DNA of 53,112 bases, counting the filler, from Bipalium vagum (taxonomy: Eukaryota): the NCBI GenBank assembly GCA_037834085.1. It is 3 parts of 3 records of this genome, joined end to end, with 100 filler letters (N's around TTAATTAATTAA, not from the genome) between each part and the next. Parts side by side here need not be neighbours in the genome. Positions count along the whole stretch, not along the records: positions 1 to 16,763 come from JBBMKC010095230.1; 2 more parts are not named here. The stretch is one strand, 5' to 3'. The notes under the pieces were generated by a model. That model searched no databases. It had not been told where the DNA came from and saw only the letters and a list, made by a program, of their open reading frames with translations. Within the stretch, counting starts at the first letter, position 1. Every line of letters begins with the position of its first letter. The translations under genes were made by a program, and so were the position numbers. Positions 1-53,112 of this stretch are shown one piece after another.

Positions 1-47
1 TATATATTTATTTATTATCATAATATATATTATACTACGTATTATTA

Positions 48-236
48 CTACTTAGCCGAAGAAGGGCAAAATGAAGTTAACTTTCTTTTGTCTCTTTTGC
101 GTTTAAGCAAACCACTACCTTCTTGGTGATTGTTGAAAAGGAATTGCAGTGCCAACACTAGCGGATGAGTGGCAAAAATGAAGCTCAACGCCAATGCAAT
201 ACAAAACAACGACATCCAGACGGTAGAAAATAAACT
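48..236 (-). CDS. Possible terminal exon encoding a hydrophobic (TM-like) segment and a basic tail
   Basis: 63 open codons after a TTTTAAG acceptor: SLFSTVWMSLFCIALALSFIFATHPLVLALQFLFNNHQEGSGLLKRKRDKRK...*. GC is higher than in the flanks. Upstream exons could not be joined in phase, and a decayed transposase is an alternative reading. Confidence 0.25.
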   Translation of the reverse strand, partial: SLFSTVWMSLFCIALALSFIFATHPLVLALQFLFNNHQEGSGLLKRKRDKRKLTSFCPSSAK

Positions 237-1616
237 CTTAAAAAAAGAATTAGAATATTAAAAACCTAGTACTAAAGATGATAAGAAAATTGTCTATTAA
301 AATAAATGTTGATTTTTCTTTCATTCTAATAATAATTTTCGACATCTTTTTTTCTTCATCTATTTCTGATTTGATTATTGTTTTGGTATGATTATATTTA
401 AAAATATATCTCTATAAATTAAACAACCTTTTTTAATATCATAGCATCTATTAAACAATAATAAAAAATTGAATTGATCAATAAAAATTTCACTATTTCT
501 TAGTTTTTCACCATGCCATTGTTTTATTAATTTTTTTCTTTATTATCGCTGATATAAAATTATAACCACAAAATTCTAAACCTGGATAATTTGATAATAT
601 GATTTTGATTTGTACTGAAATAATGTGGAAAACATCACATCGTACCTTTAAAACCAAATGTAATTGGGAAAGCTATCAATTAAAAAGTATTGAATCAACA
701 AAAAATTGTATGTGATTTTATTCTTACAATTAATTTTTTCAACTGGTAATTTATTTTAGATTATCCAACTTAATATTGGGTAATTATCATATCTTTTAGT
801 ATGAGTTATAAAAGTATGTTTAAAATCTTTACAAAAGAAAAGTTTACAATAAGTATCAATTAAAAAAAATGAGTGAGTGTGTTCAGCGAAAAACGCATCT
901 TCAATTATTGTTTGAGTATTATAAGATATATTATCAATTGCTAAGTCTTCTAAATTTTCAGTTTTAAAAATAAAACTATATTATTTTGAATTTTATAAAA
1001 TATTTAACTTTCATTATCAAAAGCTGTAGAATAATTCATTTCATGATAAACGGCATTTTCTTTAATTGCATCAAAATCAAAAATTAAACATTTATTACTT
1101 TGTTTAAATTTTCCTTCATTATTTTTAAAATAACATTCATTACCACGGAACATCTCTAGTCTCGAATAAAATATAGTATTCTTTTCTTTATTTGGAATTT
1201 ATTTTTTAGTTTTCTCAAACTTTTAGCCCAATCTTCTAAGACACTTCATCTCATGTACCTCTTAATTATTTCAATTTTCTCGTTATCCTTTTGATCGCTC
1301 TTCCTTGTATATAGAATCTATATAAAGATTCTGAAAATTTCTATCGAATGTCTTAGATCTTTGGATATTTCTCTGGACCTCTATGAACAGTCCCAATATA
1401 GTTTAATAAATATTTAGCTCATTCGGCAACGAAAAAAGTGAACTTCACTCAGAAAATTCTGTCTTTATCATATATTTTATTATTAAATATTATTTTATTA
1501 TTATAATTATCAAAGTCAAGGCCGACCAGGTCTGACCAATCATTTTATTCTTTAATGAGAATAAATAATGCTTTTAAATTTGAGGTTCTTTAAATCACAT
1601 TTTCCTTGAAAACTTG

Positions 1617-3365
1617 TCACCTATCGTCTAGAAATGGGTTTTTCAAATGCATCCATTGAAGGAGTTGTTGGGCGGCGTCTCGACATATTGGGTCCGGAAG
1701 GAGAGTTCTCTCTAAAAGAAGCATCATGTTCTCCGACATCGGTTTCAAAGGTATAAAGTCGATTTTCTTTTCAATTGCAATCTTGAGGGCAGGATTGGGT
1801 TCATCATAATAAGGAGGTTTACCTACGGAATTTATAGAAAGAGTCTTCATAAAAGATGTGAAAATAATAATAATAATAATAAGAATAAAAATAAGGATAT
1901 GTGAACCGACCCGACAACATTGCCACACATGTGGCCCCGAACGACCAAATATCCGAAGAAAAGTCGAAGCGGCCTTCAATGATGACCTCTGGAGCAAGAT
2001 ACGCAACAGTTCCATGCGTTGACGTTTTAAAGTGGACCGTAGCATTGGAGTGCCCTGACCGAGAAAGTTCATTGTTATTATCTTCCGAACAGAGACCAGG
2101 ACATGTTAATATTCGACCAAGTCCAAAGTCGTACAACCTGACTGTACCGCAATCATCGAGCAGAATATTTTCAGCTTGAGAATGAAAACAAATTATGTCT
2201 GTGTCGAAAATTGTCATTGACTCGACCAAATGAGCACCATTGAGAAAGGTGGATATTTTGGTTTGTGCTTCTCTTTAACATTTTTATGGAGAACCGCGAA
2301 ATAATAAAGTACTTCAAAAGTTACATATTTGAGGAGTGGAAGAATGGAGAGAAGGTGAATCCATGGTGTAAGATTGAGTGGGATAAGCTCTCAAGTGGAG
2401 CAACCCCAATTCGCCTCATTTTTGTCTACATTGTCACTTTCTGAGAATTTTTTATAAATTTCTATTGAATTCAGGCTTGAGTAATTACTTAAGAAAGGTC
2501 AGAGGACATTTTTCGCATAAAACGTTCATGGAAATGCTTTGAACCAAGGACAGCTTTGGAAACGTAAAGCTTTACAATGTTTAGATAATGGAAAACCCTG
2601 CATAAGAGAGTGAAAGGTATTCACAAAAGAGAGCAAGATACGTTTCAAATGTTTGAATTGGACGAGAGACAAACCAAATTTCCGCCTCTCTCAACGATTT
2701 GTGGTCTTTATTCACAGATCAATTACGTTTGATATCGCGGTGGATGATTCCATTGGAATGAAGAAATTTCAACCCTTCAAGAATTCCCTGGCCATAGAAC
2801 ATGATTGTTCCATGGGACACGGTTTCATATTTAATAATCTGATCCAGAGACCCCTAAAATAATGTTAACACAAATTATAGCCTGGTTTCCATCATTTTAG
2901 AATATTATCTCTTTCATTCCTCAGCTCTTTATGATTTTATCATTATTATCATTTGAAGAGACTTTTATTACTATTATTGACAAGGGATAATAAAGAATCT
3001 CATTTAACTGCCACGGGTTTTCAAAATATAAAGTGTTATCAGACTGAATCTCTGTTCCCAAAGCCAGATAAAAACGAAAGGAAATAATAAAAAAATCAAA
3101 AATTCTCTTACAGGAGCATATCTCATTAATACGTAAGACCGTTCTTCGTCCGACCTCTCCCCAATGTACTCCACTATATTCTCGTGGCGGAGACTCTTCC
3201 CAAGTTGGCTCAGATTGTGCTCCACACTTTTCTCGTAATTTTCAATCTGTTTGTGCTGGATTTTCTTCATCACAAAATTTGGATCAAATTCCTTAACCTT
3301 ATAAACCTTGCCATATCCTCCTTGACCAATCTTCTCTTTTGTTTTAAACGTCTTGAAGGCTGCAG
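1617..3365 (-). CDS. Ser/Thr protein kinase domain, STE11/MAP3K (MEKK-like) type; multi-exon; 5' end unresolved
   Basis: Exons ~3365-3112 (KIGQGGYGKVYKV, VMKK, LRHENIVEYIG, LMRYAP), 2853-2727 (GSLDQ...ILEGLKFLHSNGIIHRDIK), 2174-1911 (PENILLD, DFG, GTVAYLAPEVI, SDIWSFGATCVAMLS) and 1822-1617 (GKPPYY...ALKIA...PDPICR...QLL, TGA). GT-AG junctions with compatible phases. The family call rests on motif resemblance only. Confidence 0.9.
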
Positions 3366-3831
3366 CTGAAAAATCAAAAGTCAACGAGGTCAAATCAGAT
3401 TTTGAAAGTCAAATAAAATAAAAAGAGCAAAAACAAAGAAATAGTTCTTTCGAAAAAAATTCGAATCCTTCGGGAGTGTTCTTCCAGTCAAACGTTTGTA
3501 TCAATATTCACTCCTTCGAGATCTCCGGTCGGATCTGATTAAAACAAAAAATAATAAAATTCAAATTATTCTTTATTCGGTTCACCGAGGGAATTGGTTG
3601 GAATAAAATTATTCTTGTTCAAGGAAAGATTTCGATATTATTGTAAAGAGACTCTTAACGCAGTCCAGAGCATTTTTTCAAAGGGTTTTATTTTATTGAT
3701 CTATCTTCAAAATGCTGCACCATTTTAATTTAAGGAAATTGACGAAAGAAAAAATGAGCTTCCAAGCGTCATACCAAATAGTCGTCCGCCGTCTTCAACT
3801 GTTTAATAAAAAGTAAAAGAAAAACGTTGAC

Positions 3832-3907
3832 CCTTACAATTTAAATTGAACAAAAGTTCCCGAACGAAATCTTCATCGGAAGAAGTGAGTAATGCTCTTT
3901 TGTCCTT
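3832..3907 (-). CDS. Probable exon following the last ankyrin repeat (KDKRALLTSSDEDFVRELLFNLNCK..., possible capping/linker helix)
   Basis: TTTTTCAG acceptor at 3908. Open in phase 0 after exon 3998-4096. Candidate phase-1 donors near 3831-3837; if unspliced the frame stops near 3804. Confidence 0.55.
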
Positions 3908-3997
3908 CTGAAAAATATTTTATTTCTTTTTGAAAAATAACAAAAATTAAAAATAATATTCATTTATTATTATATTAATAAGAGAGCACAACAGTAC

Positions 3998-6900
3998 TTC
4001 GTCAAGGGTGTCACACTTGTAATCATGGTCCAGTAAGAACTTAACTACATCGATGTGTCCATTGAGACTGGCAATATTAACAAGATTCCAGTTAGCCTGA
4101 AGTAAACCATTACATGCACAAAGCAATCAATATCGATTTTTTTGCTGAATAGAAACTTGACAATGTCAACATGACCTCTCTGGACAGCCAAATGCATCGG
4201 TCTCCAATTATCCTACATTCATGAACGACTATATATTAATGTAAAATATAAATCAATAACTTCGTCACAAGCCCCCATGTCACAACCCGTCTCAAACAAG
4301 AACTCCACGATGTCAATAAAACCGTTTTCTGCTGCTAAGTGAATGGGCCTCTTATTATTCTGAATTTCTTCTTAAGATTTACTTATTGCAATTAAGTTAA
4401 AAACTTGGTCACAAGCCTCTATCTCACAGTATTTCTCAAACAGGAACTTGACAATGTCAAGATGACCGTTTTCTGCTGCTAGGTGAAGTGGTCGCTTATT
4501 GTCCTGAATTTCTTTTTAATAATTATTTATTACCAAAAAATCAATAACCCAGTCACAAGCCTCAATATCACACCCCTTCTCAAAGAGAAACTTGACAATA
4601 CCAACATGACCTTTTTCAGCAGCCAGGTGACAGGGTCTCCTATCACACTAAATTAATATTTGAAAGTTATTTATTGCAAATAAAACAATAACCCAGTCAC
4701 AAGCTTCAATGTCACAATCCTTCTCACATAAGAACCGGACAACATCAAGATGACCGTTTTGTGCTGCTAAGTGAATCGGATGAAAAGTATACTAAATTGA
4801 TATTTTAAAATTTATTTTCAGAGTAAACCGGATAACCTTGTCACAAACCCCGTTACCAGAACTCTTTTCTAAAAGAAACTGGACAACATCAATATGGCCA
4901 TTTTCTGCAGCCAAAGTGATGGGCCTCCTTCCAAACTGCACTCAATTTTAAACAAATTATTTAGAATAAAACAAGAACTTCGTCAAAAGACTTAATGTCG
5001 CAATTCTTTTCATCCAAAAACTTGAGAATTTCAAGATGACCTCTTTCAGCAGCAAAGTGAATGGGTCTCATTCTACTCTGAATGAAATTTTAAAACCTTT
5101 TATTGAAATTAAATCAATAACTCTGTCACAAGCCTCAATGTCATAACCTTTCTCAAACAGAAACTTGACAATATTGATGTGACCATTTTCTGTAGCCAAG
5201 AGAATGGGTGTCCTTTTAAACTAAAATCAATTTTACAGACGAATCTTTAAAAAAAAATCAATAACGTAATCAAAAGTGTACACGTCACAACCACTGTCAA
5301 TCAAAAAGTTGATAATATCAATGTGACCATTTTCTGCTGCAAAGTGAAGAGGTGTCTTATTTGACTGAAATTATTTTCTAAAATGGTTGATTGAGAATGA
5401 AAATAAGAAAACCCAGTCACAAGCCTCAATGTCGCAACCATTCTCAATTAAGAACTTGACAATATTTAGATGACCTCCTATTACAGCTGAGTGAATGAGA
5501 CTGGAATTGTTCTTTATCTCCTTTAAGAAATTATTATTTATTGAGGAAGAATAAACCTTTATTGGAGCTTCAATATCACATCCCCGGTCAAATAAAAACC
5601 TGGCGACATTTAAATGACCATTTCCTGCAGCTACCTCAATGGGTCTCCGAGAATACTGTTAGGTGTTCATAAATTATTTAATGAAAACAAATGAATAACT
5701 TTGTCAGGGATATCAATGTTACAAGCCTTCTCAAACAAGAATTTAACAATATCAAGATGACAGTTTTTAGCAGCACTGTGAATGGGTCTACAATCGTCCT
5801 GAGCTCATTTTTAAAAATCAATTATTAAGAATAAATCAGCAACCTTATCACATGTCTCAATATCAGAGCCGTGCTCAAACAAGAATCTGACAATATCCAA
5901 ATGACCGTTTTGTGCAGATAAATGAATAAGACTCTTTTTACTCTGAATTTATTTATTTTTATAAAATTTATCTGGGAATTTTAATTACTTTGTCACAAGC
6001 CCCAATATCACAGCCCTTCTGAACCAAGAACTTTACGATATTATTGTGACCTTTAGTAGCAGCTAAATGAATGGGTCTCCTTTTTTTCTGATTAAATTTT
6101 AAAATGTTTTCAAAGGAAAAAGCAAAAAACTTTGTCACTGGCCTCACCATCACAGCCGTGGTCAAAAAGAACTTTGACAACATCAAAATGACCGTTTTGT
6201 GCAGCTAATTGAACTGGACTCCTTTCCATCTAACTTTAGTATAAAATTATTTCTTGAAAACTAATCAAATACTTTATCATGAACATCAATATCACAGCCC
6301 TTTTCAAACAAGAAATTGACGATATCAAGACGACCATATTCTGCAGCCAAGTGAATGGGTCTCCGTCCATTCTAAACTCATTTTCAAAAATTTTCAATGG
6401 AGAAAACATTGATCACTTCATCACAAGCCTCAATGTCACAGCCCTTGTCAAATAAGCATTTGAAATCCTCCAGATGACCTTTTTCAGCAGCTATGTTCAT
6501 GGATACAGTTTTCTGAAATTATTTCTTAAAGTTATTGATTAATCAAATTAAAGACCCAGACATTGTCTTCAGTATTAGAATTCCTTCTCAAAAAGAACTG
6601 GACAACATTAAGATGACCATTTTCCTCAGCCAATTGAAAGGGTCTCTTATTTTTCTGAACTCAGTTTGAAAAATATTTCATTGAGAGTAAATTAATAACT
6701 TCGTCACGGGCTTCACAATCACAACCTTTCTCTAAAAGGAATTTCACAACATCAAGATGACCTTTTCTGGCTGCCAAGTGAATGGGTTTCGAGTTAGTCT
6801 AGATTAAATTTTAACAATTATATGTGGAGAACAAATCAAACACCCAGTCACAAGCTTCCATGTCACTACCGACTTCAATTAAAAACCTCAAAATATCAAT

Positions 6901-9800
6901 ACAGCCATTTTTTGCAGCTACGTGTATGGGTCTCCTACCCAACTGAATTCATATTTCAAAATTTACTTATTGAAAACAAGTCAATACCTCGTCACTTGTG
7001 TGTATGCTGCAACCTTTGTCATACAAAAACTTGACAATATCCAGATGATATCTTGCTGCGGCCAGATGAATGGGTCTTCTGTTTTCCTGAATTCAATTTT
7101 TAAAAAAATTTCTTGGAAACAAATCAATAACCGAGTCACAAGGCTCAATATCGCAACCCTTTTCAAACAAAAACTTGATAATATCAAGATGTCCCTCTTC
7201 AGCTGCCATGTGAACAGATCTTCTTTTATTCTGAATTCCAATTAAGAATTTTTATTGTGAGCAGATAAATGACTTTGTCACAGGCTTCAATATCGCAACC
7301 GTTTTGTAACAAATACTTGACAATATCAATATGACCTTTTGATGAGGCCAAATGAATTGATTCATTTCTATTCTGAAGAAATTCTTAACTTTTATTTCTC
7401 AGACAAAATGAAGAACTTCAAAAAGACAGGTTTTCTCAAACAAAAATTTGAAGACATTCAGATGGCCATTTTCTGCCGCTAAGTGAATTGGTCTCTTATT
7501 CCCCTGAACTCATCTTCAAAAATTATTTATTGAGAACAAATCAATAACTTTGTCACAAGCGTCAATATCATACCCCTTCTCAAATAAAAACTTGACAATA
7601 TCGATATGACCCTTTTCAGAGGCCAAATGAATTGATTCGTCTTTATTCTGAATAAATTTTGAAAGGTTATTTCTCAGTCGAAATCAAGAACTTCAAAGAG
7701 ACAGGACTTCTGAAAAAAAAAGTTGAACACATCCAGGTGACCATTTCCTGCCGCTAAGTGAATTGGTCTCTTATTCCCCTGAACTCATCTTCAAAAATTA
7801 TTTATTGAGAACTAATCTATAACTTTGTCACAAGCGTCAATTTCACAACCATTGTCAACCAAAAACTTCACAACATCAAGATGACCTTCTTTTGCTGCCA
7901 TGTGAATAGGTCTTCTATTATGCTAAAGTCACTTAAAGGTGAATTCTTGACAACAAAATTACAACTTGATCACAAGCCTCAATGTTACAACCATTGTCAA
8001 AGAAGAGTTTTAAAACAGCCAGATGACCTTTTTCTACTGCTATGTGGACAGGTCTCTTCATTTGCTGAATTTCATATTATAAATATTTATTTATTCAATA
8101 TTTACGGAGAAAATAAAAACCCTGTCACAAGCTTCAAGGTCGCAACCACTCTCAATTAAAAATTTCGTAATTTCAATGTGATGATTTTCTTCAGCTAAAT
8201 GAATGGGTCTTTTTCTCTTCTAAATTCAAGCTTATAAATATCATTTTAAGTAAGCCTATAACTTTGTCACCAGAATCCAGGTCACAGCCCTTCTCAAACA
8301 AAAGTTTAACAATATCAATATGACCATTTCGTGCAGCTAAGTGAATAGGTTTGGCATTGGTCTAAATTGGTTTTTAAAATTTATCTTTAGAGAATAAATC
8401 AAGCACCCAGTCACAGGCCTCAATGTCACAATCCTTTTCAATTAGGAACCTGACAATGTTATTGTGATGATTTTCTTCTGCTAAGTGAATGGGTCTCTTT
8501 TTATACTGAATTCAATTTTAAAAATATTCTGATCACAATAAATCACTGACTTTGTTACAAGCCTCAATATTGCAACCCTTATAAAATAGGAATAGGGCAA
8601 TGTTAAAGTGACCTTTTTCTGCAGCTGAGTGAATTGGTCTCATACCTTCCTGAATTTCTTTTTAAAAAACTGTTTTTTGGAATCAAATCAAACACCCTTT
8701 CACAGGCCTCAATGTCGCAACCATTCTCTACTAACAACTTGACAATATTTAGATGGCCTTTTTCTACAGCTAAGTGAATGGGTCTCTTTCCCATCTGAAC
8801 CAAATTTTATAAATAATCTCACTAATACTATCACTAACCATGTCACAAGCCTCAATATTGCAGCCTTTCTCTAAAAAGAATTTAAACATGCTAAAATTAC
8901 CGTTTCCGCCGCTATATGGATGGGTTTGGTTTCCTTCTATTTTAAGATTTGTAATTACCCTTAGACAGTAAGTCAAAACCCTAACCCAGTCACCGGCCTC
9001 AGTGTCAGCACCCTTTTCAAACAAAAACTTGACAATATCAACGTGACCATTTTCTGTAGCAAAGTGGATAGGTTTCACTTTAATCTGAACTCAATTTTAA
9101 AGTTTTTAAAGTAAAAGTCAACAACTTTGTCACCAGACTCAATATTACAACCCTTGTCAAATAAAAACCCCAAGATAGCAACATGACCTTTCTCTGCAGC
9201 CAGGTGAATGGGTTTACAACCAAACTGAATGGATTATTATAAATTATCTGTTGAGAATAAATTAGTAACATTGTCAGAAACATCAATGTCAGCACCCTTG
9301 TCAGACAACAGCCTAATATCAATATGACCATTTTCTGCCGCACCGTGAATGGGTCTCATACCATTCTGGAATGATGTTTAGAATTTGCTTACGGAATAAA
9401 TCAATAACTTTATCACAAGGCTCAATACGACCACCCTGATCAAAGATAAACTTGACAATATCAACATGGCCTTTCTCTGCAGTCAAGTGAATGGGTCTTC
9501 TATTATTCTGAATTCATTTTTGAAAATCATTTCTTAAGAAAAACTCAATAACTTTGTCACAAGATTCAAAGTCGCAACCTCTCTCAATCAACAACTTTAC
9601 AATACAAAGGAAACCCTTTTCGGAGCACAGGTGAATTGGTCTTCTAGTGTCCTACGTACACCATTTCTCAGTTACTCAACACCAACAACCACGTAAATCA
9701 CCTCTCCACATATTTCCAAGTTGAGCGGATTTTCTGCAAAGGCCTTTACTGTTTCAAGTTGACCCTTCTGACATGCAGCAAGCATTGGGTGAGTTCTTTC
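3998..9800 (-). repeat. Tandem array of ~144-nt units (99-nt ankyrin exon + ~45-nt intron), 41 copies
   Basis: Period of about 142-145 nt. Introns share a consensus like GTTATTGATTTATTCTCAATAAATAATTTTTAAAAATGAATTCAG. 18 of 40 introns are exactly 45 nt (range 17-56). Confidence 0.95.
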
Positions 9801-9845
9801 CTACATGAAAAATCACGTCATCCTTTGAACCTTACTATAAACCAT
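3998..9845 (-). CDS. Multi-exon ankyrin-repeat protein: start exon (MVYSK) plus 41 single-repeat exons, about 1350 aa; 3' continuation unresolved
   Basis: Start exon 9831-9845. Repeat exons in transcript order: 9702-9800, 9553-9651, 9409-9507, 9270-9365, 9126-9224, 8986-9084, 8839-8936, 8696-8794, 8551-8649, 8407-8505, 8263-8361, 8121-8219, 7966-8064, 7824-7922, 7692-7778, 7549-7647, 7417-7503, 7274-7372, 7132-7230, 6988-7086, 6844-6942, 6700-6798, 6556-6654, 6417-6512, 6273-6371, 6131-6229, 5989-6087, 5844-5942, 5700-5798, 5557-5655, 5413-5511, 5266-5364, 5122-5220, 4979-5077, 4837-4935, 4693-4791, 4549-4647, 4405-4503, 4261-4359, 4114-4212, 3998-4096. All are bounded by AG/GT at the same phase-0 position. 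Consensus xxxRPIHLAAExGHLDIVKFLFEKGCDIEACDx matches the ankyrin pattern (TPLHxAAxxGHxxIVxxLLxxGAD). No in-frame stops apart from one 98-nt frameshifted exon (8839-8936). Confidence 0.93.
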
Positions 9846-11957
9846 ATATTTATTTGGGCGATGAAACGTCGGTCGCCGTCCAAGAAATAAATATTCAAAA
9901 TGATCGGTAATCGACCATTAGAATTCAAAGAAAATTGTATCCAACCCTTTCGTGGAAAAAATTGTAAATAAATTCATTTATAAAATAATTCGTTTCCGTC
10001 ATCGAAAACTTTTTCCAGTTCGATTTAAAGTTAAAAGATCCTTTCATTAAATCAACCGACCTTTTTATGAGTATTCGTCTTCATAATTGGTTCTGTTCAC
10101 GGAAATATTTAAAAACGGTTCGGAAATCCAGCGAAAATTAAAACAAAGAGAGTTTTCCGCTGGTTTTAAATAAATTCTTTTTAATAAAATCAGACGAAAA
10201 ATACGTTTAAAATATGACAGCAAAAGAATATTCGAAAGAAAAGGAAATGTTATTTAAATAATAATAAAAATAATATTTATTTAACATAATTTAATTAAGA
10301 AGACAAATTAAATTCGAATTTAGATTCAAGAAAACATTTAGTAAAGTAGTGTAGTTTTTAATTTGACGAGTTTCCTTAAATCCCCACTGTATTACTGACA
10401 GAGAATAATTCGTTTGTAAATGATTTAAAACGTGTCTTTAGACAGTTTGACATTTCATAATCTAACTTAATTAAATTTGGTCTAAAATATTAACACAAAA
10501 CTGGATCTGGCTTCCAATACCTTTTGGTTGGGTATACATTACGGAACGAAGCACCACAGATTCAAGTATATTCAAAACCCCATCATAAATTAATGATATA
10601 TTATTTAGATGGTTGAAATTCTATTTAACTGCCGCTAGGTCAAATTTGTTTAAATGTTTTAAATGTAAAATTTCTTTTAACAGGTTTATTTAATTTATAA
10701 AATTATTTTTTCTACTTCAATTACTCCCAGATTTATTTCTGCATTTAAACCCATTTCATGGGTGCTTGTTGATTTTCAATACATTTTTTTCAACTACTCG
10801 GACGACGATATTTTTATCAAAAGATATCACCAATTGACAAAACCCATCGACAGAAAAGCAGCCAAACTATCGAAAAAACATTAATGTGATTGTGACGGAA
10901 TGATTTCAGTCAGATTGTCGAAAAAGAGTTCAAATAATATTGACATTTAAAATTATTAATATGAACATATTAACATTCATTTTGAATTGAAAATAATGCA
11001 CTTATTCCCGACCCAATAAATCAAGGTTACTAAAAATTGAGTTAAATAGTTACTTTAAACAAATGCAAAGTGTTGCACTGATATCGAATGAGATATCTAA
11101 CTAGTTATCCATACACGTACTTCTTAAATATTTTAAAATATTAACTAATACATGTACCAGAACTTAGCATAAATATTCAAAAATGAACAAGACTCAATGT
11201 TCACACCTTTTATCAATGTGTGCCAATCAAATTCATTGGAATTCGACAATCTTTAGAATTCCAATTTGATTTATACAATTCAAAAAATATTACGAACTCC
11301 AACTCATCAAAACTTATTTTAGTAAATTAAACATCCGTTAATTTACAGGTTCTCTATTTTAAAACAATCACCCACTCCAATTATACGAGCCACTCGTTAT
11401 ATGAATAACTTATATTTTCTTAATTTTCTTGGAAAGTCTGTGGCTGTCACATTGAACCTTAACTAAATGGCAAGGTAGTCCATTATAAACATCCCCGCAG
11501 AAGAATAGAAGAATGAACCACCTTTTGTTCGTTTGAAAAACAAGAAGAAGTCTAAAAAGAATGAAGCAGCAGTTATAAATTTAATGAAATTATTATTATT
11601 AGCCATTTCAAATTGGGTAAACGTTTTAAAAATTTATTATGATTAATATTACTCTGATTATTTAAATGGTTATTAATACATAGCCCATTTAATCAACGTA
11701 CTCCACGCACGAACTCTGACCGTGAATTTTTTCTCTCAGTGTAAACAACGTCACACCATCAGTATTATGCTTTTTTCTACATAGGATTACCACGTCACTT
11801 CAAAAAAGTAATACAAACGCAATTAACGACTACCTTTGTTTATTCAACTATCAGAACATTCTTTCCTCAATACCCAACCGGCCCTCTAAACACAACTCAA
11901 CACTATATAAACATCTAACCATTAAACTCTCATCTTCGTCTCAGTTTTCTTAAAGGA

Positions 11958-12330
11958 TTAGGTGTACAACTATGACTCCGACTTTTTTTTAATAAGAAAA
12001 CAAAGACATTTATTACAAATTCTATTTTAAAACATTTATTGAAAATATGTTCCATTGGAAGCTACAACTTTTGCTCACCTTTCAGGTAACGAATGAATTC
12101 CATGAAAGAAAAACTCTGACTCTTTTGATGAAATCCAGGTGTCAATCCAATTTTTGAGGTCTTCAAGGGAACTGACTCGCTGATTGCAAAGAGCGGAACA
12201 AATGGTAAGCGGAAGGAGCGATGTCTGGTGAATCTGGCGGGTGAGGTAGGACTTTGTACCTTCTAAGTAATTATTTACAACTGAATTAACCTGTGGTCTT
12301 GCAAGAAAAGACAAAAAAGCGTACTCATCA
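11958..12330 (-). mobile_element. Mariner (DD34D) transposon remnant, 3' end with TIR
   Basis: Frameshifted VLPHPPDSPDIAPSAYHLFRSLQ (cf. YSPDLAPSDYHLF) and EDLKNWIDTWISSKESEFFFHGIHSLPER*AKVVASNGTYF. TIR-like TTAGGTGTACAAC at 11958. Confidence 0.9.
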
Positions 12331-12779
12331 AAGAAGAACTGCAATGGTCCTCTCCATCTCATTGTATGAAAACATTTCTACCCAGAATCTGTACTTCAGT
12401 ATAATGTTGGTACATTTCTGGGTTGGCAGCAGCCGCTATCTAATCCTTTATGAAAATACAAAATTCCGAGCATTATCGTAACTTTATTCGTTATCCACAT
12501 TTCTAAATTTGTGTCTTTTTATATTTTTTTATCTTTCATGTTTTTAAAGTTAATTTCCATATGATGTGGCACTTTCATTTAGAGTAATTGGAGCTTTTTA
12601 TTAACGTTATCACGAATTATTAGATCTGGCCTAAGTCTTGTGGTTTTCCAAGTTCGATAGGTTTCACGTCTATGTCTAGACTAAATCCAATGTCTTAAGT
12701 ATTTTCAGCAAAAATCTTCTAATACATTGTCATGTTTTATATTGTTACCTAAAGGAAATGATTTACAGTGATTCAATAT

Positions 12780-13545
12780 GTGAACCTGAGTTTATGGTGT
12801 GAAAATTCCAGGTTTTGCCAAAACAGTACAGATCCGTTGTACAACTTAAGGAAAGCTACAATAACTTCACTTAAATATTTTGATGAATAGAAATAAAAGA
12901 TCCACTTTTCCTTCCCCATGTACAAATTGTCTGCCAAATTAAAAATTTCTTTGAATATTTATCAAGGTTGCATTCTTTAAATTTATTAGAAACGTTTCCC
13001 AGTTCATTGGCAGTGCAAATTTTTGTGATGGTATCTGATTAAATTCTGCCTTTACATAGGTCTCACCATCCAAAATGACACAGTCGTATTTGTAAATAAC
13101 TTTATCATATAATTTACGTGCTCTGATTTTTGCTAATTTATTCTGCTTTTCTGTGCGATTTGGTGCAACATTAACTTTATATGAATGCAGTCCAGCCTGT
13201 TTACGGACTTTGTGTACGTAGGACGAAGACATATTCACTTTTTTGGTAACAGCCCTCACCGAAAGTCTTGGATTACGTTTTGGATAAGATTTGAATAAAA
13301 TGATCAAAGAACGAATATCAACACTAGTGGCCGCAAAACACGGGACACATCTGTTCAGCTCATTGAAATCACTGATCCAGCCCGTTGGTGACCGCGGTCC
13401 TGATATTCTCATTTGACTCACGTGATGTGAAGCTTGATAAATATTATTTTCAATGTTTTCATTGCTTTATGTTATCCAGAACATTGGGAACACGATTTCA
13501 TTTATTTCACATATAACCATTTTCATTCTTCTGCCATTTTGACAT
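12780..13545 (-). mobile_element. Degenerate Tc1/mariner transposase, DD37E (ITmD37E-like) type
   Basis: ORF 12939-13421 has HTH-like RNPRLSVRAVTKKVNMSSSYVHK, then AKIRARKLY and CVILDGETYVKAEFNQIP (cf. MDDETYVKADF.QLP of DD37E elements). Downstream frameshifted KFLIWQTICTWG and VLFWQNL. Boundaries approximate. Confidence 0.75.
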
Positions 13546-13554
13546 TTTTTTTTA

Positions 13555-16500
13555 TTCCAAAGATTCTCCGGCATGGAAACTAAAATCTTCAACCGTGCTC
13601 TGCAGACCACCGGTTTTTTGTCAATCACACTGTCCACGAGTCAGAGGGGCCAGTTGGATAGGCTGCATCCTCTGTTGACAAAATCAACATTTCTCATCAT
13701 CATCTCGCAATTTGGAATTGTCCCTACTTCTGAAAGGTGAAATTAAATGTTTGTGCAATTAAATCGCATTTAATTAACTCCGCAATATTCGGCCTCGGTG
13801 AGCACTGTCACGCTTGATGATTATAACAATTGAACAATTCTACACATCCAAAGGACAAATAATTAATTGACAATGACAAAGAGAAATAATAATGAAAATA
13901 TCGAAGAAGGATTCTGTTACTGTTAATATTGTCCGTCGGGGACAATGAGGTTTGACTTCTTTTGTTTGGAGGTAATCCGAGGATGAATTCCGTTAGTCTA
14001 ACAAAACAAAGGATGTGGTCAATACGAAGAGTCTCTTTGTAGACCTTAATATGTGCTGGGTTGACAACATCACGCAAATATTTATATCAGTTTATTCTGC
14101 CTGCGAAGATAAAAGTCAGTTTACTCTAGGGGCAAATAACGATTATTACCTCTTAGCTAAGCTTCATTGGGGTGGGGAGTAGCCAATTTTACGAACTATT
14201 TCTATTATTCTTGAAGGAAACCCGCAGTGAATACCTTTTTAACAGCTATTGTATTTTAAACATTAAATATATTTTTATGTGGTACTATTTTCATCTATTG
14301 AAATGTGAAATGCTTAGCTCACCCTTACCTATCGTGTTTATTAAATTTATCGTACTAAAAACTGTTTTCTGTTGAATCAAAACAACCCCAATAAACGCTT
14401 ATCTCGATTCTCACCAAAGTGATTCAACACAGTCACAAAAAACCCTTCATTACATTTATAACCATTCTCAATAACACATTCAATAATCACACGGACCACA
14501 GTCAATATTTGCAGCTCACAGAAAAGTACACCAAAGGTTCTGAATATATCTCTCATATCAACCAAATCGAGCATCCGTTATGCCAAATGACAATTGATCG
14601 AAACGTTAATCAAATGTCAATCCAATAATATGAAATTAGGTAGAATACCAATTAAATTCTCGTACCCTCAGCAAAATAAGTCCTCGAGTCATTTTTAAAG
14701 TAAGACGGTTTTACGTGCCCACTTTTAACAATACCTTAATGAGGTTTCATAAAACATGTTTACTTCAATCACGAAGAGAAACTCAACGTTCTTTTACAAG
14801 GCTGAGGATGCTCTTTTTGTCACACTATTTCCCCTAACATAAAGGGGTCACCGAATTATTTAAAGTTCCCTTTTGAAATCGAATTAATCGATGTCAAACA
14901 TGTTTGGACGAAAACCGTCCTTTGAGTGAGGTCACATTTAAGACAAGCTAACGGCGGACTCCGACAAAAAGGGAAGTACCTTCTCAACCACAAACGACGG
15001 AAGAAGTTGTTCAGCAGGACATGGTCAGGGCCAGTTCCGGAAAGAATCATTTCATCATGAAGATTGTTTATCTTCTTGTGAAACCTGAGAGAGTGGCAAT
15101 TGAAGCTCACTCCTTCCAAAGGCTCATGTTTCGGTATAATTATCCGGGATACTTTTTCAAGCACCCTAGCTTGCTGTACCATAAAATATGATAGTAACTT
15201 CAATCTTGAAGCGACAAAAAGGTTCTGACCATCAGAAATGATGCACAAAGAGAAAGCAAGGCGGAAGCCACCTTTTTTAACACAAGATAGATATGAAATA
15301 TGAAAGGTCGTTTTATTGTAAGCCGCGCTCCGTTTGCGGACACAAATACCTCAATGAAAGGGGCACTGGAAATGCAACTGATCATTCAAACCAGAGGCCA
15401 AAGCTGGAGGATATTTTTTTCTCCGCAAAAATGGAGAGGTTGGATTCCTAACGCTGCCTCGAATACGACCTCCGATCATGTATGATCCACTTCGATCCAC
15501 CGTCAGTCCTCATACCATTTACACAGTAGCCCATGAGAGCTGGCCACATGTACGGTCGGTCTGGTCGACGTCCAACCGTGTCTCACCTCCGTGACTGTGA
15601 CCGACCCCTCGACAATTGATCCATTGATAACGTTTTGAATGTCTTCCTTCGTCTTTGCCTCGAAGGAATTTTCTCGAAGGGGATGTTGATCAATTAAATG
15701 TTAGTTTTGATGTTGCTAGCGGAAGGTAATGATGATCATTGAGGACTGCGGTGATTGAAAGGGATTAATGAATGATTTCAATATTGGCGCACGTACGTCT
15801 TTCATATGTCATTTTCATTTCCTTGAATGAGCTCTGATTTCAAAAGCCCTTAAAAACCACTTTGAGCTAATAAAGAAATTGAAGTCACCATCTCTTCTTA
15901 GTGGACAAACCAAGGACGACAATAGAAAACAAGACCTCAGACATTGGAGGGGTATTCCTCACTTCCTTTCTAATTGTAAAATCCTTCGCAAAGCTCTCCA
16001 TCCGAGAATAAGGCTAGGCGGTCCATATTCAATTAGTAGACCTTTGAAAGAAGGGTTCGAGTCCGGGTCGGGTTTTTCATCAGCCTGATTAATTGGGGAG
16101 ACTGCAGAGACAACAACCCTCGTTTGGCCCACTGGACCATAGTGAATTAATTCAATTATATTCCACCGGTTTTCAATCTATTCAACATTACTCCTTCTGA
16201 CACTTTCCCCCTTGTATCTCCATCATCTGGTCGTCAAACGTTACCACAATACACAGGGATTCTATGAGATGTCCACGCCATGCCTTTGTATGACAGCATG
16301 GTCTTACAGTGGTCTGTCCTTCAAACTGGGAAAGATTTTAAAGACTGAATTTACGTCCCTTTCCCATAGTAAACTTTTCAAAACATCCAGCGAAAGATAA
16401 CGCCTGTCTCCTCTGTCAAAGTTACCCAAGGATCATTTGTCACTAGAGCCGACTTTGACATGATTCTGGAGAACCACAAAGCAGTTTTCAAAAAAGTATT

Positions 16501-16720
16501 ATCACCTTCCTTTTCCATTAAAACAGAGAGCGAAAATGTATCCCGAGAGCACTGGTACAGCGCCTTCCCAGTCCTCTCCCAGCGGTGTTATCCTGTCTCA
16601 AGCAGAACGATTTTTCCTACCCTTCCCTCAGGCCTGTCTCTCCTTCCTCTCTTCCTGTGAGGAGACCCTTCTTTTGTCTCAGCTCATGTCCTCATTGATT
16701 TGCAACAACAGCCCTTACGG
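13555..16720 (-). CDS. Probable compact multi-exon gene(s) of unknown function with micro-introns
   Basis: GC is visibly higher than in the flanks, and several minus-strand ORFs occur (13808-14077, 14377-14574, 14856-15248). Frames can be linked through short GT-AG segments such as 16326-16354 (29 nt) and 16014-16041 (28 nt). No recognisable domain; exon structure and gene number are not resolved. Confidence 0.4.
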
Positions 16721-16763
16721 CAATCGATAAACGACACACTCCCTCTTTTTATTATTATTATTA

Positions 16764-16863
16764 NNNNNNNNNNNNNNNNNNNNNNNNNNNNNNNNNNNNN
16801 NNNNNNNTTAATTAATTAANNNNNNNNNNNNNNNNNNNNNNNNNNNNNNNNNNNNNNNNNNNN
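16764..16863. other. Artificial contig spacer (44 N + TTAATTAATTAA + 44 N)
   Basis: Exactly 100 nt. The central palindromic 12-mer gives stops in all six frames. Identical to the spacer at 33599. Confidence 0.98.
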
Positions 16864-16939
16864 CTTTATTTATGCTCGGATGATTGTATTTGTGATTTTT
16901 TAATTAAATTTTTAAATATTAAAGAATGTTTTTTTGTAT

Positions 16940-17004
16940 TAGGGTCGCGTTCAATTAGTCCCTTCAAAATGGGGTCGCGATTCAAAACAGTTTGAGAACC
17001 ACTG
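16940..17004 (+). mobile_element. hAT (Charlie/Buster-like) element terminus
   Basis: GGGGTCGCGA...AGTTTGAGAACCACTG; the reverse complement CAGTGGTTCTCAAAC is a typical hAT TIR, and the subterminal GGGTCGC motif is duplicated. Confidence 0.7.
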
Positions 17005-17829
17005 CTTTAATTAAAAATTAACTAATAAATCATAAATGAATAATTAAAGCTGTAGAATTATTAGGACAAGATTATAAAATTTATGTGATATAAAAAAATT
17101 TTTTAATAAAAAATTAACCTTTTGTTGATTATAAAATTATACATTCCGCTTTAGGAATATTTTGATCATACCATAAAATTTTGTGGCATATATCAGCAAA
17201 CAGATTTCAAGTTTGAATTTTTCAATCAAAATTTATGGAAAAAAACAAAAAAAAAATAATAATTTTTAATAAGTTATGTGAATGATAAAAATTTTAGTTT
17301 AATATTTCTTATTGTATTATATAATCGGTTTCTTTATAAAAATTAAAGCACATGTTGCTTCATGGAAAATCAAATCAAATATTTCGTGATCTTGTTTCAG
17401 TACTTTCTCAATAAATCTAAATATTAAAGAAGAGTATCCACCATGAATAATTTTTAACTGGATAAAAAGAATTATCATTTAATAAAATACTGTATACATA
17501 ATTGACAACGTTGTTAATGTTATTCAAATTTCCTTTAATATAATTTTTTTTAACTGCGGATAATACACTGCTGTGCAAATTAATTAGAACAGACAACATT
17601 TCTCATAAATTATAAAGAAAAGATAAACCTATCAAATTTGCTTGAACTTATTTTTTTCTTAACTATATCTATTTTGATCAATTAAGAACATTTGTTTTAA
17701 ATATACTATATTGTTTGATGTAACTAGACAAACTCTCGAAAAACTGTTATTCTTGCTACATAATTGTTAGTTTTGCTATTATAGATATTACGCCAGAAAA
17801 GTGTGCTAAATTAGAATCATTTAACGTGA

Positions 17830-18050
17830 ACACATTTAATGTCAACTTGTTCTGTTTGTAGTTCTGGCCAAAACGCTCATCATGGTTTCATTGGTTTTTT
17901 GTTGACTACGTGGTTTCCAAGATTGTCTACTTTTACCCTGATGAATAATATTACTTTCGTCAATAACGAACACCATTTCTGTTTTCATACATTTCTGCAT
18001 ATCCAACAACTTCAAGCTTCTTCTGGGCAGGCGTGATTTTCTTAACTTTG
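17830..18050 (-). mobile_element. pogo-like transposase N-terminal remnant (Brinker-type DNA-binding domain)
   Basis: Frameshifted ITPAQKKLEVVGYAEMYENRNGVRY / IDESNI / AFWPELQTE resembles the YTAxFKLxVIxYAExxGNRxAARxFxVDESNVR...WPELE pattern. Confidence 0.6.
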
Positions 18051-18086
18051 ATATTTTAAATATTAAATAAAAACTTACTGAATATA

Positions 18087-18350
18087 CAGGATGGGCGCTG
18101 GAAGACTGGAAGATTTTTAGTAAAACAAATTTACATTTAATCCAAATAGCTTTTTTGAAACATACAAACTTGGAATTTAAGGTTTTCTAAGTCCGGAAAA
18201 TAATGTCTTTTAAATGACCACCATTTTCTTCCTCACAAGAAATTGACCTTTTTAGGTCATTTAAAGTCACTGCAACCGGATATTTTTTTAGCTGTTGAAT
18301 TTTTTGAGTTTTATTTATATAAATCCTTCAGTCTTCCAGCGCTCACACTG
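18087..18350 (-). mobile_element. 264-nt internally deleted Tc1/mariner element (MITE-like) with both TIRs and TA flanks
   Basis: Left CAGGATGGGCGCTGGAAGACTGGAAGATTT versus reverse complement of the right end CAGTGTGAGCGCTGGAAGACTGAAGGATTT. TA on both sides. Interior encodes CEEENGGHLKDIIF, a DD41D/rosa-like C-terminus. Confidence 0.85.
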
Positions 18351-21300
18351 TATATGTATCACACCTGTATTGAATGATCAAGTGCGGTTTATACATGAGT
18401 TGTGGGTTATAAGCAAGACTTTAGGGTAATTAGTAATTTTATACATATTAGGATATATAAATAAATTGTATAATTAAACTGTCTATGATTTTATTTTGGT
18501 TTTTACAGAATTGATAATCTTATCTATATAAAAATCAAAATAGTTTTAAAAGATAAAAAAATAAACTCTTGGATAAGTTTTGTTTAAATTTCTCACTTCA
18601 TAATAATTACATTTTATATTTATCTTATTTACTTTGATTTATTTAATGTTTTGACATTATTAATAATTTTAAAAATTACGCATTTATACAATTTTAATCC
18701 AATATAATATACTTGAAAAACAATTAATATAATATAATTTTAATATTTAATATTAATATTAAGGTTTGTGTCATATTTTGTTTTTGCTTTGTATTAAATT
18801 TATTATAACAAGTTTTTAATTTGAAGAAAGAATTACAATATTAATGAAATTATTAAAAATGATAAATATAATAAAATTCAATAATAATATTAAATAAATA
18901 AAGAAATAATTAACATTTTAATGAAAGATTAAAATCTAAAATTAAACTTTTTTAGAAATCCCATTAATTATTTCGAAATATACTCATTTTTAGCCTCTTC
19001 AATTTTTTATAAATGTTTAATTATATTAATAAACTAAATAAGTTCAAATCATTTTGTTTAATAAAAATTTTCAGAAAAATTAATAATTTACATAAAATTT
19101 TACTTTTTTGGCTATTCAAATTTAATTTTTAAAAAAATTATTTTAATATTAATTAATATATTATTAATATAAATAATAATAATTGCGGTTTCAAGTTATC
19201 TTATGAAAAAAATAAATTTGGGTAACACTTATATGAAAAAAATTTTTGTTTTCATTACATTTCTACTTAAAAAGTACATAAAATATTTATCAATATTGTA
19301 AAACGTCAAAATCTTTATACTTTTAATACATACTTTTTTTGAATGAGAACTATCACTTATATTTTATTGAACAAATCGTAATTATCGCACATGTTATTTA
19401 ATCAATCTAATTTAATCAGATGTCGATATTTTGTTTGCGCATTAACGAAATAGGTGAGTTAATTTATCATGAATGATACATGGTGTTCATATTACATTTA
19501 GAAATATGACTGGAATAAGAAAAACAGAATTTTATCCAACTATCTGATTTGGAAAGTGCTCGAATGGTAATGATAGAAGACAAAAAAGCAGTCACATTCA
19601 TTTCAAAGGTTCCTATTTAAATATTTTAAATATGAATCTTAATTTATATATTTACTTCGAGAAGATAAATTTTAAAGTATTTAATCACCTGCTTTTTAGT
19701 TTTAAAAATTTCAGAAATGGTTCTTAGCATGAACAATCCCAGAAACTTAACAAGATATCACAAACTGTTTCAGTCGATGGCACATGACCTCTCACACAAA
19801 AATGTTTCAAGAATTATAAAGATAAGGAGAGACGGAATAATGATATTAATTAATAAGATATCCAAAATGTGAGAAAATGTTATTAATAATCAATAAATTT
19901 GATAAATATTTCCTTAGACTTTGCACAATGTCATCTAAAAGGGTTATGTTGAGATAAGGATACATTCACAAACAATGATAAACACAGTAAACATTTTGGC
20001 AAAACCAAAAATATAATAATGTTAAAAATATATAAACAACAGAGATAATGATCATTTTATAAAGTCCTAAGAGAAAAGCAAAATATAATATAATTTTTAA
20101 TATATGAATTTTATGAAAATAATAATATTTTGGAAATCATATTCTAATAATGTATCCAAGTTTTTGTATTATTTGTTTCTTTTATGTAGTTCGCGAATAC
20201 ATAAATTAGCCTCCCCACATAATAATAAATAAATAATATTTTTACTAATAATAAAAAGTTTAAAATTTAAATTATACATAATAAATTATTTTAGATTTAA
20301 ATCAGAATATTAAAATATTATTTTTTAATATTTCAAATCTCATTATAGAATATTTTTCTTAATTTCAATTTTTTATTTTAATTTATCTTTATGGTATATC
20401 CCGTGTTTTATTAGTGATGTACACAATATGTTTGTTAAGCTCTTTAAAAAAAATAAAAATAAAAATAAAATAATAATATTAGAATTACACAAAATTTATA
20501 CATTTAAAATAAATTCTCCAAAAAAAGTTTGCAAATCTCCTTTTTCAAGAATATGAAAAAAAGTTAAATTATTATTCACATTCTGAAACAAGAATTTTAA
20601 AAAAATCCACAACCAGTTAATAAAAACAAAGATTTCTTTAAATTTTTTGTCCAGTTTATATGAGAATATTTTATAAAAAAAATATTATATATTTTATATG
20701 TTGATTCCAATTAAAATAATTTTTCCAGAATATATAATTTTGCGTAAAAAATGAAAATTAATTTCATAATTATTGATTTTTCACAATTACTTAGGACTAT
20801 TTTAGTCGAGTTTCTAATTACATTTCAATAGAATTGGTTTGAAAGAATATATTAATATTCTCCAAAGAATGATCTTGTAGTGATGGAAATAAATAAAACC
20901 AGTTTAGAGTTTTTGAAAGATAAACTGAAAGAAAATTATTAATTAATTTAATTAGTAATAGAAGAAAGGATTCAATTTATTTGGAATATTAGAAAGATGA
21001 TTTGCCAGAAACCACTGTTGCCTCATCATTGGTAACTGAATTATTAATTATTCGTAATATTTCCTTAGAATGAAAAACAATGATATGCAACGCAAATTCC
21101 AAATATTTAATTATAAATTATAAAATGACTTAAGTATGAGTACTTTTATAATATTATTAATGCAGAAAATTAATATAAAGGTCATTTTTCTAAGTACTTT
21201 AAGAAAGATTATTATTTTTATTATGATATAGAAATATTTTTATAATTATTTATAAGGTCTTCCACTCTTGAAATTTCAATAATGATAAATTTGTTAATAA

Positions 21301-21398
21301 GAAATTCTTGTTCTGTTTTCTTTTTGAATCTTATTAAGCAGAAAGTATTTTTGTTTTTATAAATGAATTCTTAAAATGTTAATAATAATAAAAACCGT

Positions 21399-21421
21399 AT
21401 TATTATTATTATTTTTTTTTA

Positions 21422-21455
<34 letters not shown>

Positions 21456-21480
21456 ATTATTATTTTTTTTTATTATTATA
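21399..21480. repeat. Imperfect (ATT)n microsatellite
   Basis: Runs of ATTATTATT interrupted by T-tracts. Confidence 0.85.
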
Positions 21481-22329
21481 TTAGTCTCATCTATTGAAAA
21501 CTGAAGTAAAAACTAGTAAGAAAAAAAAATTTTAATTAATAATTTACTTTAAAATATTATTATATCGATATTTTAATATTTAAAAGAAAACTTAAAGAAA
21601 AAATGTTTTTATTTTAAAGTAAAAGATCTAACAGAAAACAACCCAGAAAGGAAAATAAAAAATCTTTCTTCTTATTATTATTAACGGAAAATGGTTGAAT
21701 AGATTTTCAATTAAAAATTGATTTCTTCGTTAAAAATATTTTTATTTTATGCAAACTGCACTTTTATTTGATTTAAATTTTTTTTAATTAAATAAAATAA
21801 ATTTTTGAAGGAATTAATAATTTCAACTTTTTCAACTTTCTATTTTATTATAAATAAAAGATAATTTGGAAAAAATTCTAAATATTGAGTTTATCACAAC
21901 TCAAGATAAAAATCTTTAATTATAAAAGGTATAAGTAAATTATTACATTCACTGTTTCTAATTGATTCTACAGTTTTTCTATTATTATTTTTTTTTCGGA
22001 CAATTATGTTCAGGTGAACTAGTCATCCGACTCATTATATTACTGCAGGCTATAAAGACTCTTCCTATTGTTGATTGAATTCTTTTGTGATTAATTAAAA
22101 TTTATCAAATGTCAATAAATTTGAATTTTTATTTTGTTAAAATCTATTTAAAACATTTTAAAAAGCAGTAAAACATGTATAAATTATAAAAAGACCTGTC
22201 TTTGTTCAATCTAATTGTGATTGGTACACTACCTTTACCTTATTTGGAGTCAGATTTAAAATATAAGCAACCTCATACAAAACGTAACACATTATATATG
22301 TTATAAAACGATTTTTTTATATTCAAAAA

Positions 22330-22788
22330 TAGATGTTAAGGAAATTGGATGCAGTTTTAAAGCTTTACACGATGTAATAAGAGAAGATCTAAAAATGTAT
22401 TCATATAAGAACCAAATTATCCATAAGTTACATAAAGAAATTATTCTGAAATAATTATAATGTGAAAAAAAATTAATAAAATCGATAATAATCAATCTTT
22501 TCTTCAAAATCTTATATTCACTGATGAAGCAACCTTTTTCTTAAATAGATATATCGACAATCAAAATATATACATGATCTAAAAAATAATTTTTTCAAGG
22601 CTTTTTGAAAGGTGTCAAAATGTTATGAATGACTTTTATAATCGTTTAAATAAGTATAATAAATTTTATAATCATTCTGTGGCAAAATATTGAATATATG
22701 TTACTGTGTGAAGAATTTGCAGTTTTATATTGGATTATTTTTTACGTTATTATATTTTACAATCGGGTAAATATTCATACACATCCTG
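22330..22788 (+). mobile_element. Degenerate DD41D/rosa-like Tc1/mariner remnant
   Basis: KEIGCSFKALHDVIREDLKMYSYKNQIIHKL and ILFTDEATFFLNRYIDNQN (cf. FSDEAHFHLNGYVNKQN). Ends in CATCCTG-TA. Confidence 0.75.
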
Positions 22789-24131
22789 TATAAAAAAAAT
22801 CAATAAACATTTCAATACTTTTAAAACAAAAGTATGAATAAATTACATAATTAAAAACAAGTTGATTGGAAAATGAAAATGAAAAATTTCTTCATCATAA
22901 ATAACGTTTAATAATATTATTATCACAGTAAATAATTGAAATAAATATTTTAGTTTTTTATGCATCATATATTTAAAGAAAATGAAAAATAAATTGCCAA
23001 TTGAACGAATTGATTGTAATTGAAGCAATTAAATGTATTAAATTACAAAATAAAATCAGGAGAATTATTTCTATATTTTAATTTCCTGATTAGATTTTGC
23101 TTTTAATATTCGGTAAAATAATTGAAAATTGAGTTATGCGAAAGCCTTGGAGCTAGGGAACGATAATGAAATCAATGGGCAAAGAGAAAATGAATAAAAT
23201 TATTACATTTACATATTAATAATTTTTTTTAGTATTCTGGCTAAGGAGATATTCACAAATCTTAGAGACATCTGAATTCATTATGCATAATTTTTGTACT
23301 CAAAATTTCTCCAAGAATTATAATTTCACCAGTGACAAAAATTATAAATAAGTCAGTTATAAATTATATTGATAATAAAAATCCTTTTCTGATTACAATG
23401 AGCTTTGTTGTTCAATAATTTTATTATAACCAATTTTGTTTCTACTAGGATTTCAAATATTATTTATATATAAATCTCAGGAGAAATACAATTTTCTTTT
23501 TTATGTTTTTATTTTTAAAAAATTAAATATTTTAAGATTTTATTAATTTTATGTTATTTAACAAGTTATATATAAATTTCATATCTTTAATTATCTTAAC
23601 TTGAAAACTATATTAATACAAATGTAATGATATTGAATGAAAACATTTCTACCAAAAGAAAATTCGTATATTTATTCCAACTGCAGAAAATTTCGGGCTA
23701 CTAGTGGCGAAAAAATTCTCGAAGACATTTTTAACTTAATTTTTAGTGTCGAACGTCATCTCTATCTACTTGAAAAAATAAAAATCTCTTTGTATCACCT
23801 GTTAGAAATAATCAAAGAACATAATTATTTGAATAAAATCAATAGCTTCACACCAATATTTAAACAATTGTGAGCAAAATAGGACCCTGCCAATTTACAA
23901 TTTCATATTGTTGCTGCCGATGTTTGTTGCTGATTGCATCTATTTCCTGAACATATATCTTGGATGTAATTCCGATCTCACTATGATGAACTAGACCAGT
24001 GACAGACTACCAATATGATATTGAAAAATGTTTTAATATAACAATTACATTTATTCTGAAAAGATTTCAACGGAAACATAATAGACTAATAAATCTGAAA
24101 TAGCCATTACTTTTACAACAACCTAATAATA

Positions 24132-24510
24132 TTAGGTCTACCGGAAAGTTCTTTCCGATTTCTAGGTAAAAGAAAATGAAGTCTTTAACATGTTTTTAAA
24201 TATTTATTTAATAACATAATTCCAATTATTATTGACAAATTCTTCCCATATCTATGGTAGCTTTTCTATCCCATTCCTGAAAAACAGTTTGGATTTCAAA
24301 AACTTCTCCAACGCATTTATCACAGCTTCATCCATTTTAAATTTTTTTCCATTGAAGAAATTTTGAAGCTCCAAAAATAAATTTTAATCGGATTGCGCTA
24401 TATAGGAAGAAAATGGTGAGTGGCTTAATATTTCCCAATCAAGTTCTGTTATCTATGTCTGGGTTACAACAGAAACGTGTGATACGGAATTATCTTGCAG
24501 CAGTACAATC
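24132..24510 (-). mobile_element. Mariner remnant, 3' end with TIR
   Basis: TA-TTAGGTCTACCGGAAAGTTC terminus. Decayed LQDNSVSH...ELDWEILSHSPFSSYIAQSD...LQNFFNGKKF...FFRNGIEKLP*IWEEFVNNN. Confidence 0.85.
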
Positions 24511-26779
24511 CATAGAGGCAAATTAAGTTATTTTTTAAAATAAAGTAAAATGTTTTTTCTTTTTATCTTTCAGAACATAAATTTTTGTACTAAATACAAT
24601 TTCTTTTAAATTGTTAAATTTTCTTTTATGTCTTCATAAATATTAAAGTCAAGAGGCTCATCTAATATTAAAGAAAATTTTGATTGGAAATAAAATTATT
24701 AAATTTTAGCATTTAATTAAAAATCTTTCAATAAGTAAAAGTAACACTAAAATTCAAGACAGAAATAAAATAGTAAACAAAATTTTTAATAATTGAACAT
24801 TAATTTTTACATACTACGTTCATGAGATTTAAAATTCACAAATTTCTGTAATAGAAATAATTTAAAAGTAGAAAATGTTTAGCAAGTAGAAATAAACATT
24901 TTTTTGAATTTGTTAATAATTAAAAAAGATTTTAAAAAGATTTTTAAAAATTGTTTAAATTAACTGCTAATGATTGTTATTTATAATTTTGAAATCTTTC
25001 TTGAAACAAGTTTAGACAAAATGATGAATTACCTACATTGTCCTATTGATGACGAAAAAAAAGTTCTGATTGTCAAAATTGGTTTCAATCTATCAAGTGA
25101 CCTCTGTTCAATAACAAGTTTTTCTTAACCTGAGAACAGTGGCCTAAATTACTCTTAATCCTATTGCAACCCAACGGTATCTTTTGATACCCTTGGTACT
25201 TAATACGATTACATTCCATTCGAAAATATTTTATAGTAAATACATATTTCAGGATATATAAAAATTTCACGATATTACAGTAATTCCATATTATGTTTTT
25301 ATTTACAGATATTTTACACTTGGAAATTTTTTCTTTAAAGAATGGATGATTATTCTTTTTAATACCTTCATTACTACATATAATTTATAAAACTGGAAAA
25401 AGTTCAATACTTATTAGGCTGCCTTAATTATTTAAAAAGAACTTTCTGCAGTGAAAGAAACTTCACTTGAAATTGTTTGTTTTCAGTTTGTAACTTTAGA
25501 TAATTTATGCTCACAATTTATTAGCTTTTAATTTTGTTAGATATCTTTTATTTAAAGTAAAAACCCGGTTAATTGTTAAATTTAGAAACATTTCCCATGT
25601 TTCAAAGAAAAATGACGAAATCTCGTAGTTGCTAATTAAGTTCACTATTGTCAAGATTAGATCGTTTTTAGAAAATAATTAATTGCCCATTTTTTAATTA
25701 ATGTTGCACTTTTAATTAAGTGCAATTATTTTATTTCTGACCCTTTTGCAGTCTTAATAATTCATTTTCATTTTATGGTCTCTAACATGCTTTTTACAAT
25801 GGTTTACCCGGATTTGTCCATGGTAATCCAACAGATACTACTTTAAAATTAGGTTCAACTTAAGTAGAAATAATTTTTTAATAATTTATAAAAATAATTA
25901 TATATGGTTGAATTACAATTTTTAAGTAAGATAATAAAGGATTAAAAGATAAAAAGTTTGCATTCAAATAGTAAAGGGAGAAATTCAAATAGGAGAAATT
26001 CCACTAAAATTGATCCTTGGATTTTACAAAAAAAATTTTAGAAATAAAAATAAAAGGAGGAAAAATTTTTAATATTGAAACAAAAGTTAGGTAAGACCTC
26101 AATAACGAAATTAGCAAAGCCTGACGAGTTGAAGTCAAATTCGAAGTTCGTAAAACTAACTTGAAATAAATAAATATCTTAAATGTTTATATATATAAAC
26201 TATTATTATTCTTCATAAACTTCAAATTCAGTTTTAGAAGGTTCATAAAAATAATCAAAATCTTTTTTTGCTACTTTGTTGAATTTAATATATTTATTTC
26301 CATGTACAGAAGAAATTCTACCTCATTTCTTTTTCAATTAATAGTAAATTACCATATGTATGTACTTTAAAATATCTTAATTTAATTTGTAAATTTTAAT
26401 TCTATATTTCAACTTAAACCTAGAGCTGGATAACAAAAACAAGCATCTGTCATAATATTTTAAACATGTTTCTCTAAAATTTTGAAAAAAATATGCTAAA
26501 ATTAAAACATCTAAATCAAATAATAAAACAATCTCTAAAATTATTAAAATTCTTATAATCATAAATAAAATATACATAATCATTTTCAGTTATAGATCCA
26601 TTTATTTTAGTATCAAAATCATTTACCTTAAAGACCATCTTATTTGATTTTAATTTATCAATTTCATTATAATTAGAACCTTTAATATAAGGATAAAATG
26701 ATTTCTTAGGTTTTAATTCATATTTATTAGAATTTAATAAACTTTCTCCGACAGCTTGCAGCAGTTTCAGTTGAATATA

Positions 26780-26895
26780 GCTGAACGTCTTTTCTTCAGT
26801 TCGGCTGCTACGTTATCCAATATCTGGTAGTATTTGTCTGAATTCGCAGTTTCGTTTATTCTCAATAATTTATGATAAATGGGTCTTCCCATCAT
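26780..26895 (-). mobile_element. Mariner transposase internal fragment
   Basis: PIYHKLLRINETANSDKYYQILDNVAAELKKRR (cf. VIYYELLxxGETVNSxxYCQQLDRLxxALxxKR). Confidence 0.65.
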
Positions 26896-28021
26896 ATTCA
26901 TGGCATTCTCTTTTTGAAATATTTTTTACATATAACACTAAAGGTTCATTTATATATTTTTGAAATGAATAATCATTCTTTGTGTGTCATTTTTATAAAA
27001 AAAGATTTTATTATTTATTCTTTATTTTTTTAATATTATTATATATAATAAACTTTTATCGCATTGGCGTGTGTCTTGATGCAAATGGGTTTTATTTTAA
27101 ATAAAATTTTTTTGTATTTTTATTTCTTAAAATATTTTTATTTCGTGATTATAAATAGTGCATAGAAAGTAATTACCAGATTTTAAAACTTAACAAAACT
27201 TTTATTTTATAATTTCATTTAAGTAATTTTACTTTACATAAGACAACGGTTTCAAAAGCTTTATGTAAATGTTAAATTTTTAAATTCCAAGATGCTATTT
27301 TACTCCAAAAGTTAATTTTTAGATGGGTATTTTGATGTCAAGAATTTATAGTCCCTTCTTTAATAATAATAAGTTAATAGTTCAAATTATTTAGAGATGC
27401 TTGCGTAGTGTGCCCAATTATTACTTAGACTGAACAATAAATATTACAGCCTATTTTATTTAAACTTTCAATAACAAACATGTAGCAAATCTATATTTTT
27501 CAATATAACCTCTACAAACGTTTACACATTTTTTGCTAACGAGAGAACAAATCCAAAATACATTTTTTTATATTAAATGTTCGAGTAAGATTTCAAACTT
27601 ACTTATGCAAATCAAAGACACAGTCAAATAATTTTCCTCGAAAATCCTTCTTCAGTTGTGGAAAGAAGTTAAAGTCAGTGAGAGTGAGGATGAGACTATA
27701 TGGTGGCTGAGGAGCGAGTGATAATCCACAAAACCAATTGTTACTTTTGTCAGATGGGATGTGTGAATTGAGGCATTATCATGCAAGACCCACATTTTAG
27801 TCTTTTTACCGCTTTTCTCTTACTTCCTCTATAAGTTAAAATTAATATTCTAAATTGATTTTGACATTAGATGCAACAGAATCTCATTTGAGAATGCCTT
27901 TCATATCCTAAAAGATTGTCAACATCAGTCATTTTTTTAAATGTGCCAGTTCTCATTTTTATTGTTTGTTTCTCCTCTGAAATCTTTCATTCGCCAGATT
28001 CGCGTTTACTTTCGGTATATA

Positions 28022-28240
28022 CAGGGTGTACAACCTCAAATGTGTCTCATCTTCTTCTTATATTATGTTATTGAGTAAAGCATCTACTGGTTTTTTGTAG
28101 ATGTTCAAATTTTTCTGACAACACTTTAATTGGCGTTGTTGTATATCACCTGTGAGAAATCGTGGCACAAATCGTGAACATCACCAGATATTTCACCAAT
28201 GGAATTTTTTCTTTGGGGATACCCAAAAAGCACACAGATA
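28022..28240 (+). mobile_element. Internally deleted Tc1/mariner (DD41D/DD37D-like) remnant
   Basis: TA-CAGGGTG terminus. SPDISPMEFFLWGYPKS (cf. SPDLTPLDFFLWGYLKS). Confidence 0.7.
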
Positions 28241-30519
28241 TAATAGAACGCACAACTTTTAATTGAAGAAGAGAAAGTCGAAATTTGTGAAAATGCTATA
28301 ACTTACTTTTAAAATAGTTTATAAATTTGAATTTTTGTTAAAATTTTCAGTATTGCTTACAATATATATCACAGTATAAAATTGTAAAATATGGTAATTA
28401 CTTTTCAGACAGCCCGTATTTTAAATGGAATAAATAATAGAAATAAAGATAATAAAAATTGTGATAGTAAATATTATATTTTCATTTGTAATTTCATTTC
28501 ATTTACTTTCGTATTTCAACAGATTTTACAATTAGAACTTTTAAACAATCAAAATGTTCATTGTGTTTCAAATATTGTAAAATCAACAGAAAAAGAAAGA
28601 GTAGCAAATTTGGAAAAATAATTAAATCAATAATTTTTTATTAATTAATTAATTAAATTTAATGAAAGCAAATTAAAACCTAAGTACTCCGAATATTAAA
28701 AAATTGATTAAAGGAAAAACTTTGAAAAGAAAATTTCATCAACACAAATTACTGTGATTATCTCTTGGTTAACCCTAAAATCGTTCTCATTAAGAAAATG
28801 CTTAAAGGAATAAATTCCTGTTCGGTGATTAAATGATTAAAAATTTAATATAATAAAAGCCCGCTCGAAGAACTTTTATACTAGAGTAATTAATAAAAAT
28901 TATGAAAAATAATATAAGAACAAATTCATATGATGTGTGAAAAATTATTTTAAAAATCGAATTTTCTTAAACATTTTATAAAGTATTACTTATATTATCA
29001 AATTTTTTAATATTATCTTATTTTCATTTTATCGGAAAAATAATTAATAACTTTTTTTTCCATAAAAATATTTTATTTATAGATCATTTATCCTCCCATG
29101 GTTGTCCTTTACAATTTCACCAACAATCTTTTTGTTTTAATCATAATATATTTTTAGGAAGAAAATCTTTTCTCCTTAGAAAATAATTTTTTACTTATAC
29201 ATATGTATATTGTATTACATGCCTGAGATTGCTTCCCATAGATCTCCCACACTATGCAGTACGTTTCTGCACCAGTTCTTCCCATGGTAAAATAGTGAAT
29301 CATAACAACTCGCAAATGGTCTTTTCCAGGAAATAAATTTGTCATGCGCAAATCTAAAAAAATTTGAAGTAATACAACTTTAATAATATTTAAATGATTA
29401 TCCTAGTAAACAATGTAAATTGCAACAAAATTCAATATACAATCAATAAGATTTATTTTATCTTATACCTTAAAAAAATAGATTTTAAAATATCCGCATT
29501 ATTTAACGGTACATCTAGTAGAAATTAATTTTTAAAACAAATCCTCAGTCCTTTCAGTCTTCAATCATAACAGATCCACTAATTGATCTGACATTTCAGT
29601 TCAGTCATTTACCCCATACCAAGGAGAGAATTGTTTTCTTGTTTTGATAATTTAGAATCACTTTAACCGTATTTTCTTATGGTTAGGTGGTTATTGAAAT
29701 TGGTTGATACCAAATGCAAAGCGAAAATGTTTGACAAAATAATTATTCAATTCACACCCTTTTTGATTTTTGCATAAATAAAGATATAATTTATTAAAAT
29801 TGGCAAAGTTCAATTTTATCCTAAAATCAAAGCGGATATTTTCAATTATATATTTGCAAGCTTCAGTTACCAATATTTTATTTGAAGTTCGTTGGGCAAG
29901 GTTCAATAATATTTTCGATAAAAAATTAATCAATTTGTATTGGAAAATAATCAATCTATGATTTTTAAATGTAATTAGTTTTTACGAAAATTCAATGTTT
30001 TTTTGTTTTAATGTATAGAAATTAAATATAACGAAAATATTTAGAATTGAAATTTCTTTAATCAGTTGTCTGCAAAAGTAACGTAAAATAGATACATTTC
30101 TTCGCGTTTAATTTTTTTATCTTTCATTGGTTTAAAATGTTAAAATTTAATATCCAAATTAAAAAATTAAAAATATTAATCTTAAAGTTTTGAAATTAAA
30201 CACCAAACAATTTCAAAAAATACTTACCAAAAAAGTTAATTTAAAATAAAAACAATGGATAAACCTATTAGGAAATGTATTCAAAATTTTACCGAAATAA
30301 CTAGTTGAATTAAAACGAAAAAAATATACATTATATATTGTGTTTATTTATTTTATCATTCAAGAGTTTTAAATACCTTATTAAGGTAACGTGATTTATT
30401 TCATTATTTTTTTATTATAATTAAGTGCTTTCAAACAAAAGAAGATATTAAATTTCGTTTACATTTCATTTCACAAATTCTTATAATTAAAATTACTTTA
30501 TGTACAAATACAAATATTA

Positions 30520-31070
30520 TCAGGTTGTCCGATTAGAAACGTCATTTTTATCAAAAAAGATTATTTTCATAAAAATAACAATAAGATATTAATCCAATAT
30601 ATAATTTCCATAAAGATCAATGACTTCTGTCCCCAATGTTGGCGTAAAAAAATCGATGAAGTTTGACACCCAAATTTCGATCTCGTGTCGACTTTTATAT
30701 TTCTTTCCAGTCAAAAAGCATTCTGCATGAACCGGAACAAATAATAGTCAGATGGCGCAATGTCCGGCCTGTACGGTGGATGAGGAAGAACTTGCCACTT
30801 CAATTCCTCAATTTTCTTCAGAGAGACTTTCGCGATTTGTGGCGGGTTCTTGACTCCTTTGTGTTGGCGTCCTTGGTGCTCAGCGATACTTAATTGTTGT
30901 GAGTACAGATCCGCATTAACCGTCCGACTGATTTCCAGCACCTTATCCCTGTCTATTCCACCAGAAACAAATTAAGATATTTTAACCATGAATATTCCTT
31001 TCGGAAGCTGACTACAACTTAACCACTGCCGCTTTCTGCTATTGTTTTCATAGAAAATCCATTTCTCATA
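30520..31070 (-). mobile_element. Mariner remnant, catalytic region and 3' TIR
   Basis: EKWIFYENNSRKRQWL, TVNADLYSQQL and ELKWQVLPHPPYRPDIAPSDYYLFRFMQN. TA-TCAGGTTGTCCGATTAG terminus. Confidence 0.92.
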
Positions 31071-31539
31071 ATAATGGAAATGTGATAATGGGCTTCAAAA
31101 CTTTAATGCTTTAAATATTCTAAAATATTGTACATTTTCATTCAAAGGAACTTTGTTAACATAATTTAATTATTTATTAAAGAAAATTTTAAATAATATT
31201 GTTTACTTTTATTTGAATTTTATTTTGAAGTATTAATATATAAAACTGCTTAAAATGCTTATACAAGGCTTTATGTAGTACAAGGCATTGCTTATTATGG
31301 TAAACACTAAGATACCTATTTTCTTATGATTCTCATTTGCAAAAAATGAATATTTATTTACCGAATTGAAATAAGAAGAATTTTTCCAATATTTTTTAAT
31401 CAATATTATTTAAAATTATGTACTATCTCATCACAACAGGCAAATAAATTCATAAGAAATTAGCCAAAATTTCTCTACTTTTACTACTAGTAGTACTACT
31501 ATTATGGAAAATTATGATGATAATGAGGAAGATGATAAC

Positions 31540-31583
<44 letters not shown>
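31540..31583. repeat. (AAT)n microsatellite
   Basis: About 14 perfect AAT units. Confidence 0.95.
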
Positions 31584-31585
<2 letters not shown>

Positions 31586-33598
31586 TAAATTTTTATATAA
31601 AAAATCTAAATTTATAAAAATTTTTAATTAAATTTTTAATGTGTATCAAGAGAAGATAGATTGAAAAGAACCATAAAATTGACTCTAGTTAAATAAAAAT
31701 ATATAGAAAATTAGCGAACCTATTAAGATTTATAGTTCAACTAAATTATTTCGGTCTTACTGCTAATCTATCCCTGATTTCATTTTTTGGTTCTCAGGTT
31801 AATTAGGAGTAATGGGAGTAAGTGTTTCTCAATTAAGGAGTAATGGGCTAAACACATTAGGTTCTTTGTTTGTCTCTTATCTTTCAAATTTTTTAGAATA
31901 TTAAACAAGTCATGTACATAATTAATATTGATAAATAATAAAAAATTCATTTTTGTTAACTAAATTTAATTTATCATTTATAATTTATATTTTTTTCTTT
32001 TCTAGAGAATCATCTTTATACTTTATGGACATGCGTTATTGAATAGTATAGCATTTCTATCAATTTATCCCATTTATAGAAAATTATTGCTAAATATTTT
32101 TAAGAATTTAATTTTAATTAAAAAATTAATTTATTAAACATAATCATTTATAAATTTAAAAAGTCTTTTGAAATAAATACGTACTTAATCTTAATTAAAA
32201 ATTAAATATATTAAGTTGTTTATATATTAAATAAAGTGGAACACATTTCAAATATTTTTGAAATAAATATTGCATTCAAGTTTCATTTATGAATTCGAAC
32301 AGTACATATACATATGGTACTGTAGTAAAAAAAACTTACTAGTTAGAAATGTTACGTTTCAGAAAAATGCAAATAAAATGAAAACCTTTTATTTAACATT
32401 TATTTTTAATGAAAATGTTTCAATGTCTAACAGTAATTCTCAGTCCTCACTTGTCGCGGTAGATTAACAATAAAAGAAGTTTAAAAGACTCTATTCCGTT
32501 CTTTAAAAAAGTTTATGAAAATAATTTTCAATGTAAAATAAAATAATTAGAAAGATTGAAGGAAAATGTTTATTGAATGAATTAAAAATTATTATTGATG
32601 AATTGATTATTTAAGTGAAAAATTAGAACTAAATCTTGATGTTCTTCTATTAATACATTGCTTAATGCTAAAAATTCGAATTCATAAGCATAAGGCGTAA
32701 AAAACTAATAAAATTTGTAATTTTTTTGTCTTTTATGGAATTTGTATTTATTGTTAATCTAAAATTAATTATTTTATTTTTCCGAATGTTTGGAAATTTA
32801 ATATTGATTATCGAAAAGTAAAATTAGCTCTTCCTCTTCGTTTAAACTTATATCAAATATAGACGTTTCCGTCATCACAAATGACTTACGACCTTAATAA
32901 CATTTTTTAAATCAACCTTTGTAAAGTAATCGATAATTTTCGCCTCTAATATTGCCCAATGGTCAATAAGAATTTTATGGTCTGCTTTATACACTAAATA
33001 CCAGATTGCAGCTACAAGCCTGCGAAATTCTATGCGGAAATGATAGATGACAGAACCAAAAATTCTGTTAAGATCCTAAGATGATGGATTAATATGATAA
33101 AAGTGGAGATTGATATTACTCAGGCCTTAACGGTTGAAGGTTGCTTAATGGATGTGTTCGTTTATTTAAAATGACTAAGAAAATGACTTGACGTTTAATA
33201 CTTTTATTTTAGTTCAAAACAAAGTTTAATATTACAAATGGTGATATCGATTCTGACTGATTTGAATTTATTAATTATACTTATTATTTATAAAAATCCT
33301 CTCGCACTTAGGCTCAGAGGTCCTCGTTGAAGAATAAAAATATATTTACCGCCCTACTTAGCGTGTGAAATATGAACACAAAAAGAAAAAAAAGTAATAA
33401 GAAAAAGGAACAAAAAGGTTAATTGATCCTCAGGTCCTGGCCTGATTACTTAATTATTTATTTATTACAAACTGTGTCTTGTCTAACAAGACACTCCTGC
33501 TTAATAAGAAATGTGAGATTATAAAAAATGTTATTTAAGATCGAAACCAGTCTTGTGAACCTTAGATTCCAACCCGGAGATATATTATATTATAGATA

Positions 33599-33698
33599 NN
33601 NNNNNNNNNNNNNNNNNNNNNNNNNNNNNNNNNNNNNNNNNNTTAATTAATTAANNNNNNNNNNNNNNNNNNNNNNNNNNNNNNNNNNNNNNNNNNNN
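33599..33698. other. Artificial contig spacer (44 N + TTAATTAATTAA + 44 N)
   Basis: Same 100-nt structure as 16764-16863. Confidence 0.98.
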
Positions 33699-33898
33699 AC
33701 CAATATTTCCACCGACCATGTAATTAATGCCTGTAGTCGGTTCCGATCCCGTTTGGAGGCCGTCATCGAAGCTAATGGAGAATGGAACCTGTAAATTTTG
33801 AAACCTATAAATAAATTCTATAATTTGCTTGATCATTACTAAAATATATTCGGCTTTTGTTTTACTGATAATTTTCCCGATTTAGGTCGCGCACCCTG
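33699..33898 (+). mobile_element. DD37D (maT-like) transposon 3' end, truncated by contig start
   Basis: NISTDHVINACSRFRSRLEAVIEANGEWNL* followed by TIR-like TTTCCCGATTTAGGTCGCGCACCCTG-TA. Confidence 0.8.
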
Positions 33899-35279
33899 TA
33901 TGAAAAAGTCATTAGGAAAACTGAAACTTGATGTAAAGTCTGAAAGAAAAGAATTTGTTATTAAAATTCTGAAGTTTGTTCCTAAATCATATTTTCATTA
34001 GCAGTCAGGCATATTTTATTTGTTGTTGATCGATTCTTCTTTTTGTATAAGACGATAAGGGCGGACACTTCAAGAGAGTAACCTTGATCAAAAATGCAAG
34101 TATATTAATCGATTTTTATAAGTAAAGCGAGGCTTAGAAATACTTAAGATTTTTACAAATTTATTCGATCAAAAGATGAAACAATTTTGAGGCATCCGTA
34201 TTATTCAATCCTCTAGAATTATGGAAAAAAATACCTGTCACTAGAAAGATTATCAATGTGGTCATAGTAAGAAAATCAAATATAAATTTTTGTATTGTTT
34301 TGATATTTAACGTGTATAAAATGAGGACAAAGTTCGAAAGCTTATTAAGTGACAATTTTCAGTAATTTCCTACTTCATTGGTAATTGTAATGCAGTATTC
34401 CTTTTCTTAACCGCCACTTTTGGAGAATTGGAAAATTTGGCGATTAAGAATATTTTTTTAATAAGAAAAATGATGAAGACAAAACGAATAAATTTTATTT
34501 GTTTATTACCCACTTGTCTAATGTGCAATTTTTTCATTCTTGTTCAATTCTTTTGAAACCTGATTCAGTCCTTCAATAGCTTTAAAATCAAACATGTCGG
34601 CCTGGTCAAAGTATTCTTTTATTAATTGAATAGGAGAATAGCGTTCCTTTGAAGGAACACTTACAAAAATTTGTGAAATTATCTAACTAAATTTTGTATT
34701 TTATTATAATTTTCAATTTAATTGGTTTGTTTTTAGAACCAGATTATACATAGTAATCATTGTCATTATTATGTGAAAATTAAAAGTTGCAATGGTTACA
34801 CCAAAATAATATTTATTAAATTTGAAAGTACTACTTTGTAAAAATTTAATTGATTTTTGGATTACATAATAGGAAAAACTATTGTTGTCTTTGAACGCTT
34901 TATTCTTTTTAGGCATGATGAAAAAGGAAAATTGTGTTTATAACTTACATAATACAAGTTTTAATCCCATTAGTTGGCATAATTTAATTACCAGAATAAT
35001 TTTATTGTGAAAACCATTTTCGAAATATTTACTATTTATGACGTTTAATAAAGTTTTTGGTGGTCAGATCTTATTTACTAAACATGAAAGGATTTATATG
35101 GCTTTTATCAATAATATGTGTACAGGGTTCATATTTTTAAAATATTAATATAATACTGATACCCAAAATGTAGCCCACTGTTTACATGTGATACATTTTT
35201 AAAAAGCAGTAATTTTTTCAGATAAATTTCTATTACATTGCAGTGGTTTATATTAAAGTAGAAAAAGAGCACGATTAAT

Positions 35280-35680
35280 TGGCCTCGAAATAGATATTAA
35301 TGAAAAGACGGTAGCTTCAGTTATATGTTTGTTTAAAAATACAAACAAGATTGAAGTGTTAAGAGTACGTACAACAAACCTATGAAAATTATTGAAAATG
35401 CTCATGATTTTATCAGAAATGAAATTCATAAAGATGTCAGTATTCCCTTACGAGCTCCAAAACCAAAGTTGGTAAATGAATTAATATTTCAGCTAATATT
35501 TCCACAGTTAGTTCGCCTCTCAGCAATATGAAAGTATCATTTTTTATTAAAGCACGAAATACAGCCACAAATATTAACATCAGTGAGTTTTATTGCAGTA
35601 AATATATGGTGCAATTGGATTTTTTGAAATTTTCTCGACGAATTTGGTGTAAGTTGTAGTACGCATGTCAGACCTGGGGA
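35280..35680 (+). mobile_element. Degenerate IS630/Tc1-like transposase remnant
   Basis: Frameshifted IDINEKTVASVICLFKNTNKI, HDFIRNEIHKDVSIPL, ANISTV, RNTATNI and FLDEFGVSCSTHVRPG (first catalytic D motif FxDExG). Confidence 0.6.
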
Positions 35681-35863
35681 ATTTTTTAATTATTTTAAAA
35701 TATTTAAAAAGTAAGTTCTTAAAAATACGTTTATTTTTAAAATTTATTAAAAAAAGGAATTTTTAGGTCTGAGAAAATTTATTTAAATATTATTTCTTTT
35801 ATTACCTTAATAAATCTATTCTAAAAATGACTTCTAATTCTGATTATAAACCGATTGATATTA

Positions 35864-35891
35864 ATTATTATTATTATTATTATTATTATTA
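35864..35891. repeat. (ATT)n microsatellite
   Basis: About 9 ATT units. Confidence 0.85.
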
Positions 35892-36410
35892 AAACACAGT
35901 ACTCTCCTGAGTTATTATCTTGTACATTTATATCGATTATTTATTTATTAATTATTTTTAAGTTTAAATAAATATTAAAGTAGAGTACCAAGTCCTCCTA
36001 TTAATGTTTACAATAATTTCAGTCGAAATTGTAAAATCAAAATAATTAGTAAATACATTAATGGATTTCAAAGTTATAAAACCATTTTGTCGAATAAAAA
36101 TATTGTCCCAATTTTATTGCTAATTGAAAAATCACGAGACTACATTCAATCTCAACTATAGAAGTGATAAGTTAATATGATATTTCTTGGACAAATATTG
36201 TTTGTTAAAAGGTTCGTAAAAATTAATAAATTCAAATAAAATTTATTATTTAATATAGAGAAATCATTAGTTTAAGTACATGAAATGTTTACAAAAGTTA
36301 AAATGTTTATTATTTGATCAGATCATATATATGTAGTATCATAATGAAATGTTCGAAAAGATTGATTCTAAAAATAAATCAATGTAAACATCGGAAAATC
36401 AGTTTTCCGA

Positions 36411-37640
36411 GTTATTATTTCTTTTATTTCGTGCGTTATTTAGGAAAATATTATGCATGTTTTAGAGATAATAATCTAGCAATCAAACAAATTTTATTCA
36501 GAAAAATAAAGACCATTATGTTTAACTGACTTAATCCAACGATTTGCAAGTTGTTCGATGCCACCCCGGTACCATGCTTTATCTTTGGAACGGAAAAATT
36601 CACGACATCTATTTTTAACCTGTTCTATGTTCTCAAACTGTTGGCCTCTAAGGAAATGAGCCATTGATCGGTAAAAGTGGTAATTACTGGGTACTAGATC
36701 TGGACTGAATGCAGGGTGTGGTAAAATTTCAATTGGGTGATTTTATTTTGCGTTACTCGCCTAGTATGCGGACTAGCATTATCCTGTTGCAGAAGCATCC
36801 GCTTTCTGTTGAGTAAAGCATACTATTTATGGCTAATTGTTGGTACATCCGATCCAGTTGAGCAAAATAATACTCAGCAGTAATGGTTTGGTCATCTGGA
36901 AGTACTTCGAAGTTTTTAATCTCCTCAAAGTTCCATCACACGCACAACATGATCTTTTTTCCGAACCTATCTTGTTTTAGAACATCCTTGAGCTTCTGGC
37001 CTGGTTCCAACCATTGATTTCTCCTAATCGATATAAAAATATATCCATTTTTCGTCGCACGTGACTATGCGACGTATAAAGCTTTCATCATTTGGATTAT
37101 TTAAGAATTGACGACAGATTGACAAACGGCATTCAGCTTGACTTGTATCGCTTGTTATTTTGATGTAGATGACAAACCACGGATGGTTTTGATGTTCCTG
37201 TCTCAGCCGACAATCTACCCGTACTATTTTATGGATTCATCTCTACGGCTTTGAGAATAGCTTCCAAATCTACAGTGGTGGGACGTCCACTGCGAGGATA
37301 ATCATTGAGTCTATGTCACCCTTGTTGAAATTTTTAACCACTTTTGAGCAGTTTTTATGGACAAGGACTTCATATATTTTATTTGCAGCATTTATGGCTC
37401 TGAAAGTCTGTTTCCAGTAATGTTTCAGAAGTATACGGATTGCTAATTTATCCATGATTTTTTTCTGAATAAATATATACACACAAACATCATATAACGT
37501 AATATAATTAAAAGTATCTTACGCGTCTCTTTCTCAGCTATCAGATGGTGTGTAGCTTGTTAATATTTAAACAAATAATATATTTAAAATTTACTTAAAG
37601 TTTATATAGAAAAAACGCACGAACTGATAAATCAACCCAA
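36411..37640 (-). mobile_element. Near full-length (~1.23 kb) inactivated mariner
   Basis: 5' TIR TTGGGTTGATTTATCAGTTCGTGCGTTTTT (reverse complement of 37611-37640) with TA flank. Eroded partner TTCGTGCGTT at 36428. Transposase from MDKLAIRILLKHYWKQ through LLQDNASPH and HPAFSPDLVPSNYHF to WYRGGIEQLANRWIKSVKHNGLYF, with several frameshifts and stops. Confidence 0.92.
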
Positions 37641-40600
37641 TAATAAGTTTCAAAATTGTCTAAATTAAAAAATCTAAAATTAAATTGAAGCAATATTAAA
37701 ATATTTATCATTCTTATTCAATATTGTCTCATGTGTTTATCCATAATCTATTTCAGTATTATATTAATTAAATTCAAATTATATTTCCTAGAATTATGCA
37801 AACTTAAAATATTTTTATAAATCAACATACTTTGTTTCGTTTCAACATTGAATTTATCGTCTACAGACCACATGTGCTGAATGCACATAATGTCTTAAAT
37901 CTTATAACACTGTTATTTGAAATAATTTACTCTATGGCCATCTGTGTGCGCAAAAATCAATTTTAGTAAGTATATTTATATTTTCATACGTTTTTCAAAA
38001 TGTCCTTCTTACCAATAAATAGTAAAAAAAAGTAATTAGTTTTGTAATGTTAAAAATAATTCAGATCTGGAGAGGTTTAAAATCAAATTTAAGATTGGCC
38101 TATGATTTAAATCTTCAAATTTTGACTTAACGCCTTTATACTTGTATGGCCATTCAAAAATAATCTAACGATTAATTGCTTAGTTTCGTTTTGAACTGTT
38201 ACATGTGAAAATGATATTGTAAATTGTCAGATAAATACAAAAAAGTTGAACTTGATATACCTCCTATTGTGAAAAATATATCTTAAATATTTAAACGTGA
38301 AATGTCTAATTTTGAAAATTGGTGACGAAACCTAAAAGTGACCTGTCAAACCCTGTATTCGACATTAATTTTTTATTACTGAATTTTAATTTTTCAAAAG
38401 TTATTAAATAAAGAATATTATGAAAATTAAATTTTTTAAGAATTAACATAAAATTATTATAAAAATTCTTAACCTCAACACTGAAATTTTCTACAACCTT
38501 TAAAATAAATAATATTTCTTGATATTACTTATTGTGAGACCTAAATGCCATATTTCTTCTTGTCTAACATATATTCTTTTATAAACCGAAAAAATTAACA
38601 TTTGAAATATCTGACCTGTCTGCTGAAAACTGTTGGGAAAATTTAATTTTAATAAATAGGAACTATAATATAATAATTTTCGCAAACGTTAATTAGTATC
38701 AAAATATCGCAAAAATATTCTCTACAGTCACAAATGTTTAATAATTGCCATCATTGTTAAGTATTATCATTATGAGTAGAAATTGTGTTCCAAGTTCATA
38801 ATTAACATTTTAAAAGGCAGATAATATTTATGCTCTCATTATTAACGGAATTTGTCTTTATAATTTTGAGAATTTACTATTCTGTTTGAATCCTCAAATT
38901 TGACAAATAAAAGCTTTATGACTCCGAGGAAAGTTTGAGAATTTTATAAAATTTGATTTTTCTATTACTCTTTGCTCTCGTATTTTTCTTACAAATATTT
39001 TATGATCAATAATATGTAGTTTTTTATCTCACTTTTACCTTTAGTTTAATAATAAGTTAAGATGAATCAATTTCCGACCTCCCCATGGAGTATATAATAG
39101 CACATTTATTGTAATATATTTCAATTCTTAATTGACCATACATTTTATGAAAACTTGTCTCACATATACTTAATAAGATAAAAAACATTTACTGAAAAGT
39201 ACTAACATTTTTAAAATTTCTGGTTTGAACTTTTTTTAGTTTGATTCATCCTTATCTATATAATGCGAAAGTTAAATATTATAATCTTTTTATTAAGAAA
39301 GTCAAATATATTTTTGTTTAATTTTCTCAGATACTTGTAAAATAATGAATAAATTGAAAAAATAAAAAAAATTGTTAAAATAAAAACTAATAAAATATAT
39401 CACGCAATTCCAACTTAGCAATTTCGTTGATAATTCTAATAATCGTACATTTTAAATAATGAGAAATTTGAATAAAAAATGATACGTTGTTAATATTTCA
39501 TTAGAAAATAAAATTTGTATCAATATTTAATTTATAATACAATAAATTTTTGAAAAGTAGGAAGAATTAAAATCCCTTACACTGTTTACAATAAAAAATC
39601 AACAGATAAAATGCTTTAATCAACCAGGAGATTTCGTTTACATATTAATTTTCAATAAAAACACACCAGTAGTGTTAAAATGAAGAAACAAAAATAAAAT
39701 GACACTTAAACCTTGAAAATCACATTTTTTCGAATTTTTAATTCTCATGATTTTTTAGTAATTTTTTGATTTTATTTTCATTCATAATGATTTTTTCATT
39801 TCTTATTTTTTGTATTTTTATATTAAATTTTTTTCTTATGAAATTAAATTAAATTTTTTATTTTTACCATATTTCATATCTTTAAGCAATACAATAAAAT
39901 TTAAAATTTTGAAAAATTGGATATATTATTTCTTCACATTAACACTATTAATTTTAATTAATTTAGATAAATTAAAATATTATAATTAAAAAATAAAGAA
40001 ATTTAAAAGAATATTAAGTATTATATCAATAAATATTAATAATAAATAAAATAAAAATAGTTAACAATATAAAACTATATTACAAAAGTTTTAATCAATT
40101 TAATAAATATAAAAATTAATAATTTTAATTAATAACATATATTTTAATCTATATTAATAAAAATTTAATCTATAAAATATAAAATATAAAAAATGAATTT
40201 ATAAAAACGGAGGCTTCATTCAAATAATTTTTAAATATTTTATGTTAAAAACATGCATCATTTTTCATTATAAAAAGTAAAAAACCAGATATTATTTTTA
40301 TTATTACACATTTAATAAATATTACCCCTAAATATTAATAATAAATTAAGTTTAATTTACTTTTCTTCATTTAATTCTACTTTTACCATTAAAACAAATA
40401 ATAATTGAAATTTTATTAAAGGTAAAGATACAAAACATTACCATGAAAAAAAATTTTAAATTCTTGGTACATATGAAATGCACGAAAAGTCTAAATTAAT
40501 GGAGAATAAATTTAAATATGATTAAACTTTCGAATATATAAAGAAAATAAATTTTATATATCACAAAACCAAATCCAATTTTTTGTAAATTGTACAATGA

Positions 40601-41976
40601 TAATTGTAAAAGGTTGTGAAGTTGAATTTTCAAAAACGGTTTATGAGATAATTTTAGATTTGAAACCGAAAAAGATTATCCAGAAGGAATTTAATATTCA
40701 AAACACATTAATATTCCAAATATAAATAGACTTATGGTTGCACGTAATACTGCTGAATGAGTTTATTATAAGAGCGAAACAATAATTTCATGTTTTCAGA
40801 AAATGCAACAGTTTCGACGTTTGACTTTAAAAATTAATTATTATTTTAATGGAACGTAATATATGACACTTATGAATGACTATGAATGTGATCAACATAT
40901 TTCCTACTATTATATGTAGTAACAAATTCTGATATTTAGATAACTATTTAATGTATTACGTACTATTTTATTTTTCAGAAAAAATCGATTAAAATTTCAT
41001 TACATAATTTGTGCTGGTTTCGGTATAATTATGTTTATACCGTTTCCTGATAGAGAAAGTATTTATTTTGAAGTCTTTAAATTTTGTATAATTAATTTTA
41101 AAAATAATTAAATTAAATATAAAAGAAAATAAATAATTAGAATGTTGATGAGCTTTATTACTTCAATTCATTTAAAAAATTAATATATTTTAATATAGTA
41201 ACCAACTGTTTCTCAAAGGATCAATATAATTAATTGTTACTTTATGAATTTTTCTTGACGACATCAGTATAATTGTCAAATCGTTTTTATAAAATAAGTC
41301 ATATATAAAAATAAAATAAAATATAAAACATTATAAACTGTTTATTCTCTATTGTGTAAGAACGAAGAAAAATCTCTTGGATATCTAATTTTTACTAACA
41401 TAAAAATAAAAACAGTTCAATTATAATAATAAAACTAAATTTAAAATAAACATTGAATTTTATACATATATTGATTTTAATGTGTATCACCTGAATTATC
41501 AATAATTTTTTTCATTATTTTCGACACTAAATGATAAATTATTAACATTATTAAAATACGTAATTAAATCAAAATTGAAAATAAAGTATTTTATCCGAAC
41601 TTCACCCATCAAAATAAATTGAAGTCATCGAATTTTAAGACCATAAGAAGCCATGAGTACTTTAAAATCAGAATACATTTCATAAAAAAATTCATTTTCA
41701 CTTCATGGAATTTGAGATATTCATTTAACACAGTGATTCTCAGCTGCAGGACAAGCAATTCAAAGGTGTACAAATCATTACATGTGAAAAATCGTGTTTT
41801 ATGTTGCTGTTAAATAAATAGTTTGTGATGCTGATTAAACTACTTCTGTTCACAACTACTTTAACTACCACAGTTAAGTATTTCAAAGGTAATCCTATAA
41901 TCTGATAATCTTATTATTATTGGTTTTATTAAATATCGTGAGTTATGGTTTATTTTTTGTAATATTGATTTTCTTT

Positions 41977-42041
41977 GAGGTCGCCAAGATTTATAAAAAT
42001 TGGAAAATTGGTCGCAATAGAAAAAAGTTTGAGAGCCGCTG
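41977..42041 (+). mobile_element. hAT element terminus
   Basis: GGTCGC...GGTCGC...AAAAAGTTTGAGAGCCGCTG, the same organisation as 16940-17004. Confidence 0.65.
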
Positions 42042-45000
42042 TTTTAGCCTAATTAGCTAATAATGTTTATCAAAAGTTTTAGTCGAACATTACAGTGAAT
42101 ACAAAGTCATCTAATATGATAATCAGCACATTGTTCCAGACGTCTTCGTTAAAATTACATTTGGATTGGTAGATATCGTATCAACTTTTAAGATCAATAG
42201 TTTTTGAAGTAGAGAAAAATAATGTAGTTAATGATTTCTTTAACTATTAAGATTTCTATTTCTAGAAAAAATCAATTAAATCATTATCAAAAAATAATTG
42301 GTACATTGTAACATCTAAAAGAAAATTATTATTTTATTCTTCATTTTCATTTCATTTTACTATTGATCGATTTGCCTAAATAATTCAGAAAACTTAAAGA
42401 CAAATTTGTCCAATTTAAATTACTTCTTGAATTTAATTATTCTATTACTTATTAATTTTATTTTGTTAAATTTTTGTTTTGAACTCTTAATTTAAACGGG
42501 AGACAGACTTTTGCAGGAAATTAATACGATTTTTAGAAAATACTTGTCAATAAAATCATTGTCGACAAAAATACCGATATCAAATTCAAGTTTCACAAAA
42601 TAGACCTGTTGGAAATAATCAATAAAAAACTTTAATTTTTCTTTAAGATTTTACTTTGATGAGCTGAAATGCCTCATACTTTGAATTAATATAACGAAAA
42701 ACCCTCAGTTAAATAAATGCTCTAAACAGTTGTCTTCTTGCGGGGGTGTGTTTAGACCTATTAGAAAAGTTGCCTTTGAATACTATATTTTACTCTCACT
42801 GCAATTATAACTGTCAAACAAATCGTTTTAATATTCAAGCTTGTCAATTACCCTAAACACTACTTCAAAGAAACTCTAAACCATTAAAATATTTTTATAG
42901 AGTTGGAATAAAATTCCAGTGAACATTTCAGCTAATTCTATTTCGATTTTCTGTTGAAAGATCAGTTATAGTCAATTCTTTCAGAACTAGAGTGGCAACA
43001 AGTACAAAGGAATAATATAAAAATAGTTCAAAGTTTTCTTTATCAACTGTTATATTCATATAATTTTTCTAAGTAAAAATGATTGTCAGAAATAAATTTT
43101 CTTGCCTTGTGAATTTTTATCCAATTATACTTGATAATATACCCTACTCAAATCTATTGAGCTAAAATAACACTCAATCCTTCTCACTAACTTCACACTC
43201 TTGTTATTCTTTAGGTCAGTATCACAACAGTCTTCTTTTGATCAGGTATAAGCTTCAAGTTATAGATAAAAACTCAGGTCAGATCAATTACAGATCAATT
43301 ACACTCTTATCACTTGTTTCTCAAAAAGATACAGTTTCAATACTATTTATTTTAATCTTCACTAAAAATAGGAAATTAAACATGTTACTAATAAAATTTA
43401 TCAGCTCTTGATTGAATGTAAATAAATAAAATTAACAAAAGTTCAGAAGGATTGCTTTTTACTCACTTTTAAAGAATAAATTTCCTGTCTTTTCTGGAAA
43501 TTTTGGAATGTGCACGGCTTTGAATGTTCTTAAGGCTTGTCCCATTTGCAGTTAGTGCTAAGTAATTTCCTTGATTTGATATTTTTACAACAGAATTTTT
43601 CCAAAATTAATTCAGGTCCTGTAACGAGAAACAGTGCACTGATTGGCTGATTAAATTAAATATTGTTACTTGCTTGTTTTAACATGGGAGCTTTACAGTT
43701 CTTCGTTTTAGACATGGAAGACGATATTATTATTAGACAGATGGGACGATAGACGATCCGTTCAATAATAATTCAGAATATGTTTCTGGAAATGTGGAAT
43801 GTTTCATGTTATTTTTTTATGTTGAGAAATTTATTTATTTAATGGAGAATTTTGCAAATTAGGAATTTTCAGGCCATTTTTCCGTAAATAGAAAATTTCC
43901 AGAACACTTAAACATTTTTCACTTAATACGTCTATAAATCATGTTATTTTTAAGAGACACATTAATATAATCTTTAAATGAAAAATATGTAAAATAAAAT
44001 TTTTTTTTTCAATTTTTGTTTAGAATTTCTAAAATGTCTGGAAAATAAATTTTGAATTGAATTAAAATGCATTTTGTTTTAATAATAATTTTTATTTACT
44101 GTAATGACTGTTCACATTTTCATAAGATAGTAATATATTCAAAACTTTTAGACCACAATATGTCAACGTTTATCCCAGCGGAAATTCTTAAGTGGTATTT
44201 GTATATTTGTGTGATCATTTTATTTTTTGTAAAATATCATTTTTTAAAGTTATTTTAAAAATAACATTCTAATGATCAATAAATAAATAATTCTTCTGTA
44301 TTCCGAAGTCTTTAAAATTTTTGATAATTGTGAAAGTACAGTATTTTTATGAATGATGATTTATATTTTAATTGTAACGTAAAGAAATGTGTTATGGTTT
44401 AGAATACAATTAGAAAAATTATTATTTAAAATTATTATTATATAAATTTTAATGGTGCTTGTTGCACTAGTTAATTTTAGCACTTTAAAATGAAATTAAT
44501 CTTGTTTTAATTAATAATTTTTAATATAATATTGTCAAAAGTTACTGATTTATAAGATTATAAATCAATAAATATAACTTTAAAATTTTTACATAAAAGC
44601 CCATTATTCTTACAAAAATTAATTTCTGTCTGGTTTTTATTATATTCTTTAATTTGTACAATTTCCACTTCAAATTTCAAATAAATTCCTTTAGTTTTCA
44701 TAATACGTTTTCCAAAATACATTTCTAGACCCATTTCCAATTTCATAGATTTTGTATAGTAATGGAATATTTTAGTATTAAAGAACAATGACAAAATTTT
44801 GAGTCATTAGTGATTAAATTATTGAAACCAAAAAGAGATTCAAAAATGGAGAAAGAAAAATCAATATATCATCAATGTTTCCTTAATTAATGTTTATTTT
44901 AATTTTTTTTTATAAAAAGGATGTTTTAAAAATTTTTAGATATATTTATAAAAAATTATTTTATTTAATTCAATGATAAAGATAAATTATAAAAAACATG

Positions 45001-47965
45001 AATATGACGTCATTTGAATAAAATTGTTCATAATATATTAAAATTGATTGAATTTCTTAATGTAAAAGATCGAAACATATTTTAAGATAGTATTATAATG
45101 AATAAAATTTCATAATTTCTAAATTGATTATTACTGAGCGAGTATTTATAAAAAATTTGTTCACATGAATAATATATATTTTTACATGCTTAGGTTTCTG
45201 CTATACATCACTTTTATCATTAATACTCGAAAGCGAAATAGATTCAGTGTTTCCAGAAACAAATGTTTTTTCTGAAGTTAACTGAATTTTGACATATGTA
45301 ACTGAAAATTTATTAATTATTATTTTTATTTATCTGGAATTTATTTATTTATCGCGATTAGAAAAGTCAAGTGGCTTGCATTCTCATTTTTAGCAACACT
45401 TTTAATGAAGTATATGTAGAAGTTTATTTTATTTGTTTATTTATATGGTATTAATATATAAATATTATATAAATTATATGCATAAAATGTCATATTTCAT
45501 TTTCAAAAGATTGAAAATTTCTTATGTTAAAGTTATAAAACTTTAAAAATTATCAAAATGAATATTAAATTTTTCAAATATTTATTTCAGAATTTTCTTT
45601 AGTAAACAAACTCCATTTTTATTTAATCAAACCTGTAAAAATTAATAAAATCATAAAAATGTACTTATAAATAAAAAATTGGAAAAAATATTCCATAACA
45701 TTTATGGTTGTACTGGATCAGTTTTGGCAGGACAATACATGATAAAATCGTTTTACTTTTTTACTGTACTTTAATTTCATGATATACGGAAAATGATTTT
45801 GAATTTTTAACAAATTGCTGATCGATCCTACAGTCTTTGAGAACTTTATTGACATTTCTTGGGCAACCTTTTTCATAGTTGGGAAGTAATAAAATGTCTT
45901 ATTGTGAGTTATTACTCATGGGGTTATCATTAAACCTAATCATAATAAAAGTGAACGAATCGGCTGTAATATTGCCAAGGAATATTGTGGATTTGTTAAT
46001 ATAAATATTAAGTGTGCATATTATTCAAAAATAAAGGCAGAGAACTCATAAAAATTTTATTTACATTTATAACATTATATTAAAAAAAAAGAGAATATTA
46101 TGTAAGTTTAAATTCATTTAAATATAATTTCTTCTACTCTGTGAGAAAACCCAGAACCTTATTGTAAAACACCAGAGTGATTAGTTAGATCAAAAAGATG
46201 TGAGATGAAAATATAAAAGTAATAGAGATTTAATTCTAGTTCAGTTATTTTTTCTCTTTTCATAAAATTTCAATTTTCATAAAATATTTTAGCTCATCAT
46301 ACAAATAAGGAATTTCTAAAGAAGAAAGTCTGGTAATTTACAGCACTATTTATAACTGTTTTCAATCACCAATTGATGTCAGTTGAATTTTTTTAACTAA
46401 TATTTCCAAAATATCAAATATGTATGTTGGTTTTCTACATATTGACATTCAGAAAAGTATATCTTATAAGTATATATAACTAACACATGCTGGATATATA
46501 TATATATATCACATTTTATATATTTGTTTATATTATTTTTGAAGTTTGTGTTAGATTTTTATCACATAAATGCCATAAAATTATATTAATATCAAAACTT
46601 ATCTATAATCAAGGCTTTGGCATTATTTATTAATTATAAAGAAAGGTTTTAATAATAAAATATAGTATCAGATCTTGAGAAAAACTTCTTGAAATAGCTT
46701 TAGTAAAACATCCTTCAATGTTAGTGTTTTACTAGTTTTTCCTCTTTACTCTTAATTTAAGTTTTCAATTTAAAATACATGGTATTTTATTTCTACATGT
46801 TAGTTTTGAAGATAAAACTGTTTTTCAAAGTGATCATTAAAATGGTGATGATATGGGTTTGAAAAAACATCTCCATATTTCTTTCTGTAAATTGCCTTTT
46901 AGGCTTTGATTCGAAGTCACTCTCGCAATCCACGTATATCAATTTTGGACATCAAAATCTCAAAATCTAATCACTCATAAATATTTTCTTTAATTATTAT
47001 TTCGTCCTGCTTTCCAATCGCCACAGGACTATCTTGTTCAAGACTATAATAAAATTGATTTACAAAGTAGTTTCACTACTTTCGATGTACAAAATAATAT
47101 CAACTTATCTTATTGTGGTCAATTAACTGTTTGCATTTTATATCAACTTTTTAATGAAAAAAAGTTTGATTATATTTTAAAAATGGTAAAATATGTCCTT
47201 CTAGAAAAATAAAAAATGGATAATTATTTTAATTCTTCTTATTTCTATGATGCTTTTTAAAAAATAATGATTTTATTAAAAATGAATCAGTAGATAATTT
47301 TTCTTATTGTAACTGGTAATTCAATGAAGGTGTGCTAAATATGAATAACACTAAAATAAATAATATCCCTAATGCAATTGGAAGAGGAGATCCTGTAAAT
47401 TCAGAATATTTAAATTAATCAAAACAAAAGATTGGTCGAAAGAATTTGTCTAAGTTAACAAACTTCGAAAATTTTAAAGACTATAACTTTACATATTATG
47501 AAAAAACTTTCTATCAAAGAACTGGAATAAATAACAGGAAACGAATAAATTTGTTAATATAATAAATATTTTATTGTTGGCCATATTGAATTACAGATTC
47601 TAAAAGAAAGACAAAATCTTTAAAAATTAAAATTAACTCCAGGAACATGTGAAATTTCTGAAATATCTAAATATATTAAGAGTGAATTTTAAAATGAATA
47701 GTTTATATATTTAAATAATATAAAAATTTTAAATAACGCTTTATAATAAATGTATTTCAATAATTATAAAAAATTTATTCCTAATAATATTTAAATAGAA
47801 ATATAAAGCAAACACCAGCCCATATCTAAATTAAAGTTCAAATCATAATACTTCTCATTTAAACTATAATATACCATTATTTCCGTTTTTAAACATGATG
47901 GCCCAAAACATATTGAGGACATTGTATTTTACTAAATAAAGGCATAATAAATGTTCTGTAATATA

Positions 47966-48130
47966 CAATGGTGGTCATTAAATAGTACCCGGATTGCAAA
48001 AAGTTTTATTAGAATTCAAAAAAATATACAATTAACAATATGAACAAAATCGCGATTGTTAATAACGAGTGTATAGTCCCCGACACTGAATGAAAATTTC
48101 AATTCTTTGCGGCATTGAAGAAATTATTAT
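47966..48130 (+). mobile_element. Possible mariner terminal remnant
   Basis: TA-CAATGGTGGTCATTAAATAGTACCCGGA resembles mariner-type TIRs. No clear coding support. Confidence 0.3.
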
Positions 48131-49786
48131 TATTATAATTATTCAAGTTATTTATGATATGCAATGAGGCTTAACTTTCACAAGAAAAATAGATATTGAT
48201 AAAGAAATACTTTATGGAAAAAACACAGATGTCAAAATAAAATTACTTGATTTAAAATTGTTTATTCAAGAATAACAATTTAAAAAATCAGCTGAATTAG
48301 AGTTTTATCAAGTATTGATGATGGAAAATCTATAATTTAAAATTAGTATAATTATAAACAAAATTCTTGATAAGCTGCTATAAAGTGCAGATCTCATGAT
48401 AAGCAAACTTTGCTGGTAAGCTGTTATAATGTACAGATCTTCTGGTTACTGGTGACTAGAGTTGCTAGTTGTTATAAGTTTTCTTTCTTATTACTTCTCA
48501 TAATTCAATTTTTAATTCTCTACCCTTATGTATTATTATTTTTAAAAGATTATTATTCTTAATCACTATATATATTTATTTTAGCAACTCTATTTTATAA
48601 TTTTAAATATCTTACACTTTCCAGTGTAATATTTACATTTTTATGATAAATATATTTCAGAACAAATATAACATAACTAATTTATAATAACTATGATATT
48701 TACATTTAATAATTCAAATTTGCTTTATAACAAATATTATTTATACAAACTACTATTAGTACTAATAATATTTTTGGATTTGATTACTTGATTTTTTTAT
48801 AACAAATATAATATAACTAATTTAAAATTTTATTAGTACTTTAATTTACATACTTTTTGTCAAAGACGATTATGACATTTACATTTTTCATAATAAGAAT
48901 CATTGATATGCGAATCCTTAAAGTTTTCACAAAGCTCAAATTTACAAATTTTCAGAAAGATTGTAAAATCAAAATCATAATGTAATATAAATTTATAAGA
49001 ATAATTAAATTTTTCACAAGGATTTACTTAGTTTTTATTTATTTAAATTTGACGTGGGCTTGGACATGTTGGGCCTGAGTAGCCTCCATAATATGTATAG
49101 TTACTTTAAAGTTAAGGCACGACTCCGACAATAGAGTTGTCGAAAAGACTTATTCTATCAAAGTAAATAAATTACTACTACCACTATAATAAACTGAAAT
49201 ATGTGGATTAAATTAAATATTAAAAATGACTATTTTTCTTTGGTTGCATGATAATATCCTGTGATGATCGCTCATCCAGAAAACAGACATATAATATGAA
49301 ATAATTTTTAAAGCAAATTCGTATTTGTAAACGAATGAAATAATAAATTACGTATTTCAAGTCTTTATTTCCGTAACACAATACAGGATTCTTATTTTTC
49401 TTCGTACTCGACTGTCATGAAATTTATCTTTTTTTACATTTTTCACGATTTAAGTGTTATATTCACACTATTTGTATATTCATTATTTTTTCTAGCAATG
49501 GCTATATATCATTTTTTACAATGATTAAAGTAAGTTTTTGACTAAATTTACATTTTAATATTTATTACAATAACGTAATTCTCTTAACTCTATCACAAAA
49601 CTTAAATTTAATTTAAACTCTAAAACATTAAAATTATTTTTTGTCAATGATATTTAATTATCAATGAAATCCTTTTTAAACCTACTTTAAAATAAAATGG
49701 TTGTTATTTTTGTTATTTCAAACTTAAACAATTTTATTTCAAGGTCATTTAATATAACCAGTTTGAATTTCATAAAAGCTATCGAT

Positions 49787-50304
49787 ATGAATCCACTATG
49801 TGCGCGATGTAATAGAATTGTTTACCCTGTTGAAAAATTTTCATGTTTGGATAAAGTACTTGATTTATTTTTCATTTAATGTTATGATCAAAAATTAAGA
49901 ATTGGCATAAAGGGTGTTTCAAATGCACACATTGTGACCTAACTCTTACTATGCAAAATTATAAAGGCTATGAAAAAATGCCATATTGTCCAGCGTAAAT
50001 TTAATAATGATATTGTCTCATCGTCAATAAAATGTATTTTGCTTTTAAGTCACACTCCTACACAAAAATTCACATCCGTTATTGATACACCAGAAAATAA
50101 GAGACTGACCCAATTAACGCAAAATATAAGCAATGTAATTAAACTCCATAATTTTTGTTTAACGTTTTTTACAGATTAATTATCACAAGAAATTTAATAA
50201 TGAAAAAAATTCGAGAAATATTTTTGAAGTAAAAATATTGTTAGTGTTTTTTTTATTTATTTTAATTATCACAGACTTCTATATATTCTGCAGAAAACGA
50301 AAAT
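49787..50304 (+). CDS. LASP1: LIM and SH3 domain protein (LASP family), 5' exons; SH3 exon not seen in window
   Basis: Exons 49787-49855 ([23 protein letters not shown]), 49900-49994 ([32 protein letters not shown]), 50050-50134 ([28 protein letters not shown]), 50175-50228 ([18 protein letters not shown]) and 50275-50304. Complete LIM zinc ligands plus a nebulin repeat (DTPE...S..Y). GT-AG introns of 40-55 nt. Possible further small exons at 51540-51559, ~52087-52129 and ~52293-52317. Confidence 0.93.
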
Positions 50305-53112
50305 GTAAGTAATTTTAGTTACGGTTTTTTGTATTTTTCCGATATCAATTGACCAAATAAAAGAGACTATTTATATTATGATTTTTAAATTAATTTTTAT
50401 TTAAATTTTTACTATATATATTTTATATATAATAAAAAATTTAATTTACTCATATATTCGTCAATTGAGTACAGAAAGATTCATTTAAACGGATTTTAAT
50501 TACTTTTTATTGACAGTTGTTTGAATACAACTTTCGGAATGGTTTGAGAAAAAAGTGAATTTTCATTGTCATTAGAAATATTTAATTTGGTCTCAAATTT
50601 TTTATTTATAATTTTATTTTCTGTTCATTTATTTAATATTGAAAAATGCTGAACTTAAGATTAATATTTTTTAATGAACTCTTTCGAAATGTCAAAAATT
50701 CCCGAGAGGTTGTTTGAAAAATTAAGCCAGCCATCCTAAAGAAATACTGTTTCTGTATATGGAATTGTTATACAATTTTTTTTGAGCTTGCTTTCATTGA
50801 AAGAAAAAGAAATATTTTTTAAAATATGCGAATTATTCATCACAATTATTATTTATTTTATTGAAGATTATTCACTCTCATAATTTGTTTATATCATATA
50901 ACATTGAGATAAAATCTAAAAATTATAAATATTTGCATTATTTTATTACTATTTTAAGCACTCATTCGTATTGGGTATATTAAAATGGCTGCTTGCGCTT
51001 CATAAATTTAATTTGGTAAATACACAAAAAATTAAATTTGGAGGGTTTCAGTTATTTCTAAAAGAAACTGAGAATATATACTAAAATTTATATTATAGCT
51101 GCTGCAGTAATATGTGAAAAATCTTAGTGAAACTAATTAAAAACCAAATATTCAATAATAGTCTAACAGTGTATTGATCGTATTTTCCCTTACTTTTAAC
51201 AGTTTATTTTAATGAAACGAATAAATTTCACCTAAGTCACCTATCAGAACGATAATTGTGCGAATTATGAGACAATTATAATTCTCGGAATAGACAACTT
51301 AAAATTTTTAATCATTACATTATTACATATATTTAAATTTATTTATGGGTGTTGATCAAGAGAATAACTGTTTCAAAAAGTATTGATATTTACATAATAC
51401 ATTTTAAGAACTCAATCTATTTCTTTTGTTGAATATATCTTTTTGTTTTTAAGACATTGTAAGACTGTATGATAATATTTTTTAATTGAACAATTATTTT
51501 AATAAAGAATAATAATAATTATTATTATTTAATTTTCAGAACAAATCCTCTAAAAGTTGGTAAATATTTTTTGATTATAATCCCTTAGTTTAATATTTTT
51601 TAATGAAAAAATTAATCATACAAAAGAAAAAATGATTCAGGCCTCTATAATCGAATATTTTGGGTGAAATCCTTAAAACCTTTAAATTTTTTATGGATTA
51701 GTAATAATCAACTATTAAATCGTCAATAAAATAATACTACTGAAATACAAGACTCCAGTGAATAATGAGATTGTCACCGCCGAACTGTCAATTAATGCGG
51801 ATGGTAAATTACATCTCCTGTCAATGCTTAGCTTATTTGGAAGTAACCAACTGAAATTAACATAATTACATAATTATAATATCAATGAAGCTGATATTAT
51901 TTATCTGTGCGGTTATCGTAATATCATTGAAAATTTAGAGCAGGATAAACCTAAATTCCGATAACAGTCATAAAATTGTTCAAAACATTATTGATGTGCT
52001 CTAATTCTTTTTCGAAATAATATTTATTATTTTACCAATGTTATAATACCAAATAATAAGCAATAAGTGAAATTTTGTTTTCTTAGGTAGTAATGCTCAG
52101 CATATTTTACTGCAAGCTCATTCAGAAAAGTAAGCGTTACTGATTATTTTATAAAGAAAGTAGGGTAGACATAGAAACATTCACTTTTGTCGTGACTAAT
52201 TACGTATTAGTAAGTCGTCAGCATGTTTTGTGAATCATGCAGGCCTTGTCTCACCTGAACTTTTATTTTATTTTTATCGAAATCTTTTTCAGATCGTCGT
52301 TCCGATCTCAGTATCAAGTTAGTTTTTATTTAGTATTACTAGTGAAAATCTAATTTTCGTTTTTAAACAACGATTTATATTATTCATACGAATTAATAAT
52401 TGTTTAAATCAAATATTTTGTTTTAATGTAATATTTAAAGAATGCTTTTAGTTTAAATTGTTTGACATGTCCGAATATTATTTAATACTTCTATTGGACA
52501 ATTTTTCAAAAATTATAAAATCTTATTTCTAATATTTACTTTAAAAGAATATCTTTAAATATTTTTGTCCGGCGCAGTATGTTAAGCTTCTTAACTATTT
52601 AAATTTTTATTAATCAAATAGATTTATTATTGTGTTGACTGATTTGATCGATTTTCTACAATAAAAACTACCTATCTGACTTTCTTTTATTACAGTTAGG
52701 TTTATCATAACCCAACGAGAAAAGTAAAATAATGTTATCATGGTATGGTAACAATTTATTAAACTTCTATACAAAGTCACGAAAATATCAATTTTTAATC
52801 AAAAAACAGATTGCTACTAACAGCCAATTGCCTTCTGTACGTCAATAGCTCACTAAGATTAACCCTACTGTTATCTGGCCACACGAGTTAATCAATTCCT
52901 GAAACTACACTTCTAAAATAAAATAAAATTAATAATAACTCAAGCAAAGCGAACATAAGTATTTTTATAACATTATATAAATAAAACAAATAATTTAAGA
53001 TAATTCAATTGGGTCTATTAATTAAAATACGCCTCTTTGGTAACAGGACAATTAATACCTGTCAGAGGAAAAGGTCGGAAAAGACATGCAGATAACGAAG
53101 TAGTCCTGTCAG

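Follow-up and report, generated by a model that had tools for sequence, protein, structure and literature searches.

Several described proteins fuse an ankyrin interaction domain to a kinase or a pseudokinase. ILK and TNNI3K carry their ankyrin repeats at the N-terminus, while DAPK1, RIPK4/ANKK1, LRRK2 and RNase L combine the same elements in other domain orders; all of them contain roughly 4–12 repeats. Long uninterrupted ankyrin solenoids are found in the canonical ankyrins (24 repeats) and in NOMPC (29 repeats), and, in vertebrates, single 99-nt phase-0 exons encode many repeats of the ankyrin genes. Fungal NLR-like proteins are intracellular sensors in which a variable array of ankyrin, TPR or WD40 repeats is joined to a signalling domain; the repeats do not usually have an exon each, and within the hypervariable arrays their identity to one another is very high. 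Finally, the LRR-ROCO and NB-ARC-TPR candidate receptors of brown algae are encoded with one repeat per exon in families with rapid birth and death, for which alternative splicing has been reported (PMC3341825; PMC11378527).

We analysed a stretch of 53,112 nucleotides from the planarian-like flatworm Bipalium vagum (assembly GCA_037834085.1), called the window below. Read from its sequence, the minus strand between about 9845 and 1617 most probably holds a single gene for an ankyrin-solenoid kinase, a member of a lineage-specific multigene family. The predicted product, of about 1,650 residues, is probably cytoplasmic and would be composed of an N-cap, 39 internal repeats, a C-cap, a linker of 23 residues and a Ser/Thr kinase of the STE-group type; the predicted protein showed neither a signal peptide nor a membrane segment. 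Our literature search found nothing describing this ankyrin-array kinase family.

The array, the linker and the kinase

The features of the gene are collected in Table 1. The 41 ankyrin units, which recur about every 144 nt, occupy 9800 to 3998, and TRF, nhmmer and the full exon table all confirm the count of exon-plus-intron units with homologous introns given in an earlier, sequence-only reading of this DNA. In the exon table, 37 of the 41 units are open phase-0 exons of 99 nt placed exactly between AG and GT, two units of 96 nt (9365-9270 and 6512-6417) keep the frame, and 39 of the 41 are in frame. GC content is 0.38 in the array exons versus 0.21 in the array introns; 55% of the latter have a donor beginning GTT, and the non-array introns of the family genes begin GTAA or GTAT. 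The array consensus retains the P-I-H-x-A-A-x-x-G-H and V-K-F-L-x-x-x-G pattern diagnostic of ankyrin repeats, and unit 38 matches Pfam PF00023 (Ank) with E=2.7e-7 over residues 5-32; the N-cap exon alone gave no Pfam match. A tandem duplication of two units (275 nt, 84% identity) at 7247-7886 takes in unit 15.

Table 1. Features of the ankyrin-array kinase gene, in positions of the window
Feature	Position	Strand	Description
Candidate start codon	9843..9845	-	at or near the end of a short 5' exon; read from the sequence
Unit 1, N-terminal capping ankyrin exon	9702..9800	-	AG, 99 nt, GT; diverges from internal units
Units 2-40, internal ankyrin exons	4114..9651	-	each followed by a homologous intron of 32-56 nt
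Unit 7	8839..8936	-	98-nt exon, one base short; if included, the frame runs into a stop
Unit 15	7680..7778	-	99 nt; donor GA in place of GT, TGA immediately after
Intron 40/41	4097..4113	-	17 nt; matching intron 41-53 nt in 14 paralogues
Unit 41, C-terminal capping ankyrin exon	3998..4096	-	27 genome matches
Linker exon	3838..3907	-	70 nt; phase 0 to phase 1
Kinase exon K1	3112..3365	-	GQGGYG glycine loop, beta-3 lysine in VMKK, alpha-C region; enters in phase 1
Kinase exon K2	2727..2853	-	ends HRDIK
Kinase exon K3	1911..2174	-	PENILL, DFG, long Ser/Thr-rich activation segment, APE, DIWSFG
Kinase exon K4	1617..1822	-	C-lobe, GKPPYY...; stop TGA 1619-1617

The candidate ATG is directly followed by GT, giving an intron of 42 nt up to the N-cap exon. 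At the matching place, the close paralogue C70307 has ATG followed by GTAAGT, while ATG is absent from more distant paralogues. The start chosen in the sequence-only reading would leave an intron of 30 nt before the N-cap exon.

A co-oriented kinase had been placed about 0.6 kb downstream of the array, and K1 indeed starts 632 nt past the last ankyrin exon. Three of the four kinase exons match Pfam Pkinase (PF00069), namely K1 (E=2.7e-10, profile positions 1-80), K2 (E=2.9e-8, positions 83-125) and K3 (E=3.8e-12, positions 127-191); together with the intact catalytic motifs, which on direct reading do not vary among paralogues, these matches identify a protein kinase. K3 has 39 paralogous matches in the genome. 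K4 alone gave no Pfam or PDB match and is conserved within the family only (seven paralogues, 49-61%); an AATAAA lies about 70 nt beyond its stop codon. The link between array and kinase that had been proposed stands: both almost certainly belong to one gene and are transcriptionally linked, because their exon phases fit and a linker exon, absent from the sequence-only reading, joins K1 through a Ser codon. The pattern of this exon (AG, 69 nt plus T, GTAAG), the Ser junction and the K1 acceptor are kept in 11 of 11 paralogues.

Relatives of the kinase were sought exon by exon, with weak matches (E from 1e-5 to 1e-10 per exon). The best solved relative of K2 is MAP3K5/ASK1 (E=3.4e-6); those closest to the K3 profile are MEK1 and STK25, and also OSR1; those closest to K1 are Aurora or CDK2, its profile listing MAP4K3, TAO3 and ASK1/MAP3K5 lower, after CDK2. 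Because the nearest solved relative differs from exon to exon, the subfamily is ambiguous, and the MAP3K label first given to this kinase is weakly backed: K2 agrees with it, but MEK1, STE20-type kinases or CDK2 come closest to the remaining exons. We describe it as a Ser/Thr kinase of the STE-group type with a tentative resemblance to ASK1. It shares with ASK1/MAP3K5 and the STE-group kinases (MEK1, MST/STK25, OSR1/SPAK, TAO, MAP4K3) the GxGxxG loop, the beta-3 Lys, HRDIK, DFG, APE and DIWSxG. Unlike the window protein, ASK1 has no ankyrin repeats, and the window kinase has HRDIKPEN where HRDIKG(A/D)N is the usual form in STE kinases; its DFG-to-APE spacing reaches 44 residues because the family has an insert of its own, about 20 residues long.

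A multigene family and the selection acting on it

The assembly is highly fragmented (441 Mb in 272,664 contigs). We counted in it about 26 N-cap exons, 27 C-cap exons and 33-39 copies of the kinase, and put the family at roughly 25-40 ankyrin-array kinase genes. Each of the 26 N-cap matches (52-87% identity) heads an array, a kinase lies downstream on the same strand for 19 of the 27 C-cap exons, and the order N-cap, array, C-cap, linker and K1-K4 recurs on at least 10 contigs. The genome-wide search for paralogous arrays suggested earlier thus found many of them, which share the kinase output but differ widely in repeat number: complete arrays have between about 3 and 41 repeats, three of them having the maximum of about 41 in common. 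Across 15 arrays, 337 of 365 units are intact open exons of 99 nt between AG and GT. Mean identity within arrays is about 63%, and blocks of 2-11 units duplicated within an array are 94-100% identical. The units of the window gene and of its paralogue C216135(+) correspond one by one and in order, and the changes observed are duplications and deletions of blocks. The unit of duplication would be the exon with its intron; unequal recombination inside the arrays would gain or lose blocks of such units, and we propose that the range of repeat numbers found on the same kinase arose in this way. Numerous paralogues and variable repeat numbers such as these characterise receptor-like families with fast birth and death. 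A search of 1.8 billion representative proteins detected no relative outside this genome.

Between nearest units, identity is 88% at codon positions 1 and 2 as against 79% at position 3 and 76% in the introns, so that the exons are under selection and the introns drift like silent sites. With a simple counting method applied to nearest-neighbour pairs picked by identity, dN/dS is 0.34-0.37 in the ankyrin exons (about 0.35 overall) and 0.39-0.49 in the kinase. Omega is 0.56 (0.45-0.68) at the predicted binding positions of the surface versus 0.30 in the framework, and the highest single value is 1.22 at position 31, with a bootstrap range of 0.72-2.71. By this crude pairwise counting, diversifying selection at the predicted binding positions was not detected (dN/dS below 1), and since the overall, binding and framework values are all this low, a claim of positive selection is unsupported.

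Judging from architecture alone, the ankyrin solenoid would be a regulatory module that binds partners or ligands, and this binding would govern activation of the kinase via its unusually long Ser/Thr-rich activation segment. The output might feed into a MAPK-type stress or defence cascade, and different paralogues would read different intracellular partners.

Lesions of the window copy and alternative readings

The sequence-only reading held that every GT and AG is kept and every exon symmetric, which is contradicted by unit 7, unit 15 and the last array intron, the latter probably being too short to splice. An independent assembly, the Logan contigs of the one public run containing this DNA, tiles 3900-9850 at even depth with zero differences, lesions included: the contig over 7783-9850, which takes in unit 7, shows no difference, and the contig over 4062-4842 agrees on the 17-nt intron. 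A misassembled array, the objection named beforehand, is therefore ruled out. An ankyrin-kinase protein can come from the window gene only through skipping of units 7, 15 and 40 or 41 or through use of cryptic sites; failing that, this copy was disabled very recently, in a family that is otherwise under selection.

That the window copy is a recently disabled pseudogene in a functional family, with open exons that have not yet decayed, is a serious possibility, though we give it somewhat less than an even chance. Its three lesions (the 98-nt exon leading into a stop, the GA donor and the 17-nt intron) are independent and all present in the Logan contigs; moreover, introns of 45 nt are probably spliced by intron definition, in which case a lost donor would mean intron retention and not exon skipping. 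However, outside the lesions the frame is open in 38 ankyrin exons, in the linker and in all four kinase exons; splice sites there are canonical and the catalytic motifs are intact. For each lesion, skipping the affected unit would leave the frame unbroken, unit 15 has an in-frame cryptic GT donor 15 nt upstream of the exon end, and similar single dead units are present in five other paralogues.

The sequence-only reading proposed a diversified recognition system, in which the skipping, duplication or exchange of symmetric ankyrin exons would couple combinatorial binders to a kinase. Alternative splicing or somatic recombination would be the means; we find such a system unlikely. All internal exons have phase 0-0, so any subset of internal units keeps the frame and the skipping of any one of them is arithmetically safe, as had been claimed. 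The large family with about 3-41 repeats, its recent block duplications, the faster evolution of binding positions than of framework and the GTT donors, weak sites typical of cassette exons, agree with such a system, and the brown-algal families offer precedents (PMC3341825; PMC11378527). About eight dead units occur in genes that are open in their remaining units and in the kinase exons sampled, and would be tolerable only if single units are dispensable. Yet close paralogues are colinear unit by unit, and shuffling has thus not erased their relationships. Furthermore, omega reliably exceeds 1 at no position, the AT-rich introns of 45 nt show no sign of selector or docking elements, zero sequence variants were seen in the Logan contigs of the one sample, a search for this sequence among RNA runs found it in none, and nothing connects the family with immunity.

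We consider it improbable that the long solenoid is structural or mechanical (a spring, a tether or a cytoskeletal scaffold, comparable to the 24-29-repeat domains of ankyrins and NOMPC), with a kinase reporting on the state of the solenoid and not on varied ligands. A superhelical turn of an ankyrin solenoid takes fewer than 41 repeats, the longest arrays exceeding one turn, and both the maximum common to three complete arrays and the overall purifying selection would suit such a role; but the spread of repeat numbers on the same kinase is hard to square with one mechanical specification, and the family is large and quickly evolving. Finally, two neighbouring genes or an assembly artefact, for which the fragmentation of the assembly could be invoked, is barely credible, since K1, which lacks a start codon, follows an AG and begins in phase 1, with the linker supplying the missing base in 11 of 11 paralogues, the whole exon order is repeated on other contigs, and the Logan contigs tile the array evenly.

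Comparison with known systems

With ILK, TNNI3K and the other known ankyrin-kinases, the window gene shares the general design of an ankyrin interaction domain fused to a kinase or pseudokinase. Known ankyrin-kinases are single conserved genes of roughly 4-12 repeats, whereas the flatworm family has 25-40 members with variable arrays, of 41 repeats in the window gene. Membership in the ILK/TNNI3K type (TKL group) was considered and rejected: neither these two nor the other known ankyrin-kinases rank in the first 60 solved relatives for any of the kinase exons, and domain order alone is shared. The canonical ankyrins and NOMPC have a long uninterrupted solenoid as well but, unlike the window gene, no kinase, a fixed repeat number and introns that are not short copies of one another. 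The fungal NLR-like proteins resemble the flatworm family in varying their repeat number by unequal recombination; the latter has no NACHT or NB-ARC module, and its within-array identity is about 63%.

Ankyrin-plus-kinase proteins and one-repeat-per-exon ankyrin genes are thus known already. What appear to be undescribed are a family of some 25-40 genes in which one kinase carries as many as 41 repeats, the more than tenfold variation in repeat number between paralogues, and the absence of any detectable relative in the protein search above. We read the family as a lineage-specific variant of the ankyrin-kinase architecture. It provides a clean natural example of an exon-plus-intron cassette expanding a solenoid domain, with dead cassettes persisting within otherwise intact arrays. 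Since planarians are tractable (RNAi, regeneration, infection models), the question of variable recognition is directly testable.

The brown-algal families, ROCO as well as NB-ARC-TPR, differ in their LRR or TPR repeats and ROC-COR or NB-ARC output, where the flatworm family has ankyrin repeats and a kinase. In the flatworm family, shuffling has not hidden how paralogues are related, the window gene and C216135(+) being colinear, and diversifying selection was not detected at the predicted binding positions of the surface. Both have one repeat per exon with symmetric phases, a multigene family, variable repeat numbers, units gained and lost recently, and a downstream signalling domain. By analogy, one could envisage a planarian repertoire of intracellular immune-like sensors, in which dozens of ankyrin-array kinases, their symmetric exons alternatively spliced and duplicated or deleted in the germ line, would present many surfaces wired to a MAPK-type kinase. 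We regard such a repertoire as quite doubtful; if real, it would be the animal counterpart of the repeat-per-exon receptor families of brown algae.

A capped ankyrin array joined to a kinase

The window is AT-rich (GC of 0.22-0.43), and between about 4.2 and 8.8 kb it presents a tandem period of 144 nt that codes on the minus strand. With an HMM derived from the strict units, 40 ankyrin units were recognized, and a divergent first unit brings the total to 41; they are numbered here from the N-cap (unit 1) to the C-cap (unit 41). In the full exon table 37 of the 41 are exact open exons of 99 nt between AG and GT and two others are in frame at 96 nt, so that the count and phase proposed by the sequence-only reading stand for 39 of the 41 units. 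Its statement that every GT and AG is retained was mistaken, since the same table gives GA as the donor of unit 15. Apart from the last one, the array introns of this gene measure 32-56 nt. For the start codon, analogy with the paralogue on contig C70307 makes the ATG listed in the table the leading candidate, and a two-unit duplication with 84% identity is present inside the array.

Coordinates and properties of the features of the ankyrin-kinase gene
Feature	Position	Strand	Remarks
Candidate start codon	9845-9843	-	ATG, followed by GT
In-frame ankyrin exon	9365-9270	-	96 nt
Unit 7	8936-8839	-	98 nt; immediate stop if included
Unit 15	7778-7680	-	donor GA, then TGA
In-frame ankyrin exon	6512-6417	-	96 nt
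Last array intron (units 40/41)	4113-4097	-	17 nt
Linker exon	3907-3838	-	70 nt; TTTCAG acceptor, phase 0; ends one base into a codon, then GTAAG
Kinase exon K1	3365-3112	-	Pfam Pkinase, profile positions 1-80
Kinase exon K2	2853-2727	-	Pfam Pkinase, profile positions 83-125
Kinase exon K3	2174-1911	-	Pfam Pkinase, profile positions 127-191
Kinase exon K4	1822-1617	-	fourth exon, same strand; not among the three Pfam Pkinase matches

Only one public run contains DNA of the locus in the form of DNA-like Logan contigs. These contigs tile 3900-9850 at even depth with zero differences and reproduce the three lesions (unit 7, unit 15 and the last intron), so misassembly of the array structure was rejected, though the run is probably the source sample of the assembly itself. 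Three short-sided joints (21-26 letters) in the Logan contigs were attributed to repeated words or paralogues and not to deletion variants.

The Pfam Pkinase segments are consecutive over three of the four kinase exons. K1 opens in phase 1 and has no start codon, and its junction with the linker makes a Ser codon. All 11 paralogues examined have a linker of 69+1 nt with a GTAAG, GTAAT or GTGAG donor, and all 11 have CT or CC behind the K1 acceptor, so that the junction codon is Ser in every one of them. Moreover, the order N-cap, array, C-cap, linker and K1 to K4 is repeated on at least 10 contigs. This comparison of sequences establishes the array and the kinase as one predicted fused gene and bears out the connection between them suggested earlier; the possibility of two separate genes was rejected on the grounds of the phase-1 opening of K1 without a start, the conserved linker and the constant Ser junction. 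An (AAT)n microsatellite of 10.7 copies occupies 1863-1894 in the K3-K4 intron.

The kinase of the window copy carries the motifs GQGGYG, VMKK, HRDIKPEN, DFG, APE and DIWSFG, and the counterparts of these catalytic motifs in the paralogues are invariant or nearly so. Throughout the family the activation segment is lengthened by an insert of about 20 residues, encoded by K3 and rich in Ser, Thr, Asp and Asn, which over nine paralogues keeps a near-constant length with a variable sequence. Relatives of the kinase were searched exon by exon, using single exons and profiles. The nearest solved relatives were ASK1/MAP3K5 for K2 as a single exon; STK25, OSR1 and SPAK for K3 as a single exon, and MEK1 and STK25 for its profile; Aurora A for K1 as a single exon, and CDK2, then MAP4K3, TAO3 and ASK1, for its profile. 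Because STE-group kinases recur among these per-exon relatives, the kinase may be called STE-like, possibly MAP3K-like; the data support no narrower label.

Elsewhere in the window, 11900-13700 is a high-copy interspersed repeat (1,289 candidate places at first look), whose sub-parts at about 11957-12303 and 12793-13281 show 81-90% identity to other contigs. Its ORFs resemble the remains of a transposase carrying a helix-turn-helix; Pfam gave no significant match for them, nor for the upstream ORFs at 12-16 kb. The region 14700-16763 has a GC of 0.42, above the rest of the window, and is single-copy except for its last 260 nt (93% to contig C247918); it contains no long ORF and no Pfam match.

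A family of old units and whole-gene duplications

The genome search covered the 440.8-Mb assembly (272,664 contigs), in which the window gene lies on contig JBBMKC010095230.1. A query of 531 nt from the array, spanning exons and introns, found more than 170 matching places on more than 30 contigs at 65-76% identity, and the single-exon queries gave 39 matches for K3, 33 for K1, 26 for the N-cap and 27 for the C-cap, which confirms the existence of paralogous arrays. Of the 27 C-caps, 19 are followed by K1 in the same orientation on their contig; the remaining eight are mostly at most about 1.1 kb from a contig start or on contigs without known size. From N-cap to C-cap the complete arrays contain about 3, 7, 9, 10, 16, 17, 19, 21, 26, 28, 39, 41, 41 and 41 repeats (3, 7, 9 and one 41 being estimates from cap-to-cap spacing), a more than 10-fold spread between paralogues. 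In 15 arrays, intact 99-nt AG..GT open exons account for 337 of 365 units, about 15 are in-frame length variants and about eight are genuinely dead, having lost an acceptor or a donor or suffered an internal deletion.

The introns owe their homology to the duplication of exon and intron together, as one cassette. Between nearest units, identity is 88% at codon positions 1 and 2, 79% at position 3 and 76% in the introns; judged by these figures, the exons are under selection and the introns drift like silent sites. Blocks of 2-11 units with 94-100% identity are duplicated in several arrays. The units of the window gene are closer to those of other genes than to one another, and at the level of single units the gene is colinear with the plus-strand gene of contig C216135; the units are thus old and the genes were duplicated whole. 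The ankyrin exons give a dN/dS ratio of 0.34-0.37, the kinase one of 0.39-0.49. At the usual ankyrin binding-surface positions, which we take from consensus-designed ankyrin proteins to be exon positions 33, 1, 2, 3, 11, 12 and 31, the ratio is 0.56 (0.45-0.68) versus 0.30 (0.27-0.34) for the framework, and no single ankyrin position reliably exceeds 1. These values point to rapid evolution, with purifying selection relaxed, and fall short of demonstrating diversifying selection.

Contig C216135 (34.5 kb) holds two family members tail to tail, a plus gene at about 4587-14823 and a minus gene at about 33325-24508, and a 1.2-kb insertion interrupts its plus-strand array between units; in the array of contig C23589 a 1.1-kb gap separates units. 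On contig C254732, the last two ankyrin exons are 100% and 98% identical to those of the C216135 plus gene and the intron between them is identical, but the kinase exons differ despite this likeness, which could reflect gene conversion, haplotype contigs or a partial duplication that took place very recently.

Possible function and the question of a repertoire

The feature is real and well defined. Its anatomy supports a putative cytoplasmic protein, made of a capped ankyrin solenoid of variable length fused to an active kinase. Judging from other ankyrin-kinase and repeat-sensor proteins, the solenoid would bind partners and gate the kinase, and the paralogues would differ in the partners they bind. 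For the window copy itself, rescue of the three lesions by skipping or cryptic sites and the status of a very young pseudogene are about equally probable.

The sequence-only reading also proposed a combinatorial repertoire generated by skipping or exchange of exons, which is arithmetically possible. The array donors, with the consensus GT(T/A)ATTGATT (T at +3 in 55% and at +5 in 74% of 310 introns from 15 arrays), depart from the usual GTRAGT and look weak compared with the non-array introns of the ankyrin-kinase genes, which start GTAA.. or GTAT..; GC is 0.38 in array exons versus 0.21 in their introns. Such donors, the dead cassettes present and tolerated in six genes and the spread in repeat number fit this proposal loosely, but the colinearity of paralogues speaks against intense shuffling. 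An extracellular receptor was rejected, since none of the exons showed a signal peptide or a membrane segment.

Relatives outside the genome

With phmmer, K3 had no match below 1e-30 among 1.84e9 representative proteins, the top matches being unrelated multi-kinase or plant receptor-kinase predictions; no relative came up in a word-index search using the K3 open frame, and the ESM Atlas gave generic kinase clusters only. The literature searched for planarian or flatworm ankyrin-kinase expansions contained nothing relevant. In the same assembly, an intronless mitochondrial HSP70 is 88% identical to a Dugesia japonica mortalin-like protein and 81-83% to other lophotrochozoan proteins, values that point to a planarian-like flatworm distinct from D. 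japonica. Several HSP70 paralogues, on contigs C39170, C187784 and C206465, have a single in-frame TAA in otherwise full-length matches, which could correspond to introns, pseudogenes or assembly errors. As for the ankyrin-kinase gene, the locus represents a lineage-specific variant of the ankyrin-plus-kinase architecture, whose general form is already known.

Follow-up and report, generated by a model that had tools for sequence, protein, structure and literature searches.

The window, 53,112 nucleotides (filler included) joined from three parts of the Bipalium vagum genome, carries on its minus strand a gene in which 41 ankyrin exons, bounded by AG and GT, lead through a 70-nt linker exon into kinase exons and a stop codon. 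Judging from sequence, it belongs to a lineage-specific family, numbering some 34 genes or more and predicted to fuse one-repeat-per-exon ankyrin arrays to a protein kinase. We consider it somewhat more likely than not that this gene is a member of an expanded family encoding a spliced ankyrin solenoid plus kinase, with a groove that binds varied partners and repeats that are exchanged at the DNA level. Both the variability of the binding face and the position of the hairpin intron are genuine, but they are common to ankyrins at large, and the hairpin intron is not a special diversifying device.

The ankyrin exons run from 9800 to 3998. Most of them (36 of 41) measure 99 nt, with exons 4 and 24 at 96 nt, exons 15 and 17 at 87 nt, and exon 7 at 98 nt; the array introns measure 41–56 nt with one exception of 17 nt, all ankyrin exon junctions lie in phase 0, and exons 2–39 show a tandem period of 144. 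Pfam Ank matches exons 2 and 38 above the cut-off and exon 41 below it, and exon 1, queried by itself, gave no Pfam match. The ATG immediately 5' of exon 1 is not taken as the start because the paralogs lack it. The parts of the gene are as follows, in positions of the whole stretch.

10061..10084, minus strand: likely initial coding exon, made up of the ATG and 7 further codons with a phase-0 donor; in two paralogs a corresponding ATG exon that shares this donor stands upstream
9702..9800, minus strand: ankyrin exon 1, N-terminal capping repeat; a homologous exon opens the array in 14 other loci
4261..9651, minus strand: ankyrin exons 2–39, mostly 99 nt, phase 0, introns 41–56 nt
8839..8936, minus strand: exon 7 (within exons 2–39), 98 nt, frame shifted by a one-base deletion
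7274..7778, minus strand: recent two-exon block duplication, exons 15–16 and 17–18 (87+99 nt); tandem period 275 with 84% matches, paired by the copying model
4114..4212, minus strand: ankyrin exon 40, penultimate repeat, with homologs in paralogs
4097..4113, minus strand: 17-nt intron between exons 40 and 41, set apart by its length relative to paralogs
3998..4096, minus strand: ankyrin exon 41, C-terminal capping-type repeat
3838..3907, minus strand: conserved linker exon, 70 nt, phase 0 to phase 1
3112..3365, minus strand: kinase exon 1 with Gly loop, beta3 Lys and candidate alphaC Glu (Pfam Pkinase, E=2.7e-10)
2727..2853, minus strand: kinase exon 2, with the HRD catalytic loop at its end (Pkinase, E=2.9e-8)
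1911..2174, minus strand: kinase exon 3 with DFG, long activation segment and APE (Pkinase, E=3.8e-12)
1617..1822, minus strand: last kinase exon with the stop codon, conserved in paralogs

The C-terminal end of the gene encodes an intact-looking Ser/Thr kinase. Besides the Pkinase matches, a 19-locus kinase alignment shows the Gly loop, beta3 Lys, HRD, DFG, and APE motifs. Kinase exon 3 finds its best, weak PDB matches among STE20-group kinases (E=1.7e-6). No close relative of the kinase exons appeared among 1.84 billion representatives, where only generic kinase matches were returned; single-kinase-exon queries, which are weak tests, found no homolog in a 5.8-billion collection, and a metagenome search with a kinase exon yielded two loci at 36% identity. 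In Pfam searches of eight exons, every family that passed the cut-off was an Ank or a kinase family, and the exons examined had no ROC-COR, NB-ARC, or NACHT match, the array running via the linker straight into the kinase.

Within the genome, at least 34 kinase-exon matches were retained from 54 candidates. The arrays examined hold 6–41 repeats each, and the contigs examined contain 555 ankyrin units, 495 of them intact 99-nt exons, with introns mostly of 40–50 nt. A sister ankyrin-RING family has a similar array with a different effector domain and an intron moved by one codon. No paper on the ankyrin-kinase family was found in searches of the openly accessible literature (main texts); a flatworm duplication preprint (10.1101/2024.02.05.578899) names ankyrin and kinase domains as frequently duplicated.

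The sequence-only reading had proposed that variability concentrates on the ankyrin binding face and that the splice junction cuts through the variable hairpin. Its last-codon tally holds over all 41 exons (K15, E9, W7, R3, Q2, and N, M, S, Y, and H once each). So does the position of the junction: in the scaffold numbering given in the portion of PMC4308713 used here, exon codon 33 is repeat position 2 and exon codon 1 is position 3, so the phase-0 junction falls in the beta-turn, at the hairpin tip. The seven codons that had been named (33, 1, 2, 3, 8, 11, and 12) are indeed the more variable ones, with a mean entropy of 2.37 bits against 1.34 elsewhere in 33 internal 99-nt exons of the window (permutation p=7e-5) and 2.96 against 1.57 in 471 family exons (p=1e-5). 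Their mapping to the binding groove is right as well, except that codon 2 corresponds to repeat position 4, a framework position that is not randomised in that scaffold (PMC4308713, in part). For helix 1 a qualification applies: within the window alone, its three codons (1.66, 2.08, and 1.83 bits) do not surpass the outer codons 22 and 24 (2.08 and 2.15) in variability. The entropy profile as a whole tracks that of unrelated ankyrins (Spearman 0.74–0.80), and conserved ankyrin genes of this genome (L081/82, L084, L086, and L088) carry a phase-0 intron at the same repeat position. This ordinary position makes repeat gain and loss frame-safe.

Selection on these codons was assessed with site models that are grid versions of M7, M8, and M8a made for this analysis rather than codeml. 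As branch lengths came out of an IQ-TREE codon run unaltered, all of these models rely on nucleotide branch lengths, the scale being left free, and since small negative likelihood-ratio (LRT) values occur, their grid error amounts to a few units. Across sister pairs, dN/dS at the seven sites is 0.76 (0.56–1.04) in 42 pairs and 0.68 (0.56–0.83) in 72, or 1.12 and 0.96, respectively, relative to introns; the outer surface lies at 0.41–0.51 and the core at 0.20–0.22. The binding face outpaces the core by a factor of about 3–4 and evolves close to neutrally. As a clean reference for neutrality, however, introns were set aside because their divergence is 0.68–0.71 of the synonymous rate and they were used in tree building. 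The sequence-only reading had itself equated a dN/dS of at most 1, with diversity no greater than that of introns, with relaxed constraint, and this is largely what the seven sites exhibit, so that its interpretation mostly fails by its own standard; only the two codons flanking the junction reach about 1.0–1.5 (1.41 (1.11–1.74) and 1.54 (0.98–2.26) against intron divergence), a signal that is smaller when recombination is controlled.

An arms race imposing diversifying selection across the whole groove, hidden by averaging over lineages, would account for some of these data. Codon 1 has an omega of 1.2–2.7 in all close-clade and window analyses, three kinase sites also exceed 1, and the groove is nearly as diverse as in unrelated ankyrins (2.96 vs 3.21 bits), whereas the outer face is homogenised (1.74 vs 2.77); fungal NLR ankyrin repeats offer a precedent (PMC4986451, in part). 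Exon trees of the close clade favour M8 over M8a (LRT 24.0, 12.6, and 17.3), omega being close to 1.5 at both codon 1 and codon 33, and junction trees do so marginally (LRT 5.3 and 4.2). However, helix-1 codons stay at 0.3–0.85 in all site models, and M8 gains nothing over M8a in 266 more distant exons or, on the exon tree, in the window's own exons, where this site-model check had been proposed. One of four null simulations with recombination reached an LRT of 10.7, and site-wise tests with a free synonymous rate gave at most 4.5 for omega above 1. Simulating omega=2 at all seven sites produced LRTs of 96–111 against the 4–24 observed, which excludes selection of that strength across all seven; what is left is a weak signal confined to codon 1 and codon 33. 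We regard the arms race as unlikely; a weak excess of amino-acid change at the two junction-flanking codons remains.

The arrays have been rearranged both between and within paralogs, with block duplications and mosaic arrays. From one paralog to another, repeats stay in the same order over long stretches. The earlier idea of shuffling at hairpin-tip introns survives insofar as reshuffling does occur at the DNA level, but the inferred crossovers have no intron preference (intron share 0.28–0.33; 29 confident events in exons vs 13 in introns). The strict crossover calibration is noisy, with 88–104 switches in a control without planted crossovers. Linkage in the window (29 units) is 0.23 across introns vs -0.08 within exons; in the family the two do not differ (0.105/0.079 and 0.037/0.070).

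The window copy is itself damaged. Joining all exons brings a stop at residue 227, from the frameshift in exon 7. A contig of run X1, which probably supplied the assembly, crosses this exon with no gap; the joints of that run, short pieces from paralogs, were excluded from use. The 17-nt intron, likely too short for splicing, occupies a place where nearly all paralogs have 40–54 nt and one has 153 nt. Neither lesion was mentioned in the sequence-only reading. Together they make the window copy either a young pseudogene or one that needs exon skipping, and the omega of its kinase branch, 0.49 and below 1 (LRT 6.2), makes its lesions look recent. By manual count, 11 of the 24 arrays with at least eight units have a lesion without obvious in-frame rescue; these, with heavily decayed units among intact neighbours (e.g., C218654 unit 22), suggest that dead exons can be skipped.

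Could the family then form a combinatorial receptor repertoire, in which symmetric exons are alternatively skipped, each transcript gains new hairpin tips, broken exons are left out, and the window copy is active? The uniform phase 0 would permit it, omitting exons 7 and 40 opens a frame of 1591 codons, decayed units do sit inside otherwise intact arrays, and of seven loci in which the array is broken and kinase exons can be seen, six have neither a stop nor a frameshift in those kinase exons (manual count). Against this, the great majority of units (495/555) are intact 99-nt exons, ankyrin exons are no denser in stops and frameshifts than kinase exons (13 in 53.8 kb vs 3 in 18.6 kb, p=0.78), and repeat order is conserved over long runs. 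Very short introns, moreover, tend to be removed one by one. Despite the precedent in brown-algal ROCO and NB-ARC-TPR genes (PMC11378527, in part), we hold such skipping to be quite unlikely.

Very unlikely, in our judgment, is a largely non-adaptive expansion, with an unstable 144-nt unit, drifting copy number, and an array serving only as spacer or generic scaffold. The near-neutral groove, the many broken copies, and the high overall omega (0.31–0.50 for the repeats, 0.42 for the kinase) would fit it, but core codons are clearly under purifying selection, the outer face, though just as exposed, evolves more slowly than the groove, and another family combines a similar array with a different effector domain.

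Under the preferred reading of a spliced solenoid plus kinase, constitutive splicing of all one-repeat exons would yield an extended cytosolic ankyrin solenoid with the kinase behind it, and the groove of this solenoid would likely bind varied partner proteins. Repeats would be gained, lost, and mixed at the DNA level, likely via unequal crossing-over, with the groove released from constraint and any positive selection limited to the two junction codons and weak at best. The family would turn over by birth and death, the window copy having probably been broken recently, and its members may serve as sensors or targeting modules, for which defence or non-self recognition is the most plausible setting.

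The family resembles Giardia Nek-ankyrin/Protein 21.1, fungal ANK NLRs, and brown-algal ROCOs, and a variable array joined to an effector enzyme is a recurring, known design; the comparisons rest on portions of the cited papers. The Giardia proteins likewise form a lineage-specific, fast-turnover family with a divergent kinase, a variable ankyrin array, and a repeat signature of its own, and their relatives with C-terminal RING domains parallel the sister ankyrin-RING family (PMC3218828). There, however, the kinase is N-terminal and in many cases catalytically dead, with 1–26 TALM-type repeats (PMC3218828), whereas here an N-terminal array of up to 41 repeats, one exon each, precedes a C-terminal kinase with its catalytic motifs kept. 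The repeat signatures also differ, and the likeness to Neks noted here is one of architecture. Brown-algal ROCO LRR and NB-ARC-TPR genes share one repeat per symmetric exon and a variable repeat number, and the ROCOs share variable residues on the concave face and a C-terminal enzyme domain (PMC11378527); the ROCOs differ in having LRRs, phase-2 72-bp exons, a ROC-COR GTPase, documented splice variants, and four sites under positive selection, where selection in the present family is weak. Fungal ANK NLRs show the same change in ankyrin repeat number, paralog exchange (there by unequal crossing-over), and variation in inner helix and hairpin, yet they carry NACHT or NB-ARC, repeats over 85% identical, and clear positive selection (PMC4986451, PMC13449251); in the present family array and kinase are joined with neither domain between them, and the median difference among units is 39%. 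The 33-residue repeat is found in canonical ankyrins and designed ankyrin repeat proteins too, as are the same variable columns (PMC4308713). The conserved ankyrin genes of this genome place many repeats in one exon, whereas the family gives every repeat its own exon and fuses the array to a kinase.

For ankyrin arrays in general, neither a variable binding face nor an intron at the hairpin tip, taken alone, points to selection or to designed shuffling. The boldest version, an intracellular repertoire of variable receptors with kinase and RING-ligase outputs, diversified by DNA reshuffling and combinatorial exon skipping for non-self recognition, strikes us as very unlikely. If the family nonetheless proves to be a set of defence sensors, it would be an animal example of the variable repeat array with an effector enzyme known in brown algae, fungi, and Giardia, and a candidate for how such worms recognise invaders.

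The ankyrin-kinase gene lies on the first part of the window (1-16763), and its array falls within contig C95230 of the genome assembly (G000). Its parts are as follows:

3998-9800, minus strand: ankyrin array of 41 AG..GT-bounded exons, one repeat per exon, with exon/intron boundaries read in the sequence
10084-10061, minus strand: short ATG exon
downstream of the array and before the kinase exons, minus strand: linker exon of 70 nt
after the linker, the last ending at 1617, minus strand: four kinase exons

Thirty-six of the 41 ankyrin exons are 99 nt long, and the introns measure 41-56 nt with a single exception. The last-codon tally of the sequence-only reading was reproduced exactly in a recount of all 41 exons. 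Positions 2, 3, 5, 13, 14, and 33 were randomised in the original DARPins, and this set is used here. In the scaffold numbering of PMC4308713, exon codons 1 and 33 correspond to positions 3 and 2, respectively; the phase-0 junction thus falls in the beta-turn and splits the hairpin, as had been proposed. The same paper finds natural ankyrins to have high entropy at positions 2, 3, 5, 10, and 13, and in its scaffold it randomises these together with 33.

The claim that variability concentrates on the binding face (exon codons 33, 1, 2, 3, 8, 11, and 12) is confirmed, with one qualification. Entropy is 2.37 bits at these seven codons versus 1.34 at the remaining ones in the window exons, and 2.96 versus 1.57 in 471 exons of the family (paralogous genes predicted to join one-repeat-per-exon arrays to a C-terminal kinase), but when only the window exons are considered, two outer codons vary as much as those of helix 1. 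Conserved ankyrin genes of the same assembly (L081/82, L084, L086, and L088), which we take to be ANK1/2-like, have acceptors and donors at the family's junction position in many repeats, and the family's per-column entropy tracks that of 50 unrelated repeats (Spearman 0.80; 0.74 once columns preset by the search pattern are dropped). Hence, the hairpin-tip intron and the variable-column pattern are both generic ankyrin features. In one respect the family does stand out against unrelated ankyrins: its outer face is much more homogeneous, but its groove is not.

Similar one-repeat-per-exon ankyrins occur in a second family of this genome (L090-L095, L097, and L099; 65 DNA matches in the 40 candidates scored out of 146), including the following loci:

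L095:1042-2320, plus strand: second-family ankyrin locus
L093:9054-9419, plus strand: second-family ankyrin locus
L090:8591-8764, plus strand: second-family ankyrin locus

Here, the internal introns are displaced downstream by exactly one codon, to lie between positions 3 and 4, but the last exon keeps the usual endpoint. A C3HC4 RING finger (identified with Pfam) closes two of the loci, and a third shows a RING-like beginning.

The proposal that the face is diversifying largely failed its own dN/dS test. Across independent sister pairs (42 and 72 pairs, respectively), dN/dS was 0.76 (0.56-1.04) and 0.68 (0.56-0.83) at the seven sites, 0.51 and 0.41 on the outer face, 0.20 and 0.22 in the core, and 1.05 and 1.00 at the two junction codons (1 and 33). 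Relative to introns, which reach only about 0.7 of dS, the seven sites change at about the same rate (1.12 and 0.96); for the junction codons the ratios are 1.54 and 1.41. Site models (our own grid versions of M8 and M8a) showed no gain of M8 in the window's 34 exons, where codons 1, 2, 3, and 33 have omega 0.7-1.5 (none of the four significant) and codons 8, 11, and 12 have 0.4-0.6. M8 did win in the 202 exons of the close clade (LRT 24.0 under F1x4 and 12.6 under F3x4, codons 1 and 33 having an omega of about 1.5) and did not in 266 more distant exons. Because exon ends may differ in history from exon middles, trees were rebuilt on intron-centred units spanning the splice junction. The LRT was then 5.3 and 4.2 (167 units), 5.5 and -3.8 (29 window units), and 0.75 (234 units), with omega above 1 at codon 1 only. 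Null simulations gave LRTs of 1.1-4.0 on a single tree (three runs) and 0.1-10.7 with recombination (four runs). Simulating omega=2 at the seven sites gave 96-111 (two runs) versus 17.3 for the real data on the same tree, which rules out strong selection across the whole binding face. One or two of the junction codons may be under weak selection.

Shuffling had also been expected to create new junctional surfaces. The arrays have long same-order repeat runs in common, and blocks are duplicated inside single arrays and between copies. When a copying model was applied to 237 units, introns took 32-33% of the switches (planted crossovers: 27% uniform, 92% intron-only, 12% exon-only). For switches between dissimilar units, leaving out two arrays that lack close relatives (the window's being one), the intron share was 28-29%, with 29 confident events in exons and 13 in introns; calibration gave 35-36% (uniform), 49-54% (intron-only), and 28-29% (exon-only), with a noisy no-crossover control. 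New hairpin tips thus do arise, yet most crossovers appear to keep both halves of a tip together.

The window copy itself is damaged in two places that the sequence-only reading overlooked. Exon 7 has 98 nt, so that the product of all exons joined meets a stop at residue 227; exons 40 and 41 are separated by an intron of only 17 nt. Omitting exons 7 and 40 leaves 1591 open codons. Contigs of run X1, probably the source data, cross both places gap-free. The kinase keeps its catalytic motifs. This copy's kinase branch has omega 0.49 (LRT 6.2 versus omega 1), so the lesions are recent or tolerated. By eye, the modelled N-terminus passes from 8 polar residues directly into the repeats, which points to a likely cytosolic product. 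Searches of sequence collections, metagenomes included, returned no close relative of the kinase. In a 19-locus alignment, the family kinase evolves fast (omega 0.42) and has a long, variable activation segment; three columns reach omega 2.2-4.0 (M8 over M8a, LRT about 8), possibly through alignment error. Upstream of the gene (about 12000-13500, minus strand) lie decayed fragments of what is presumably a Tc1/mariner-like transposase, and two paralogs have similar fragments upstream.

Ankyrin exons carry 13 stops or frameshifts in 53,777 nt and kinase exons 3 in 18,585 nt (p=0.78; curated counts), densities that fit whole-gene death. Other signs point the opposite way and make it plausible that individual exons are lost in the course of evolution: unrescued lesions occur in 11 of 24 arrays of eight or more units, the kinase exons beside lesion-bearing arrays mostly look open, and a few heavily decayed units stand amid intact neighbours. 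The repeat exons may also undergo regulated combinatorial splicing.

Kinase exon 1 gave at least 34 matches in the assembly (54 candidates). Of the 555 ankyrin units on the fetched contigs, 495 are intact exons of 99 nt, 28 are variants that keep the frame, 11 are truncated at a contig end, and 21 were flagged, some of them receiving another label when inspected; one further array of 33 units is left out of these totals, and some close copies may be alleles. Contig C216135 (L011-L014) bears two convergent members, which shows at least some clustering of the family. The distant locus L053 (contig C12873, minus strand) has two ankyrin exons with family-type boundaries near 7713-7459 and, near 2828-1316, exons of a more conventional-looking kinase with 35% identity to kinase exon 1. 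It possibly stands close to the family's ancestor, the ankyrin-kinase join there being putative.

COX1 matches (L031-L033 and others) include at least three distinct sequences plus many broken copies. Two of three translated loci read AAA as Asn (the flatworm/echinoderm code, which we take to be flatworm here) and one does not; the host is thus likely a flatworm, and DNA of more than one animal may be present in the assembly. We infer that the family contigs belong to the flatworm. The window's other two stretches have 17-30% G+C, much poorer than the ankyrin-kinase gene (about 34%).

No description of the ankyrin-kinase or ankyrin-RING family was found in the open literature. In its workings, the ankyrin-kinase family is most similar to the Giardia Nek-ankyrin/21.1 proteins, the fungal ANK-NLRs, and the brown-algal ROCOs, but it is a member of none of them. 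The original observation is confirmed, and a special diversifying mechanism mostly is not. The ankyrin-kinase family is a further case of an already known kind of system.
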